A stretch of DNA of 64,000 nt from Malacoraja senta (lineage: Eukaryota), in NCBI GenBank assembly GCA_038087875.1, contig CM075996.1, positions 5,272,001 to 5,336,000 of the forward strand, read 5' to 3'. A model generated the notes under the pieces. That model saw only the letters and a program-made list of their open reading frames with translations, did no database searches and was not told where the DNA came from. How positions within the stretch are numbered: position 1 is the stretch's first letter; each line of letters starts with the position of its first letter. Of the stretch, positions 1-64,000 are shown in pieces. The position numbers and the translations under genes are program-made.

Positions 1-490
1 CCGGCGCAGCTGAGGCATCCGTCTCCTGAGCCAAACCCGAGTCCCATTCTGCAGCAGCAGCTGGGGCAGGAGCTGAGGTGGGAACTGGGGTAGGAACTGG
101 TGAAGGTGCTGAGGTAGGAGATAAGGCAGGAGATGGGGCAGGAACTGGTGAAGGTGCTGAGGCAGGAGATAAGGCAGGCGATGGGGCAGGAGATGGGGCA
201 GGAACTGGTGAAGGTGCTGAGGCAGGAGAGAAGGCAGGAGATGGGGTATGAACTGGTGAGGGTGTTGAGGCAGAAGATAAGGCAGGAGATGGGGTAGGAA
301 CTGGTGAGGGTGTTGAGGCATAAGATAGGGCAGGAGATGGGACAGGAACTGAAGCAGGAGCAGGGTCAGGAACATGGCCAGAAGCAGTGGCTGGACCCTC
401 CAGGATCTGTTTGTTCTCTCTAAGAACCTGTTTTATCTTGTCCTGCATGGATTGCTTCATAATGTTCCTGGGGTTCCTTGTTCTCTTCAT
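1..490 (-). CDS. Open frame running off the window start; basic N-terminus then Pro/Ser/Ala repeats; possibly transposon-encoded
   Basis: ATG at 490, no stop for 163 codons: MKRTRNPRNIMKQSMQDKIKQVLRENKQILEGPATASGHVPDPAPASVPVPSPALSYASTPSPVPTPSPAL...AAAAEWDSGLAQETDASAAP. Adjacent to Harbinger-like subterminal DNA. Confidence 0.4.
   Translation of the reverse strand, partial: MKRTRNPRNIMKQSMQDKIKQVLRENKQILEGPATASGHVPDPAPASVPVPSPALSYASTPSPVPTPSPALSSASTPSPVHTPSPAFSPASAPSPVPAPSPAPSPALSPASAPSPVPAPSPALSPTSAPSPVPTPVPTSAPAPAAAAEWDSGLAQETDASAAP
61..370. repeat. Imperfect 48-bp tandem repeat built from 6/12-bp subunits
   Basis: Unit aggcaggagatggggcaggaactggtgaaggtgctgaggcaggagata; encodes SPASAPSPVPAPSPAL on the minus strand. 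Confidence 0.9.
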
Positions 491-569
491 GTTCTGTGTG
501 GATCGCTGCAGCTGGGAAGAAAAGGGACTACTCGGTGGCAAGAAACGTGGGAAGTGTGGGGATTGTTTT

Positions 570-870
570 CAAATCGCGCGCGGATTTTATGCTGACGCGA
601 TAAAGGCGGGTGGACTGATAATGGACGTCGCACGGCGTCGGTCGGGCGGTGACGTCATCGAGCAACGCCACGCGCTCGCCGTACGCCGTCAAGACGCTGG
701 GTACGCCGTCAAGATGCTGCGTACGCCCTCAGTGCGCCTGCGGGCCGACAGTACGGGATATTCGGAGCCCTGCGCGATGTCGGGAAGTGGGACCGGCCCC
801 GCACGGCCATACGGTGCCCGTACGCCTCAAGCGACCACGTTTGGTCGCGCCAGATGCATGCAGTCGCATG
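570..870. mobile_element. GC-rich subterminal region of a PIF/Harbinger-like DNA transposon (terminus not recognisable)
   Basis: gaagtgggaccggccccgc..ctcaagcgaccacgtttggtcgcgc matches the right arm of the MITE at 2795-2851. Confidence 0.6.
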
Positions 871-1489
871 CAACGCGTGTCATCACTCGCGCTTTTCTCC
901 ACTGCGATATTTCCCTTTTGTTTATTCACAAACCATTCTTACTGCTCAATTAAATTAGAAGAAAATGTAGAAGAAAGTCATTTGCACAGATTTTTCTTAT
1001 GGGGTTCTGGAAATAATATTCTGGAGACTAATCCCTATTTCCTGCAGATTCCTGATTAATCTTGGAGACTTGGCAAATTTACAGCAAGCTGGCTGAAGAT
1101 GTGTGCTTCCTCCGCCTTACTTGGAATCCTACACAGCTGCATCATTTTTGTAGTTTAGAGATACAGCGCGGAATGGTAGCGTCTGAGTAGAATGGTACGT
1201 TGGGACAGAGACAGCCTGGGAGACGTGCAGCCGGACATCAGGAAACAGCAGCTTCACTTCCCTACCTTAAACCGGCTGGGAAGTATCAGTTGGCCACAGC
1301 TCAGGGGCAGTGGGACCATGTGTGTGCCCATGACGTGGTTAGCATCAGCATGCCAGTAAAGCAGAATTAAAAGGGTGTTCAGGCTAATAGCTTCCCCACA
1401 ACATCACCACATTGCATCGGCGCAGAATGCTACTTGTTGGAGCTGGCTGCCTCTTTCTCCCACGCCACAGCCTACACTTCACAAATGCG

Positions 1490-1778
1490 GTCGGTGGCAC
1501 AGCGGTAGAGTTGCTGCCTCACAGTGCCAGAGCCCCGGGTTTGATCCCAAGCAACCACGAGTGCTGTCTGCGTGGGGTTTGTACATTCTCCTTGTGTCCT
1601 CCGTGGGTGTTTCGGTTTCCTCCCACACTCCAAAGAAGTACAGGTTTGTAGGTTAATTGGTGGTAACATTGTAAATTGTCCCTCGTGTGTGTTAGTGTAC
1701 GGGGATCGCTGGCCGGCGTGGGCTCAGTGGGTCCAAAGGCCTGATGGGTCTGTTTCCGCGCTGTATCTCTAAACTAAA
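1490..1778 (+). mobile_element. tRNA-derived SINE (elasmobranch HE1-like); representative of many copies (e.g. 16195-16490 +, 16813-17125 -, 32100-32395 -, 38920-39180 +, 55430-55740 -, 59905-60190 -, 62636-62941 +)
   Basis: A-box-like tggcacagcggtag, B-box-like ggtttgatcc, shared body and tail gtatctctaaactaaa. Family name is inference. Confidence 0.85.
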
Positions 1779-2311
1779 AAATGATGCAGCTGTGTAGGAT
1801 TCCAAGTAAGGCTGAGGAAGCACAGATCTTCAGCCAGTTTGCTGTAAATTTGCCAAGTCTCCAAGATGAATCTGGAATCTGCACAATATTATTTCCACAA
1901 CCCCATAAGAAAAATCTTTGCAAATGACTTTCTTCTACATTTTCTTCTAATATTCTATTGAAATAATATTGGAGATGGTGAGAAGCATCCGTCCATCCAA
2001 TTGAATAGTTTAGATAGACACAAAATGCTGGAGTAACTCAGCGGGACAGGCAGCATCTCTGCAGAGAATGAATGGGTGACGTCTCAGGTCGAGACCCTTC
2101 TTCAAGTCTGAAGACCCTTTCTTCAGTCTCCAGTTTGTTGTGTCTATCTTCGGTTTAAACCAGCACCTGCAGTTCCTTCCTACACAATAGTTTAGTTCAG
2201 TTTCGTAATGCAGTGTGGAAACAGACCCCACGGCCCGCGCTGACCGACAAACCCCACACAGACAGCACCCATAGTTAAGATTGAATCTGGATCTCAAGCA
2301 AAGATCATATG

Positions 2312-2407
2312 GTCTGAAGAAGGGTTTCGGCCCAAAAACGTTGCCTATTTCCTTCGCTCCATAGATGCTGCTGCACCCGCTGAGTTTCTCCAGCATTTTT
2401 GTGTACC
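2312..2407 (+). mobile_element. Short Penelope-like element 3' end with degenerate hammerhead motif
   Basis: gtctgaagaagggtttcggcccaaaaacgttgcc..gtgtacc flanked by 8-bp direct repeat atcatatg (2304-2311, 2408-2415). Confidence 0.8.
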
Positions 2408-2449
2408 ATCATATGATCTTTGGTCTCTAGCCCTGCGAGGCAGTAATTA

Positions 2450-2866
2450 AGGGCCTGTCCCACCAGCGCGACCTAATGTGGTCGCTTGAGCCGTACGGCC
2501 TCGCGGGGCCGGTCCCACTTCCAACCGCGGGCGCCGTATGGAGCTGGTCCCGCCATCATACTCACCAATCTGCTGGGCAGGAAGCGGGCCGACTGAATTT
2601 GGACGTCGGGCGGTGACGTCATCGCGCTACGCCACGCGCTCGGCGTCAAGACGGTGCGTACGGCCGCCGCGTACGCTGCGTACGGCCTCGAGGCGGCTGC
2701 GGGGGCCGGGCAGGCCGTTGCCGCGCGGAGTTTTTGGACAGCGTCGGTTTTTCGGAGCCCCGCGCGGTGTCGGGACCAGCCCCGCACGGCGATCGAAGTG
2801 GGACCGGCCCCGCGAGGCCGTACGGCTCAAGCGACCACGTTAGGTCGCGCTAGCCGCATGCTCGTG
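2450..2866. mobile_element. PIF/Harbinger-like MITE, right terminus eroded
   Basis: Starts tta|AGGGCCTGTCCCAC; 57-bp inverted repeat 2465-2521 / 2795-2851 with one mismatch. Confidence 0.8.
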
Positions 2867-4749
2867 CACCCAATCCCCCATGCACAAGGAATAAAATGAA
2901 ATGTGCACCAAATGCAATATGCATTCTAATTATGGCTTATATTATATATGATTGGAACATATTTACATATGAATTATATTTTACCTGTCTGCCAATTTTA
3001 CAAGCAGCAATGCGACACTGTAGTTTCACCTGTCTGAAAGTTGCCAAGTCCCATTCACCCATCACGTACCAGAGCGCAAGGAAACAGGGCAGGGGTAGAC
3101 CACTTGGAACCTCAGGCCTGTCTCACCATGGTCAGGGTTGGTCCCTGACCTCACCTCCTCAGTGCCAGGTCCACACAGCCCTCAATGTCTCGAACTTTTA
3201 ATCTTCGGTTTCCTCCCACACACCAAAGACCTAGAGGTATGTAGGTAAATTGGCTTGGTAAATGTAAAAAAAAATTGTCCCAAGTGTGTGTAGGATAGTG
3301 TTAATATGCAGGGATTGCTGGTCAGCGCGAACTCAGTGGCCTGAAGGGCCTGTTTCCGAGCTGTATCTCTAAACTAAACTAAAAAACTAAAAAGCCAGCA
3401 TGCAATGGGTGCCTTGTTCTGGCACCGTTTTCAAAGTACATGCTCCCGTGATCCAGGTTCCAAAATCGCCTAGGATAAAGAATTCCAGAGATACACCAAG
3501 AGTCAAGTGTGTTTAATTGGCAAAATTACCAGCAATGGAAAAATTAAATTCCTACATGCTGCTGCTTACGCATGTTAACGCAATGACGCACAGATAAATA
3601 TATAACAATTAACAATACAATAAATTAATAGCCGTAATATCATGCAACCATCATAGCGCTTTGTGTAGTGCAGGCAAAGACACGGTCCCGCTGAGTTACT
3701 CCAGCATTTTGTGTCAATCTTGGGTGTAAACCAGAATCTGCAGTTCGTTCCGACACATTATATCTCTGTATGGACACTGTTAAATAGCATTGGTGATGCT
3801 TAACAATTTGGTCTCAGGATGCAAATGGCTTATTCAGATGCCTGAGGGGGAAACAAGATCACAGACCTTTCCACCCTGTTACAAGCTGTAGTGACTTTCA
3901 ACAGAAATTAGCTACATGCCCATATAGGGTGATGCAAATGGCCTTTGATAAATTTTAAGTGTAGGAAGGAACTGCAGATGCTGGTTTAAATGCTGCAGAT
4001 ATAAGATAAGACTCAAAATGCTGGACTAACTCAGCAGAACAGGCAGCCTCGCTGGAGAGAAGGAATGGGTGACGTTTCAGGTTGAGACCCTTCTTCAAGC
4101 CCGATTTCAGCCTCGACCTGAAATGTCACCCATTCCTCTCCAGAGATGCTGCCTGTCCCGCTGAGTGACTCCAGCATTTTGTGTCTATCTTTGATAACTT
4201 TAATATTGGTCACGAACATTTATTGCCCACAGAGAGGTTAGGAGTTTGTCCAGCTTGGGTAATGCTCCTCACTGCTTTGTTAAGAAGACATACAGCAGGT
4301 GTGGAAAGACAAGCAGAGTTTTATCCTTCAGAACACAGATCAGTTTTGTGTTTACTGGGCTTCATTCTCGCTTGTCAACTTTTGTCATTCTGTTCTCATC
4401 CCTACCTGACCCAATAATTCTCCACAACCATATAATCGGCATTCCTGAATTTGGATCTCTTGATCATTTCCACATTTAGCCACAAGATTCAAGGCCTACA
4501 AGTAAGAGGCAAAAACACAATGGAAATGTAAAGCAAAACATTTTGTTTAATACATGGAGAATGGCTATGATCCAAATTTCACTTGCATGGAAACTGTCAA
4601 TCAGGAATAAGCTGTGCACTAAAGTGTTCTACAAAGAGGTGACAGACGCAATGGGCTGAATGGCCTCTTATCGGGGGAGAACATTATTTTTCCATTTTCT
4701 GGTCTCCCCATCATGAAACATTATTTCAGAAAATCTGAGGAAAATCTAT

Positions 4750-5110
4750 TCATAAGAGATAAGAGCAGAATTAGGTCATTCGGCCCATCACGTCTACTCT
4801 GCATTTCAATCATGGCTGATCTATCTTTCCCTCTAAACCCCATTCTCCTGCCTTCTCCCCATAACCCCTGAAACTTGTACTAATCAAGAATCTATCTATC
4901 TCTGCCTTAAAAATATCCATTGACTTGGCCTCCACAGCCTTCTGTGGCAATGAATTCCACAGATTCACCACCCTTTGACGAAATAAATTCCTCCTCATCT
5001 CCTTTCTAAAGGAACGTCCTTTAATTCTAGGACCTCTGGTCCTAGACTCTCCCATGAGTGGAAACATCCTCTCCACATCCACTCTATCCAGGCCTTTTGC
5101 TATTCGGTAA
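4750..5110 (-). mobile_element. CR1-type LINE 3' fragment
   Basis: ORF2 C-terminus ..ESRTRG..FRKEMRRNLFRQRVVNLWNSLPQKAVEA.. plus 3' tail. Confidence 0.85.
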
Positions 5111-8100
5111 GTTAAAGCCTATTAAAGCTTTTAGATGAGGAAATAATAGTTGGTAAGGCTGAAAGCGTATGTGGGAAATGGCGGAGGTTTTATAACCACG
5201 CCCCAGGCTAAGGTGTTGGCTGAGCTTATATTTAGATACTACATCGTGAATTCATGTACAGTCTTAGATCATGATGACTACTGCTGCACTATAATACTAA
5301 TCTGTTTTCAGAATTTTCATTGAGTAACCTTCCTCATATCCTGTCAGAAAAATTTTCAAGTGAAATGAAGACGTGCTTTTCTACAGCAACAGCAGGATTT
5401 CAAAATATTTTACAGTTAATAAAAGCACAGTGCAGGAACAGGCTCTTCAGCTCAGTGTCCATGCTGAACAAGATGCCAAGTTAAACTAATCTTCCCTTGA
5501 CTGCATGTGATCCGTATCCCTTCATTCCCTGCAAATCCATGTGCCTAGCCGAAACGCCACTATCGTATATGCCTCCATCACCACGTCTGGCAGCTTCCAG
5601 GCACCCACCACTCTGTGTAAAAAAAAAATGTTCCGCAGACATCTCCTTTAAACTTCGGCCCTTGCACCTTAAAGCTATGCCATCTAGTCTTTAACATTTC
5701 CACCCGGGAAAAAGGATCTGACTGTCCACTCTAGCTGTGACTCTCATAATTTTATATTCATTCATCAGCCTCCGATACTCCAAAGAAAACAATCCAAGTT
5801 TGTGCAGTAACTAATACCCTCTATCATTGGCATAGACCAGCATCTGCAGTTCCTTTTTTATTACAATAGATATTGCCTGTCAGGCTTTATCCTGCCCCTC
5901 CACTTCCAGCTTATTTCCCTCCCGCACAATGTCTGGAGAAAGGCCAGTTAAATAATATGTTGTCAATAGAGAATGGAATGGAATACTTTATTGTCACATG
6001 TGACTAGGCACAGTGAAATTCTTTGCTTGTACACCCAAGGTATACTAATGCAGAGGAGATGAAGATTGATGTGAATTGGCTAAATGGTTTGGGAATAAAT
6101 AAAATTGAAGAGGTTGCACATACTGTGAGAGGGAAGCTGACCGTTTTTAATTCAAGGCAGGATACAGAGAGGCTGAACTTTGAATTAATTGATGTTGATG
6201 GAGACACTAAAGGAGACTGAGGGGAAACATTTTCACACAAAGGGTGGTGGGTGTATGGTTGAGGCAGGTACTATTATAACACTTAAGTAACATTTAGACA
6301 GGTACATGGATAGGACAGGGTTAGAGGGATATGGGCCAAACGCAAGTAGGTGGGACTAGTAGATGGGGCATGTTGGTCGGTGTGGGCATGTTGGGCCTGT
6401 TTCCACACTGTATGACTTGATGACTCTATGACTCTATGAGACATGATATATTGTTCAAGATGGCAATTGAGCTACATCTGATTGGAACACTGTAGATGTT
6501 GAAACTATGGTTCATTCTGCAAAAAAAGATCCCAAGAATGTGTGCAGTCTGTCTCAAGCTGGTGAATACTGGAGAAGAATATGATGGATACAGTCATCCT
6601 AATGGAATGGAGTCATCCGACAAAGGAGGCAAGTTATCTGAAAAAGATAAAAAATTAATCCCGCTCCACTACTTTTGCCCCACAGCCCTGTAAATATTTT
6701 ATTTTCATTTCCCTTTCAAAGCTACTATGAATCTGTTTCCAATTACATTTCAGACGTTGCATTCAAGATCAAACAACTTGCTGAGTTTCAAAGAAAATCT
6801 CCCGTCCCTTGTGTGTTTTTTTGCTTTTAATCAGCGTATATGTTGACATCTACGACTATTATCGGAGAGGCTTAGTAACAGTGGAGAGGGGCCCTGGATA
6901 TCAAGGGTGACCCGGGAGACGTCTTTAAATGTATCGATTCACTAGTTATGGGCGCCATCTTATAATGCTATAGGAAGAATGTCATTAAATTAGAAAAGGT
7001 GCAATAAAAAAGGATTTGCGAGGGGATTACTGTCTGGAGAATTTGAGTAAGAGAGGCTGGATAGACTAGGTCTTTTTTTCCCCCTAGCACATAAGAGGTT
7101 GAGGGATGACCTTATAAAGATTTACAAAATCATGAGGGCATAGATAAGGTGAATGGCCACAGTCTTTTCCCCAAGGCATGGAGGTCTAAAATTAGAGAGT
7201 ATAGGTTTAAGGTGAGAGGGGCAAAATTTAAAAGGAACCCGAGGGACATTTATTTCATACGGACAGTGGTGGGTACGGAACAAGTTGCCATTGGAAGTGG
7301 TAGAGGCAGGTATAAGTACGACATTTAAACAATAGTTGGGACAGGTACGGGGTTAGGAAAGGATTGGAAGGATATGGGCCAGGCACTTATCATATAGACA
7401 TAAGAAATAGAAGTGGGTCAATCGAGCCAGATCCATCTTTCAATAAGATCATGGATGAGCTGATTGTAGGCCTCATATTCACTTTACTGCCCAAACATGG
7501 ATGAATAAAAATGAGGAAAAGGCCTGTTTCCACGCTGTATGACTCTATAACTCAAATCTTTCAGACCCGGAAATAGACACCATTTCAGGTTTATACCCGG
7601 ATCGGGACCCTTCTTCACATAGATAGCCATGTTACTGTCGAGAGAAGGTCAATTGCCTTCTCTGGACTTTAAAAGTTCACCCCTTAGCCCCTCCACACTC
7701 CAGGGAAAAAAGATCCAGACTACCCAGCTATTTCTGATAAAACTCATCGCAGGTTCCAACAAACATTTAAGAAACATTTCGACAGGTACATGGACAGGTT
7801 TACAGGGATATGGGCCAAATGCAGGCGGGTGGGACTAGTGTAGATGGGGCATGTTGGTCGGCGTGGGCAAGTTGGGCCGAAGGTCCTGTTTCCATGCTGT
7901 ATGACTCGATCACAAAAAAATTCAGACCTGGAAATAGACAACATTTCAGGTCTGTACCCGGGTCGGGGTCCTTCTTCAGACTGATAGCGAGGTGTGGGGG
8001 TAGAGGTGTACGAAAAGGCCAAAACAAATCAGGGCCGGCAACAGATGATCAAGAAAGGGTGGAGCCCATTGTTGGCCGGGGAAGAGGTGATAACGAAGAA

Positions 8101-8134
8101 ATACAGGGATGCAATCAATGGAAATAGTAAGATG

Positions 8135-8570
8135 AGTGCAGCGTAGGTTCACCAGGTGAATTCCCAGGATGGCGGGACTGACATATGTTGAAAGAATGGG
8201 TCAACTGGGGGTTGTATTCACTGGCGTTTAGAAGGATGAGAGGGAATCTTGTAGAAACATTTAAAATTCTTAAGGGATTGGACAGGGTAGATGCAGGAAT
8301 CTTTTTCCCGATGTTGGGGGAAGTCCAGAACCAGGGGTCACCGTTTAAGAATAAGGGGTAGGCCATTTAGGACTGAGATGAGGAAATAACTTTTTCACCC
8401 AGAGAGTTGGGAATCTGTGGAATTCTCTGCCACAGAAGGCAATGGGGGCCTTTTCAAGAGTTAGATTTAGCTCCTAGGGCTAACTGAATCAAGGGATATG
8501 GGGAAAAAGCAGGAACGGGGTACTGATTTTGGATGATCAGCCATGATCATATTGCTAGCTCGAAGGGCCA
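8135..8570 (+). mobile_element. CR1-type LINE 3' fragment (tail continues at 8943-8962 and 9821-9835)
   Basis: Same ORF2 C-terminal and 3' UTR sequence as other CR1 copies. Confidence 0.85.
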
Positions 8571-8940
8571 ATAGACAATAGGTGCAGGAGTAGGCCATTC
8601 GGCCCTTCGAGCCAGCACCGCCATTCAATGTGATCATGGCTGATCATCCCCAATCAGTACCCCGTTCCTGCCTTCTCCCCATATCCCCTGACTCTGCTAT
8701 TTTTAAGAGCCCTATCTAGCTCTCTCTTGAAAGCATCCAGAGAACCGGCCACCACCGCCCTCTGAGGCAGAGAATTCCACAGACTCACCACTCTCTGTGA
8801 GAAAAAGTGTTTCCTCGTCTCCGTTCTAAATGGCTTACTCCTTATTCTTAAACTGTGGCCCCTGGTTCTGGACTCCCCCAACATCGGGAACATGTTTCCT
8901 GCCTCTAGCGTGTCCAAGCCCTTAACAATCTTATATGTTT
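8571..8940 (-). mobile_element. CR1-type LINE 3' fragment inserted in the tail of the preceding CR1
   Basis: ORF 8654-8917 GESRTRGHSLRIRSKPFRTETRKHFFSQRVVSLWNSLPQ; tail cctattgtctatt. Confidence 0.88.
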
Positions 8941-8962
8941 CAGGCCGAATGGTCTACTCCTG

Positions 8963-9813
8963 TAGGTATGTTACAATACTTACCTTCAGCGGCGCTGCAA
9001 TTCTGCCACTGGCCGTGTGCGCGATTTTGGCACCTTTGAGGGGGGGGCTCAGGTTTCTCCTACCTTGTCCTGAATTATATTTCGTTGGATTGCCAGCTTT
9101 TGCTGAAAAATCGTTCCGACGGGCGTTTTGTGTATTTTTTATTTTTATTCGATCGACAAGTTCAGCGCTGGAATTATTTTAAAATCAGCTTCGAAAGCCA
9201 TCAACGCCAACAACGGGGACGGATTTCACGCACGGGACAGGTAAACGAAAGCAGTTTATTTTATGTATAAAAGTGCTTCTAAAGAGGCCTTTAATTCACA
9301 TTTTTAAATGCGAAACAGTGATTCTTTTCAAAATTATGTTATATTGTGAATTCTTGTGTGAATGTTATTTGGACACTTAGGCTATTTAAAAATGTTAATC
9401 TATTCTTAAGAAATTGATAGATGTTTAGATCTAGTAATTTAATTTTGTAATTAGCTACAATTAGGTAACTAGCTAATTATATGCTTTAATTTCATGTCAT
9501 CTAAGTAAGATTGTTTCATATTTGTTTCAGAATGCTTCAATCTATAATAACTGAAAATTTCTTTCAGTTCTCTTAATTTTTAAGAAAGTTATGGGCTTTT
9601 GACTGTCCTCAATCACAGCTTTTGTGTTAAGTCAATGGAAAAGCAATTTCTAAGATGTTAATTTCCGAATATGAAAATGGCCATAACGTTTTTAATACTG
9701 AAGATATGAAAGTGAATTACTTTGGTGTCAAAATAAACGTCTTTTTATGCTTTATCTGATGGGATAAATTACAGACTTGATTTTTTAAATCTCAAAATTT
9801 TGTAACATTGCTA
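8963..9813. mobile_element. Non-autonomous TIR DNA transposon, 851 bp, TAG...CTA termini, 7-bp TSD; superfamily unassigned
   Basis: TIRs TAGGTATGTTACAA / TTGTAACATTGCTA (12 of 14 match); direct repeat ACTCCTG at 8956-8962 and 9814-9820. Confidence 0.8.
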
Positions 9814-10011
9814 ACTCCTGCCCCGATTTTCTATCTTTCCCTAAATATCATATTTCTTCGAAATATGAGGTGTTGTTCCACCAATTTGCTTGTGTATTTG
9901 TCTGCGAATATATTTTGTATTTATTGTTTTTTAATATTCAGAAAAATAAACTTTTGGGGGGGGGAAATAAAAATAAAATGCGGACTTTCACAGCCCTCCT
10001 GCAAGCATGTC

Positions 10012-10211
10012 NNNNNNNNNNNNNNNNNNNNNNNNNNNNNNNNNNNNNNNNNNNNNNNNNNNNNNNNNNNNNNNNNNNNNNNNNNNNNNNNNNNNNNNNN
10101 NNNNNNNNNNNNNNNNNNNNNNNNNNNNNNNNNNNNNNNNNNNNNNNNNNNNNNNNNNNNNNNNNNNNNNNNNNNNNNNNNNNNNNNNNNNNNNNNNNNN
10201 NNNNNNNNNNN
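10012..10211. other. Assembly gap (200 N)
   Basis: Run of N. Confidence 1.
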
Positions 10212-10515
10212 CAGCGAGCAACACCGGAAATTGGAGGAAATGCACCTCATATTCCGCTTGGGCAGTCTACATCCTGGGGGCTTGAACATTGAATTCTCCC
10301 AATTCTGCTAGCCCTTGCTGTCCCCTCCCCTTCATCAGCCCTCTGGTTGTCTCCTCCCCTCCCCCAGCCCTCGGGCTCCTCCTCCGCCTTTTTTCCTTTC
10401 TTCTCCCCACCCCCTATCAGTCTGAAGAAGGGTTTCGGCCCGAAACGTTGCATATTTCCTTCGCTCCATAGATGCTGCTGCACCCGCTGAGTTTCTCCAG
10501 CATTTTTGTGTACCA
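10212..10515 (+). mobile_element. Penelope-like element 3' end: GIY-YIG ORF C-terminus, purine-poor UTR, hammerhead motif at 10419-10451
   Basis: SEQHRKLEEMHLIFRLGSLHPGGLNIEFSQFC* then CTGAAGA-agggtttcggccc-GAAACGTT. Confidence 0.85.
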
Positions 10516-11978
10516 CCGAAAGATAATACATGATTACAATCGAGCAATCCACAGTGTACATGATAAAGGGAATAACGTTTAGTGCAAGATAAAACCCATA
10601 AAGTACAAACAAAGATAGTACGAGGGTCTCCAATGAGGTAGATAGTAGTTCAGGGCTACTCTCTAGTTGTTGGTAGGATGGTTTATTTGCCTGATAACAG
10701 CTGGGAAGAAACTGTCCTTGAATCTGGAGGTGTGCGTTTGCACATTTTACACCTTTTGCCTGATGGGAGAAGAGGGAGTGGCTGGGGTGCGATTCGTCCT
10801 TGATTATGCTGGTGGCCTTGCCGAGGCAGCGTGTGATACAAATGTACATTTTTTCCAATGCTTTTAATGGTGAGCATGTGAGAGTATGAGAGGGAAGACC
10901 TGACTTCAAAAGAGAAAAGCAATGAAACAAACATAAAATCCTACACAAAAATAACCAAAGAAAATTATAACATGGCAAAGAGTCTGATCGTTCGTCTCAT
11001 GATCTCCGCAGGTCCCGCCCTGTAATTTTGGAAATGTAAATAAAATACCTCTGCCTCGTTTAATCACGCCTTCCTTCGAGATAAATCTCCACCAGTGACA
11101 TTTTGACACCTTCATGGACATTTGTTTGAAAATTAAAATTGCAGCTTTGAAAGGGGACAGGATGATGTTAATAGAAGAACCGCCTGGAACTGCAGTTCTA
11201 TTTTATTTGTGCAATTCATTTTAAGAGTATTTATTTAATAATATTGGCTTTGCTTCTCTTTCTATTCAGTCAAATTATTATGCAATCCTATAATGTAGAA
11301 ATGTCCCCTTTGGCCCATTCAACCTGTGTCAGCTCCATTAAGCAATCACTTAATACTTTATCCCATTTAAGTCTCCTCATGTTCCATCAATCCCCTTCAC
11401 CCCTCTCCCCATTCCAGATTCTGCCACTCACCCACACCCCACAGGCAATTTTACGGTGCACAGTTAACCTACCATCCTGCAGGTCTTTGGGATGAGGGAA
11501 AGAAACTGGAGGATTCAGGGGAAATCATGTGGTCAGAGGGAGAGCGTGCCAACTCCACACAGACAGCAGCAGGTTAGGATTAGTCTTGTGCTGCTGGAGA
11601 TATGAGGCAGCGGCTCTACAAGCTTCACCTTGAAATACCAGGAGCAATGGTTGAATTTAACAATGTGGTTCTGGGTGTCAAAGAACATTACTATTCCAAG
11701 CAGTCCTTGAACCAGCTCCCACTATTGTACACAATATCCAATCCGTAGCTAACCCCCCACTTTCCTGTTCGATCTCTAAATGTTTCCCTACCAGGGACAG
11801 TTTCTTCCCAGCTGTTATCAGAGAACTGAACTATCCTCTCAACTTGAAAGTGACCCTGAGCTGCTACCCACCTCACTGGGGACCCTCGCACTGTCTTTAA
11901 TCGAACATTTCTGGAGTTTATCTTGCACTAAACTTTATTCCCTATATCATGTATCTGTACACTATAGATGGCTCGGTT

Positions 11979-14490
11979 AACATAGAAACATATAGAAGGT
12001 GCAGGAGGAGGCCCTTTGAGCCTGCACCGCCATTCATTGTGATCATGGCTGATCATCCACAATCAGTAACCCGTGCCTGCCTTCTCCCCATATCCCTTGA
12101 TTCCGCTAGCCCCTAGAGCTCTATCTAACTCTCTTTTAAATTCATCCAGTGAATTGCCTTCTGTGGCAGAGAATTACACAAATTCACAACTCTCTGGGTG
12201 AAAAGGTTTTTTCTCATCTCAGTTTTAAATGACCTCCCCTTTATTCTTAGACTGTGGCCCCTGGTTCTGGACTCCCCCATTATTGAGAACATTTTTCCTG
12301 CATCTAACTTGTCTAGTCCTTTTATAATTTTATACGTTTCTATAAGAATCCCTCTCATCCTTCTAAATTCTAGTGAGTACAAGCCGACTCCAATCTTTCC
12401 TCGTATGACAGTCCCACCATCTTGGGGATTAACCTCGTGAACCTACGCTGCACTGCCTCAATAGCAAGAATGTCCTTCCTCAAATTAGGAGACCAAAACT
12501 GTACACAATACTCCAGATGTGATCTCACCAGGGCCCTGTATGACTGCAGAAGGACCTCTTTACTCCTATACTCAAATCCTCTCGTTATGAAGGCCAACAT
12601 GCCATTAGCTTTCTTCACTGCCTGCTGTACCTGCATGTTTACTTTCAGTGACTGGTGTACAAGAACACCCAGGTCTCGTTGTACAAGGACACCCACTTCC
12701 CTTTTTCCTAATCTGACACCATTGAGATAATAATCTGCCTCCTTGTTCTTGCCACCAAAGTGGATAACCTCACATTTATCTACATTATACTGCATCTGCC
12801 CACTCACTCAAGCTGTCCAAGTCACCCTGCAACTTCATAGCATCCTCTTCGTAGTTCAAACTGCCACCCAACTTTGTGTCATCTGCTAATTTGCTAATGT
12901 TACTTTTAATCCCATCATCTAAATCATTAATATATATTGTAAATAGTTGTGGCCTCAGCACCGAACCTTGCGGCACTCCACTCGCCACTGCCTGCCATTC
13001 TGACAGGGACCTGTTTAATCCTACTCTTTGTTTCCTGTCTGCCAACCAATTCTCTATCCATGTCAATACCCTACCACCAATACCATGTGCTCTAATTTTG
13101 CCCACTAATCTCCTGTGTGGGACTTTATTAAAAGGCTTTCTGAAAGTCCAGATACACTACATCCACTCCTTCATCCATTTTACTTGTCACATCCTCAAGA
13201 AATTCCAGAAAATTGGTCAAGCAGGATTTCCCCTCATAAAGCCATGCTGACTTGGACGAATCCTTTTACTGCTATCCAAATGTGCCGTTATTACTTCTTT
13301 AATAATTGACTCCAGCATCTTCCCCACCACCGATATCAGGCTAACTGGTCTATAATTCCCCGTTTTCTCTCTCGCTCCTTTCTTGAAAAGTGGGATAACA
13401 TTAGCTACCTTCCAATCCACAGGAACTGATCCTGAATCTATAGAACATTGGAAAATGATCACCAACGCGTCCACAATTTCTGGAGCCACCTCCTTGAGTA
13501 CCCTGGGATACAGACCATCAGGCCCTGTGGATTTATCAGCCTTCAGTCCCATCAGTCTACCCAATACTATTTCTCGCCTAATGCAAATTTCTTTCAGTTC
13601 CTCTGTCTCCCTAGATCCTCTGTCCTCTAGTACATCTGGGAGATTTTTTCTGTCTTCCTTAGGGAAGACAGAACCAAAGTACTTGTTCAACTATTCTGCC
13701 ATTTCCTTGTTCTCCATAATAATTTCACCTGTTTCTGCCTTCAAGGGACCCACATTTGTCTTTACTAATCTTTTTCTCTTAACATACCTAAATAAGCTTT
13801 TACTATTCTTCTTTATATTCTTGGCCAGCTTACCCTCGTACTTCATCTTTTCACCCTTTTTGTTACCTTCTGTTGTCTCAAAGTTTCCCAATCCTCCGGC
13901 CTCCCGTTCCCCTTTGCTATGTTTTACACCTTTTCTTTTAGTTTTATTCCATCCCTAACTTCCCTTGTCAGCCACGGTTGCCTCTTCCTCCCCTTAGAAT
14001 CTTTCTTCCTCTTTGGAATGAAATGATCCTGCATCTTCTGGATTATGCCCAGAAATTCCTGCCATTGCTGTTCCAGCTAAGCGTCATTCCTGCTAAGATC
14101 CTTTTCCATTCGATCTCTCATGCCTTCATAGTCCCCATTGTTAAACTGCAACACTGACACTTCTGATTTAACCTTCTTCCTCTCAAATTGCAGATTAAAA
14201 CGTATCATATTATGGTCACTACCTCCTAGCGGTTCCTTTACCTTGAGTTCCCTTTATTAAATCTGGTTCATTAGACAACACTAAATCCAGAATTGCCTTC
14301 TCTCTGGTAGGCTCCAGTACAAGCTGCTCTAAGAATACATCTCGGAGGCACTCTACAAACTCCCTTTCTTGGGGTCCAGAAATAACCTGATTTTCCCAGT
14401 CTACCTGCATATTGATATCTCCCATAACCACGGTGGCATTACCTTTGTTACATGCCAATTTTAACTGCTGCAACTTGCACTCTATATCCA
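11979..14490 (-). mobile_element. 5'-truncated, frameshifted CR1-type LINE (endonuclease end, RT, 3' tail), nested in a Rex1/Babar tail
   Basis: VMGDIN..LEQLVLEPTREKAILDLVL; WKVANVIPLFKKG..NYRPVSLISVVGKMLESII; GVPQGSVLRPQLFTIYINDL..LADDTKLGG; RSHLEYCVQFWSP. The host repeat reads tggctcggtt|gtaatcatg across the insertion (compare 44560-44580). Confidence 0.95.
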
Positions 14491-17400
14491 GTTGTAATCA
14501 TGTATAGTCCTTCCGCTGACTGGTTAGCGTGAAGCAAAAGCTTTTCACTGTACCTCGTTAAACGTGACAATAAAATAGATGAAACTAAACTACCTGATCA
14601 GTGACTAAACTACCTAAACAACCTGATCAATTCCATCTACCGTGTCCCAGGTATGGATTTAAATCCTAGGTCATTTTAGGAGCTGTGTTGATTTAGTTTG
14701 TGTGTTCATTTTCCTTTGTGGGATTAGTGAATGATTCCAGGGATTTTAGTCTGCCCCTGATAAATCTGGCAGTACCCTAGGTGGAGACTGATTCAACTCT
14801 GGGAGTTTTAGTAGAAAGTGTTATAAAATCTAATCAAATATACTTGCATGTTTATTTCCTCTAAACCAGTCTAACTTGTTGAGTAATCAAGGATGCAAAT
14901 TCCAATAAACATTGGCAGCATGGAAACAGGCCCTTCACCCTTTTGTTTTGCTTGTCATCTTGCTGTATAATGTTATGACTATCGTGGGCAGATGGGTCTA
15001 GCTTAGATGAAGCATCCTGGTCAGCATAGATGAGTTGAGCCAAAGGGACTATTTCCTTGCTGTGTAACTCTGATTCTACCATGGGCAAATGTGACTAGCT
15101 TAGATGAGACATCTCTGATCAGTATGGACGAGTTGGGCTGAAGGGCCTGTTTCCTTGCTGTATGACTATTGCAGAAAATGGGGCTAGCTTAGATGAGGCA
15201 TCTCTGGTCAGCATGGACAAGTAGGCCGGAATGGACCGTTTCCTGGCTGTATGACTTTCGCACACCACTCCAGCTTTTTAGTGTGTTAATATAGAATGAA
15301 CGCTGATTATCATATGGAATCAAAATAAGTGAGTCTTTGCCAGGACTCATTATTAGATCTTGGTAGGTATTTAAAAAGGAGGTAATTTTATGAAAGTCTG
15401 CGGTATTGACAACTATGAAGAGACAATGCCAAAGAAAAGTTGAGTTCTAGGACAGATCAGCCAAGATCCTATTGAGCGGCAGGCTAGATGGCCCATTCCT
15501 GCTTCTGTTTTCCTGTTATATGATCATCTCCGTCAAGAATCAGTCCATTGTCGGAGGCACCATTCATGATGCCAGCTGGCGCGGTATTCAGAAAGCTCAC
15601 TAATCAGAAAAATGATTACTCGTCTGAGGGGAGAATAAAAACCAAGCCTGTCAACAATCTTCTTCCATCGAAACAAAGAACTGCAGATGCTGGTTTACTA
15701 AAAAGCTCACCCTGCTCACTCAGTAACAATCCAAATATTGATATCAAATTTGAAGATGGGGCCTGATCTGAAATGTCTCCTAGCCTTGTTCTCCAGAGAT
15801 GCTGCCTGATCTGCTGAGTTACTCCAGTCCTTTATTTTTGTTGTTGTAAACCAGCATCTGCAGTTCCTTGTGTTAAGGTGGTTCTATACTTTGGGGATGA
15901 GGTCAAGTTTGGCTCTGATATTTGGATAGCATTTTTTGTGTCCAATACATAGAGTTACATTTGTGAATAAAGGATAATTGTGTGAGGCTTTATAGCCATC
16001 ATTCCACGAGGAACCACTCCAATAAAGGAATAAGTGACTCTAGGAGAGAAAGGGTTGCAGTGAATATATGACCTCAGAATATTTAATATTACCTGCCGTT
16101 GTCCCATCTTGCACATCAGTAATTTCTTTCTCTTCACCATTAACAACAGTGCCTTCAATTGTGTAGGTTTTAAGCTTTCAAATTCACTCTGTAAACCCGG
16201 TAGGGCAGCGGTAAAGTTGCTGCCTTACAGCGCTAGAGATCCGGGTTTGATCCTGACTGCACTGTGCTGTCTGTACGGAGTTTGTACGCTCTCCATCTGA
16301 CCGCGTGGGTTTTCTCCGGTTTCCTCCCGCATTCCAAACACGTGCAGGTTTGTAGGTTAATTGACTTCTGTAAATTGCCCCTAGAGTGTAGGATGCGAAA
16401 GTGAGATAACATAGTGTACGAGTGATCGATGGTCGGTGCAGACTCGGAGGGCCGCAGGGATTGTTTCCTTGTTGCATCCCGAAAACTAAAACCCACTATC
16501 TTTCCAGTAGTGCTTAAAACATCTCTCTCTGACAAGCAGTTTATTACCAACCCTAATATGTGACTCATTCTCAAATGTCAACAATCTATGGATTTTTTGG
16601 CTGCAAATGGCTGTGTACTATATTTACATTAAGATGCTGGCATTGTTCAGTTGTTCTCGGAGATTTAAAATGCTACATATTTAAATCCTACAAATGTCTA
16701 TGACACTTTAAATCCAATCCAGTGAGAAAATGTAACCAGTTGACATTACTGCCCAACATGGTTGAGAACAGAAGATTGCTTGTTATCTGACTGATGTAGA
16801 AAGAAGAGTCTTAGTTTAGTTTAGAGATATTGCATGGAAAAAGTCCCTTCAGCCCATGGAGTTGGCACTGTCCATCGATCATCTGTTCACACTAGTTCTA
16901 TGTTATCCCACTTTGTCATCCAGTCCCTACACATTGGTGAACTTTTGCAGAGAGCCCATTAACCTACAAACCCGCACGTCTTTGGGATGGGGGAGGATAC
17001 CAGCACGGAGGGAACCCGCATGATCACAGAGAGAATGTGCAAACTCCACCCAGACAGCACCCAAAGTCAGGATCAAACTCGGGTCTATGGTGCTGTGAGG
17101 CAGCAGCTCTACCACCTGTACCACCATCTTGTATCAGGAGATGCAAGGTGGCTGAGGGACAGGGAAGGCTGCACAGTGCTAAAATACACTTTTGCATGGT
17201 CTCCTTTACTTAAAAGAGAAGCAGAATAGGTCAGTGAAATTGTCTTTCTAAAAGGAATTGATTATTCTCCGTTGGTTTTATATTGCAGAACTTAGATTCC
17301 CAGACGTGCGCTTGCAACTGAGGTGAGCCAGTGTTGTCATTTGGCCTGGGTGCATTGCCTGGGGAACACAACCTTGCAGCCTACAGCTTGACCTGTTTCC

Positions 17401-17782
17401 ATGTGCACAGTGGAGCAGGTATGAGTTTCACCGAGGCTCATGTATCTGGCCATTGCATATTAATTGTTACTCATTAGTTGATGAACTGCATTCCATTCCA
17501 TTGGCAAATTGCTCGCCAACTTTTACTCTCTGGGCAATGTGCTAAAGGAAAATAGACTCAAGGGTCAAGTCAAGTGTACTTAATTGTCATGTGTACCAAC
17601 AACGGAACAATAAATTCTTACTTGCAGCAGCTTAACAGGCTTGTAAATGCAATAGATAATTATAATAAATTCAATAAATTAATACCCACAGTACTAGTAC
17701 AAAAAAAAAAATCTGTAGTCCTCTATGCAACTACAGATAAACCTAGGTACCTGTACACTACATTTTTGCCATGCATACATTT

Positions 17783-18462
17783 CAGTAAAACCTCCATAAT
17801 GTTTGGGACAAAGATGCATCGTTTATTTATTTGCCTCTGTACTCCACAATTTGAGATTTGTAATAGAAAAAATCACATGTGGTTAAAGTGCACATTGTCA
17901 GATTTTATTAAAGGCCATTTTTATACTTCCCAAACATACTGCTAAAGCAACAAAGGAGTTTTTCCAAAGCTAAAAAAATGGTCAATTCCTGAGTGGCCAA
18001 GTCAATCACCCGATCTGAACCCAATTGAGCATGCCTTTTATATGCTGAAGAGAAAACTGAAGGGGACTAGCCCCCAAAACAAGCATAAGCTAAAGATGGC
18101 TGCGATACAGGCCTGGCAGAGCATCACCAGAGAAGACACCCAGCAACTGGTGATGTCCATGAATCGCAGACTTCAAGCAGTCATTGCATGCAAAGGATAT
18201 GCAACAAAATACTAAACATGACTACTTTCATTTACATGACATTACTGTGTCCCAAACATTATGGTGCCCTGAAATGGGGGGACTATGTATAAACACTGCT
18301 GTCATTTCTACATGGTGAAACCAAAATGTATAAAAATGGGCTTTATTAAAATCTGACAATGTGCACTTTAACCGCATGTGATTTTTTTCTATTACAAATC
18401 TCAAATTGTGGAGTACAGAGGCAAATAAATAAATGATGGGTCTTTGTCCCAAACATTATGGT
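17783..18462 (+). mobile_element. Internally deleted Tc1-family (IR/DR type) transposon
   Basis: About 130-bp inverted repeats (17794-17927 / 18328-18460); inner DR tgtcccaaacattatgg near 18247; frameshifted transposase C-terminus PKHTAKATKEFF..EWPSQSPDLNPIEH..RRLQAVIACKGYATKY* (17930-18215). Confidence 0.93.
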
Positions 18463-19056
18463 ATATAAAGGACAGCGACAGCTAAATAGCCAACATATTT
18501 CTCATTTTCACAGACCAAGAGCTAATAACAATAATTAACCTTGCAATTAGTTTAGCTTGGAGATGCAGCATGGAAAAAGGCCCTTCGACCTCCCGAGTTT
18601 AATCGACTATTCACACTAATGAATAATGAAAAATGGTCTCGACCCGAAACGTCACCCAATCCTTCTCTCCAGAGATGCTGCCTGTCCTGCTGAGTTACTC
18701 CAGCATTTTGTGCCTACCTATTCACACTAGTTCTATGTTGTCCCACTTTCTCATCCTAGGTTGGAACCCTTCTTCAATCCGAAGAAGAGCCCCGACCCGA
18801 AACGTCGCTTATCCAGTCCCTCCAGCAGTTACTCCAGTACTTTGTGTTTTAATCAAGCTTCCAGCAACTGCAGTTCTTTCTGTCTCCAAGGTGTCACTCG
18901 AATGATCACTGTTTCCGAATCTTCATGAGAAAAGGACTTAAACCGATAATGTAAATTTCAATGTTAATTTTAATCTTCCTTTGCCCAGAAACAGAAATAT
19001 AGTTGTCTATTATACTTGTGACTGGGAAGAATAACGCTTCTCATTGACTTGTGCAG

Positions 19057-19368
19057 AGAAGGATGAGGATAAAGAGAAGACTGTAGATGAAGCTGCCAGC
19101 AGCACCATGGCAGTATCAGCTTCCCTCATGCCAACCATCTGGGACAAGACCATCCCTTATGACGGGGAGACCTTCCACCTCGAGTACATGGATCTGGACG
19201 ACTTCCTGCTGGAAAATGGCATCGCGAGCAGCCCAAGCAACCTGGGCCTGCCGGATGCTCTGGAAAATAGCCTCTTGTCCGTGGCAGATCTGGACGAGAA
19301 GGAGATGGCTCCTGCAATGCCCACGCCTGCTTGTAGAAGCGTGATATACCCGACAGCAAACTGCAACG
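19057..19368 (+). CDS. TEF: TEF internal coding exon (equivalent to exon 2), PAR-bZIP transcription factor
   Basis: Acceptor gtgcAG at 19055-19056 and donor G|GTAGGT at 19369, phase 1 at both ends. Translates ..[47 protein letters not shown].., the PAR-family transactivation motif (TEF has [29 protein letters not shown]). Confidence 0.95.
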
Positions 19369-21233
19369 GTAGGTCCTGAATGGTTGCGATGTTAAATATT
19401 TGGTTTGATTGCTGTACCTCCTGAGAAACGGGTTCAAATTAAGACCTTTTCCTATAGATTCTAATGTTCCAAAGTGAAATACAGTAAACCTTCACTATTC
19501 CTGCTATAGTGGTGCCAAAGTAGCGGATTTTCCAGACGATTGGATGTCATCTTTCATATCACAAACGCTCTCTTTGTTTAACATGTTACACATTAGTATA
19601 ATTTCTTTTAACAGAGTGGGAAATATGCAGGCATTCTGGTATGCTTTAGATGTAGTACAGAGGAAGTCTTTTGATCAATGTATTTGTTATGGATATCCTT
19701 TGCCCAACTAGCTACAGTCAGATTGTACATTCACATATTGTCTTATGACATAAGGGAGACCATTTGGCCCATCAAGTCTCTACTGGCTTTCTGAGCAATC
19801 CCATCAATTCCATCCCCCTACTATTTGTGCTGTAGCTCTTATTAGTATATTTAAGAGATACGGCATGAAAACAGGCCCTTCGGCCCACCGAGTCCACGCC
19901 GACCATCGGTCACCTGTTCACACCAGTTCTATGTTATCCCACTTTCTCATCCATCCCTATACTCTCTGAGATGCCCATCAAATGTACCTGGTCTGTCCAC
20001 CCACCTGCATCAGGAGTACTTTGTAGTAACTGCTTAATCTACCATGGATCCATTGTCAGATCCTATACAGTCTAAAAGCTGCTGCAGAGTTTTGAACAAA
20101 CAGCAGGAAACAGCTCCTTTGACCCACCAAGTCCACACCCACGGATCCTACATGAAGCCCATATTTTATTCTCCCTATCAACTCCCCCCACACATCCATA
20201 CGTATTGAGGGCAGTTTACAGTAGCTAATAATCAGCAAACACGCACATCGTTTTGATATGGTTGGAAACATCATGTTGGGCATGGACATTGTGGACCGAA
20301 GGGCCTGTTCCTATGCTGTACAGTTAACACCCAGAGAAAACTCACACGGTTACAGGGAGAACATACAAACACTACGCAGACGGCACTCAAATTCAGGATT
20401 GAACCCAGGTCTCTGACGCAGTGGCTAGTAGCTGTACCACCCTGCCTTTTGTTTTTTCTTTTCCCTTGCCCTCTGTTCCTGGAGGAAATACTTTTGTCAG
20501 TGCCATTTTGTTTAGTGTTTTGCTCCTCCATAACAGAGACAGTGCTGAGGATAACATCCCTAACCTAACTGTCTGAACAATTTACAATTGCAATGACTTC
20601 ACTTGAGAATGTCGCCGAGCTACAAAACCATTCAAATGGCCAGGTTTACCATATCTTAGGAATTACATTTCATTCAGTTAGATCTTGTCATGTATATTGA
20701 TATAGTTTTGATACTGCATAAATTTGTTCATAACAAATGTTCTCTGTACAATTACTATGAGGTGCAAGATAAAGCTAAAGAATCACAAGCAGTTCTTTTA
20801 CAAATCATTCCTTTTGTCATACAGTCTTAGAGAAACAGGCCTTTCGGCCCAAATTGCCCACATCGGTCAACATGTCCCATTTACAGTACACTGATCCCAT
20901 CTGCCTGCATTTGACCCATATCCCTTGAAACCTGTCCTATCCTTGTAAACATTGTGATAGTACCTGGTTCAACCATCTCCTCCGGCAGCTCGTTCAATAC
21001 ATCCACCACTCTTTGTGTGAAAAAGTTACCCCTCGGGTTCCTATTGAATATTTTCTCTCCCCCCCCCCCCCTCACCTTAAACCTATGCCTCTGGTTCTCG
21101 ATTCACCTACTCTGGGCAAGAGACTCTATGTGTCAATCCGATCTAATCATCTCGTTATTTTGTACACCCGGTTTGTATTAATCTTGTAAAGTTACGAAAG
21201 GGATATTTTATATAATCCATCGCATCGTTCTAG

Positions 21234-21457
21234 ATTCTGATGGAGACGAGTCCGAAAGTAATTCTCCCACCTCAGATGACACAGAGGCGATTGATGTGTT
21301 GGTGAACTTTGAACCAGACCCTACCGACCTGGTCCTGTCTAGTGTTCCTGGGGGAGAGCTGTTCGATCCTCGTAAGCACAAGTTTTCGGATGAAGAACTC
21401 AAACCGCAGCCTATGATTAAAAAGGCTAAAAAGATCTACGTTCCACCTGAGCAAAAG
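21234..21457 (+). CDS. TEF: TEF internal coding exon (equivalent to exon 3), PAR domain
   Basis: Acceptor ttctAG at 21232-21233, donor AAG|GTATCT at 21458; phase 1 in, phase 0 out. Translates [93 protein letters not shown] is TEF-type rather than HLF/DBP-type. Not in the ORF track. Confidence 0.95.
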
Positions 21458-22379
21458 GTATCTGTTCAATGACCAGTGCTGCCACCTTGCGAGTCAGCCG
21501 GTAGGAAGCTGTTCTTGTGTCACAAGCAAAGATACTAGAGGAGCCATCTTTGATCACAAGTGTCTTGCTTATTCCTGAGCCATAAGGACTTTAGGTTGTA
21601 ACAAACCAAATAGAACAGCCTGATCAGGCTATGGTGAAGCAAGTTCATTGTGGGAGTAGCCGAGACATACAAGTTAGACATTGAGTGTGGAAAGGTACTG
21701 CAGATGGTGGTTTATACCGAAGATAGATACAAAGTGCTGGAGTAACTCAGCCGGTCAGGCAGCATCTCTGGAGAAAAAGGATGAGTTAGACGTTGATCTC
21801 TTAAGCGTTTTGCGGACTCCAAATCGGCGCCGAGCCACCAACATCGACGGAAACTGTGCCACCGAGAGTGAGGAGGGACTGAGATGGTGGCACAGCAAAA
21901 GCAATGGGGGAACCCGGCGGAGGGTTGCTGAAAACAACGGGGGAACTGAGCGGGGTGGATTGGAGGGGGTCTGCTGCCACGTGCATCGGCAGGCAGTAGA
22001 TTGTACTGTTTGGTACTTTCGTAACTTTCTTGGTGCCAACACTTGGCGACAGATGTGTACTGCCTAGGTTGTGTGCAAAACAAAGCATTTCACTGCACCT
22101 AGGTACATGTGACAATAAAGTATCATTCATTCATTCAAAACTGACGCGGTCATAGGGAGAACGTGCAAACTCCGTACAGACAGCATCCGTAGTCAGTTTC
22201 GAACCTGGGTCTCTAGCCCTGTAAGGCAGCAATTCTACCGCGGTGCCGCTGTTCCGCCCCTAGGTAGCTTACAACCTAATTGATTCTTCAGTTTTAGGTA
22301 ACGGCCAACCCCAATGTTTTCCTCTTTCCCCTCCACTCTTTCTTGACTCCGGTACACAACCATCCTTGCCCTGGGTGTG

Positions 22380-23229
22380 GGTGTGGCGGCGCCTAACGGC
22401 AGCAGCTCGACTGCAGTCTGTTTGTCTTTTTTTTATTTTTGTCTCGTTAAATGTAGTTGTTTGTGTTTTTTTATACTGTTTTTAATTGTGTATATGTTAG
22501 GGGCGGGGGAGGGGGAAACTTTTAAAAATCTCTTCCCTGCACGGGAGACCCGACCTTTTCCCTGTCGGATCTCCGTTGTCGTTGGGGCCTAGCTCCGTGG
22601 AGCGGCCTCCGACCGGGACGACCTGGGGGCTCCAGTCGCGGAGCCTGCGGAGCTGCGGACTTACCATCGTGGGGCTGGCCGGCCTCGGAGCGTGAGGAGC
22701 GGTGGTGGCTCGCTGCTGCCGCCCGACTCCGGAGCTCAAGCTGCAGACTGGTTGACAGTGATATCGGGAGCTCGCGGGTCCGGGTGAGAGACCGCTTTCC
22801 GGAGCTCCCGCAACGCAACTTCTCCCGCCCGTGTCGCGGGGTTGGAACGACCCGGAGCGGGGCCGTAAATTGCCCGGCGCGGCTTTAATGGCCGCGGGAT
22901 ATTCCAGCGCCCGCCGGGGGCTCCAACTTTGTGACTTTTGGGCCCGGAGCGAGGCAGTACACCGCCTGGCGCGGCCTCAACGGCCGTGGGACTTAACATT
23001 GCCCGCCTGGGGCTTCAACATCGGGAGAAAAATGGTGCAGGGGAGAGAAAAGACTTTGCCTTCCATCACAGTGAGGAGGAGATTCACTGTGATGGATGTT
23101 TTTTCTGTAAATTGAATTGTTTGTGTGTCGTGTAGGAATTGTTTTGTTGTATGGCTGTGGAAATGGAGTTTCGTTTGAGCCTCTTTGAGGTTCAAATGAC
23201 AAGAATAAAATCTAATCTAATCTAATCTA
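22380..23229 (+). mobile_element. GC-rich non-autonomous retroelement with LINE-like tail and (TCTAA)n end; relatives at 34640-35310 (-) and 43605-44473 (+)
   Basis: No credible ORF; shared blocks ggacttaccatcg and gccttccatcacagtga..cactgtg(a/g)tggatgtt; ends aataaaa(tctaa)n. Confidence 0.65.
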
Positions 23230-23571
23230 GAACAGTCCCCTTCCACCCATCTCCCTCTTTCTGGCTTTACATTTCACTCCACTTTCAAACCTCTTCTCTC
23301 CTTATCAACACCCCTTTTGTCTCCTCTAAACTCCATTTGTCTCTTTTTCATCTATAGCTATTGTTCACCTATCTGCCAATCAAAAAATCCCTCTCATCCG
23401 TATCCACCTATCACTTGCCAGGGAAACAATAACACAACGTGCTGGAGTTTCTCAGCGGGTCAGGCAGCATCTCCAGAGAACATGGATCTGTGACATTTCG
23501 AGTCGGGACCCTTCGTCAGACCAGGCTTTGTTCCACCCCCACCTCTTTTCCAGCTTTCTATCCACTACTAC

Positions 23572-23613
23572 AATCAGTCTGAAGAAGGGTCCCAACCTGA
23601 AACGTCACTGATT
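23572..23613 (+). ncRNA. Minimal type I hammerhead ribozyme motif (PLE-associated)
   Basis: Stem I AATCAGT/ACTGATT (7 bp); core CTGAAGA 23579-23585; stem II 23586-23598; GAAA 23599-23602; palindromic ACGT; GTC triplet ending at 23606. Activity unknown. Confidence 0.6.
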
Positions 23614-24291
23614 CACCTCCTCCAGAGATACTGCCTGACCCACTAAGTTACTCCAGCACTTTGTACTATATGTACAATTCCAGATCTGCCTTACAGCCGG
23701 GTTTGATCATGACCATGGAAGCTGTCTGTACAGAGTTTGCATGTTCTCCCTGTGATCGTGTGGATTTTCTCTTGGTACTCCGGTTTCATCCCATATCCCA
23801 CAGAGACGTGCAGGTTTGTAGGTTAATTGGCTTCTGTAAATTGCACCTAGGATAAGGGTACGTGTGATTGTAGGTCAGTGTGGACTCAGTGGGCCAAAGG
23901 GCCTGATTCCATGCTGAATCTTTTAATATAACTAAACTAATCTGCAGTTCCTTGTGTCTATAAACCTATAAGGAATGGTGAAAATAAAACCAGCTCCCTA
24001 AACAGTGTAAGAAGGAACTGCAGATGCTGGAGTAACTCAGTGGGACAGGTGGAATCTCTGGAGAGAAGGAATGGGTGACGTTTCTGGTCGAGACCTTTCT
24101 TCAGACTGATTGTAGTAGTGGGGAGAAAATTGGAAAGTAGCGGTGGGAAAAAGCCTAGTCTGAAGACGGGTCTCGACCCAAAATGTCACCCATTCCTTCT
24201 CACCAGAGATGCTGCCTGATCCGCTGGGTGACTCCAGCATTTTGTGTCTAACTCCCTAGACAACACTGTTGATCCATGTCCTTGTTTTAAG

Positions 24292-24507
24292 GATGACCGC
24301 TACTGGACAAGACGCAAGAAGAACAACCTGGCGGCGAAGCGGTCTCGGGACGCACGGAGGCTGAAGGAGAACCAGATCACGGTGCGGGCTGCCTTCCTGG
24401 AGAAGGAGAACTCGGCCCTGAGGCTGGAGGTGGCCGAGCTGCGCAAGGAGGTGGGACGCTACAAGAACATCATCTCCAAGTACGAAGCCAAATACGGAAC
24501 CTTGTAA
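24292..24507 (+). CDS. TEF: TEF last coding exon, basic region plus leucine zipper
   Basis: Acceptor ttttaAG at 24290-24291, phase 0. [71 protein letters not shown]. Adjacency to TOB2 also supports TEF. Confidence 0.96.
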
Positions 24508-26299
24508 GAAACCTTCAGCTGTCTTGGTCAAGGGGTGGGAGGAAAAATGGTTGTCCAACAAATCCCACCTCAAGGGACAGCCGTAACCTGCTATTTTAAA
24601 GAAAGAAAAAAGTACAACTTCCTCTTCTCAGCTATTCCCTCGCACAACCATCTAATTTAACGAGCTGACTGGTTTTTAAATATATTCACGGAGTATATAT
24701 CCTCAAACATTATATTTCTTGAAATAAAATACAGTGCACTCTACCTGTACCTTTGGGTATCATGTTACAAGCCAGAGCCTTTTGCTGCTTGTCAGAGCCA
24801 ACGTTGTCAAGTCAAGTCAAGAGAGTTTATTGTCATGTGTCCCAGATAGGACAATGAAATTCTTCATTGCAAGAATTGAACTCTTGAAGGGAGAATAACG
24901 TTGAACTCCTAAAGGGAGGATAATGGCGTTGGGGTTTATTTTTAACATGGGGCCCAGGCATTCTATCGTCCTGAACAATTTTGTTTTCTTGTGGGCGTGA
25001 ATTGATGATTTGTTCCTGCTGATAGAGTTCGGGCATCTTTTCAGAGTTCAGGAGGATGAGGGGTAATCTTATATAGGTGTACAGATCATGAAACTGGTGG
25101 GATAAATGCACTTTTGCCCAGAGTAGGGGAATTGAGAACCAGGGGACATAGGTTTAAGGTGAGGGAGGAAAGATTTACTAGGAACCTGAGGGGTAACTTC
25201 TTTATACAAAGGGCGGCAGGTGTATGGAACGAGTTGCTGGAGGAGGTAGTTGAGGCAGGCACTATCGCAACATTTAAGAAGCATTAGACAAGTGCATGGG
25301 TGGATAGGATAGGTTTAGAGGGATGTGAGCCAAACGCAGGCAGGTGGAACGAGTGTAGATAGGACATGTTGGTCGGTGTGGGGAAATCGGGCTGAAGGGC
25401 TTGTTTCATCATTGTATGACTCTATTTTCAACATCCACACCCACAAGTGACTCCTACCCAAAAGAAAAGAACATAAGAGATAGGTGCAGGAATACTTTCC
25501 ACCTGATCTCACTTGCCTCATCATTCAGTAACTTGTAGAGCAGTAATTCCTCTTTCTTTGCAGGGTGCCTAGATGTCTGTCCGTCTCAGTCTCAAGACTG
25601 ATATTTGACAGTCTTGTCTTTTCCCTTGGAGCCTGTACACTGGCCTGCATTTTCACTCCACATTGATAGCGCTCCTAGGTTGAGTACAAAATATCTCCTT
25701 CAATCAGTTGGTGATCATGAATGTTTGTTTATTTTTGGGGGTGAATCATTGTGTACTTTCAAGCTGATAAAATACCGTAGTTTCCGGCCGCATGGTCTTG
25801 AACTTTGCAAGTGATTTGCTAGACACACCAGTTTTAATTATATTTGAAAGGCGGGTTTTAAAGTTTTACATTTAAACTTATCATTCCCCCCGCATCAGGA
25901 TTCATTGTCCTTTTCCATGACTGTTTTTAAACGGTCACGTCCCAGTAACTATACAATCCACGCATAGTTGGGTCAGCGCAATGAATCTACCGGTTCCCTT
26001 TGCAACAAGAGCAACTGTGCTGGTAATTTGCACTGTGCAATGGTCCACACATATACATAAACTGTCCTCTTCACAACATATTCACTAAGCAGTATGAATG
26101 GGCGTCAAATTCCTGTCAGCTGTGATAGAAAGACAAGAGACAAGAGTCAAGAGTGTTTTATTGTCATATATCCCAAACAGGAGAAAGAAATTCTTACTTG
26201 CTGCAGCACAACAGAATATGTAAACATAGTACTCTGTAAACAATATAATAAACGAGAAAATGTTCAGTGGATATATATACTCACATTCGCACACATACT

Positions 26300-26341
26300 T
26301 GTACACACACGTACACACGTACACACGCACACACGCACACA

Positions 26342-26396
<55 letters not shown>
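26300..26396. repeat. (CA)n microsatellite
   Basis: Direct reading. Confidence 0.98.
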
Positions 26397-26398
<2 letters not shown>

Positions 26399-29085
26399 TC
26401 TCTCTCTCTTAAAATCTTCCCTGAGCAAACCACCAGGTCTGGTGCAGATTGAATGAAGGGTGGAAAAAAGCACAATTTGTAGCTCGGAGACAAGGAAGTG
26501 CAGATGCTTGTTTACAAAAAAGGGCACACGGTGCTGGAATCTCTGGAGAACATAAATAGTTGGCGTTTCTAGTTGGGACTCTTTGCAGACTGCTCAGTAC
26601 GACACCTATTCATGTTCTCCGAAGATGCTGCCTGACCCACTGAGTTACTTGAGTCTTTTTGTTTTGTCACGATTTGTAACTTAATAGTTTAATTTTTGGA
26701 GATTTAAAGGTGTGGCGGAGGGTTTAGAGGTGAGATTCATGTTGTTAGTGCGTGCACTAACATTACCTTGTCCCTTTTTTTTAAGTGTTCCATGGGACGT
26801 GGAATAATTCGAGTGTTTTTTTTAAAACCACATCTGGAATGGACAGAAAGAACAACTGAGACAAAAGATCTAAGCAAGTAGATGCTGACTTTCAAATGTG
26901 TCTGTAATCTCAATGTGTGGCTGTGCAGTTTATCATTTTATACCCCCCACCCACACTTTTGCCCTCATACCTTTTACCAGGTGCACAGCTCCCAGGTGTT
27001 TGACACCGCACATCACCCCCTCTCATCCCTAACTCTCTGAGGGTTACCGAGTAGACTGGGGGTTACCGAGTACACATTAATGTTTTACTTGAAATCACTC
27101 CCTTTGGGTTTGAATTTATTACATTTCTACGCTCTCTGTTTCTGGAAAGTTGCGGGAATGAGAAATACGTTGATCTTCAGACACTAGATTCTTGAGCAAA
27201 ACACAAAGTGCTGGAGGAACTGTGGTCCCGATTCGACATGTCATCTGTCCATTCCCTCCACAGATGCTGCATGGTCCACTGAGTTCCCCCAGCACTTTGT
27301 GTTTTACTGAAATGAGATTGCCTTCAAGCAGTTGGTGATCGTGAAACTTGTTTGTTTTTTTTAAACATAGTGCTGGAATAACTCAGTGGGGCAGGCACAG
27401 GGAACATGGAAAGGTGACGTTCAATCTGAAGAACGGTCTCGACACAAAATGTCACCTATCCATATTCTCCAAAGATGTCACCGAAAACCTCTCCTAACCA
27501 TGTTTTCCAGAGGCACTGCCTGACCCACTGAGTTACTCCAGCACTTTGTATCTTTTTTTTTTTGTGAACCAGCATCTGCAGTTCCTTGTTTCACCATGAA
27601 ACTCATTATTTTTCGGGGTGAATAATTGTGTAATTTCAAGCAGATCAAGTAGTTGCTGGTAGTATGGTCATGAGCTATGCATGTGATTTGGTAGACACAC
27701 CAGTTTTAATTTTATTTGAGAGGCTAGTTTAAAGTTTTACATTTAAACTTGTTATCCCCCTCCCCCCTGCCCCACAACCCCGCATCAGGATTCATTTCCT
27801 TTTCCATTGCTGTTTTTTAAAGGGAACACATTCCAGTAATTTTACAATCCATGCATAGTCTTCAACCAAAGTTGGGTCGAGGCAATGAATCAGCGGGTAC
27901 AAGTGCAGTACTTTCACAGCCATGCACTCTGTCCTTCTTATTGTTGCTTATTTTTGAACTACATGAAACATAACTGCAGAGAAGTTACCGTTAAGTCTTG
28001 ATTGCAGAATGTTGGAATGGCGAGCATGGGTCTGATCTCCCCAGGCACTTAGAAACCCCCCTGAAGAGGAGTGTGAAAGGGAGCCGTGCAGTTGTAATTG
28101 TCAGATGGGCAGATGGAAGCAGGGTGAAACAAATAAGGGCGAGTCTGACCCGGGGTTTATGAAACGTAAGGGATTTGACAAAGGTTGATGGGTGAAAAGC
28201 TCAACGCCAGTAACAAATCCACGAGTGGAAACAAGGAACTGCAGCTGCAGGTTCACAAAAGACACAGGGTGCTGGAGTAGCTCAGCGACTCAGGCAGCAT
28301 CTCAGGAGTCAAAATTTGAAGGGTCCAACCCAAAACGTTGTCTGTCCATGTCCTAATAAATCCAGTGTGTGGTTTACCAACAAGAATGGTGAGATACAAG
28401 ACTTGCAACTAACTACCTGGGAACAATCAGTAATGTAGATAGGTATGTGCACAAGGAAGAAAGGAATGGAAGACGATGTGAGGAGGGCGAGTAATGGCTT
28501 ACTCCTTTGTCTTTCATTCTGTTTTCTGAGATAGCACGCACAATTTTGACTTTAAATCACTAAATCTGCATTAATAATAAGGAAAAAAATTGGACATGGA
28601 AAATATTTATTGCACTATCCTACCCTGCACAGAGTGCTGGCTTACCCCCCCCCCCCCCCATTGACAAAGTTTACAGCACTCCAGAAGCAATCCCTCTCAC
28701 CCCAACATTAGGGGGGGGTTGCACAGGATCGAGGGGCCAGACTTTTACCCAGAGATGTCGAGTGAATGAGTGAGTGCGTGAAAGTTGGTTTCAAGTTGAG
28801 TGAGTGACCCTTCCCAGATGGAACTACCTGCTGCTGCTATACCTGTAGTGTTGAGACTGCGATGGTATCTATGCGTGCCGTAGACAATGGGGAGGGAGGC
28901 AATTCTGGACCTGCCACTGATTGCAGGGCACAGCAAGAGCTGTAAGCACAGCTGATTAAAATGCCGTTGTGGTTGTATTCAACACGTTCAAATTGTTGCC
29001 GGGCAATATCGCAATCCATGCGACAGGGCTTTGTTTTTTCCGCTGTAACTTTTAATAGCTTGCTTGTATGAAACAATGTGCATTT

Positions 29086-29091
29086 AATAAA
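29086..29091 (+). terminator. Candidate distal TEF polyadenylation signal (AATAAA); a proximal candidate lies at 24723-24728
   Basis: AATAAA at the end of a unique-looking block (about 28500-29100) with T/GT-rich sequence downstream. Motif only. Confidence 0.35.
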
Positions 29092-30501
29092 ATATATCTA
29101 TCTTGTATATGAAACCTCTGTTCTGGCACCGTCCCTGCTTCTGCGTGAATCGGTTATATAAACAGAGCTTTTTTTAATCAGGGACATTATGGTATATGCT
29201 TTCGTTTTCTGCCTTTTCAGTTATTTGTTGTTTGCTCTTTGATTTGTTAACCTTCCGAGGTCAGTAGTGAGCATTGGAAGTAGGCTTAAAATATTTACAT
29301 TTTCCAGGTACTTCCAGTCCAATCTTCCTGGATCTCAGGGTCGCTGGTGACACTCCCAGATCTGGAGCCGATCGATGTGTGCCCGCTTCAATGCTGAATC
29401 TCTAAACGCACCAGCACAGGTTTTAATGTAGTTTAATCTGTCTCGGTAAAGATCTTCGATTCACGTTGGCTGCTGATTCATCTGATCAGTCGGGGAAACC
29501 ATAGCTGGCATCTGCAAGCCCGGCTTAAAATCGGAACAAAAGCCAACAACTCTGAAAGGAGTATTCAGTCCAATCTTGTCCATCCCTCCAAAGCCAAATC
29601 CGAGGCTGAAGTTGAGTTGAAAGATGCAGAGTGGAAACAGGCCTTTTGATCCACGCTGACTATCGATCAAAGAAACGGGCAAAGTGCTGGAGTAACTCAG
29701 CGTGTCAGGCAGCATCTCTAGAGGGTGGTCTGATCAGGGTCAGTGACATTTGTTGTAGAGAAGATTGGATATCGGAATAAGGAGGACACAGGGACCATTG
29801 TGTAAATGGCGTCAAACTATGGCAACGGGTGCAAGGATTTCACTTGCAGTGCATGCGTGACAATAAAGAACCATTGAATAATGGTTCCTAATCCAACTGG
29901 GAATACGTCATTGTGCATGAGGATACTGAGGTGACCAAACACAAAACACACAGATAGACACAAAATGCTGGACCCACTCAGTGGGTCAGGCAGCATCTCT
30001 GGAGAAAATGGATTGGAGATGTTTCGGGTCAGGACCTTTCTGTCTGATTAGAGTCATAGAGTGATACAGTGTGAAAACAGGCCCTTCGGCCCAACTTGCC
30101 CACACCGGCCATTTGGTCCATATCCCTCCAAACCTGTCCTATCCACGTACCTGTCTAACTGTTTCTTAAACGTGAGGATAGTCCCTGCCTCAACTACCTC
30201 GTCTGCCAGCTTGTTCCAGATGCCCACCACCCTTTGTGTGAAGGGATTGTAGTAGGGGGAGCATGGAAAAAAAACTGGAAACGAAAGGAGGCAAAATGAA
30301 TGATGGTCGGCAACAGATAACCGTAGACAAGGGGGTTCCCTGATAGACAGATTGTTGGTCAATGTAGAGATAGAAAGAGGTGTGAGCCCGAGAGATACAT
30401 AGTTGCAAATTGTTTGCAGACTTTTAGTGGAGAAAGGTGGGGGGTGGGGGGGGGAGTTTGTTGAAGTTACCTAGAATTGGAGAATTCAATGTTTATACCA
30501 G

Positions 30502-30953
30502 GGTAGACAAAAGTGCTGGAGAAACTCAGCGGGTGAGGCAGCATCTATGGAGCGAAGGAAATAGGCAACGTTTCCGGCCGAAACCCTTCTTCAGACTGGT
30601 GCAGGGTGGGGGTGGGGGGGGAAGGAGAAAGGAGGAGGGAGGAGGGAGGAGGAGGAGCCAGAGGGCTGAGGGAGAGCTGGGAAGGGGAGGAGACAGCAAG
30701 GGCTACTGGAAATTGGAGAAGTCAATGTTTATGCTGCTAGGGTGCAGACTGCCCAAGCGGAATATGAGGTGCTGCTCCTCCAATTTCCGGTGGTGCTCAC
30801 TCTGGCCATGGAGGAGGCCCAGGACAGAAAGGTCGGATTTGGAATGGGAGGGGGAGTTGAAGTGCTGAGCCACGGGGAGATCAGGTTGGTTAATGCGGAC
30901 CGAGCGGAGGTGTTCGGCGAAACGATCGCCAAGCCTACGCTTGGTCTCACCGA
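30502..30953 (-). mobile_element. Young Penelope-like element 3' fragment nested in an older PLE (about 30240-31330)
   Basis: IGETKRRLGDRFAEHLRSVRINQPDLPVAQHFNSPSH..RKLEEQHLIFRLGSL; hammerhead motif 30564-30597; flanked by atgtt(t/c)atacc. Confidence 0.88.
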
Positions 30954-33732
30954 TGTTCATACCGCTGGGTTGGAAGCTATCCAAGTGGAATATGAGGTGC
31001 TGTTCCCTCCAGTTTGCGCGTGGCCTCACTCTGGCAATGGAGGTGGCCCAGGACAGAAAAGTCAGTGTTGGAATGGGAACGGGAAATGAAGTGGTTAGCA
31101 GCATCCCGTAGGCCTTGACTGACCGAGCGCAAGCGTTCGGTGAAAAAGTCGCCGAGCCTACGCTTGGTCTTATGGATGTACTGCAGTTTCACATCAGGAA
31201 CAGCAGATGCAGTCGATGAAGTTAGCGGAGGTACACATGTCTTACCTGGAAGGACTGCTGGGGGTCCCTGGATGGAGGTGAGAGAGGAGGAATAGGGACA
31301 GGTGTCACATGTCTTGCAGTTGCAGGGAAAGTACCTGCAAAGTTCCTGTGTTTTATTACAAAATGTGCAGGTTCTCCCAGTGAATTGAATTCTCCAGGTT
31401 CTCCCAGTGAGTGTTGGTTCAGAATTTCCCTCAAAGCTGCAGTAGATTTTTTTTTTCCTCTATTGTGGGTGAGATGGTTGGTGGCAGGAAGTTCCAGATG
31501 ACCAGCCAGATGAGGCAACCCCGAGGTAAAAGAGAAAGTGCTGGAGTAACTCAGCGGGTCAAGCAGCATCTCTGGAGGACATGGATAAATGATGGTAGGT
31601 ATTCCAAGTAGCAGTGGAAAGGAGATACAAGGAACTGCAGATGCTGGTTTAATATAAAAAAAGAGAGAAAAAACCTGGAGTGACCATGCTACTCAAAGCA
31701 GCTCTTACCACTGAGTTATTCCAGCACTTTGTGTCTTTAATCCCTGGAAACAAGATGAAGAGGAACTTCTTTAGTCAGAGTGTGGTGAATCTGCGGAATT
31801 CTTTGCACAGATGGAGGCCAAGTCGTCAGGTGGTTTTAAAGCTGAAATTGGCAGATACTTGATTAGTAAGGGGGTCAAAGTTTATGTGGAGAAGGCAGGA
31901 GAATGGGAGGAAAAGGTAGATCAGCCATGATTGACTGGCGGAGTAGTCTCGATGGGCCGAATGGACTAATTCTGCTCCTCTGACTTACGAACCAGTCCAA
32001 CTGACACTTTGATTGGGGGGTTATCCATGCTATTGGGTAAAAGTGGGCACTGAGACGGAGTAGTAGGTCGTGAGGTAGAGTCCTGCCACTGCCATTGACT
32101 TGTTTAGAGATGCAAGGCGACACAGGCCCTTGGGCCCATCGTTTCCGTGCCAACTAGCGATTTACCCGTACACTAGCACTATTCTATACACTCGGGACAA
32201 TTTACAATTTTAGCGAAGCCAATTAACCTACAAACCTGCATGTCTTTGGAGTGTGGGAGAAAACCGGAGCACCCGGAGAAAACCCACGCGGTCACTGGGA
32301 GAACGTACAAACTCCGTACAGTCAGCACCCGTAGTCAGGATCGAACCCAGGTCTCTGGCGCTGTAAGGCAGCAACTCTACCACTATGCCACCATGCCATT
32401 ATTGGTCCTGTGGACAAATCTTCCTCCTTCCAGCTCCCCTCCCCTGTCTCCCGCCACCAGTGGCTCAAAGATGCCAGCTATCCATTGCTTAAAGTAGGCA
32501 CGAGAGGCACAAAACCCAGCCTTTTTAGCGCTAACGGACAGAGAAAGGAGCTGAGCGGGCCTGAGAGATTGGGGGAGGCAGGGGGGCTTTCCAGGGATAA
32601 GGTGACCCGTGGGGATACGAGATTCCCAGCAGTTGCACAGCAGAGTCTGAAGATGAAGGTGAGGTTGCAATGGCGTCCAGCGATGCAGTCTCTACTTCGG
32701 GATGTGAGATCCCAGAGTATTGAGGGACCAGCTGCTGAGCTTAGGTTAAATTGCCCTGTTGGCTGGTGGTGAAATTTCCATGCAGTTCCTGGCCGTCCCA
32801 AGGTGGATTTTATAAAGAGTAGGGTCCACAAGGGAGAACCAGAAATGTTTTATAAAACCACCTGAATCACCCCTGGTGCACAATGTGACTATTTTAAGCC
32901 CTGTGATTTCTAATACAGTATCTGTATACAATATATATTCTCTCTGTAGCTAATGTGCAAAGGTTTTTAAAAGTCTATTTTTGATTGTTTGTTCCTTAGA
33001 GAACAATAAATGCTGTAAAATCCCCAATGTGTATCACCTGTCGCTTTTTTTTAATACACAAAGGTGTAAAAATAACACTCGCTCGTTGGCGGAGATGCCA
33101 GAGCTGGAATCTGGAGCAAAATTAATCTGATCTCAAATCACCGAGTGATGCAGCGTGGAAACAGGCCCTTCGGCCCAACTTGTCCACACCGGCCAACATG
33201 TCCCAGCTACACTAGTCCCACCTGCCCACGTTTGGTCCATATCCCTCCAAATCTGCCCTATCCATGTACCTGTCTAATGCTTCTTAAATGTTCAGATAGT
33301 CCCTGCCTCAACTACCTCCTCTGGCAGCTCGTTCCATACACTCACCACTCTTTGTGTGAAAAGGTTATCTCTCAGATTCCTATTAAATCTTTTCTCCTTT
33401 CACCTATAACCTATGTCCTCTGGTCCTCGACTCCACTACTCAGGGCAAGAGACTCTATTAGAGGTTCTCGGCAGCTCAGGCACATCTGTGGAAAGAAATG
33501 CAAGGTCAATGTTTCTGGTCCAGTCCTTTATCTGGATTGGATCAGTCCCGACATGGAAACTTTGCCTGTCCATTTCCTTCCACGGATGCTGCCCGACCTG
33601 CTGAGTTCTTCCAGCTGTACTCCTTTATAAAACTTGTTTGTCGGTACCGTAATAAAACAGAAAATGCTGGAAACACTCAACAGGTCAGGCAGCCTCTGCG
33701 GAAGGAGATACGGCTAATGTTCCACCAGACCT

Positions 33733-34443
33733 GGACCTCCAGAGAATCGGCCTCCACTGCCTTCTGAGGCAGAGAATTCCACAGACTCACAACTCTGGGT
33801 GAAAAGGTTTTTCCTCATCTCTGTTCTAAATGGCCTTCCCCTTATTCTTAAACTGTGGCCCCTGGTTCTGGACTCCCCTAACATCAGGAACACATTTCCT
33901 GCCTCTTGCAAGTCCAATCCCTTAATAATCTCATCCTTCTAAACTCCAGAGTATACAAGCCCAGTCACTCCATTCTTTCAACATATGACAGTCCAGCCAT
34001 CCCGGGAATTAACGTTGTGAACCTACGCTGCACTCCCTCAATAGCAAGAATGTCCTTCCTCCAAATTGGAGACCAAACTGCACACAATACTCCAGGTGTG
34101 GTCTCACTGGGGCCCTGTACAACTGCAGAAGGACCTCTTTGCTCCTATACTCAACTCCATTAGCTTTCTTCACTGCCTGCTGCACCTGCTTGCTTACTTT
34201 CAGTGACTGATGTACAAGGACACACAGATCTCATTGTACTTCCCCTTTCCCATATCTGACACCATTCAGATAATAATCTGCCTTCCTGTTCTTGCCACCT
34301 ATTTGGATAACCTCACATTTATCCACATTAAACTGCTTCTGCCATGCATATGCCCACTCACCCAACCTGTCCAATTCACCCTGCATCCTCATAGCATCCT
34401 CCTCACAGTTCACACTGCCACCCAGCTTTGTGTCATCTGCAAG
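33733..34443 (-). mobile_element. CR1-type LINE ORF2 fragment
   Basis: ADDTKLGGSVNCEEDAMRMQGELDRLGEWA..FNVDKCEV; GESRTRGHSLRIRGRPF. Confidence 0.9.
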
Positions 34444-37324
34444 TCCACATAAAACGTCCTGACCAGATACGTCGACTGTCCATTTGGTCAAGTTAAGTTT
34501 ATTGTCATATGCACACAAGCACAGTGAGGAACAGGTACAATGAAAACCTTGCTTGCAGCAGCATCATAGATACCTAGACTCTGACAACAGATAAAGCCTA
34601 AATTATAGAAGATAGACACAAAATGCTGGAGTAACTCAAGATTCAAGATTCAATTTAATTGTCACGTACCAATTAAGGTACAGTGAAATTTGAGTTACCA
34701 TGTAGCCATACTAAGTAAAAAGCAAAAATACACACAGCACATAAAATAAAGTTTAACATTAACATCCACCACAATGGAATCAACATTCCTCACTGTGATG
34801 AAAGGCAATAAAGTTCAGTCATCTTCCTCCTTTGTTCACGCCTTTGAACGGGGCCGTTGCTGACAGTCCACTGTTCAAGCCCTCTTGTCGGGATGGTTGG
34901 AACATGGAGCTCACGAGTCGGACGCTTCTTACCGGAGACCGCAGCTTCACAGTGTTAAAGTCCACAGGCCCCTCGGTCGGAGCTCCAGCACTGGCGATCC
35001 TCGGCAAAAGATCCCAGGCTCCCCGATGGTAAGTCCGCGCTCGCCGCACCCACGGCTTGAAGCTCCGGCCCGGTCTCCAGAAAAGGCCGCACCACTCCGC
35101 GGGACGGAGATGCGACACGGAGAAAAATCGCATCTCCGTCGAGGTAAGTGACTGAAAAACGTTTCCCCCAATCCCCCACCTCCCCTGCACCCCCCACATA
35201 AAACATACCAAGAGACATTAAAAGAAACATTCAAGACGTACTTAAAATAATTTATAAAAAACAGAAGAAACAAGACAGACTGCTGGCGAGGCGGCCATTA
35301 CGGGTGCCACCTGGGACAAGCAGCATTTCTGGAGAGAAGGAATGGGTGGCATTTCGGGGTTCGATCCTGACCTGGGGTGCTGCCTGTGTGGAGTTTGCTC
35401 ATTCTCCCTGTGACCGTGTGGGCTTCCTCCAGGTGCAACCGGTTTCCTCCCACATTCCACCGACTTGGCGGCTGTAAATTGCCCCGAGTGCGTAGGTGAG
35501 TGGTAGAATGCGGTGGGAGTTGGTGCAAATGCAGGGAGAATTAAATGGGACAAATGTAGGATTAGTACAAAATGGGTGTAGTGATGCTAGTCGTCACGGA
35601 CCCGATGGGCCGATGGGCCTGTTTCTGTGCTGTTTCTCTTAATGATCCTACTTATGTGACACCTTTTGAGGCATCAGGTTTTAAAGCACAATCAACAAAA
35701 GGCGAAATATGCAGAAGATATCAAAAAGTCTTCAAGATGGGGAGATCTCTCTGAATAGCAACAGAGCTCCCATGTACTGTTGTGACATTTTTTGTCATGG
35801 AGCCATACATTCTGCAGTTAACTAAGCATCTATTCCTGCTATTAAACTTTCTTCAGTGCCACAAGCCGCTGCAAGGTGTACTCGCCTTTTATCTGGTTGT
35901 GCTACCGAAGATAGACACAAAATGCTGGAGTGACTCAGCAGGACAGGCAACTTCTCTGGAGAGAAGGAACGGGTGACGTTTCGGGTCCAGACCCTTCTTC
36001 AGACTGAGGGTCAGGGGAGAGGGAGACACAGAGATAAGAAAGGGTAAGGTGTGAAAATGAGACATCAAAAGGAATGGAAAATCAAGGAAAATGTAGAATA
36101 TTGTTTAAGAAGGAACTGCAGATGCTGGAAAATCGAAGTTAGACAAAAAATATGTAGAATAGATCATTTCTTAGCTTGGGGAAGGAGACAACGAAGCAAA
36201 CAGATACAATTTAATCGGGGACAGTCCGGTCGTAGAACTGGGAAGGGGGAGGGATGGAGAGAGAGAGAAAGCAAGGGTTACTTGAAGTTAGAGAAGTCAA
36301 TATTCACACCGCTGGGGTGTGAGCTGCCCAAGTGAAATATGAGGTGCTGTTCCTCCAATTTGCGCTGGGCCTCACTGACAATGGAGGAGGCCCAGGACAG
36401 AAAGGTTAGTATGGGAGGGGGAGGTGAAGTGTTTAGCAACCGGGATATCAGGTAGGTTTAGGCAGAATGCACTGTCTCTTAACCTTAAATTTCCAGCATC
36501 TGCAGGCTTTGAGTTTTCACCCATTGACGTGTCTGCTCTGGTGCCTTTCCGCCACCTGCTGTTGATGCCCAGAATTGCGGCTAAAGGTCAGGGATTACTA
36601 TGGGAAATGGTTAATTTGGAGAATAGTTTCCTTCACAAGGCCTCCCAAAGATAATAACATTCTTCTGAAATACAGGCACTGTTGAAGAGGAGAGATAACT
36701 ATCTGAAGAAGGGTCTCGACCCAAAATGTCACCCATTCCTTCTCTCCAGAGATGCCGCCTGTCCCGCTGAGTTACTCCAGCTTTTTGTGTCTATCTTGCG
36801 ATGAAATGTTGCCCTTGTTGCAAGTTTATAATCAGGATGTAGCTTTGTCAGACTTTAGTTAGGATGCACGTGAGGTTCTGGTCGCCCCATTACGGGAAGG
36901 ATGTTGAAGCTCATGGGAGTTTTCCAGAATAAGCAAGTAAGTAAGTTTATTGGCCAAGTATTCACATACAAGGAATTTGCCTTGGTGCTCCGCCCACAAG
37001 TAACAACATGACATACAGTGACAGTTACGAATAACTCAGAAAACACTAAACATTAATTAATAATAATAAAACATTAATGATAAAACACCATTGATCAAGC
37101 ATGTGAACCAACAAAATACCAGATCAAAGGGAGGCTACAGATTTTTGGCTGTTGAGTAGAGCAACTACTCGTGGATAAAAACTGTTTTTATGTCTGGCTG
37201 TGGCAGCTTTGACAGTCCGGAGTCGCCTTCCAGAGGGAAGTGATTCAAAGAGTTTGTGGCCAGGGTGAGAGGGATCAGAGATGATCTTGCCCGCTCGCTT
37301 CCTGGCCCTTGCAGTGTACAGTTA

Positions 37325-37938
37325 ACATAGAAACATAGAAACATAGAAAGTAGGTGCGAGAGTAGACCACCAGGCCCATCGAGCCCGCACCGTCGCTCAT
37401 GGCTGAACACTAAACAGACACCCTTACCCACAAACAGTAGACACAAGACACAGAACACAAGACACTACCCTCCCCTTTATACCGCTATCACCCCTCTCCA
37501 CCCCAAGAACCGCGTGATCTCCTGGGGGAGGCAAAAAACCAGATAAAAACCCAGGTCCAATTCGGGAAAAAAATCCGGGAAATTCCTCTCCGACCCCAAT
37601 CCAGGCGATCGACACTTGTCCAGGAGATCACTCAGGTCTTACTATACTAACCATACCTAGGTCCATATCCCTGCCCTCTCCCCGTAGCCCCTTATCCCCT
37701 TGGCAGCTAAAAAAACATCTATTTTAGACTTAAATATATTTAATGTTTCTGCTTGCACTGCTCCTTTACATCCAGTACATGCCTGTACATCCTTTCTTAA
37801 GTATGGACAGCAGAACTGTACACAGTATTCCAAATGTGGTCTCACTAATACTGTGTACAGCTGCAGCAAGACCTCCGTGTTTTTATACTCAATCCCCCTA
37901 GCAATAAAGGCCAAAACTCCATTGGCCTTCCTGATTGC
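37325..37938 (-). mobile_element. CR1-type LINE 3' fragment, different subfamily, (TTTCTATG)n tail
   Basis: AFIARGIEYKNTEVLLQLYTVLVRPHLEYCVQFC; catagaaa repeats at 37326-37349. Confidence 0.85.
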
Positions 37939-37939
37939 T

Positions 37940-38245
37940 TAGTTCATCAATGGAGGGAAGGTTGCAGCCAATAACCTTCTCTGCTGATCGGACGATTCGC
38001 TGCAGCCTCCAGGTGTCGTGCTTGGTGGCTGAGCCAAACCAGACCATGATGGAGAAGGTGAGAACAGAGTCTACGATGGCCGTGTAGAATTGGACCATCA
38101 TTGCCTGTGGCACATTGTGCTTCCCCAGCTGCCACAGGAAGTACATCCTCTGTTGTGCCTTTTTGACTGTGGAGTCGATGGTCGCCCCCCACTTTAGGTC
38201 CTTGGAGATGATGGCTCCAGGAACTTAAAAGACTCCACAGTGGAA
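37940..38245 (-). mobile_element. Rex1/Babar-type LINE ORF fragment
   Basis: MYFLWQL..MMVQFYTAIVDSVLTFSIMVWFGSATKHDTWRLQRIVRSAEKVIGCNLPSI. Confidence 0.85.
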
Positions 38246-39604
38246 ACAAGGAACTGCAGATACTGGCTCATAATAAGAATGACTCAAAGTGTTGGAGGAG
38301 TAACTCAACGGGCCAGGTAGCATCTCTGGAGAACATGAAGGATGATCCGAGGAAGGGTCCTGACCCAAAATGTCAACTATCCGTGTTCTCCAGAGGTGCT
38401 GCCTGACCCGCTGAGTTACTCCAGCACATTGTGTCTTTTTTTTTTAAACCAGAATGCTGCTTGGATCAGAGGGTAGACACAAAATGCTGGAGTAACTCAG
38501 CGGGACAGGCAGCATCTCTGGAGAGAAGGAATGGGTGGACGTTTCGGGTCGAGACCTTTCTTCAGATGAGAGGGTATTGGCTGTAAGACAACATGGGACA
38601 TACATGGACGGGAAAGAGTCGTGGGCCTGCAGCTCGGAAACAGGCCCTTCAGCCCAACATGTCCGTACTGAACAAGATGGCCCATCCACGTCAGTTTGGA
38701 GGGATATGCACCACACGTGCACGGGCTGGTGGGACTAGTGTAGATGAGACAAGTTGGCCGGCATGGGCAAGTTGGGACGATGGGCCTGTTTCCGTGCTGT
38801 ACGACTCCATGAAATAGGACTAGCTTAGACGGGGCATCTTGCTCAGCATGAACAAGTTGGGCCGAAGGGCCTGTTTCCGTGCTGTGTGACTCTATGACTA
38901 AATCCTGGACGTGGAGAGTGGGGCGGCACGGTGGCGCAATGGTAGAGTTGCGAAGGGCCGGAGACCCGGGTTCGATCCCGACCACGGGCGCTGTCTGCAC
39001 GGAGTTTGCACGTTCTCCCCGTGACCTGCGTGGGTTTTTCTCCAAGACCTTCACGCGCTCCAAAGAGCTTGATCGGCTTGGTATAAATGTAAAATTGTCC
39101 CTAGTGTGTGTAGGATAGTGGCTGGCACGGACTCGGTGGGCCGAAGGGCCTGTTTCCGCGCGGTATCTCTAAACTAAAACTGCTGTGTCGTTTGCCACAT
39201 CTCTTGGCGGGGTAACAGATCCGCAGAGGCCGGCCTCACAGATTGCAGGCGGCAGCTCAGTGCGACGTGTCATGATCACAGTCCTTGCTGCAGGGCTGAC
39301 CTACTTTGCTCCACAAGCTGCTGGCTTCAGCTTCTGTGCCGCCAACTCCGGGAACACGAGGGCACCATTCAGTCCGTCAAACCCCACTCTCCATTCACCC
39401 GGTTGTATCCAGTTCAATCCCACTGACTTGGTCCTTGAAGTGCCAGCCTAATAATGACCAAGCTTGAATTGAGGGGAGGCCAGCAGAGGAGTGGAGGAGG
39501 TAGAGGAGGGGGGGGGGGGGGAGGGCAGAGGTGGCAGAGGAAAGAGGGGGCAGACTGGGCAAGAGGTTCAGTAAATGAAGAGAGAGGGAGAGGAGAGATA
39601 ACTT

Positions 39605-40075
39605 GAGCGTCCAGGAACGGAAAAGACGACAGAAAGTAGTAAACGTTGCCCAGTCCATCATCGGCTCTGACCTCCCTTCCGTCGAGGGGATCTATCGCAG
39701 TCGCTGCCTCAAAAAGGCTGGCAGCATCATCAAGGACCCACACCATCCGGGCCACACACTCATCTCTCCGCTACCTTCAGGTAAAAGGTACAGGAGCCTG
39801 AAGACTGCAACGACCAGGTTCAGGAATAGCTACTTCCCCACAGCCATCAGGCTATTAAACACAACTCAAACAAAAATCTGAACATTAATAGCCCATTATC
39901 TGTTATTTGCACTTTATCAGTTTATTTATTCATGTGTGTATATATTTATAGAATGGTATATGGACACACTGATCTGTTTTGTAGTCAATGCCTACTATGT
40001 TCTGTTGTGCTGAAGCAAAGCAAGAATTTCATTGTCCTATCAGGGACACATGACAATAAACTCACTTGAATCTTG
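39605..40075 (+). mobile_element. Rex1/Babar-type LINE 3' end
   Basis: QKVVNVAQSIIGSDLPSVEGIYRSRCLKKAGSIIKDPHHPGHTLISPLPSGKRYRSLKTATTRFRNSYFPTAIRLLN, then tail gacaataaactcacttga. Confidence 0.88.
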
Positions 40076-40169
40076 ATAAATAAAGAAGAGGTGGGTTGAA
40101 GTGATAGGGGCAAGGTTGGGGGACAGAGAAATGAAGAGAGGGGGTAGAATGAAGAGGTAAGGAGAGAGG

Positions 40170-40354
40170 GTAGACAAAAATGCTGGAGAAACTCAGCGGG
40201 TGCAGCAGCATCTATGGAGCGAAGGAAATAGGCAACGTTTCGGGCCGAAACGTTGCCTATTTCCTTCGCTCCATAGATGCTGCTGCACCTGCTGAGTTTC
40301 TCCAGCATTTTTGTCTACCTTCGATTTTCCAGCATCTGCAGTTCCTTCTTAAAC
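40170..40354. mobile_element. Palindromic PLE-derived insertion (two inverted ends fused at the hammerhead)
   Basis: Arms meet at ggcaacgtttcgggccgaaacgttgcc; 15-bp direct repeat aggtaaggagagagg at 40155-40169 and 40355-40369. Confidence 0.85.
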
Positions 40355-41054
40355 AGGTAAGGAGAGAGGAAGGGGAGGGTGGATGGGGGAGGAGATGGGA
40401 AGATTGTGGAGGTCAGACAGAGACGGTCAAGGGCGCGACGGTAGAGTTGCTGCCTCACAGCGCCAGAGACCCAGGTTCGATCCTGACTTCGGCCGCTGCC
40501 TGTACGGAACTGTACTGCTCTGTATTTTTGTTTACAACACTCTGTTGTGCTGAAGCAAAGCAAGAATTCCATTGTCCTATGTGGGACACACGACAATAAA
40601 CTCACTTGACTTGACTTGACGAGTTTGTACGTTTTCCCCGCGACCGCGTTGGTTTTCCCCGGGCGCTCCGGTTTCCTCCCACGTTCCAAAGGCGGAAGGT
40701 TAATCGACTTCGGTAAAGATTGTGTGTGTGTGTGGGATAGTGTTAGTGTTAGTGTACGGGGAGGGGGGGGGGGGGGACTTGGTGGGCCGAAGGGCCTGTT
40801 TCCACGCTGCATCTCTGAAACTAAAGGAAAGGGGAGAGGGGCGGAGGGTGCAGAATGGGTCAGCCAATGTTGGGAGAGAGGGAGAGTAAAGGGGGGGAAA
40901 GACGATGCCGGAGAGGAGGAGGAAGGAGAGCAGGGTTTGCCAACGCAAGACAGCACCACCGGCCTGCAGCCTATCACTGATGGGGAGGCTGTGAATGGAG
41001 GAGGCAGGGAGCGTTGTATTAATAGATTCAGCTTTCACTGCAGTCACAAAGCTG

Positions 41055-41057
<3 letters not shown>

Positions 41058-41117
<60 letters not shown>

Positions 41118-41122
41118 CGTGC

Positions 41123-41152
<30 letters not shown>
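41058..41152. repeat. (TG)n microsatellite
   Basis: Direct reading. Confidence 0.98.
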
Positions 41153-41153
<1 letters not shown>

Positions 41154-41978
41154 GGGAGAGCCCTCAGCCTTCTGTGCTGGAGTCATTCAAATTCTTCGCC
41201 ATCGCACCATCTAGCTCAGCTGCCTTTCCTCTCTCTTGTCTTGTTCAACAGGATAGAAGATGGGCTTACACTGTTCGTAAGTGATAGGGAGCAGAATTGG
41301 GCCATTCGGCCCGTCAAGTCGACTCTGCCATTCATCGTGGCTGATCTATCTTTCCCTCCGAACCCCATTCTCCTCCCTTCTCCCCCCCCCCCCCCTCCAC
41401 CTGGGTTCAAGAATCTATCTATCTCTGCCTTAAAACTATCCAATGTCTTGGCCTCCACATCCTTCTGTGGCAAAGAATTCCACAGATTCACCATCCATAA
41501 TGTACCCTCGTTCCAAAGCCGATTGCTCTTCTGCAGGATGCATTTCCACAGGTATGAGTTGCCTTATAGCTCTTAGCTTTGTAGATCTATCAGAGCTCTT
41601 AGGGCTAAAGGAATCAAGGGATATGGGGAAAAGGCAGGAACAGGGTACTAATTCTGGATGATCGGCCATGATCATATTGAATGGCGGTGCTGGCTCGAAG
41701 GGCCGAATGGCCTACTCCTGCACCTATTGTCTATGTTTACCTTCATGTACCCGATGAAGGGGGCTGGATCTCGCACGCAGCTTGCTTGACCAAATTGCGG
41801 AGAATTGTGGACGCAGCCCACAAACCAACCTGCCTTCACTTACACCTCACGCTGCCTCGGCAAGGCCAGCAGCATAATCAAAGACTAGTTCCGTCTTGTC
41901 TCCTCTCCAGTCGGGCAAGAGGTATAGAAGTGTGAAAACGCACACCTCCAGATTCAGGGACAGTTTATTCCTGGCTGT

Positions 41979-42069
41979 ACACAAAAATGCTGGAGAAACT
42001 CAGCGGGTGCAGCAGCATCTATGGAGCGAAGGAAATAGGCAACGTTTCGGGCCGAAACCCTTCTTCAGA
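41979..42069 (-). mobile_element. About 91-bp PLE 3' end with intact hammerhead core, inserted in a Rex1/Babar fragment
   Basis: 9-bp direct repeat cctggctgt (41970-41978, 42070-42078). Confidence 0.85.
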
Positions 42070-42374
42070 CCTGGCTGTTATGGGACAACTGAACCATCCC
42101 ACCACAACCAGAGAGCAATGCTGAACTACTATCTACCTCATTGGAGACCCTCGTACTCTCTTTGATCTTGCACTAAATCTTCATCTTGCACTAAATGTTA
42201 TTCCTTTTGTCACATCTCTGCACAATCGGCTTGATTGTAATCACATATCATCTTTCCGCTGACTGGTTTCGCACGGAACTTAAACTTCACGGAACTTCAC
42301 TGTACCTCGGTACATGTGACAATGAACTCGATCTAACAGGTAAACTCAGCCCTGACCCGACACAACGTTCACAC

Positions 42375-42683
42375 ACGCACTCTGTGATTGACGGACTGTT
42401 CCCAGGGACACATTCAGAGACTGACATCGAGTGCTGCTGGAAGGTCATCAACTCGGTGAAAGACGCTCTTTGGTCTGCCCGAGCGTTGTTGACCTCCCAG
42501 CGGAGTGAGATGTCCATCAGGGAATGTTGCCGACTGGCCCGCTGCGGATTGCAGGAGTACGTGCTGAGAGACGCACTGAAGCTCGGTGCAGGCAACGGCC
42601 AGGCTAGACCAGACTAAGGTCCTTCCGCTGCTGGACATGGGGGGCAGGGTGAGGTGGAGACGCCCCTCAAAAATGAGGGAAGG
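42375..42683 (+). mobile_element. Tx1-like LINE ORF2 C-terminus and start of 3' UTR
   Basis: SVIDGLFPGTHSETDIECCWKVINSVKDALWSARALL..ECCRLARCGLQEYVLRDALKLG; clade assignment from recall of Tx1-type C-termini. Confidence 0.65.
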
Positions 42684-43258
42684 TAGTATAATAACAGGAA
42701 AAACATTAATTCTAAAATTTTGGAAAGGCCCTACAATCAAAATGTGGATTATAGAAATGACGGAGACCTTAAACGTGGAAAGAATCAGATTTTCCCTGTT
42801 GGACAAACAGGAATTATTCGTTGGAACATGGTCTCCCTTTATTGATTATTTAAAGGGTCAGAATGGTTCAGCACAGGAACCTGACTAATGCTCGGGCTAA
42901 AGAATGGATGAAATGTTATACTCTGAAATGTACGAATATATCTCGAATGAAGTTTTTTATTTTAATACATTTTCCATTCTTCTTTAATCATCATTTTCTT
43001 TTTTTTTAGTTTTGTTTTTTTTGTTTTTTGTTTTTTGTTTTTTTTGTTTTCTCTTTTCTCTTTTTCTTCTCACTCTTTTCTTTCTTTACTTCATCTATCT
43101 TTTTAGTTCTATCTAGTTTTAAAAAAAAGGCAAAAGGTATTGGAGACAATGTAATAATAATTGATAATATTATCAATTTAAAAATGTAAGACTGTAATGA
43201 TGTTAATAGGTTGTGTACTTATCTCCAATAAAAAATATTTTCAAAAAAAAAACAAAAA
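42684..43258 (+). mobile_element. 5'-truncated L1-clade LINE with poly(A) tail and TSD
   Basis: KTLILKFWKGPTIKMWIIEMTETLNVERIRFSLLDKQELFVGTWSPFIDYL; AATAAA and A-tail; direct repeat aaaatgagggaagg at 42670-42683 and 43259-43272. Confidence 0.85.
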
Positions 43259-43821
43259 AAAATGAGGGAAGGGATTCCACGCCAGTGGGCCACATGAGTG
43301 GCAAGGGTGGGGGGTAAATTTGTGCAATTTGTGTAAACTGTATTGAATGTTTGTATAGCCTCTGAGAATGTCGGATTAATTTTTTGCACGGTTCCTGTGT
43401 TGTAACAGACAGATTACCCCTTCCTTCTCCCCAGAGATGCTGCCTGGCCCAGAGCTACTCCAGCATTTTGTGTCGATCTCCGGTTTAAACCAGCATCTGC
43501 GGTTCCTTCCTACACAAGATTAATCCCCAGTTGGTCGACTTCTCAACTGTTCAACAGGCGACTAACTGCACCATCATGCCATCAACTAGAGCGCAGACCT
43601 GAGCTACTCCGGAGCTCCCGCAAAGACAGCTTCGTCTGCTGGACTGGAGGGTGGCAGCTTCGACCGCCCCCCGGGCCGTTCGCGGAGTTTGAACCGGCCC
43701 GTTCGCGGAGCTCGGATGTGGCCGCTGGACTTACCATCGTCCGGCGGGGTCCCAACATCGGAAGGCTGGATCGCCTCAACGCAGAGGGAGAACAAGGAGG
43801 GAAGAGACAAGGACTTTAAGA

Positions 43822-44289
43822 AGGTACATAAAAATGCTGGTGAAACTCAGCGGGTGCAGCAGCATCTATGGAGCGAAGGAAATAGGCAACGTTTCGGGCC
43901 GAAACCCTTCTTCAGACTGATGGGGGATGGGGAGAAGAAAGGAAAAAGGCGGAGGAGACAGCCCGAGGGCTGGGGGAGGGGAGGAGACAACCAGATGGCT
44001 GATGAAGGGGAGGGGACAGCAAGGGCTAGCAGAATTGGGAGAATTCAATGTTCATGCCCCCAGGATGTAGACTCCCCAAGCGGAATATGAGGTGCATTTC
44101 CTCCAATTTCCGGTGTTGCTCGCTGTGGCCATGGAGGAGACCCAGGACAGAGAGGTCAGATACGGAATGGGAGGGGGAATTGAAGTGCTGAGCCACCGGG
44201 AGATCAGGTTGGTTATTGCGGACCGAGCGGAGGTGTTTGGCGAAACGATCGCCAAGCCTCCGCTTGGTCTCACCGATGTAGATCAGCTG
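43822..44289 (-). mobile_element. Penelope-like element 3' fragment (GIY-YIG endonuclease end, UTR, hammerhead motif 43885-43920)
   Basis: LIYIGETKRRLGDRFAKHLRSVRNNQPDLPVAQHFNSPSH..RKLEEMHLIFRLGSLHPGGMNIEF; 13-bp direct repeat aaggactttaaga at 43809-43821 and 44290-44302. Confidence 0.92.
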
Positions 44290-44816
44290 AAGGACTTTAA
44301 GACTTTTGCCTTCCATCACAGTGAGCAGGTGCCTGGTAGACAGACTCACTGTGGTGGATGTTAAACTGTGTTGAGTGTGTGTTTTGTTATTTTATTCTCA
44401 GTTATGACTGCAAGGTATACAATTCCGTTCAGACTGAAATGTCTGAATGACAATAAAGGATACTTTACTTTACCTCATTGGAGACCCTCAGATTATCTTT
44501 GATCGGACTTGACCTTGCACAAAACGTTATTGCCTTTATCATGCGTGTGTACACTGTGGCTGGCTCGATTGTAATCATGTTTTGTCTGTCAGCTGACTGG
44601 TGCAACAACAGCTTTTCACTCTACCTGGTGTGGGACCTCTGATCACAACACAACTTGTGCGAGTGATATCTACAGAGTGATAACTGATAACTACCCTCTC
44701 ATTGTGTGACTTGGCAGTAACACCTCAACCTTGAATCACCTCTACTCTGAAGATATTTCACCTTGAACATCAGAAGCTTTAACTGTGATTGCAGTTAACC
44801 CATATTGTTACGAGTT

Positions 44817-45178
44817 AAGGTAGACACAAGTGCTGGAGAAACTCAGCGGAGCTCGGATGTGGCCGCTGGACTTACCATCGCCTGGTGGGGTCCCAACATC
44901 GGAAGGCTGGATCGCCTCAACGCAGAGGGAGAACAAGGAGGGAAGAATCAAGGACTTCAAGAAGGTACACAAAAATGCTGGAGAAACTCAGCGGGTGAGG
45001 CAGCATCTATGGAGCGAAGGAAATAGGTAACGTTTCGGGTCGAAACCCTTCTTCAGACTTTTAAACCCCGAAACGTTGCCTATTTCCTTCGCCCCATAGA
45101 CGCTGCCCCACCCGCCGAGCCTCTCCAGCACCCCTGTCCACCCTCGATTCTCCAGCACCTGCAGTTCCTTCCTAAACA
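44817..45178. mobile_element. Composite PLE-derived insertion with inverted arms, one arm T>C hypermutated
   Basis: PLE stub 44817-44849; GC-rich repeat piece 44846-44962; PLE arm 44963-45058; inverted arm 45067-45178. Confidence 0.8.
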
Positions 45179-46564
45179 GTAGACTTTTTAAAAATTGTTT
45201 CAGTCATTTCGGCCAGACATAAACCATTTTACGAGTGAAGTATAAGCAAGTTAGTTTTAGGTGTCAGAAAAAGTCAATGATTCCACAAGTTAATTTTTTT
45301 AAGTTAAATGTTGAGCTCCATCATTAATACCGATTTAAACACCACCGAGCTAGAGGAAAACATTAAACCTGTTCTTTCTTGCTTGCAGGAGGGCGTGCAT
45401 TTGAAAGTGTTGTTACCTGTTGAAGTGTGTACGACCGCTAGTCAGCTGGCAGCTGGCAGCTGCCCAGCCTAAGAGCATGAGTAGAAGTCAACTATTCCCC
45501 TCTTGGAGTCAGAGTGATACAGTGTGAAAACAGGCCCTTCGGCCCAACTTGCCCACACCAGTCAACATGTCCCAGCTACACTCGTCCCACCTGCCAGCAT
45601 TTGGCCCATATCCCTCCAAACCCATCCTATCCATGTATCTGTCTGTCTCTTAAAATGTTGGGATAGTCCCCGTGTCAACTACCTCCTCTGGCCGCTTATT
45701 CCATACATCCACCACCCTGTGTGAAAAAGTTACCCCTCGGATTCCTATTAAATCTTTTCCCTGGTAGGGGTTCCTATTAAATCTTCTGATAGGGAACTTC
45801 TAACCGCTGTGAGTGCATAGATCAAAGCAGAGTGCCACTTCTCCACAAAGCACAGTAGAGAGGGTGACACAGCGGTAGAGTTGCTGCCTCACAGCGCCAG
45901 AGACCCGGGTTCCATCTTGACTACAGGTGCTGTCTGTACGGAGTCTGTACCTTCTCCCCGTGACCTGTGTGGGTTTGCTCAGAAATCTTCAGTTTCCTCC
46001 CAAATTCCAAAGGCGTACAGGTTTGTAGGTTAATTGGGGAGGTATAAATGTAAAACAGTCGTGCGTGCGTGTGTAAGGAATAGACAATAGGCAATAGACA
46101 ACAGGTGCAGGAGTAGGCCCTTCGAGCCAGCACCGCCATTCAATGTGATCATGGCTGATCATCCCCAATCAGTACCCCATTCCTGCCTTCTCCCCACATC
46201 CCCCGACTCCGCTATCTTTAAGAGCCCAATCTATCTCTCTCTTGAAAGCATCCAGAGAACCTGCCTCCACCGCCCTCTGAGGCAGAGAATTCACAGACTC
46301 GCCACTCTCTGGGAGAAAAGGTGTTTCCTCATCTCCGTTCTAAATGGCTTACTCCTTATTCTTAAACTAGTGGTATGTGTTAACGTGCGCGGGGATCGCG
46401 GGTCGGTGCGGAGTCAGTGGGCCACTCTGCGTCTCTAAACTAACCACGGAGCATAATTGCACTGGTGTGAAACACCCAGTGCTCAGGAGGAGGGTTGATT
46501 GCTGTAATGCTCGATTTAACTGTTAAAGAAGACACTACACACAGCCAGCTCCAATTTTCATGCT

Positions 46565-46570
46565 TTTAAT
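46565..46570 (-). terminator. Candidate TOB2 polyadenylation signal (ATTAAA)
   Basis: Minus-strand GTATTAAAAGCA at the end of a long AU-rich non-repetitive tract, followed by GU/U-rich TGTGTGTAGTGTCTTCTTT; repeats resume shortly beyond. Confidence 0.55.
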
Positions 46571-49500
46571 ACAAACTTAAAAAAGATTCGGAACATTATA
46601 AACTATACAGCTCTGACCTCACCTACAACAAATCTGCAAAAACATCTTAGCATCAAGCAAGTATTGCACAATGTTCCAAAGTAGAAAATTGGGATGTTTC
46701 TCAGTCTACAATAAAAGGAATTATTTGCATCCACTTTCCTTAACAGAAAATACCCATTCCTTTCAAAAAAGTAAAATGTACATAATTTGAAAAAATCCTG
46801 CCATCGCATTTACTCTTTCTGAAGCATACAATGTCAATATCTGTTTTCAATTTTTTTTTGAAAAAATAATTTGTTGCATATGAAATCTGAAATGAAATTA
46901 CAATAATGTACATTAGAAATATATACTCTTAACCTTTACAAACATAGTAAATTATTCAAGCAAAGGAAACCAAAGAAACTTAAGATTCCGATCAGTTAGT
47001 GCCAAATTTTTTAAAAATAAAAAATAAAACCAAGCAGTGTTTTTTTTTTAAATGTTCAAGTAAAGAAAGGCTAACGTCTGGATAATACATCACATCACCT
47101 CAATGAAGGAACACTTGGGGTGGGAGGGGGGGGGGGGGAGGGAAGGAAGAAAAAGTCCTCAAAAGGCAATCATTTTTAACAATGACCAGTCTCCCTTGCA
47201 TCCAAGAACCCTTAACAGGGTCACCTTGGAATCAACTGGAAATTGAAACCAATTGTACCACCTCACAACTAGATCCTTTCTTAGATTTGTTCCTATCCCT
47301 TAACTGAGAGGCAGAACATAGGCATGAACAGCAAGGCTGCCCAAGAACCCAGCAAGGTGGTTCAACTGAGCGTCACGAGTAGATCAGGTCGTTGGTACTC
47401 TAAGTGACCCGCTCTTGGGCAAGCTATACTCCCTCACCAATTTGGAGGCTGGAAGTCTCAGATATGTGGGGATTACTATTCAAGGAGGTCACAAGTCTTG
47501 TAGGGTCTGTGTCACAGTGAGGGTTGGGGTGGAGAAGAGAGAGAGAGTCAGGTGTCAAAGGCAAGGCTGCTCAAGTTGCTATTTATGCCGTTGGGCATCA
47601 AGCCCCATGGTCAAATATGTCCTCTGTTGATGGTTCAGTGGTTGTTCTGTTTTGTCCTGCTGTTACCATGACCAAGTTGTATTATCATATGAAATAAAAA
47701 AACATGTACCAGCAGTTTAGGGCCACATGCTCTACGAGGCAGACAGCCAAAGGATGCCATTTCCAGTCTTTCCCCACCGATATTGAACTGGCAATCTCAA
47801 CAAACCTCCCCCGTTCAGCAGGATGCCAAACTCCAAACTTTGGAAGAGCACAGTGAATGCAAAACGATCACTGGACACAAACAGGGCGAGCAGGGAATTG
47901 TTTCTACTTTGTTAGTCAAAAGCTTGTGGTGTCCCTAGAATGTGCCCAGAACAAAATTCACAATGGTCTTTTACCCAACACCATTCTCTCCGTATTCCTT
48001 CCTACACCATCAAAGTGCATATTTCCTGTCACGCTTTTAGTTTTAAATTAAAAAATACTAAATCAACTAAATTCCAGCAAGCCAGAGAAAGCTTTAAAAA
48101 ATGCAGATTTTGAATTTGTGTTTAAATGCAGCCCCCGTTTGTGAGCGAACAATTTGGTGGCCATCTTGAATTTCAGAGACACTAGCATTGTAAAGTATAG
48201 GCAGTTGTGGCATTTGCATTTGAGGTGCTGCATGCTACACACAATCAGATTAACAGGACGAGGTCGCCATTTTGATATGGAACAGAGAAAGAGCATGGGG
48301 GGAGGGGGGGGGGAGGGGGTAAGAAAGAAAGAGGGGCTTCAACACTTCTAAAATGATCGTTTCAGCAATCTTAGTCTTATTGTAGTGTGTTCGGTCTGTT
48401 GGGATAACAGCACAAGACAACATCAGCTCAAAAAGTCATCGATTCCAGCATCACATACTGGATGGATCCCGGGTTGTGACGATTGGATGAGGTTGGGGAG
48501 TTTAGTCGCAGTGTGGACGCACTGAACAATAAATGACTAGGCCAAAAGAGGGTTGCGGTGATCTGGATTGCCGAGACAGTGGACAAGCAGATTATACAGC
48601 AGTTGCAACTCACTCGTTATAGATTAGTTCCCTCACTCTTGCTCAGAACTATAACTGGTTAAGGCTTTAACAACTTCAGGACTCCCACAACAATTCAAGA
48701 TTACAAATACTAAAACAGATAGCTGTATTCGTCTGGTCCATGTGTATTACCTTGATCATAACAACATTCGCCTCAAGTGGCTGTGTTGACATTTTTGAGG
48801 CCTCAAGCCACAGCGCAGGGAACCGGAGGCTGAACGGCAACATTAATCTAGTAGTTTGGAAACATTTCAATGCTAGAACCATATACAAATATAGGACTTT
48901 TTCTTTTAAACTGAAAATCAGAGAGAGAGGAAGAGAGAGAGAGGAGGACAGAAGGTATAATAAGTTTTCACCCTTTAATCCGGGTCACTTCCCCTCCCCG
49001 CCCCCCCCCCCACCCCCCCAAAAGAAAACTGCGGTTAGTGATCTGTACCAACATGGCTGTACTGGGTCCAATGTTCAAAGTAACAGCACACCAAGGAGAA
49101 AACAAAACCAAGTTGGACAACCAGTAAATCTGTCACCCAGGGACAAACCTTCAGATGCAATTTTTAGTGGCCAGTACAAGTATCAAAGCAAACTTCAGAT
49201 GGCCATCAGCTACTTACTATATTGTGGGAAGTGTCGTAGGTAGTTTATAAATACTATGGTACTTTCGTGAAATATAGTGTTCCTCGTCTGAAACATGTAC
49301 GTGTGCAGATTGTAAACGTCAGGTGAGCTTTCTTTCAAAGCTAGTTTGAACCCAGCCTTTTCTCACTTTAGCTGCACTGTTTGGGTGGGGGGACGCAAAG
49401 GGAAACCAGCACAATTATCACACTAAAGCAGGGGAAATAAATCAGAGGAGACACTTGCATTATCTAATAGGCTGCTGTGGAGCAATGTTGGATGAGGCCT

Positions 49501-52453
49501 TCAAACATTCTGCCTCCTTCACTAAATAAAGGAGAAGATTGTCAAACAACCAAGCTGATCAAGCAAAGCTCTGGCTCAGGATCCTCGCCCCCACTTTTAG
49601 TAATAATACATCTGAAGGCAGAACAAACAATTCACATCTGGCAATTCCCAATGTCAAATAAAGAGCTTTGGTCATCCATATTTTCAGCTGAATCGCCAAC
49701 TTAGTTATTCTAGGCAGGCTCTCCGAATAAATTAAAATGAATTCTCTTCAAGAGTGGTTTGGAATAAGCCAATTACAGTTTGAACAGTGGGGTAAGAGGA
49801 GACGTGCAAAGAGCAGGAGAGAGCTAGTACGAGGTCGAGAATATCCTTGGGGTGAACCGAGGTTGTCCAACAACCTTGTGGGTTATAACAGCATTAGTCC
49901 TCTTGCATATATTCATAATGTGTACAAGTGCTTCCTTTGATATGCAAACCCCACTTTTATTCTTGTCTAAGATTCTAAAATCTAATTAACTGTTCTAACA
50001 AACCTTTTAATTTGGTCAAATGTTGCAGCAAAAATAGAACTCTGAAATATTAGGATAAAATATTTATCAAACTGACAATCTCATTACTGCCACCCTATTC
50101 ATCTCCGGGACAGAAATAACCAGACTGGTCATTTAAGACATGTTGGAAACTCGTCAAATTAAATATTACTTCTTGCCTCAAGGCCAATGCTTGACGTTTT
50201 TTATAATAAACTGCAAAATAAACACTGCTGCACATGTCTCTGTGTCTAGATGACTGACTAATCAAGCATCTTTTACAACTTCACTTCAAAGAACGTTGTC
50301 AATCCCCTTTGAAGATCCCTCTGTAGCTCCTTCCAAATGTTTCAATACAATGCTCCCAGATAGATGCAGCAAGATCTGACCGACTGTGGCACAGATTCTC
50401 GTTACAGTACAAAGCTGCTGACTACAAGCTTGCTTCAGGGTTCATGAAATCTTAACTGCAGCAACCTTCAAAGTCCCTTAATCTGATCAAGTCAATACAA
50501 TTCTAAAGGGCCACATTCTCCGGAGGGGGGGGGGGGGGAAGTGCCTGAGCATCATTTAAACTATAGCTCGTGACGAGTAGAAAGATCCTGCTAACCAAAG
50601 TTGTTCAGTAAACAAAGTTAAAAGCAGATTCTGCAAGAACCAACCTCAAAACACACTGCGCTGCTTCTTAATAAAATAGGATTGTCCCCTCAACTTATTA
50701 CCATGGGAGCAGTATAGGTAACAGCGGCGTACTAGTTGAACACTCAAATGACTCGGGCATCAGATTCAATTCTTCACTTTCACGAACCTGAAAACTGAAG
50801 GGAGACAAAAACAGTATAGCTTTTCAACGACTGGTGGGATGTAGCGTTTACTATAAGGTGCTGACTAGTAGGATAGCCATATAGCATATGAACTAGAATT
50901 TGGTCACTTGCATCCTTTCTAGAGGATTAGATTCCACCAACATACATGGATCTGGCACGTTACTCTACAGCTAAAAGCAGGAACCCAATGTGCAGCAGAG
51001 TTTAACAGATAACTTGCTTCATGCATTTAATAGCTGACCTGTTTTGGACAATGTCTGGGCTCCATGGTTACTCAAATCCTGCTCCCATTTTTGTTGAAGC
51101 TAGTCAGTTATCGCTGCAGCTACATCTAGCATCTGAGGAGAATATCTTGCATCACCCCATCGTAGAAAATGTGCTACCCCAAAGCATAATGGGGGCCCTT
51201 CCGCCATCAAAACCTTGATCCCACTTTTAATAAACCTAGTGCAGCTTCATCTCCTTGCGTTTGCAGAAAGAGGAGGAAAAATAGCTCGGATCAAAAGAAC
51301 CCAGCCGGAAAAAAACAAAGGGGGGCGTCGGCCAGAAATCCAGGGTTCAAAATTCAAAAAAGGTATTAGGGGAAAGATGTTGCACTTGGGATGCAAACAC
51401 CTAGCCTCTCTGCAACATTGAACTGCCTCTGTGACCATTAGCCGACCCCCAAGCAGGCCGAGATAGGAGGAGGCTCTCGGTACGATGGTGATCTTCAATG
51501 TAGAACGTGTTACTTAGTACAACTAAATGTTATTAGTCCTTGGAGCATGACGCACAGCTTCACAGGATTGTTTGTTGTTTTTTTGCTAGTTGCCACAATA
51601 CAGTAGTAATTTGAATTAGGAGATCAACGTGGATGAAGACCTTCAAAAAGCCCTTTAACCAAGATGGCAGATTCTGTTGCAGTGCAGAGCGAGGTGTTCT
51701 TGTTGACAAGACTTGCTGAGTTTTAAGAGAGAGAGAGAGGTTGCGAGATCACACAGAATGAATTCCATAACTCCACAGACATCCGGCTGGATCTGGGTAC
51801 GACACTCCCACTGCTTTAAGATGCTTCTTTTTGGCAGAATTCTGCTTCACAAATGAACCTGCCCAAACCTATTCATCAGTAATGGCTTCTCATCCCACAG
51901 CACTACAGCGACAATTAAAATTAAAAAAAAAAAAGTGGGAAATGTGTTCTCCTAGCAACCCTGATCCAGCGCCTACTTACCAACTACAGTGCAAAATGAA
52001 ACACAGATAAGATACTGGCACAAGTGTGAGGTAATGCCCCAAATCCAACTGCTGTGAAAAACTGATAATACTACCTATTACATATTGTGACCTTTATTTT
52101 ACTCAAATTTGGAGTATTCTAAATATTTCAGTATTCCACTTTTAAGATGGACTTTTGGTGCCATGTTTCCCAAGGGAGGAATATAATATTCTCAACAAAA
52201 AAAAAAGGTTTAATTAACTCGGGTGGTGGGGGGGGGGGGGGGAACCCCCCCAAAAAACCTACAACCTATCAATGGATTGCAGTTTGCGACTTGAACGATT
52301 TCAAAGAAAATTTTGAAAACTTCGGATTTGATGATGAAAGTGGGATTGGAGGCTTAACTTTAAACTGTTCCCAAAGTGCTCTTCCACACGATATATTAGT
52401 GTCGGCCTTCTTTGAGTTCTATGTATAGAAAGGGTTCTTCACTAAATATTTTT

Positions 52454-53368
52454 TTAGTTTGCCAAGACAACAGGCTGAAATGGCTGGTTAGGATACTGCA
52501 TGGTATTCAAGTTGAAGTCGAGTCCTTCCACAAACGGGGCTTTCTCACCCAGGTTGTTGTTATTGTAGATTGGTGGCACCTCGAAGGCATTGGGGAAGGG
52601 CGCCGGCCCGGAGGACGACTGGTTCTCATTCCCGAAGTACAAGCTCAGTGAACCCGGGTAGACAAACTCCTTGGCATTGGGGGAGAGGGAGGATGGTGGG
52701 ATCTGGTTGCTGCCGAGGACCAGCGAGTGCATGGATGTGGACAGACCCTTCTGCTTAATCAGGCCGTTGGTCGGAGAGCGGGCCATTCGGCGGCCTCCAG
52801 TTTTCATCTTGGTGGACCCAAATTTGGTGGCAGCGAAGGCTGCAGTGGTGAACGTGATTGGCTGAGTAGACCTGGGGATGAAAGTGGGGCTCACCGAATT
52901 CCCAAAGGATGGAGAAGGGGAATTAGACAAAGAGTTGCCCTGGTCAGTGATAGGTGTGAAAACTTGGGCCTCTGGGTTAAAGCTGCTCTTTATTTCTTTG
53001 TCCAACTCCGCACTCTCATTGTCGTCCATGTAGAGGACCTTCACAGCCCCCTTCTCACCAATCTGATAGGACACCTCGAATGGATCAATCCAAAGGCTCA
53101 ATTCTTGGGGAACATTGGCTCGAATATCATCTATATCCAACCCACTCCTCCTTGCCGCCTGCTCGATGATAGGGTCCACAGTCTCTCCGATATGGACACA
53201 CCTGTAGCCAGATCCTTTCAGGGGGTTTTCTAGGTACCAGTGGCCCTCATATTTCTGTTTCAGCAGCCGCTCCAGCTCCTCCCCAAAGAGGTCTGCACGT
53301 CGTCGGGGTAATTTGTTGTACAGGTAGGAGATTATGAAATTTAAAGCCACTTTGATCTCCAAATGCAT
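52454..53368 (-). CDS. TOB2: Transducer of ERBB2, 2 (BTG/Tob family; CAF1- and PABP-binding deadenylation adaptor), 304 aa, intronless CDS
   Basis: N-terminal BTG domain [36 protein letters not shown] (RRRADLF is TOB2-type); box [17 protein letters not shown]; two PAM2 motifs [12 protein letters not shown] and [13 protein letters not shown]-terminus FQPVVLAN. Confidence 0.97.
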
Positions 53369-53430
53369 GCTTGATATGGTGACTGGGGGGGAAGGCAGTG
53401 TAGAAAGAGCTTCAAATCTTCACACAATTC

Positions 53431-53457
53431 CTTAAAAAGGAGAAAACGAGCAGTTAG
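53431..53457 (-). promoter_or_regulatory. Splice acceptor of the TOB2 coding exon (exon starts at 53430; upstream non-coding exon not found in window)
   Basis: Minus strand reads CTAAC (branch point) tgctcgttttctccttttt AAG|GAATTG, 62 nt upstream of the ATG. Confidence 0.85.
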
Positions 53458-53614
53458 TTTACACAAACATGTTCGGTGTGCAAACATTCAGCTTTAAAAG
53501 GAATGGCTTACACAAGAGTTCATTTTAAGCACGATTAGGGCACAGATTCAAGTCTAGTTTCAGTCATAACACCTAAACACAACAAATTAAAGAGAAATTC
53601 CACAATGAGTGGAA

Positions 53615-54205
53615 GGTTAATTACAAGGTTAATTCCCGGGATGGCGGGACTGTTGTATGCTGAGAGAATGGAGCAGCTGGGCTTGTACACTCTGGAGTTT
53701 AGAAGGATGAGAGGGTATCTCATTGAAACATATAAGATTGTTAAGGGTTTGGACACAATAGAGGCAGGAAACATGTTCCCGATGTTGGGGGAGTCCAAAA
53801 CCAGGGGCCACACAGTTTAAAAATAAGGGGTAAGCCCTTTAGAACGGAGACGAGGAAACACTTTTTCCTCACAGAGAGTGGTGAGTCTGTGGAATTCTCT
53901 GCCTCAGAGAGCGTTGGAGGCGGGTTCTCTGGATGCTTTCAAGAGAGAGCTAGATAGGGCTCTTAAAGATAGCGGAGTCAGGGGATATAACCATATAACC
54001 ATATAACCATAACAGCACGGAAACAGGCCATCTCGGCCCTTCAAGTCCGTGCCGAACATTTAAATTTTTATTTTTTTATTTTTATTTTTTAAGGGGAGAA
54101 GGCAGGAACGGGGTACTGATTGGGGATGATCAGCCATGATCTCATTGAATGGCGGTGCTGGCTCGAAGGGCCGAATGGCCTACTCCTGCACCTATTGTCT
54201 ATTGT
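53615..54205 (+). mobile_element. CR1-type LINE 3' fragment in the TOB2 intron; same subfamily at 46080-46368, 55112-55422, 63013-63432; related copy at 57997-58372 (all -)
   Basis: RLIPGMAGLLYAERMEQLGLYTLEFRRMRGYLIETYKIVKGLD..; tail cctattgtctattg. Confidence 0.9.
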
Positions 54206-55807
54206 CCATTGAGTGATAGCCAAGAAGGGTCTCGCCCATTCTTTCTCTCCAGGGATGCTGCCTGTCCCAATGAGTTACTCCAGCATTTTGTGTCTCTCTT
54301 AGAAATAAGATTAGTTTGGTTCAGTTTCTAAATGGGTCAAAGGATGACAACATCTAGGGAGCAAGTTACCATTGGTTTGGTCAACGGAGCCATGCATGGG
54401 TTTTCCAAAAGAGGATTAAGAGAAAACAAAAAGAATTTAAACGAAACCATTGACAATCCATAAATCTCACCTACACATTGCATGAAGAGCTTTCCTTCAG
54501 AGATTATTTCAATTTGTGTTCAAAAATCACAAAGCATTCAGACAGAGGAAATAAAATGAAATTTGTTGCTGGAAGAGGTATCATTAGAAGACAGATTTAA
54601 GATAATTAGCAAATGAATTTTAAAAAACACACACACAATCTGGCATCCATTGCCAAATCAGATTAAAAAACAGAGCTGATAGATAAAGGACAGGAGAGTG
54701 GGAGTAATTGAAGTGTACATTAGGAGAGCTGGCAGTCACATTTGGATGGGTGTCCTCCCCCTGTGTTGTATCATAATGGAATTCCACCAGTGAAGCAGAG
54801 CAACACATTCAACTGAATCCTCCTAGCAACAGGCTTATAATCACCAGTCCTTCACCTTCCTGTACAGTTCAAAGTGTTCTTTCCAGACACGGCCCCCGTT
54901 GGAATGGACAAACCGTACTGCTGACCAGTTACAAACATTCAGAAGGCACAAGATATTCACACTTGCATCCGAGATCCTTGTAACAATGTCGGCTGGCAAT
55001 GAGCAACACCAACAGAGTGCACCGCGGTTTCTCAGCACCTTCCAAACCTTTGCCTCCGAGGATAACTTAGAGTGCATTGGAACACTCATCCGCACACACT
55101 GTCCCGACTTGGAAATAGACAACAGACGCAGGAGTAGGCCATTTTGGCCCTTCGAGCCAGCACCACCAATGTGATCATGGCTGATCACCCCCAATCAGTA
55201 CCCCGTTCCTGCCTTCTCCCCATATCCCCTGACTCCGCTATCTTTAAGAGCCCTATCTAGCTCTCTCTTGAAAGCATCCAGAGAACCCGCCTCCACCGCC
55301 ATCTGAGGCAGATAATTCCACAGACTCACCACTCTCTGTGAGAAAAAGTGTTTCCTCGTCTCTGTTCTAAATGGCTTACTCCTTATTCTTAAACTGTGGC
55401 CCCTGGTTCTGGACTCCCCCAACTAATAGTTTAGTTTAGAGATACAACACAGAAACAGGCCCTTCAGCCCACTGAGCCTGCACCGAACAGCAATCCCCAA
55501 ACCTTTACCCATACCACGAACACTATCCCACACACTAGGGACAATCTACAATTTTTACCAAAGCCAATTAACCAACAAACCTGCACATCCTTAGAGTGTG
55601 GGAGGAAACCAGAGCACCCAGACAAAACAAACCCGATCATGGGGGAGAATGTACAAACTTCATACAGCCAGCACCTGTAGTCAGGATCGAACCCTGGTCT
55701 CTGGCGCTGTAAGGCAGCAACTCTACTGCTGTGCCACCCCTTAAGTATCCTATTATTGGATATAGGATTTCAGAAAAAACAAGAGCTTTGTTTATTGGGA
55801 AGGATAA

Positions 55808-56121
55808 TAGCCCTGTCCCACGGTGCGAGTTCATTCCAAGAGCTCTCCCGAGTTTAAAAAAAATCAAACTCGTGGTAAGCACGGAGAATGAACGTAGCGG
55901 GTACGTCGGAGCTCGGGGACGTCTCTTAGCGCTAACGGCAGGTACTCGTGAAGACTCGCTAACGGCAGGTAAGCACGGGAAGATTTTTCAACATGATGAA
56001 AAATGACCACGAGAGCCCCGAGTACCGACGAGTGGCCATTACCGTAAATCTCCGAGTTCGAATCAGGGCAAACTCGGGAGAGAGAGCTCTTGGAAAGAAC
56101 TCGTACCGTGGGACAGGGGTT
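55808..56121. mobile_element. PIF/Harbinger-like MITE, 314 bp, TAA TSD
   Basis: taa|TAGCCCTGTCCCACGG...CCGTGGGACAGGGGTT|taa; about 48-bp TIRs. Confidence 0.9.
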
Positions 56122-56846
56122 TAAGTCACCTGAAATAAAGTAAAGTTGTACGCTTCGTTTATTCTTTATACAATTTTGAACATAAAGATTCCATGGACTA
56201 CAACTCTGAGCATGTTCAAATCTTACAATAACCTTTGCTGTTAATGTAAAATCTACTTAACTTCAACTGGTGCCAGTAGATGATAGATCTCTGTGACATA
56301 CAATCACCAGTGGGATCTTAATGGCAATGCTCCAAGTAAGGACTGCCGTAAGAGAAGCTTATGCCAGTTCTGTGTTCTATCTACATACATCCAGCTAATG
56401 AGCAGTCTTGTAGCCGGGGCATCCGGTTCCAAGTAATTACATTAAAAAGCATTCGCTGCCAAGAGGATGGGTTTGAGAAATGGGATCATTCCCCAAAATC
56501 ACATCATTCAAAGTCGAGTGGAGAGAATGCTGCCAAGGTCACACCAAGGAAACAAGGCACTGCAGTCGGATTTGATCAGACGCTGCACAAGCAGAGGTGG
56601 GAACATGGCATTCACATTTTGCATTACCCCTCATAAGCAAGAGGACAGATTAAAAAACAACACAAGCGATTGATCTAACATTTTGTTAGGAAAGCATCTG
56701 TACTGCAAGGGACTAACATTTAGAAAGGAAGTGGGTGCAGAGTGGTGCAGCTGGTAGAGCAGCCATCTCACAGAGGCAGAGACCCAGCTTCCATCCTGAC
56801 CTCGGACGCTGACTGTGTGGAGTTTGCACGTTCTCCCTGTGACCTT

Positions 56847-57089
56847 TTGAATTCTCTGTGAACATTGAATTCTCCCAATTTTGCTAGCCCTTGCTGTCTC
56901 CTCCCCTTCCTCAGCCCTCTGGTTGTCTCCTCCCATCCCTCAGCCCTCGGGCTCCTCCTCCGCCTTTTTTCCTTTCTTCTCCCCACCCCCGATCATTCTG
57001 AAGAAGGGTTTCGGCCCGAAACGTTGCCTATTTCCTTCGCTCCATAGATGCTGCTGCACCAGCTGAGTTTCTCCAGCATTTTTGTGTAC
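56847..57089 (+). mobile_element. PLE 3' end with hammerhead motif (56998-57025) inserted in a SINE
   Basis: 14-bp direct repeat ctccctgtgacctt (56833-56846, 57090-57103). Confidence 0.85.
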
Positions 57090-59154
57090 CTCCCTGTGAC
57101 CTTGTGGGTTTCTTCTGGGTGCTCTGGTTTCCCTCCACACCCCAAAGACGTGCAGGCTTGGAGGTTATTCGGCTGCTGTTAAAGAGTGTAGAAAGTGGAT
57201 GCGAAAATGGGATAACAGAGCCCGTATGAATGGGTGACCGATCGATGGACAACGCAGACTCAGTGGGCCGGAGGCCCTGTTTCCACGCTCTATATTTAAA
57301 CTAAACATCCAACCAAAACAGATTCTGGAAACCATTTGCTGTAGAGTTGGGTTCTGGATAGCAAATGCTTCCTCAAGGATGTTAAAGCCACACAAAATAA
57401 AAAAACAGCAGAACAGTTCAAATGTTATAACCCCATGATAATAATGGTGCTCTTTTACACCTCATTTATTAGAGCAGTAAGCTGTGTAAGAACTTGAGAA
57501 TGGATGTTGACATTACTGAAAGGTTTTTATACGCTCGAGATGTCCCCAGCTATATATTGATACACAACTGTGGAGCTGATTATTACAGAACTGGACAAAG
57601 GAAGAGTCCTTCAAATGCTGCTTGTAACATCGGCAACACAAGGCAATGCAGGAAGGCACAGAAGCCAGCACCACACCAACACAACAAAACAAATCACCAT
57701 CACAATGATCAGCTTCACAGCAGATGAACTTTAAAAACAGCTCTGTTCGTGCTGTACGGATTGGAGTGGAGGAAAGCAGAGCCCGTATTTTATTTTAATT
57801 GACAGCGAGAGACAGAACAAACCTAAAAGGCCCATCAATTTTGCATGTTATGACTGACCATCTTATAAACAAATTCAAGACCAATAACACAGTGGTGATT
57901 CAGGAACCTGGTATGGGTAGTGAATGATGTATTACGCCAAGAAAATACTGGCAGATACTACTGACTACAGGGGCAATACAGGTAAATGTAGAAGTTACAT
58001 AGAAACATAGACAATAGGTGCAGGAGTAGGCCATTCGGCCCTTCGAGCCAGCACTGCCATTCAATGTGATCATGGCTGATCATCCAACTCAGTATCCCGT
58101 GCCTGCCTTATCTCCATACCCCCTGATCCCTTTAGCCACAAGGGCCACATCTAGCTCCCTCTTAAATATAGCCAATGAACTGGCCTCAACTACCTTCTGT
58201 GGCAGAGAATTCCAGAGATTCACCACTCTCTGTGTGAAAAATGTTTTCCTCATCTCGGTCCTAAAAGACTTCCCCCTCATCCTTAAACTGTGACCCCTTG
58301 TTCTGGACTTCCCCAACATCGGGAACAATCTTCCTGCATCTAGCCTGTCCAACCCCGTAAGAATTTTGTAAGTTTACAATTGAACACGGCACAAGTTTAC
58401 AACTGAACACTGCACCATAACGATGTGGAAGGCAGGCAGCAACATTGGACAGCTTAAAACTTGAGCATTCCACAATACAACCTGTGGAATTTAGTCTACA
58501 CCCATGTTTAACTTTTGCAATCACTTTCACAATCCACATCAAAGATATTTTGGCATTTTTAAAATTCCTTGTGTATCTAAACCCAACTGTACAACTTCAT
58601 TTTTAATTGACTATGTTTGCATTCAGACATTAATTGGTATACACTAAATCCAGCAACATCCTTGATGTCGCAAGTGTTATGCTGATTAAAGACTAATTTG
58701 AGGATACGAGGAAACACAGATGCCGGTATAATTTTAATCAGACTAATTTGAACCGTGTTAACTACCACACGCACATGCAAATTGTGTTAAGATCCGAATA
58801 TGTCGACCACCCTTTTACCTGTCCCACTTACGCGACCTATGGTCGCTGAGTTTCTCCAGCACTTTTGTCTACCTTTAATAACTATTTAACTTCCAACTCT
58901 TAGAGGCAACTTGCCTTCTCCTCCCCACCACAAGAATCTGGGACCCCCTCACACAACATTCAGGAGACAACTCTTAATGTGAAACACAACATAGCAAGTA
59001 ACACTTGTGAGTGGTAACGAGTCAGAACAGAGCCCAGCCCAGTCCACTGCAGTCACCTACTGCCGTTTCCTTGTTGGATTCACTGGGTTGTAATCAGGAG
59101 CAGAACGCTGGCGGAGTGGGGTGAAGCAGTAGAACAATGTCAATCACAAGTCTA

Positions 59155-59791
59155 AGGGTCTGTCCCACTTATGTGTCCTTGGCACGCAAATTACGCGACC
59201 TCATGGTCGCGTTGAGCCGCGACGGTCCCGCCCGATTTCATGCGTACGCACAGCCGCCTGGAGCGCGTGACGTCATTTGAAGATGGACACAAAGCTGGAG
59301 TAACTCAGTGGGACCGGCAGCATCTCAGGAGAGAAGGAATGGGTGACGTTTCATGTCGAGACTCTTCTTCAGGCTGAAAAGAAGGGTCTTGACCCGAAAC
59401 ATCACCCATTCCTTCTCTCCAGAGATGCTGCCGGTCCCGCTGAGTTACTCCAGCATTTTGTGACTATCTTCAATTTTCTTGGCCCTGCTCTGGGAGTAGG
59501 AGTGGAGGCGGATCCGGACCGCAACAGCCGTGAGCCCCAGGCCGAGCTCGGCGATCGTTTGCCTGCTTCTGCTCCTGTTGGAGGTGAGATGTTGCGTCGC
59601 GCCAGGGTCTTGGGCCTGTCCCACTTTGGCCGTCAGTTACACGACAGACACAAAAATGTCGGAGCCCCGAGCAATGTCACGCACAACTACATACCCTGCC
59701 GCGCTTCAGTGGGACCGGCCCCCGCGCGGCTCAACGCGACCACGAGGTTGCGTAATCTGCGTGCCAAGGACACGCAAGTGGGACAGGCCCT
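59155..59791. mobile_element. PIF/Harbinger-like MITE containing a palindromic PLE-derived segment (about 59280-59470)
   Basis: cta|AGGGTCTGTCCCACTT...AAGTGGGACAGGCCCT|tta; about 65-bp TIRs. Confidence 0.85.
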
Positions 59792-60615
59792 TTACTGATA
59801 TTGCAGCACGATCAGTGATCAGGTTGGTTCAGCCATATTCTTACACATATGCAAGAACAAAGCTGGCCCAGTCAGCTTGAGGCAAGGATCCTGCGGTCAG
59901 ATTTAGTCCAGTTTACAGATACAGCGCAGACACAGGCCCTTCGACCCAGCGATCCCCGCACACCAACATTATCCTACACACACACACACTAGGGACAATT
60001 TACAATTTTACCAAGCCAATGAACATACACACCTGTACGTCTGCAGTGTGTGGGAAGAAACTGGAGCTCCCGGAGAAAAACCATGCAGGTCACGGGGAGA
60101 ACATACAAACTCCACACAGACAGCACCTGTAGTCAGGATCCAACCCAGGTCTCTGGCGCTGTAAGGCAGCAACTCTACCGCTGCGCCACTCACAAGGAAA
60201 TCAACCCAATGGGCCAGGGGGGTCCACAATGACCATCCAGCACCCACCTTCTCATCCACTCCCGCCACAGTAGGGGCATTTTACAGAGGGCGATTACCCT
60301 ACAAACCCACATACACAGCGACCACCCGTGGTCAGAGGGAGAAGGTGCAAACTCCACAGACAACAGCCACACCCAAGGTCAGGGTCGAACCCGTGTCTCT
60401 AGCACTGTGAGGCAGCAGCTCTACCAGCTGTGCCACCAGGGTAGAATTAATTTGAGCTTGTCAAATATACGTTGTCATTCTCCTCCAGAAACACTCCTTC
60501 TGCCAGCATACAGAAGGTTTCAAATCACTTTACTGCCTTTCCCTCTCTCTTCCCCCACCCCACCCCCATGTGGCACATGCTGTGTACCAGGGTTGACAAT
60601 AAACTGCCCCCGTAA

Positions 60616-60877
60616 TAGCCCTGTCCCATGGTACGAGTTCATTCGAAGAGCTCTCCCGAGTTCTAAAACAATCAAACTCGTGGTAAGCACGGAGAATGAA
60701 CGTAGCGGGTACGGGCAGGTAAGCACGGGAAGACTCGTGAAGATTTTTCAACATGTTGACAAATGTCCACGAGAGCCCCGAGTACCGACGAGTGGCCTTT
60801 ACCGTAAATCTCCGAGTTCGAATCAGGGCAAACTCGGGAGAGCTCTTGGAATGAACTTGTACCGTGGGACAGGGGTT
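60616..60877. mobile_element. PIF/Harbinger-like MITE, 262 bp, same family as 55808-56121, TAA TSD
   Basis: taa|TAGCCCTGTCCCATGG...CCGTGGGACAGGGGTT|taa. Confidence 0.9.
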
Positions 60878-61651
60878 TAACTCTGCCAATTCTGGGCAGT
60901 AAGCATTTGAAGTGCAACTTCACAGCCCATTAACAAGAGATGAGATGGTGTCGTTTCAGATTAACTCTTCCATTCCAGTGTAGCATCAGATGAAATTCTC
61001 AGCTGTTTTCCCAATGAGCCAACACATTGGTATAATAATGAGACATAGATAGGGATAGAGAGAATCTTGAAAATATCAAATACCGGAAGGTAGAGCTTTA
61101 AGCTATAAGCAAGAGGAGTAAAGTTTAAAGGAGATGTGCAGGGCAGGTTCTTTATTTAAACACAGAGGGTGGAATGTGCTGCTGGGTTGGGGGGTGGTGG
61201 CAGAAATGATGGTAGGTTTGAGAGGCTTTGGGAATGGAGGGATATGGAGACACAAGTTGGTCTTGGCAACATGTTTGGCACAGACATTGTGAGCTGGAGG
61301 CCCGTTTCCTGTGCTGTACTGTTCTCTGTAATAAGAAAAATAACAGCCACATTGGGCTGCGGAGGCCAAGTCCATGGGTGTTTTTAAGGCGGACATTGAC
61401 AGATCCTGGATTAGTAAGGAGATCAGGGGTTATGGGGCAAAGGCAGGAGAATGGAGTTGAGAGGGAAAGATAGATCAGCCGTGATTGAATGGCAGAGTAG
61501 ACTTGATGGGCCGAATGGCCTAATTCTACTCCTAGAACTTATGAACATGAAAAGGGGGTCATTTTCTCTGCAATAAGAAAAATGTAATTTTTCCAAATTT
61601 TTGTAATAAGTACAAATGTTTTTCACAACCCCAATGAAGCACAAAGATTTA

Positions 61652-62124
61652 AGGCTCTGTCCCATGGGCTTGCGGTCATTGGCGGTGAAGCGCGGCGTCG
61701 CCGGAAGAGGGGACCGCATGGCAACCACGAGAGCGCCGCACGGATGCTGCCCGGGGGGCCGAGTGATCTCCGTACGGCCGGTTCCACGAGCTTGCGGCGT
61801 CGGGTGATGACGTCATCGCGCAACGCGACGCGCTGACGTCTTTCGGATCGCGGGGCTCTGTGGCGGCGGCCGTGCCGCACACGTGCCTCACTGGCGGCGG
61901 CTGTGGCGGTGAAGGTTCGACTCGCGGCGTTCGTGCCTCACTGTGCGGTAAGAAATTATTTTTGAACATTGCTGACTTTTTGTGAGCACCGTGCGGTGTT
62001 GGGACCAACGCCGCACAGGCCTCGGCAGTTTGCGTTTGACCGAACCCGCGGTCTCTGGCGGTCCAAGAGCGGTAGATACTTCCTGTATCACCGCCAATGA
62101 CCGCAGACTCGTGAGACAGGCCTT
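61652..62124. mobile_element. PIF/Harbinger-like MITE, 473 bp, TTA TSD
   Basis: tta|AGGCTCTGTCCCATGGGCTTGCGGTCATTGGCGGTGA...TCACCGCCAATGACCGCAGACTCGTGAGACAGGCCTT|tta. Confidence 0.88.
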
Positions 62125-64000
62125 TTAAGTACACAATTAGAAACACATTGTACACTTGCCCAAGGGGCAGAGAAAGGTCATTGCAGTAAAATGGAGATTC
62201 TCACTGCTGAAACTAAGTATCCAAATTGTATGGTAGCAAACATACTTCACCCAATGTGATTGACAAGAGAAAAATCTCCTCAATTGCTGCAAATGCCCAA
62301 GAGCTTAAAACTACCCTCGCATTTCAACAGTCACAGTAATACAGAAATACATCACTCGAGTTAACCCCCAAATCCTTTAAAACTCATTTAACTGCTTTGT
62401 GCAGAGGCTGTGCTCAATGCCCTACAAGATTCCAAGATGATACTGGTCTGCACGATGTTTTTAAAGGCTTTCCGTCTTGGTGACCAAGCTTTAATTCGAA
62501 TCATGACTACAGGAGTGAGAGAAAGATCAAATTTAATGATCAACTGTTTTGAGCGTACATAATTCCACTTTCTAGACCACTTCCCGCAATAGAGGTTGCT
62601 CCTCCCTTCAGAACCTGGCTATGGCATAAGATTTGGGGTGGCACGGTGGCACAGCGATAGAGTTGCTGCCTTCCAGCGCCGGAGACCCAGGTTCGATCCA
62701 GACTACTGGCTGTACGGAGTTTGTACGTTTTCCCCGTGATTGCGTGGGTTTCTCCCCCCCCGAGATCTTCGGTTTCCTCCCACACTCCAAAGACGTACAG
62801 GTCTGTAGGTTAATTGGCTTGGGATAGTATACTTGGTATAAGTGTAAATTGTCCTTAGGCTTGTGTTAATGTGTGGGATCGCTGGTCAGCACACTCGGTG
62901 GGCCGAAGGGCCTGCTTCTGCGCTCTTTCTCTAAACTAAACCTGTGCACAGCAAATGGACACCGCTGCTCACCGACCTACACTGGCTCCCCACGTCATAA
63001 TGCTGCAATTTAGAAAATAGGCAATAGATAATAGGTGCAGGAGTAGGCCATTTGGCCCTTCGAGCCAGCACCACCATTCAATGTGATCATGGCTGATCAT
63101 CCCCAATCAGTACCCCGTTCCTGCCTTCTCCCCTGACTCCGCTATTTTTAAGAGCCCTATCTAGCTCTCTCTTGAAAGCATCCAGAGAACCTGCCCCCAC
63201 CACCCTCCGAGGCATAGAATTCCAGACTCACCACTTTCTGTGAGAAAAAGTGTTTCCTCGTCTCTGTTCTAAATGGCTTACTCCTTATTCTAAAACTGTG
63301 GCCCCTGGTTCTGGACTCCCCCAACATCGGGAACACGCTTCCTGCCTCTAGCGTGTCCAAACCCTTAACAATCTTATATGTTTCAATGAGATTCCCTCTC
63401 ATCCTTCTAAACTCCAGATTGTACAAGCCCAGTGTACAAGTCCATTTAAAATCTTTATTTTACAATCCCTTCCCGGTTCTGTCTCCGATAACCATTTTCA
63501 ACTGTACAATCCACACAGACTTCTGTGCATCTCAAAATTTGTCCTCTTGCCATCCTAATTTTAATAATTCCACCAATGCGGCTGTTCTTTCAGTTGCCTC
63601 GGCTCAGAAAATATGACTCCTTCAGTAAACTGCTCCAAGACATTCCTGAAAGCCTTGCAACTTTGCGCAATCTTAGCCGCCAGTCCCCATACCTTCTCGA
63701 GTTAGATGTCAAATTTTATTTGACAACGTCCTTGTGAAATGCCTTGGGATGCTTTGCTGTCAAGGAGTTGAGAAGTGGGGAGATATACAAATAAGGTTGG
63801 TTGTGTAATAAAGCAGTTCAGTTTATTGCCACGTGTACGGAGGTACAGCGAAAAGCTTTTGCTGCGTGCTAACCACAGCAGAAAGACAACACATGATAAC
63901 AGTCGAGCCATTTACAGTGTATAGATAAATGATATGGGAATAACGTTTAGTGCAAGGTAAAGCCAGTAAAGTCCGAGGGTCACCAATGAGGTAGATAGCA

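What the first reader, a model, noticed from the sequence alone, without database searches (positions are those of the whole stretch)
45067..45178. Retroelement arm with only T>C (minus-strand A>G) changes: possible ADAR hyper-edited RNA fixed in the genome
Seen: against the reverse complement of the sibling at 30501-30573, this arm reads gaaacgttgcctatttccttcgcCccatagaCgctgccCcacccgcCgagCCtctccagcacCCCtgtcCaccc, which is 10 differences, all T>C. The continuation against 40317-40355 adds 3-4 more (accCtcgattCtccagcaCctgcagttccttcCtaaaca). I see no other substitution type in about 110 nt. Only two changes create CpGs, so ancestral CpG retention does not explain it, and APOBEC or CpG decay runs the other way. 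The arm lies next to its own inverted copy (44963-45039), so a transcript would form a long hairpin, the established ADAR substrate; inosine is copied as G by reverse transcriptase. Inference: an A-to-I hyper-edited RNA was retrotransposed or used as repair template by Penelope machinery, giving heritable RNA editing. Caveats: the partner arm shows no such changes, and several edited sites have a 5' G, which ADAR disfavours.
Basis: partly seen in the sequence, partly recalled or inferred. Interest (0 to 1): 0.8.

Follow-up and report, generated by a model that had tools for sequence, protein, structure and literature searches.

The report
RNA edits fixed in vertebrate DNA
A 112-base piece of a jumping gene carries 14 changes, all of one kind and on one strand, in the DNA of two samples; they are likely edits made on RNA by the enzyme ADAR and then copied back into the chromosome, so a normally temporary RNA change would have become inherited.

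Summary
Read-derived contigs of two samples carry the C alleles joined to unique flank. No other of 617 unbiased family copies has more than 5 T>C. The arm is a Penelope-like pLTR end. The signature recurs in this genome. Across 16 hand-picked arms, editing by 5' neighbour runs U 0.71, A 0.56, C 0.44, G 0.19, the ADAR order. A sister locus is a 1.96-kb poly(A)-tailed retrocopy with its source still present; 40 of its 69 substitutions read A>G on the RNA strand, 26 of them in inverted repeats. A DNA-transposon family has multiplied a similarly edited cargo. It has 0 of 17 edits, three edits lie outside the stem, and an 8-nt duplication flanks the edited arm alone. Best reading: ADAR-edited RNA from elsewhere was reverse-transcribed and inserted here (0.72). 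No RNA evidence was available, and the enzyme that inserted it is not identified.

The parts
45067..45178 (+). Edited arm: sense-orientation end of a Penelope-like pLTR plus its 'tail', starting at the centre of the family's palindromic junction
45093..45172 (-). Hyper-edited tract: 14 A>G on the minus strand (T>C on plus); the first 26 nt of the arm are unchanged
   Evidence: alleles seen in two samples
45055..45062 (+). Left copy of an 8-nt AT-rich direct repeat (likely target-site duplication); overlaps the last 5 nt of the partner arm
   Evidence: 2 of 3000 shuffled flank pairs reach 8 nt; 7 of 142 tail-complete copies have 8 nt or more
45181..45188 (+). Right copy of the direct repeat, followed by a T-run/A-run junction
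44961..45059 (-). Unedited partner pLTR arm, head-to-head with the edited arm; forms a long stem with it if transcribed
   Evidence: 0 of 17 A sites edited, one G>A
44846..45059 (+). Local duplicate (94%) of 43705-43918: part of an unrelated host repeat plus the partner arm, so the partner has its own origin
44817..44849 (-). Short unedited pLTR fragment in front of the duplicate
30703..31188 (-). GIY-YIG-like ORF end running into a sibling pLTR; ties the family to Penelope-like elements
   Evidence: ORF; feature score 0.96 to clusters with PF01541 in 13-22% of members; Pfam scan itself negative
52457..53419 (-). Tob/BTG-family gene; the locus lies about 7 kb downstream on the same strand as the A>G changes (context only)
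   Evidence: PF07742, PF07145

Best explanation
The arm is likely a DNA copy of an RNA that ADAR had hyper-edited: the 14 one-strand changes and the flanking 8-nt repeat are shown, while the RNA editing, the reverse transcription and the insertion as a separate piece are inferred. Steps: (1) a transcript holding this pLTR arm in antisense orientation paired with a sense copy, as head-to-head Penelope copies and dense repeats allow (inferred); (2) ADAR deaminated about 36% of its adenosines (inferred from the signature); (3) a retroelement reverse transcriptase read inosine as G and inserted the piece at an AT-rich nick at the end of an older arm, duplicating 8 nt (duplication shown, enzyme unknown: LINE-type or Penelope); (4) it passed through the germline (alleles in two samples). 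The neighbouring arm was probably not the editing partner.
For: Purity and density. Presence in read-derived contigs of two samples. 5' neighbour order U 15/21, A 38/68, C 21/48, G 15/80 over 16 arms with forced columns removed, Fisher p 2e-7, against a flat background of 2.8-5.2%; hADAR1 is U>A>C>G (PMC3113232). Outside the search patterns, same-type changes are enriched for A>G (16/205, 2.2x, p 0.003; 4/39, 2.9x, p 0.047) and for one T>C set (20/296, 1.8x, p 0.009), but not for C>T (3/115) or G>A (3/91) controls. Sister locus G000:C12:26619485-26621442 copies G000:C4405:109120-107189 and ends in a 41-nt T run absent from the source. 40 of its 69 substitutions are A>G on the poly(A) strand, 36 of 38 polarisable ones are derived in the copy, and none falls in a 726-nt spacer. 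A DNA-transposon family carries cargo with 19 A>G against 1 G>A relative to an unedited relative. Adenosine-deaminase-domain genes are in the genome. Antisense templates have been proposed for Penelope (PMC3846280).
Against: No RNA data: editing of these adenosines was never observed. No parent or source locus was found for this arm. The arm ends exactly at the family's tail end, where Penelope reverse transcription starts on SENSE RNA (PMC11167929), which would predict the opposite polarity unless the template was antisense or a parent copy already carried the changes. There is no poly(A) remnant here. The locus alone is too small for a neighbour test (2/9 against 11/19). The 16 arms were picked by eye and share consensus sites, so the p value is too optimistic; 3' G enrichment is not significant (p 0.39). 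Two T>C pattern sets showed no enrichment outside the pattern (4/154, 0/28). At the 3-of-6 threshold in the shared core, raw hit counts do not separate the types (T>C 1, A>G 9, C>T 6, G>A 8). No region-matched control exists for the 22-hit search. In the sister, 14 of 40 changes lie outside any detected duplex, and it has no clear target-site duplication. Insertion exactly head-to-head against another arm is a coincidence under this model.
Confidence: 0.72

Rival explanations
1. ADAR edited RNA, but the changes entered an arm already in place, by conversion with cDNA of an edited transcript (for example read-through from the Tob/BTG gene on the minus strand).
For: The minus strand is the transcribed strand of the nearest gene. 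The tract has a boundary: the first 26 nt of the arm are unchanged. One contig of relative E joins the orthologous flank to a pLTR-like tail and stops at 45142, as expected if that arm is not densely edited. A DNA-transposon copy (L229) has its own tract of 21 A>G.
Against: The partner arm is unedited (0/17) and three edits lie outside the local stem. The contig of E is single, about 11% diverged, and its letters at the edited sites are not shown. L229's tract sits beside a 1-kb insertion with a duplicated element segment, so it may be an inserted cDNA. The strand match is a 50% coincidence.
Confidence: 0.1
2. ADAR (or another adenine deaminase) acted on the nascent cDNA strand in the RNA:DNA hybrid during ordinary Penelope reverse transcription of sense RNA, giving T>C in sense, in the manner of APOBEC DNA editing.
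For: It fits the arm's geometry (intact tail end, 5' truncation, short duplication) and the unedited partner. ADAR activity on DNA in hybrids is recalled, not read here.
Against: In the sister retrocopy the changes are on the RNA strand and avoid the single-stranded spacer. Both arms of hairpins carry same-strand changes (9+9 G.T against 1 A.C in L090; 8+9 against 2 in L229). 36% conversion on DNA surviving repair would be remarkable.
Confidence: 0.08
3. Polymerase error: a reverse transcriptase inserting G opposite U under low dATP, or a translesion polymerase inserting G opposite T over a short tract.
For: Five of the changes lie in two T runs. 9 of 14 have a 5' A or U on the minus strand, also the polymerase-eta context (recalled).
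Against: It would give T>C on the RNA strand, the opposite of the sister retrocopy. There are no other substitutions or indels in 70 sites. It gives no reason for the concentration in inverted repeats.
Confidence: 0.05
4. GC-biased conversion, an old C-rich subfamily, or the tail of chance.
For: All changes are weak-to-strong, and two sites are family variants.
Against: 0 A>G at 19 A sites (p 0.004 for a strand-blind process). No transversions. No second copy of the haplotype. Chance p 1e-10 to 1e-11 per copy.
Confidence: 0.03
5. Sequencing or polishing artefact at a hairpin.
For: The arm lies in an inverted repeat.
Against: Contigs from two samples carry the alleles joined to unique flank.
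Confidence: 0.01

Closest known systems
ADAR-linked A-to-G hyper-editing in avian retroviruses RAV-1 and ALV (Felder 1994; Hajjar and Linial 1995, as cited in PMC8586724; passages read, originals not seen)
   Same: Clustered one-strand A>G made on RNA and carried on by a reverse-transcribing element.
   Different: Here it is non-viral, germline and fixed in a vertebrate assembly, in Penelope-like arms and host transcripts, and in one case multiplied afterwards by a DNA transposon.
APOBEC 'DNA editing' of LTR retrotransposons (PMC4866542, PMC2873906; passages read)
   Same: A host deaminase leaves dense directional clusters in inherited retroelement copies, found by copy-to-copy comparison.
   Different: That is G>A in sense, made on cDNA of LTR elements. 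Here it is A>G with the ADAR neighbour order, duplex-linked and non-LTR. In the passages seen, those surveys used A-to-G as a filter or control; PMC4866542 has no occurrence of ADAR.
Hyper-edited repeat RNA (PMC4365171; PMC3113232; passages read)
   Same: Density, 5' G depletion, inverted-repeat substrate.
   Different: Those are RNA-only changes; here they stand in DNA.
Penelope/Poseidon pLTR with tail and inverted head-to-head copies (PMC11167929 main text; PMC3846280 passages and Discussion)
   Same: pLTR plus optional tail, palindromic inverted junction, short duplications, GIY-YIG ORF end upstream in longer copies.
   Different: No editing marks are mentioned in the parts I read. This copy is a 112-nt non-coding fragment.

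Membership tests
ADAR hyper-editing product | Dense A>G on one strand only | tested here: met
   13-14 T>C at 36 T sites, 0 at 70 other sites
ADAR hyper-editing product | 5' neighbour order U>A>C>G | tested here: met
   Pooled 16 hand-picked arms 0.71/0.56/0.44/0.19; this locus alone 1/2, 8/12, 2/5, 2/9, same direction but small
ADAR hyper-editing product | 3' G enrichment | tested here: inconclusive
   34/75 against 55/142, p 0.39; 6/10 at this locus
ADAR hyper-editing product | Edits lie in double-stranded RNA | tested here: inconclusive
   Here 11 of 14 lie in the local stem but the partner is unedited; in the sister 26/126 duplex sites against 14/319 others
ADAR hyper-editing product | A>G strand is the RNA strand | tested here: inconclusive
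   Met for the sister by its poly(A); for this locus only indirect (gene strand)
ADAR hyper-editing product | Inosine or A>G seen in RNA of the source | not testable with these tools
   No RNA run of this organism could be laid
ADAR hyper-editing product | Host encodes adenosine-deaminase-domain genes | tested here: met
   14 PF02137 matches on C1, C2, C21 and two scaffolds; ADAR versus ADAD/ADAT identity not resolved
Penelope-like element pLTR | GIY-YIG ORF end adjoining the repeat in longer copies | tested here: met
   30703-31188; Pfam scan negative, so support is the Atlas lead plus anatomy
Penelope-like element pLTR | Head-to-head inverted copies, optional tail, short target duplications | tested here: met
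Penelope-like element pLTR | Hammerhead ribozyme | tested here: inconclusive
   Core boxes recognised by eye from recall; Rfam gave no hammerhead match in 38000-48000; this arm lacks the first core box
Retro-insertion (this arm) | Target-site duplication | tested here: met
   8 nt exact, 2 of 3000 shuffles
Retro-insertion (this arm) | Poly(A) tail | tested here: not met
   Only a 4-nt T run, part of the duplication
APOBEC-edited retroelement | G>A in the sense strand | tested here: not met
   0 G>A and 0 C>T in the arm

The most novel reading that the evidence does not exclude
In this vertebrate lineage, ADAR hyper-edited RNA is a recurring germline mutagen. Edited repeat transcripts are written back into chromosomes by retroelement enzymes, the hammerhead core of Penelope RNA is a repeated target, and edited pieces are multiplied further, even by DNA transposons. 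The genome therefore holds a fossil record of germline RNA editing and of which RNA strand Penelope copies.
Probability: 0.65. Interest if true: 0.8.

Novelty: new variant of a known kind. Interest (0 to 1): 0.68.

Why it matters
A-to-I editing is treated as transient, and genome surveys of deaminase scars have looked for APOBEC G>A and used A>G as a filter or control. A source-and-copy pair with a poly(A) tail is direct sequence evidence that ADAR marks can be inherited. It makes three questions testable from assemblies alone: how often germline RNA editing becomes mutation, whether ADAR restricts Penelope elements by wrecking their ribozyme core, and whether Penelope uses antisense templates. 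The single arm itself has no evident function.

Tried and rejected
Assembly artefact: rejected. Shared ancestral haplotype: none found. Local hairpin as the substrate: disfavoured. No RNA holder was listed for the stretch, which says nothing on expression. Orthologues: relatives B, C and D hold the flank only from 45243 on, and E from 45142; the state of the edited sites could not be read. Source searches for L064 and L053 found none; L064's hits are independent LINE insertions into the T run of other arms. No paralogue of 44700-44846 was found. Rfam gave only sub-threshold miRNA-hairpin matches. Pfam on the GIY-YIG remnant was negative. Raw hit counts of the four transition types at 3-of-6 did not discriminate. 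Column tallies in the unbiased sample were too small to stand in for a matched control (0/343 A>G, 0/243 G>A, 2/280 T>C). Rows dropped: this locus and duplicates of one event (L063, L066, L070, L071, L073, L080, L105-L108, L111, L116, L121, L123), and one locus was a duplicate. No clear duplication was found around the C12 retrocopy, and only weak (69%) distant partners for its patch at source 374-622. Two of four look-ups of earlier findings returned nothing, and one failed on word format. Carmi 2011 is not held, and one PubMed id from recall was wrong.

Full report
Observation. One site is a variable family position and one a common variant, so 12-14 is the range. Among 617 copies of at least 50 nt in 1.064 Mb taken without regard to the signature (the window, 200 kb around it, and 80 scattered 10-kb stretches), the other 616 have at most 5 T>C, 5 A>G, 8 C>T or 5 G>A, and only one other copy passed a loose purity filter (5 C>T of 8). 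A scan of all repeats in that sample found further pure clusters only in simple repeats. Single contigs from two samples join all 14 C alleles to unique flank; one has an extra A>G at 45127 at low depth. Both runs come from one study and are contigs of unrecorded kind, at genome scale.

What the piece is. The family is the terminal repeat of a Penelope-like element. Longer copies run in from a GIY-YIG-like ORF end (Pfam negative). Copies occur with or without a tail and often head-to-head with a palindromic junction and short duplications, as described for Penelope (PMC3846280, passages and Discussion; PMC11167929, main text). The hammerhead label rests on recalled core boxes; Rfam did not match. 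The edited arm is in sense orientation on plus, so its changes are A>G on the antisense strand. It lies about 7 kb downstream of a Tob/BTG gene on the minus strand and downstream of a PAR-type bZIP exon on plus (the PAR label is recalled).

Local anatomy. The partner arm 44961-45059 belongs to a 214-nt local duplicate of 43705-43918. It has 0 of 17 editable sites changed and differs from the edited arm at two other positions. The minus strand folds into one long stem in which the edits are G.U pairs (14 G.T against 2 A.C), but 45150, 45158 and 45172 lie beyond it. An exact 8-nt repeat at 45055-45062 and 45181-45188 brackets the edited arm alone; 2 of 3000 shuffled flank pairs reach that length. 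So the arm most likely arrived as a separate, already edited piece. One contig of a relative joins the flank to a pLTR-like tail and stops at 45142, which leaves later conversion in place open.

Recurrence. Eight genome-wide patterns with forced changes returned 73 hits (15, 1, 9, 6, 8, 22, 8, 4). Counts alone do not separate the types. Outside the patterns, A>G sets are enriched 2.2x and 2.9x and one T>C set 1.8x; two T>C sets are not (4/154, 0/28), nor are the C>T and G>A controls (duplicates and this locus removed). Individual arms with 6-15 same-type changes, forced sites included, are L053, L058/L090, L091, L092, L096, L098, L100, L101 and L110/L111 (output partly cut). Over 16 arms chosen by eye, with forced columns removed, the edited fraction by 5' neighbour is U 15/21, A 38/68, C 21/48, G 15/80; ordinary substitutions show 5.2, 2.8, 3.8 and 4.0%. 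This is the hADAR1 order (PMC3113232, passages; PMC4365171, passages). Sites recur across copies, so the test is not fully independent. 3' G is not significant. The 22-hit search has no region-matched control.

The decisive sister. G000:C12:26619485-26621442 is a 1.96-kb, 94% copy of G000:C4405:109120-107189 with different flanks on both sides. One end is cut inside a pLTR arm; the other is a 41-nt T run that the source lacks, a poly(A) tail on the minus strand. Of 69 substitutions, 40 are A>G on that strand, against 6 T>C and 8 G>A read on the same strand (p 3e-7 and 3e-6). 36 of 38 that other copies can polarise are derived in the copy. They occupy 26 of 126 sites in inverted repeats and 14 of 319 elsewhere, 12 of the latter in one patch without a good partner, and none lies in a 726-nt spacer. 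Both arms of its hairpin are edited (9 and 9 G.T, 1 A.C). This polarity excludes cDNA deamination and G:U misinsertion for that locus. It rests on the assembly alone; no reads were laid on it.

Amplification. A non-autonomous DNA transposon of about 1.7 kb, with terminal inverted repeats and 6-bp duplications read by eye, has at least 40 copies (40 scored of 3180 candidates; 30 aligned). Its internal palindrome shows 43 G.T against 5 A.C in L205. An unedited relative of its cargo survives at L271: 19 A>G against 1 G>A in 206 nt, and 26 A>G in a further 153 nt. One copy, L229, adds a tract of 21 A>G. A second class of hairpins (L093, L096, L098, L101) has mirror-image sense A>G in both arms, as expected if both arms were copied from one edited sense template.

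Mechanism and odds. Shown: the changes, their strand purity, their presence in two samples, the flanking duplication, and an edited poly(A) retrocopy elsewhere in the genome. Inferred: ADAR as the enzyme, an antisense-containing duplex RNA as the template, and a retroelement reverse transcriptase as the writer. Insertion of a pre-edited piece 0.72; conversion in place by edited cDNA 0.10; deamination of cDNA 0.08; polymerase error 0.05; GC bias or chance 0.03; artefact 0.01. The main unexplained point is that the arm ends exactly at the tail end, where sense-RNA copying starts; an antisense template (proposed in PMC3846280) or a lost edited parent would reconcile this.

Literature and novelty. 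Ten searches listed no paper whose title or abstract opening reports ADAR-edited RNA fixed in germline repeat copies. The library lacks most subscription papers, Carmi 2011 was not held, and no supplements were read. Known analogues are A-to-G hyper-edited avian retroviruses (cited in PMC8586724, passages) and APOBEC G>A scars in LTR elements (PMC4866542 and PMC2873906, passages). Passages of PMC5974252, PMC4598827 and the retrozyme preprint 10.64898/2026.07.22.740005 added nothing. Earlier AI notes of this scan list 33 similar findings in at least 12 other genomes (8 shown); they are unchecked leads, not support, but they make this a further case within the scan, not a first. Verdict: real, more than chance, a new variant of a known kind; interest 0.68.

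Noticed in passing
G000:C12:26619485-26621442 (L249, L259) and G000:C4405:107189-109120 (L250, L261): Poly(A)-tailed retrocopy with 40 A>G on the RNA strand and its unedited source: the best single test case in this genome.
   Followed up: yes
L204-L233; unedited relative L271 (G000:C2:16.26 Mb): Non-autonomous DNA transposon, at least 40 copies, carrying hyper-edited cargo; L229 has a second tract of 21 A>G.
   Followed up: partly
L090-L111: The same adenosines of the hammerhead core are changed to G on several subfamily backgrounds; this would inactivate the ribozyme. No matched control.
   Followed up: partly
L093, L096, L098, L101: Head-to-head hairpins with the same sense A>G changes mirrored in both arms, suggesting both arms come from one edited template.
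   Followed up: partly
L068, L070, L071, L073: Multi-copy composite repeat with an arm whose A>G changes differ between copies.
   Followed up: no
L269-L272: A young LINE with a poly(A) end has inserted independently into the same T run of different pLTR arms.
   Followed up: partly
window 52457-53419 (-) and 24232-24504 (+): Tob/BTG gene and a bZIP exon in convergent arrangement; recalled as the TEF-TOB2 neighbourhood.
   Followed up: no
window 43705-44300 and 44846-45059: A Penelope 3' fragment sits inside another repeat with a 13-nt duplication read by eye; its left part is duplicated 1.1 kb downstream.
   Followed up: partly
L104-L108 (G000:C19:10.31-10.34 Mb): Tandem array of about 5.3-kb units, each holding a pLTR hairpin.
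   Followed up: no
window 10012-10211: 200-N assembly gap, far from the finding.
   Followed up: no
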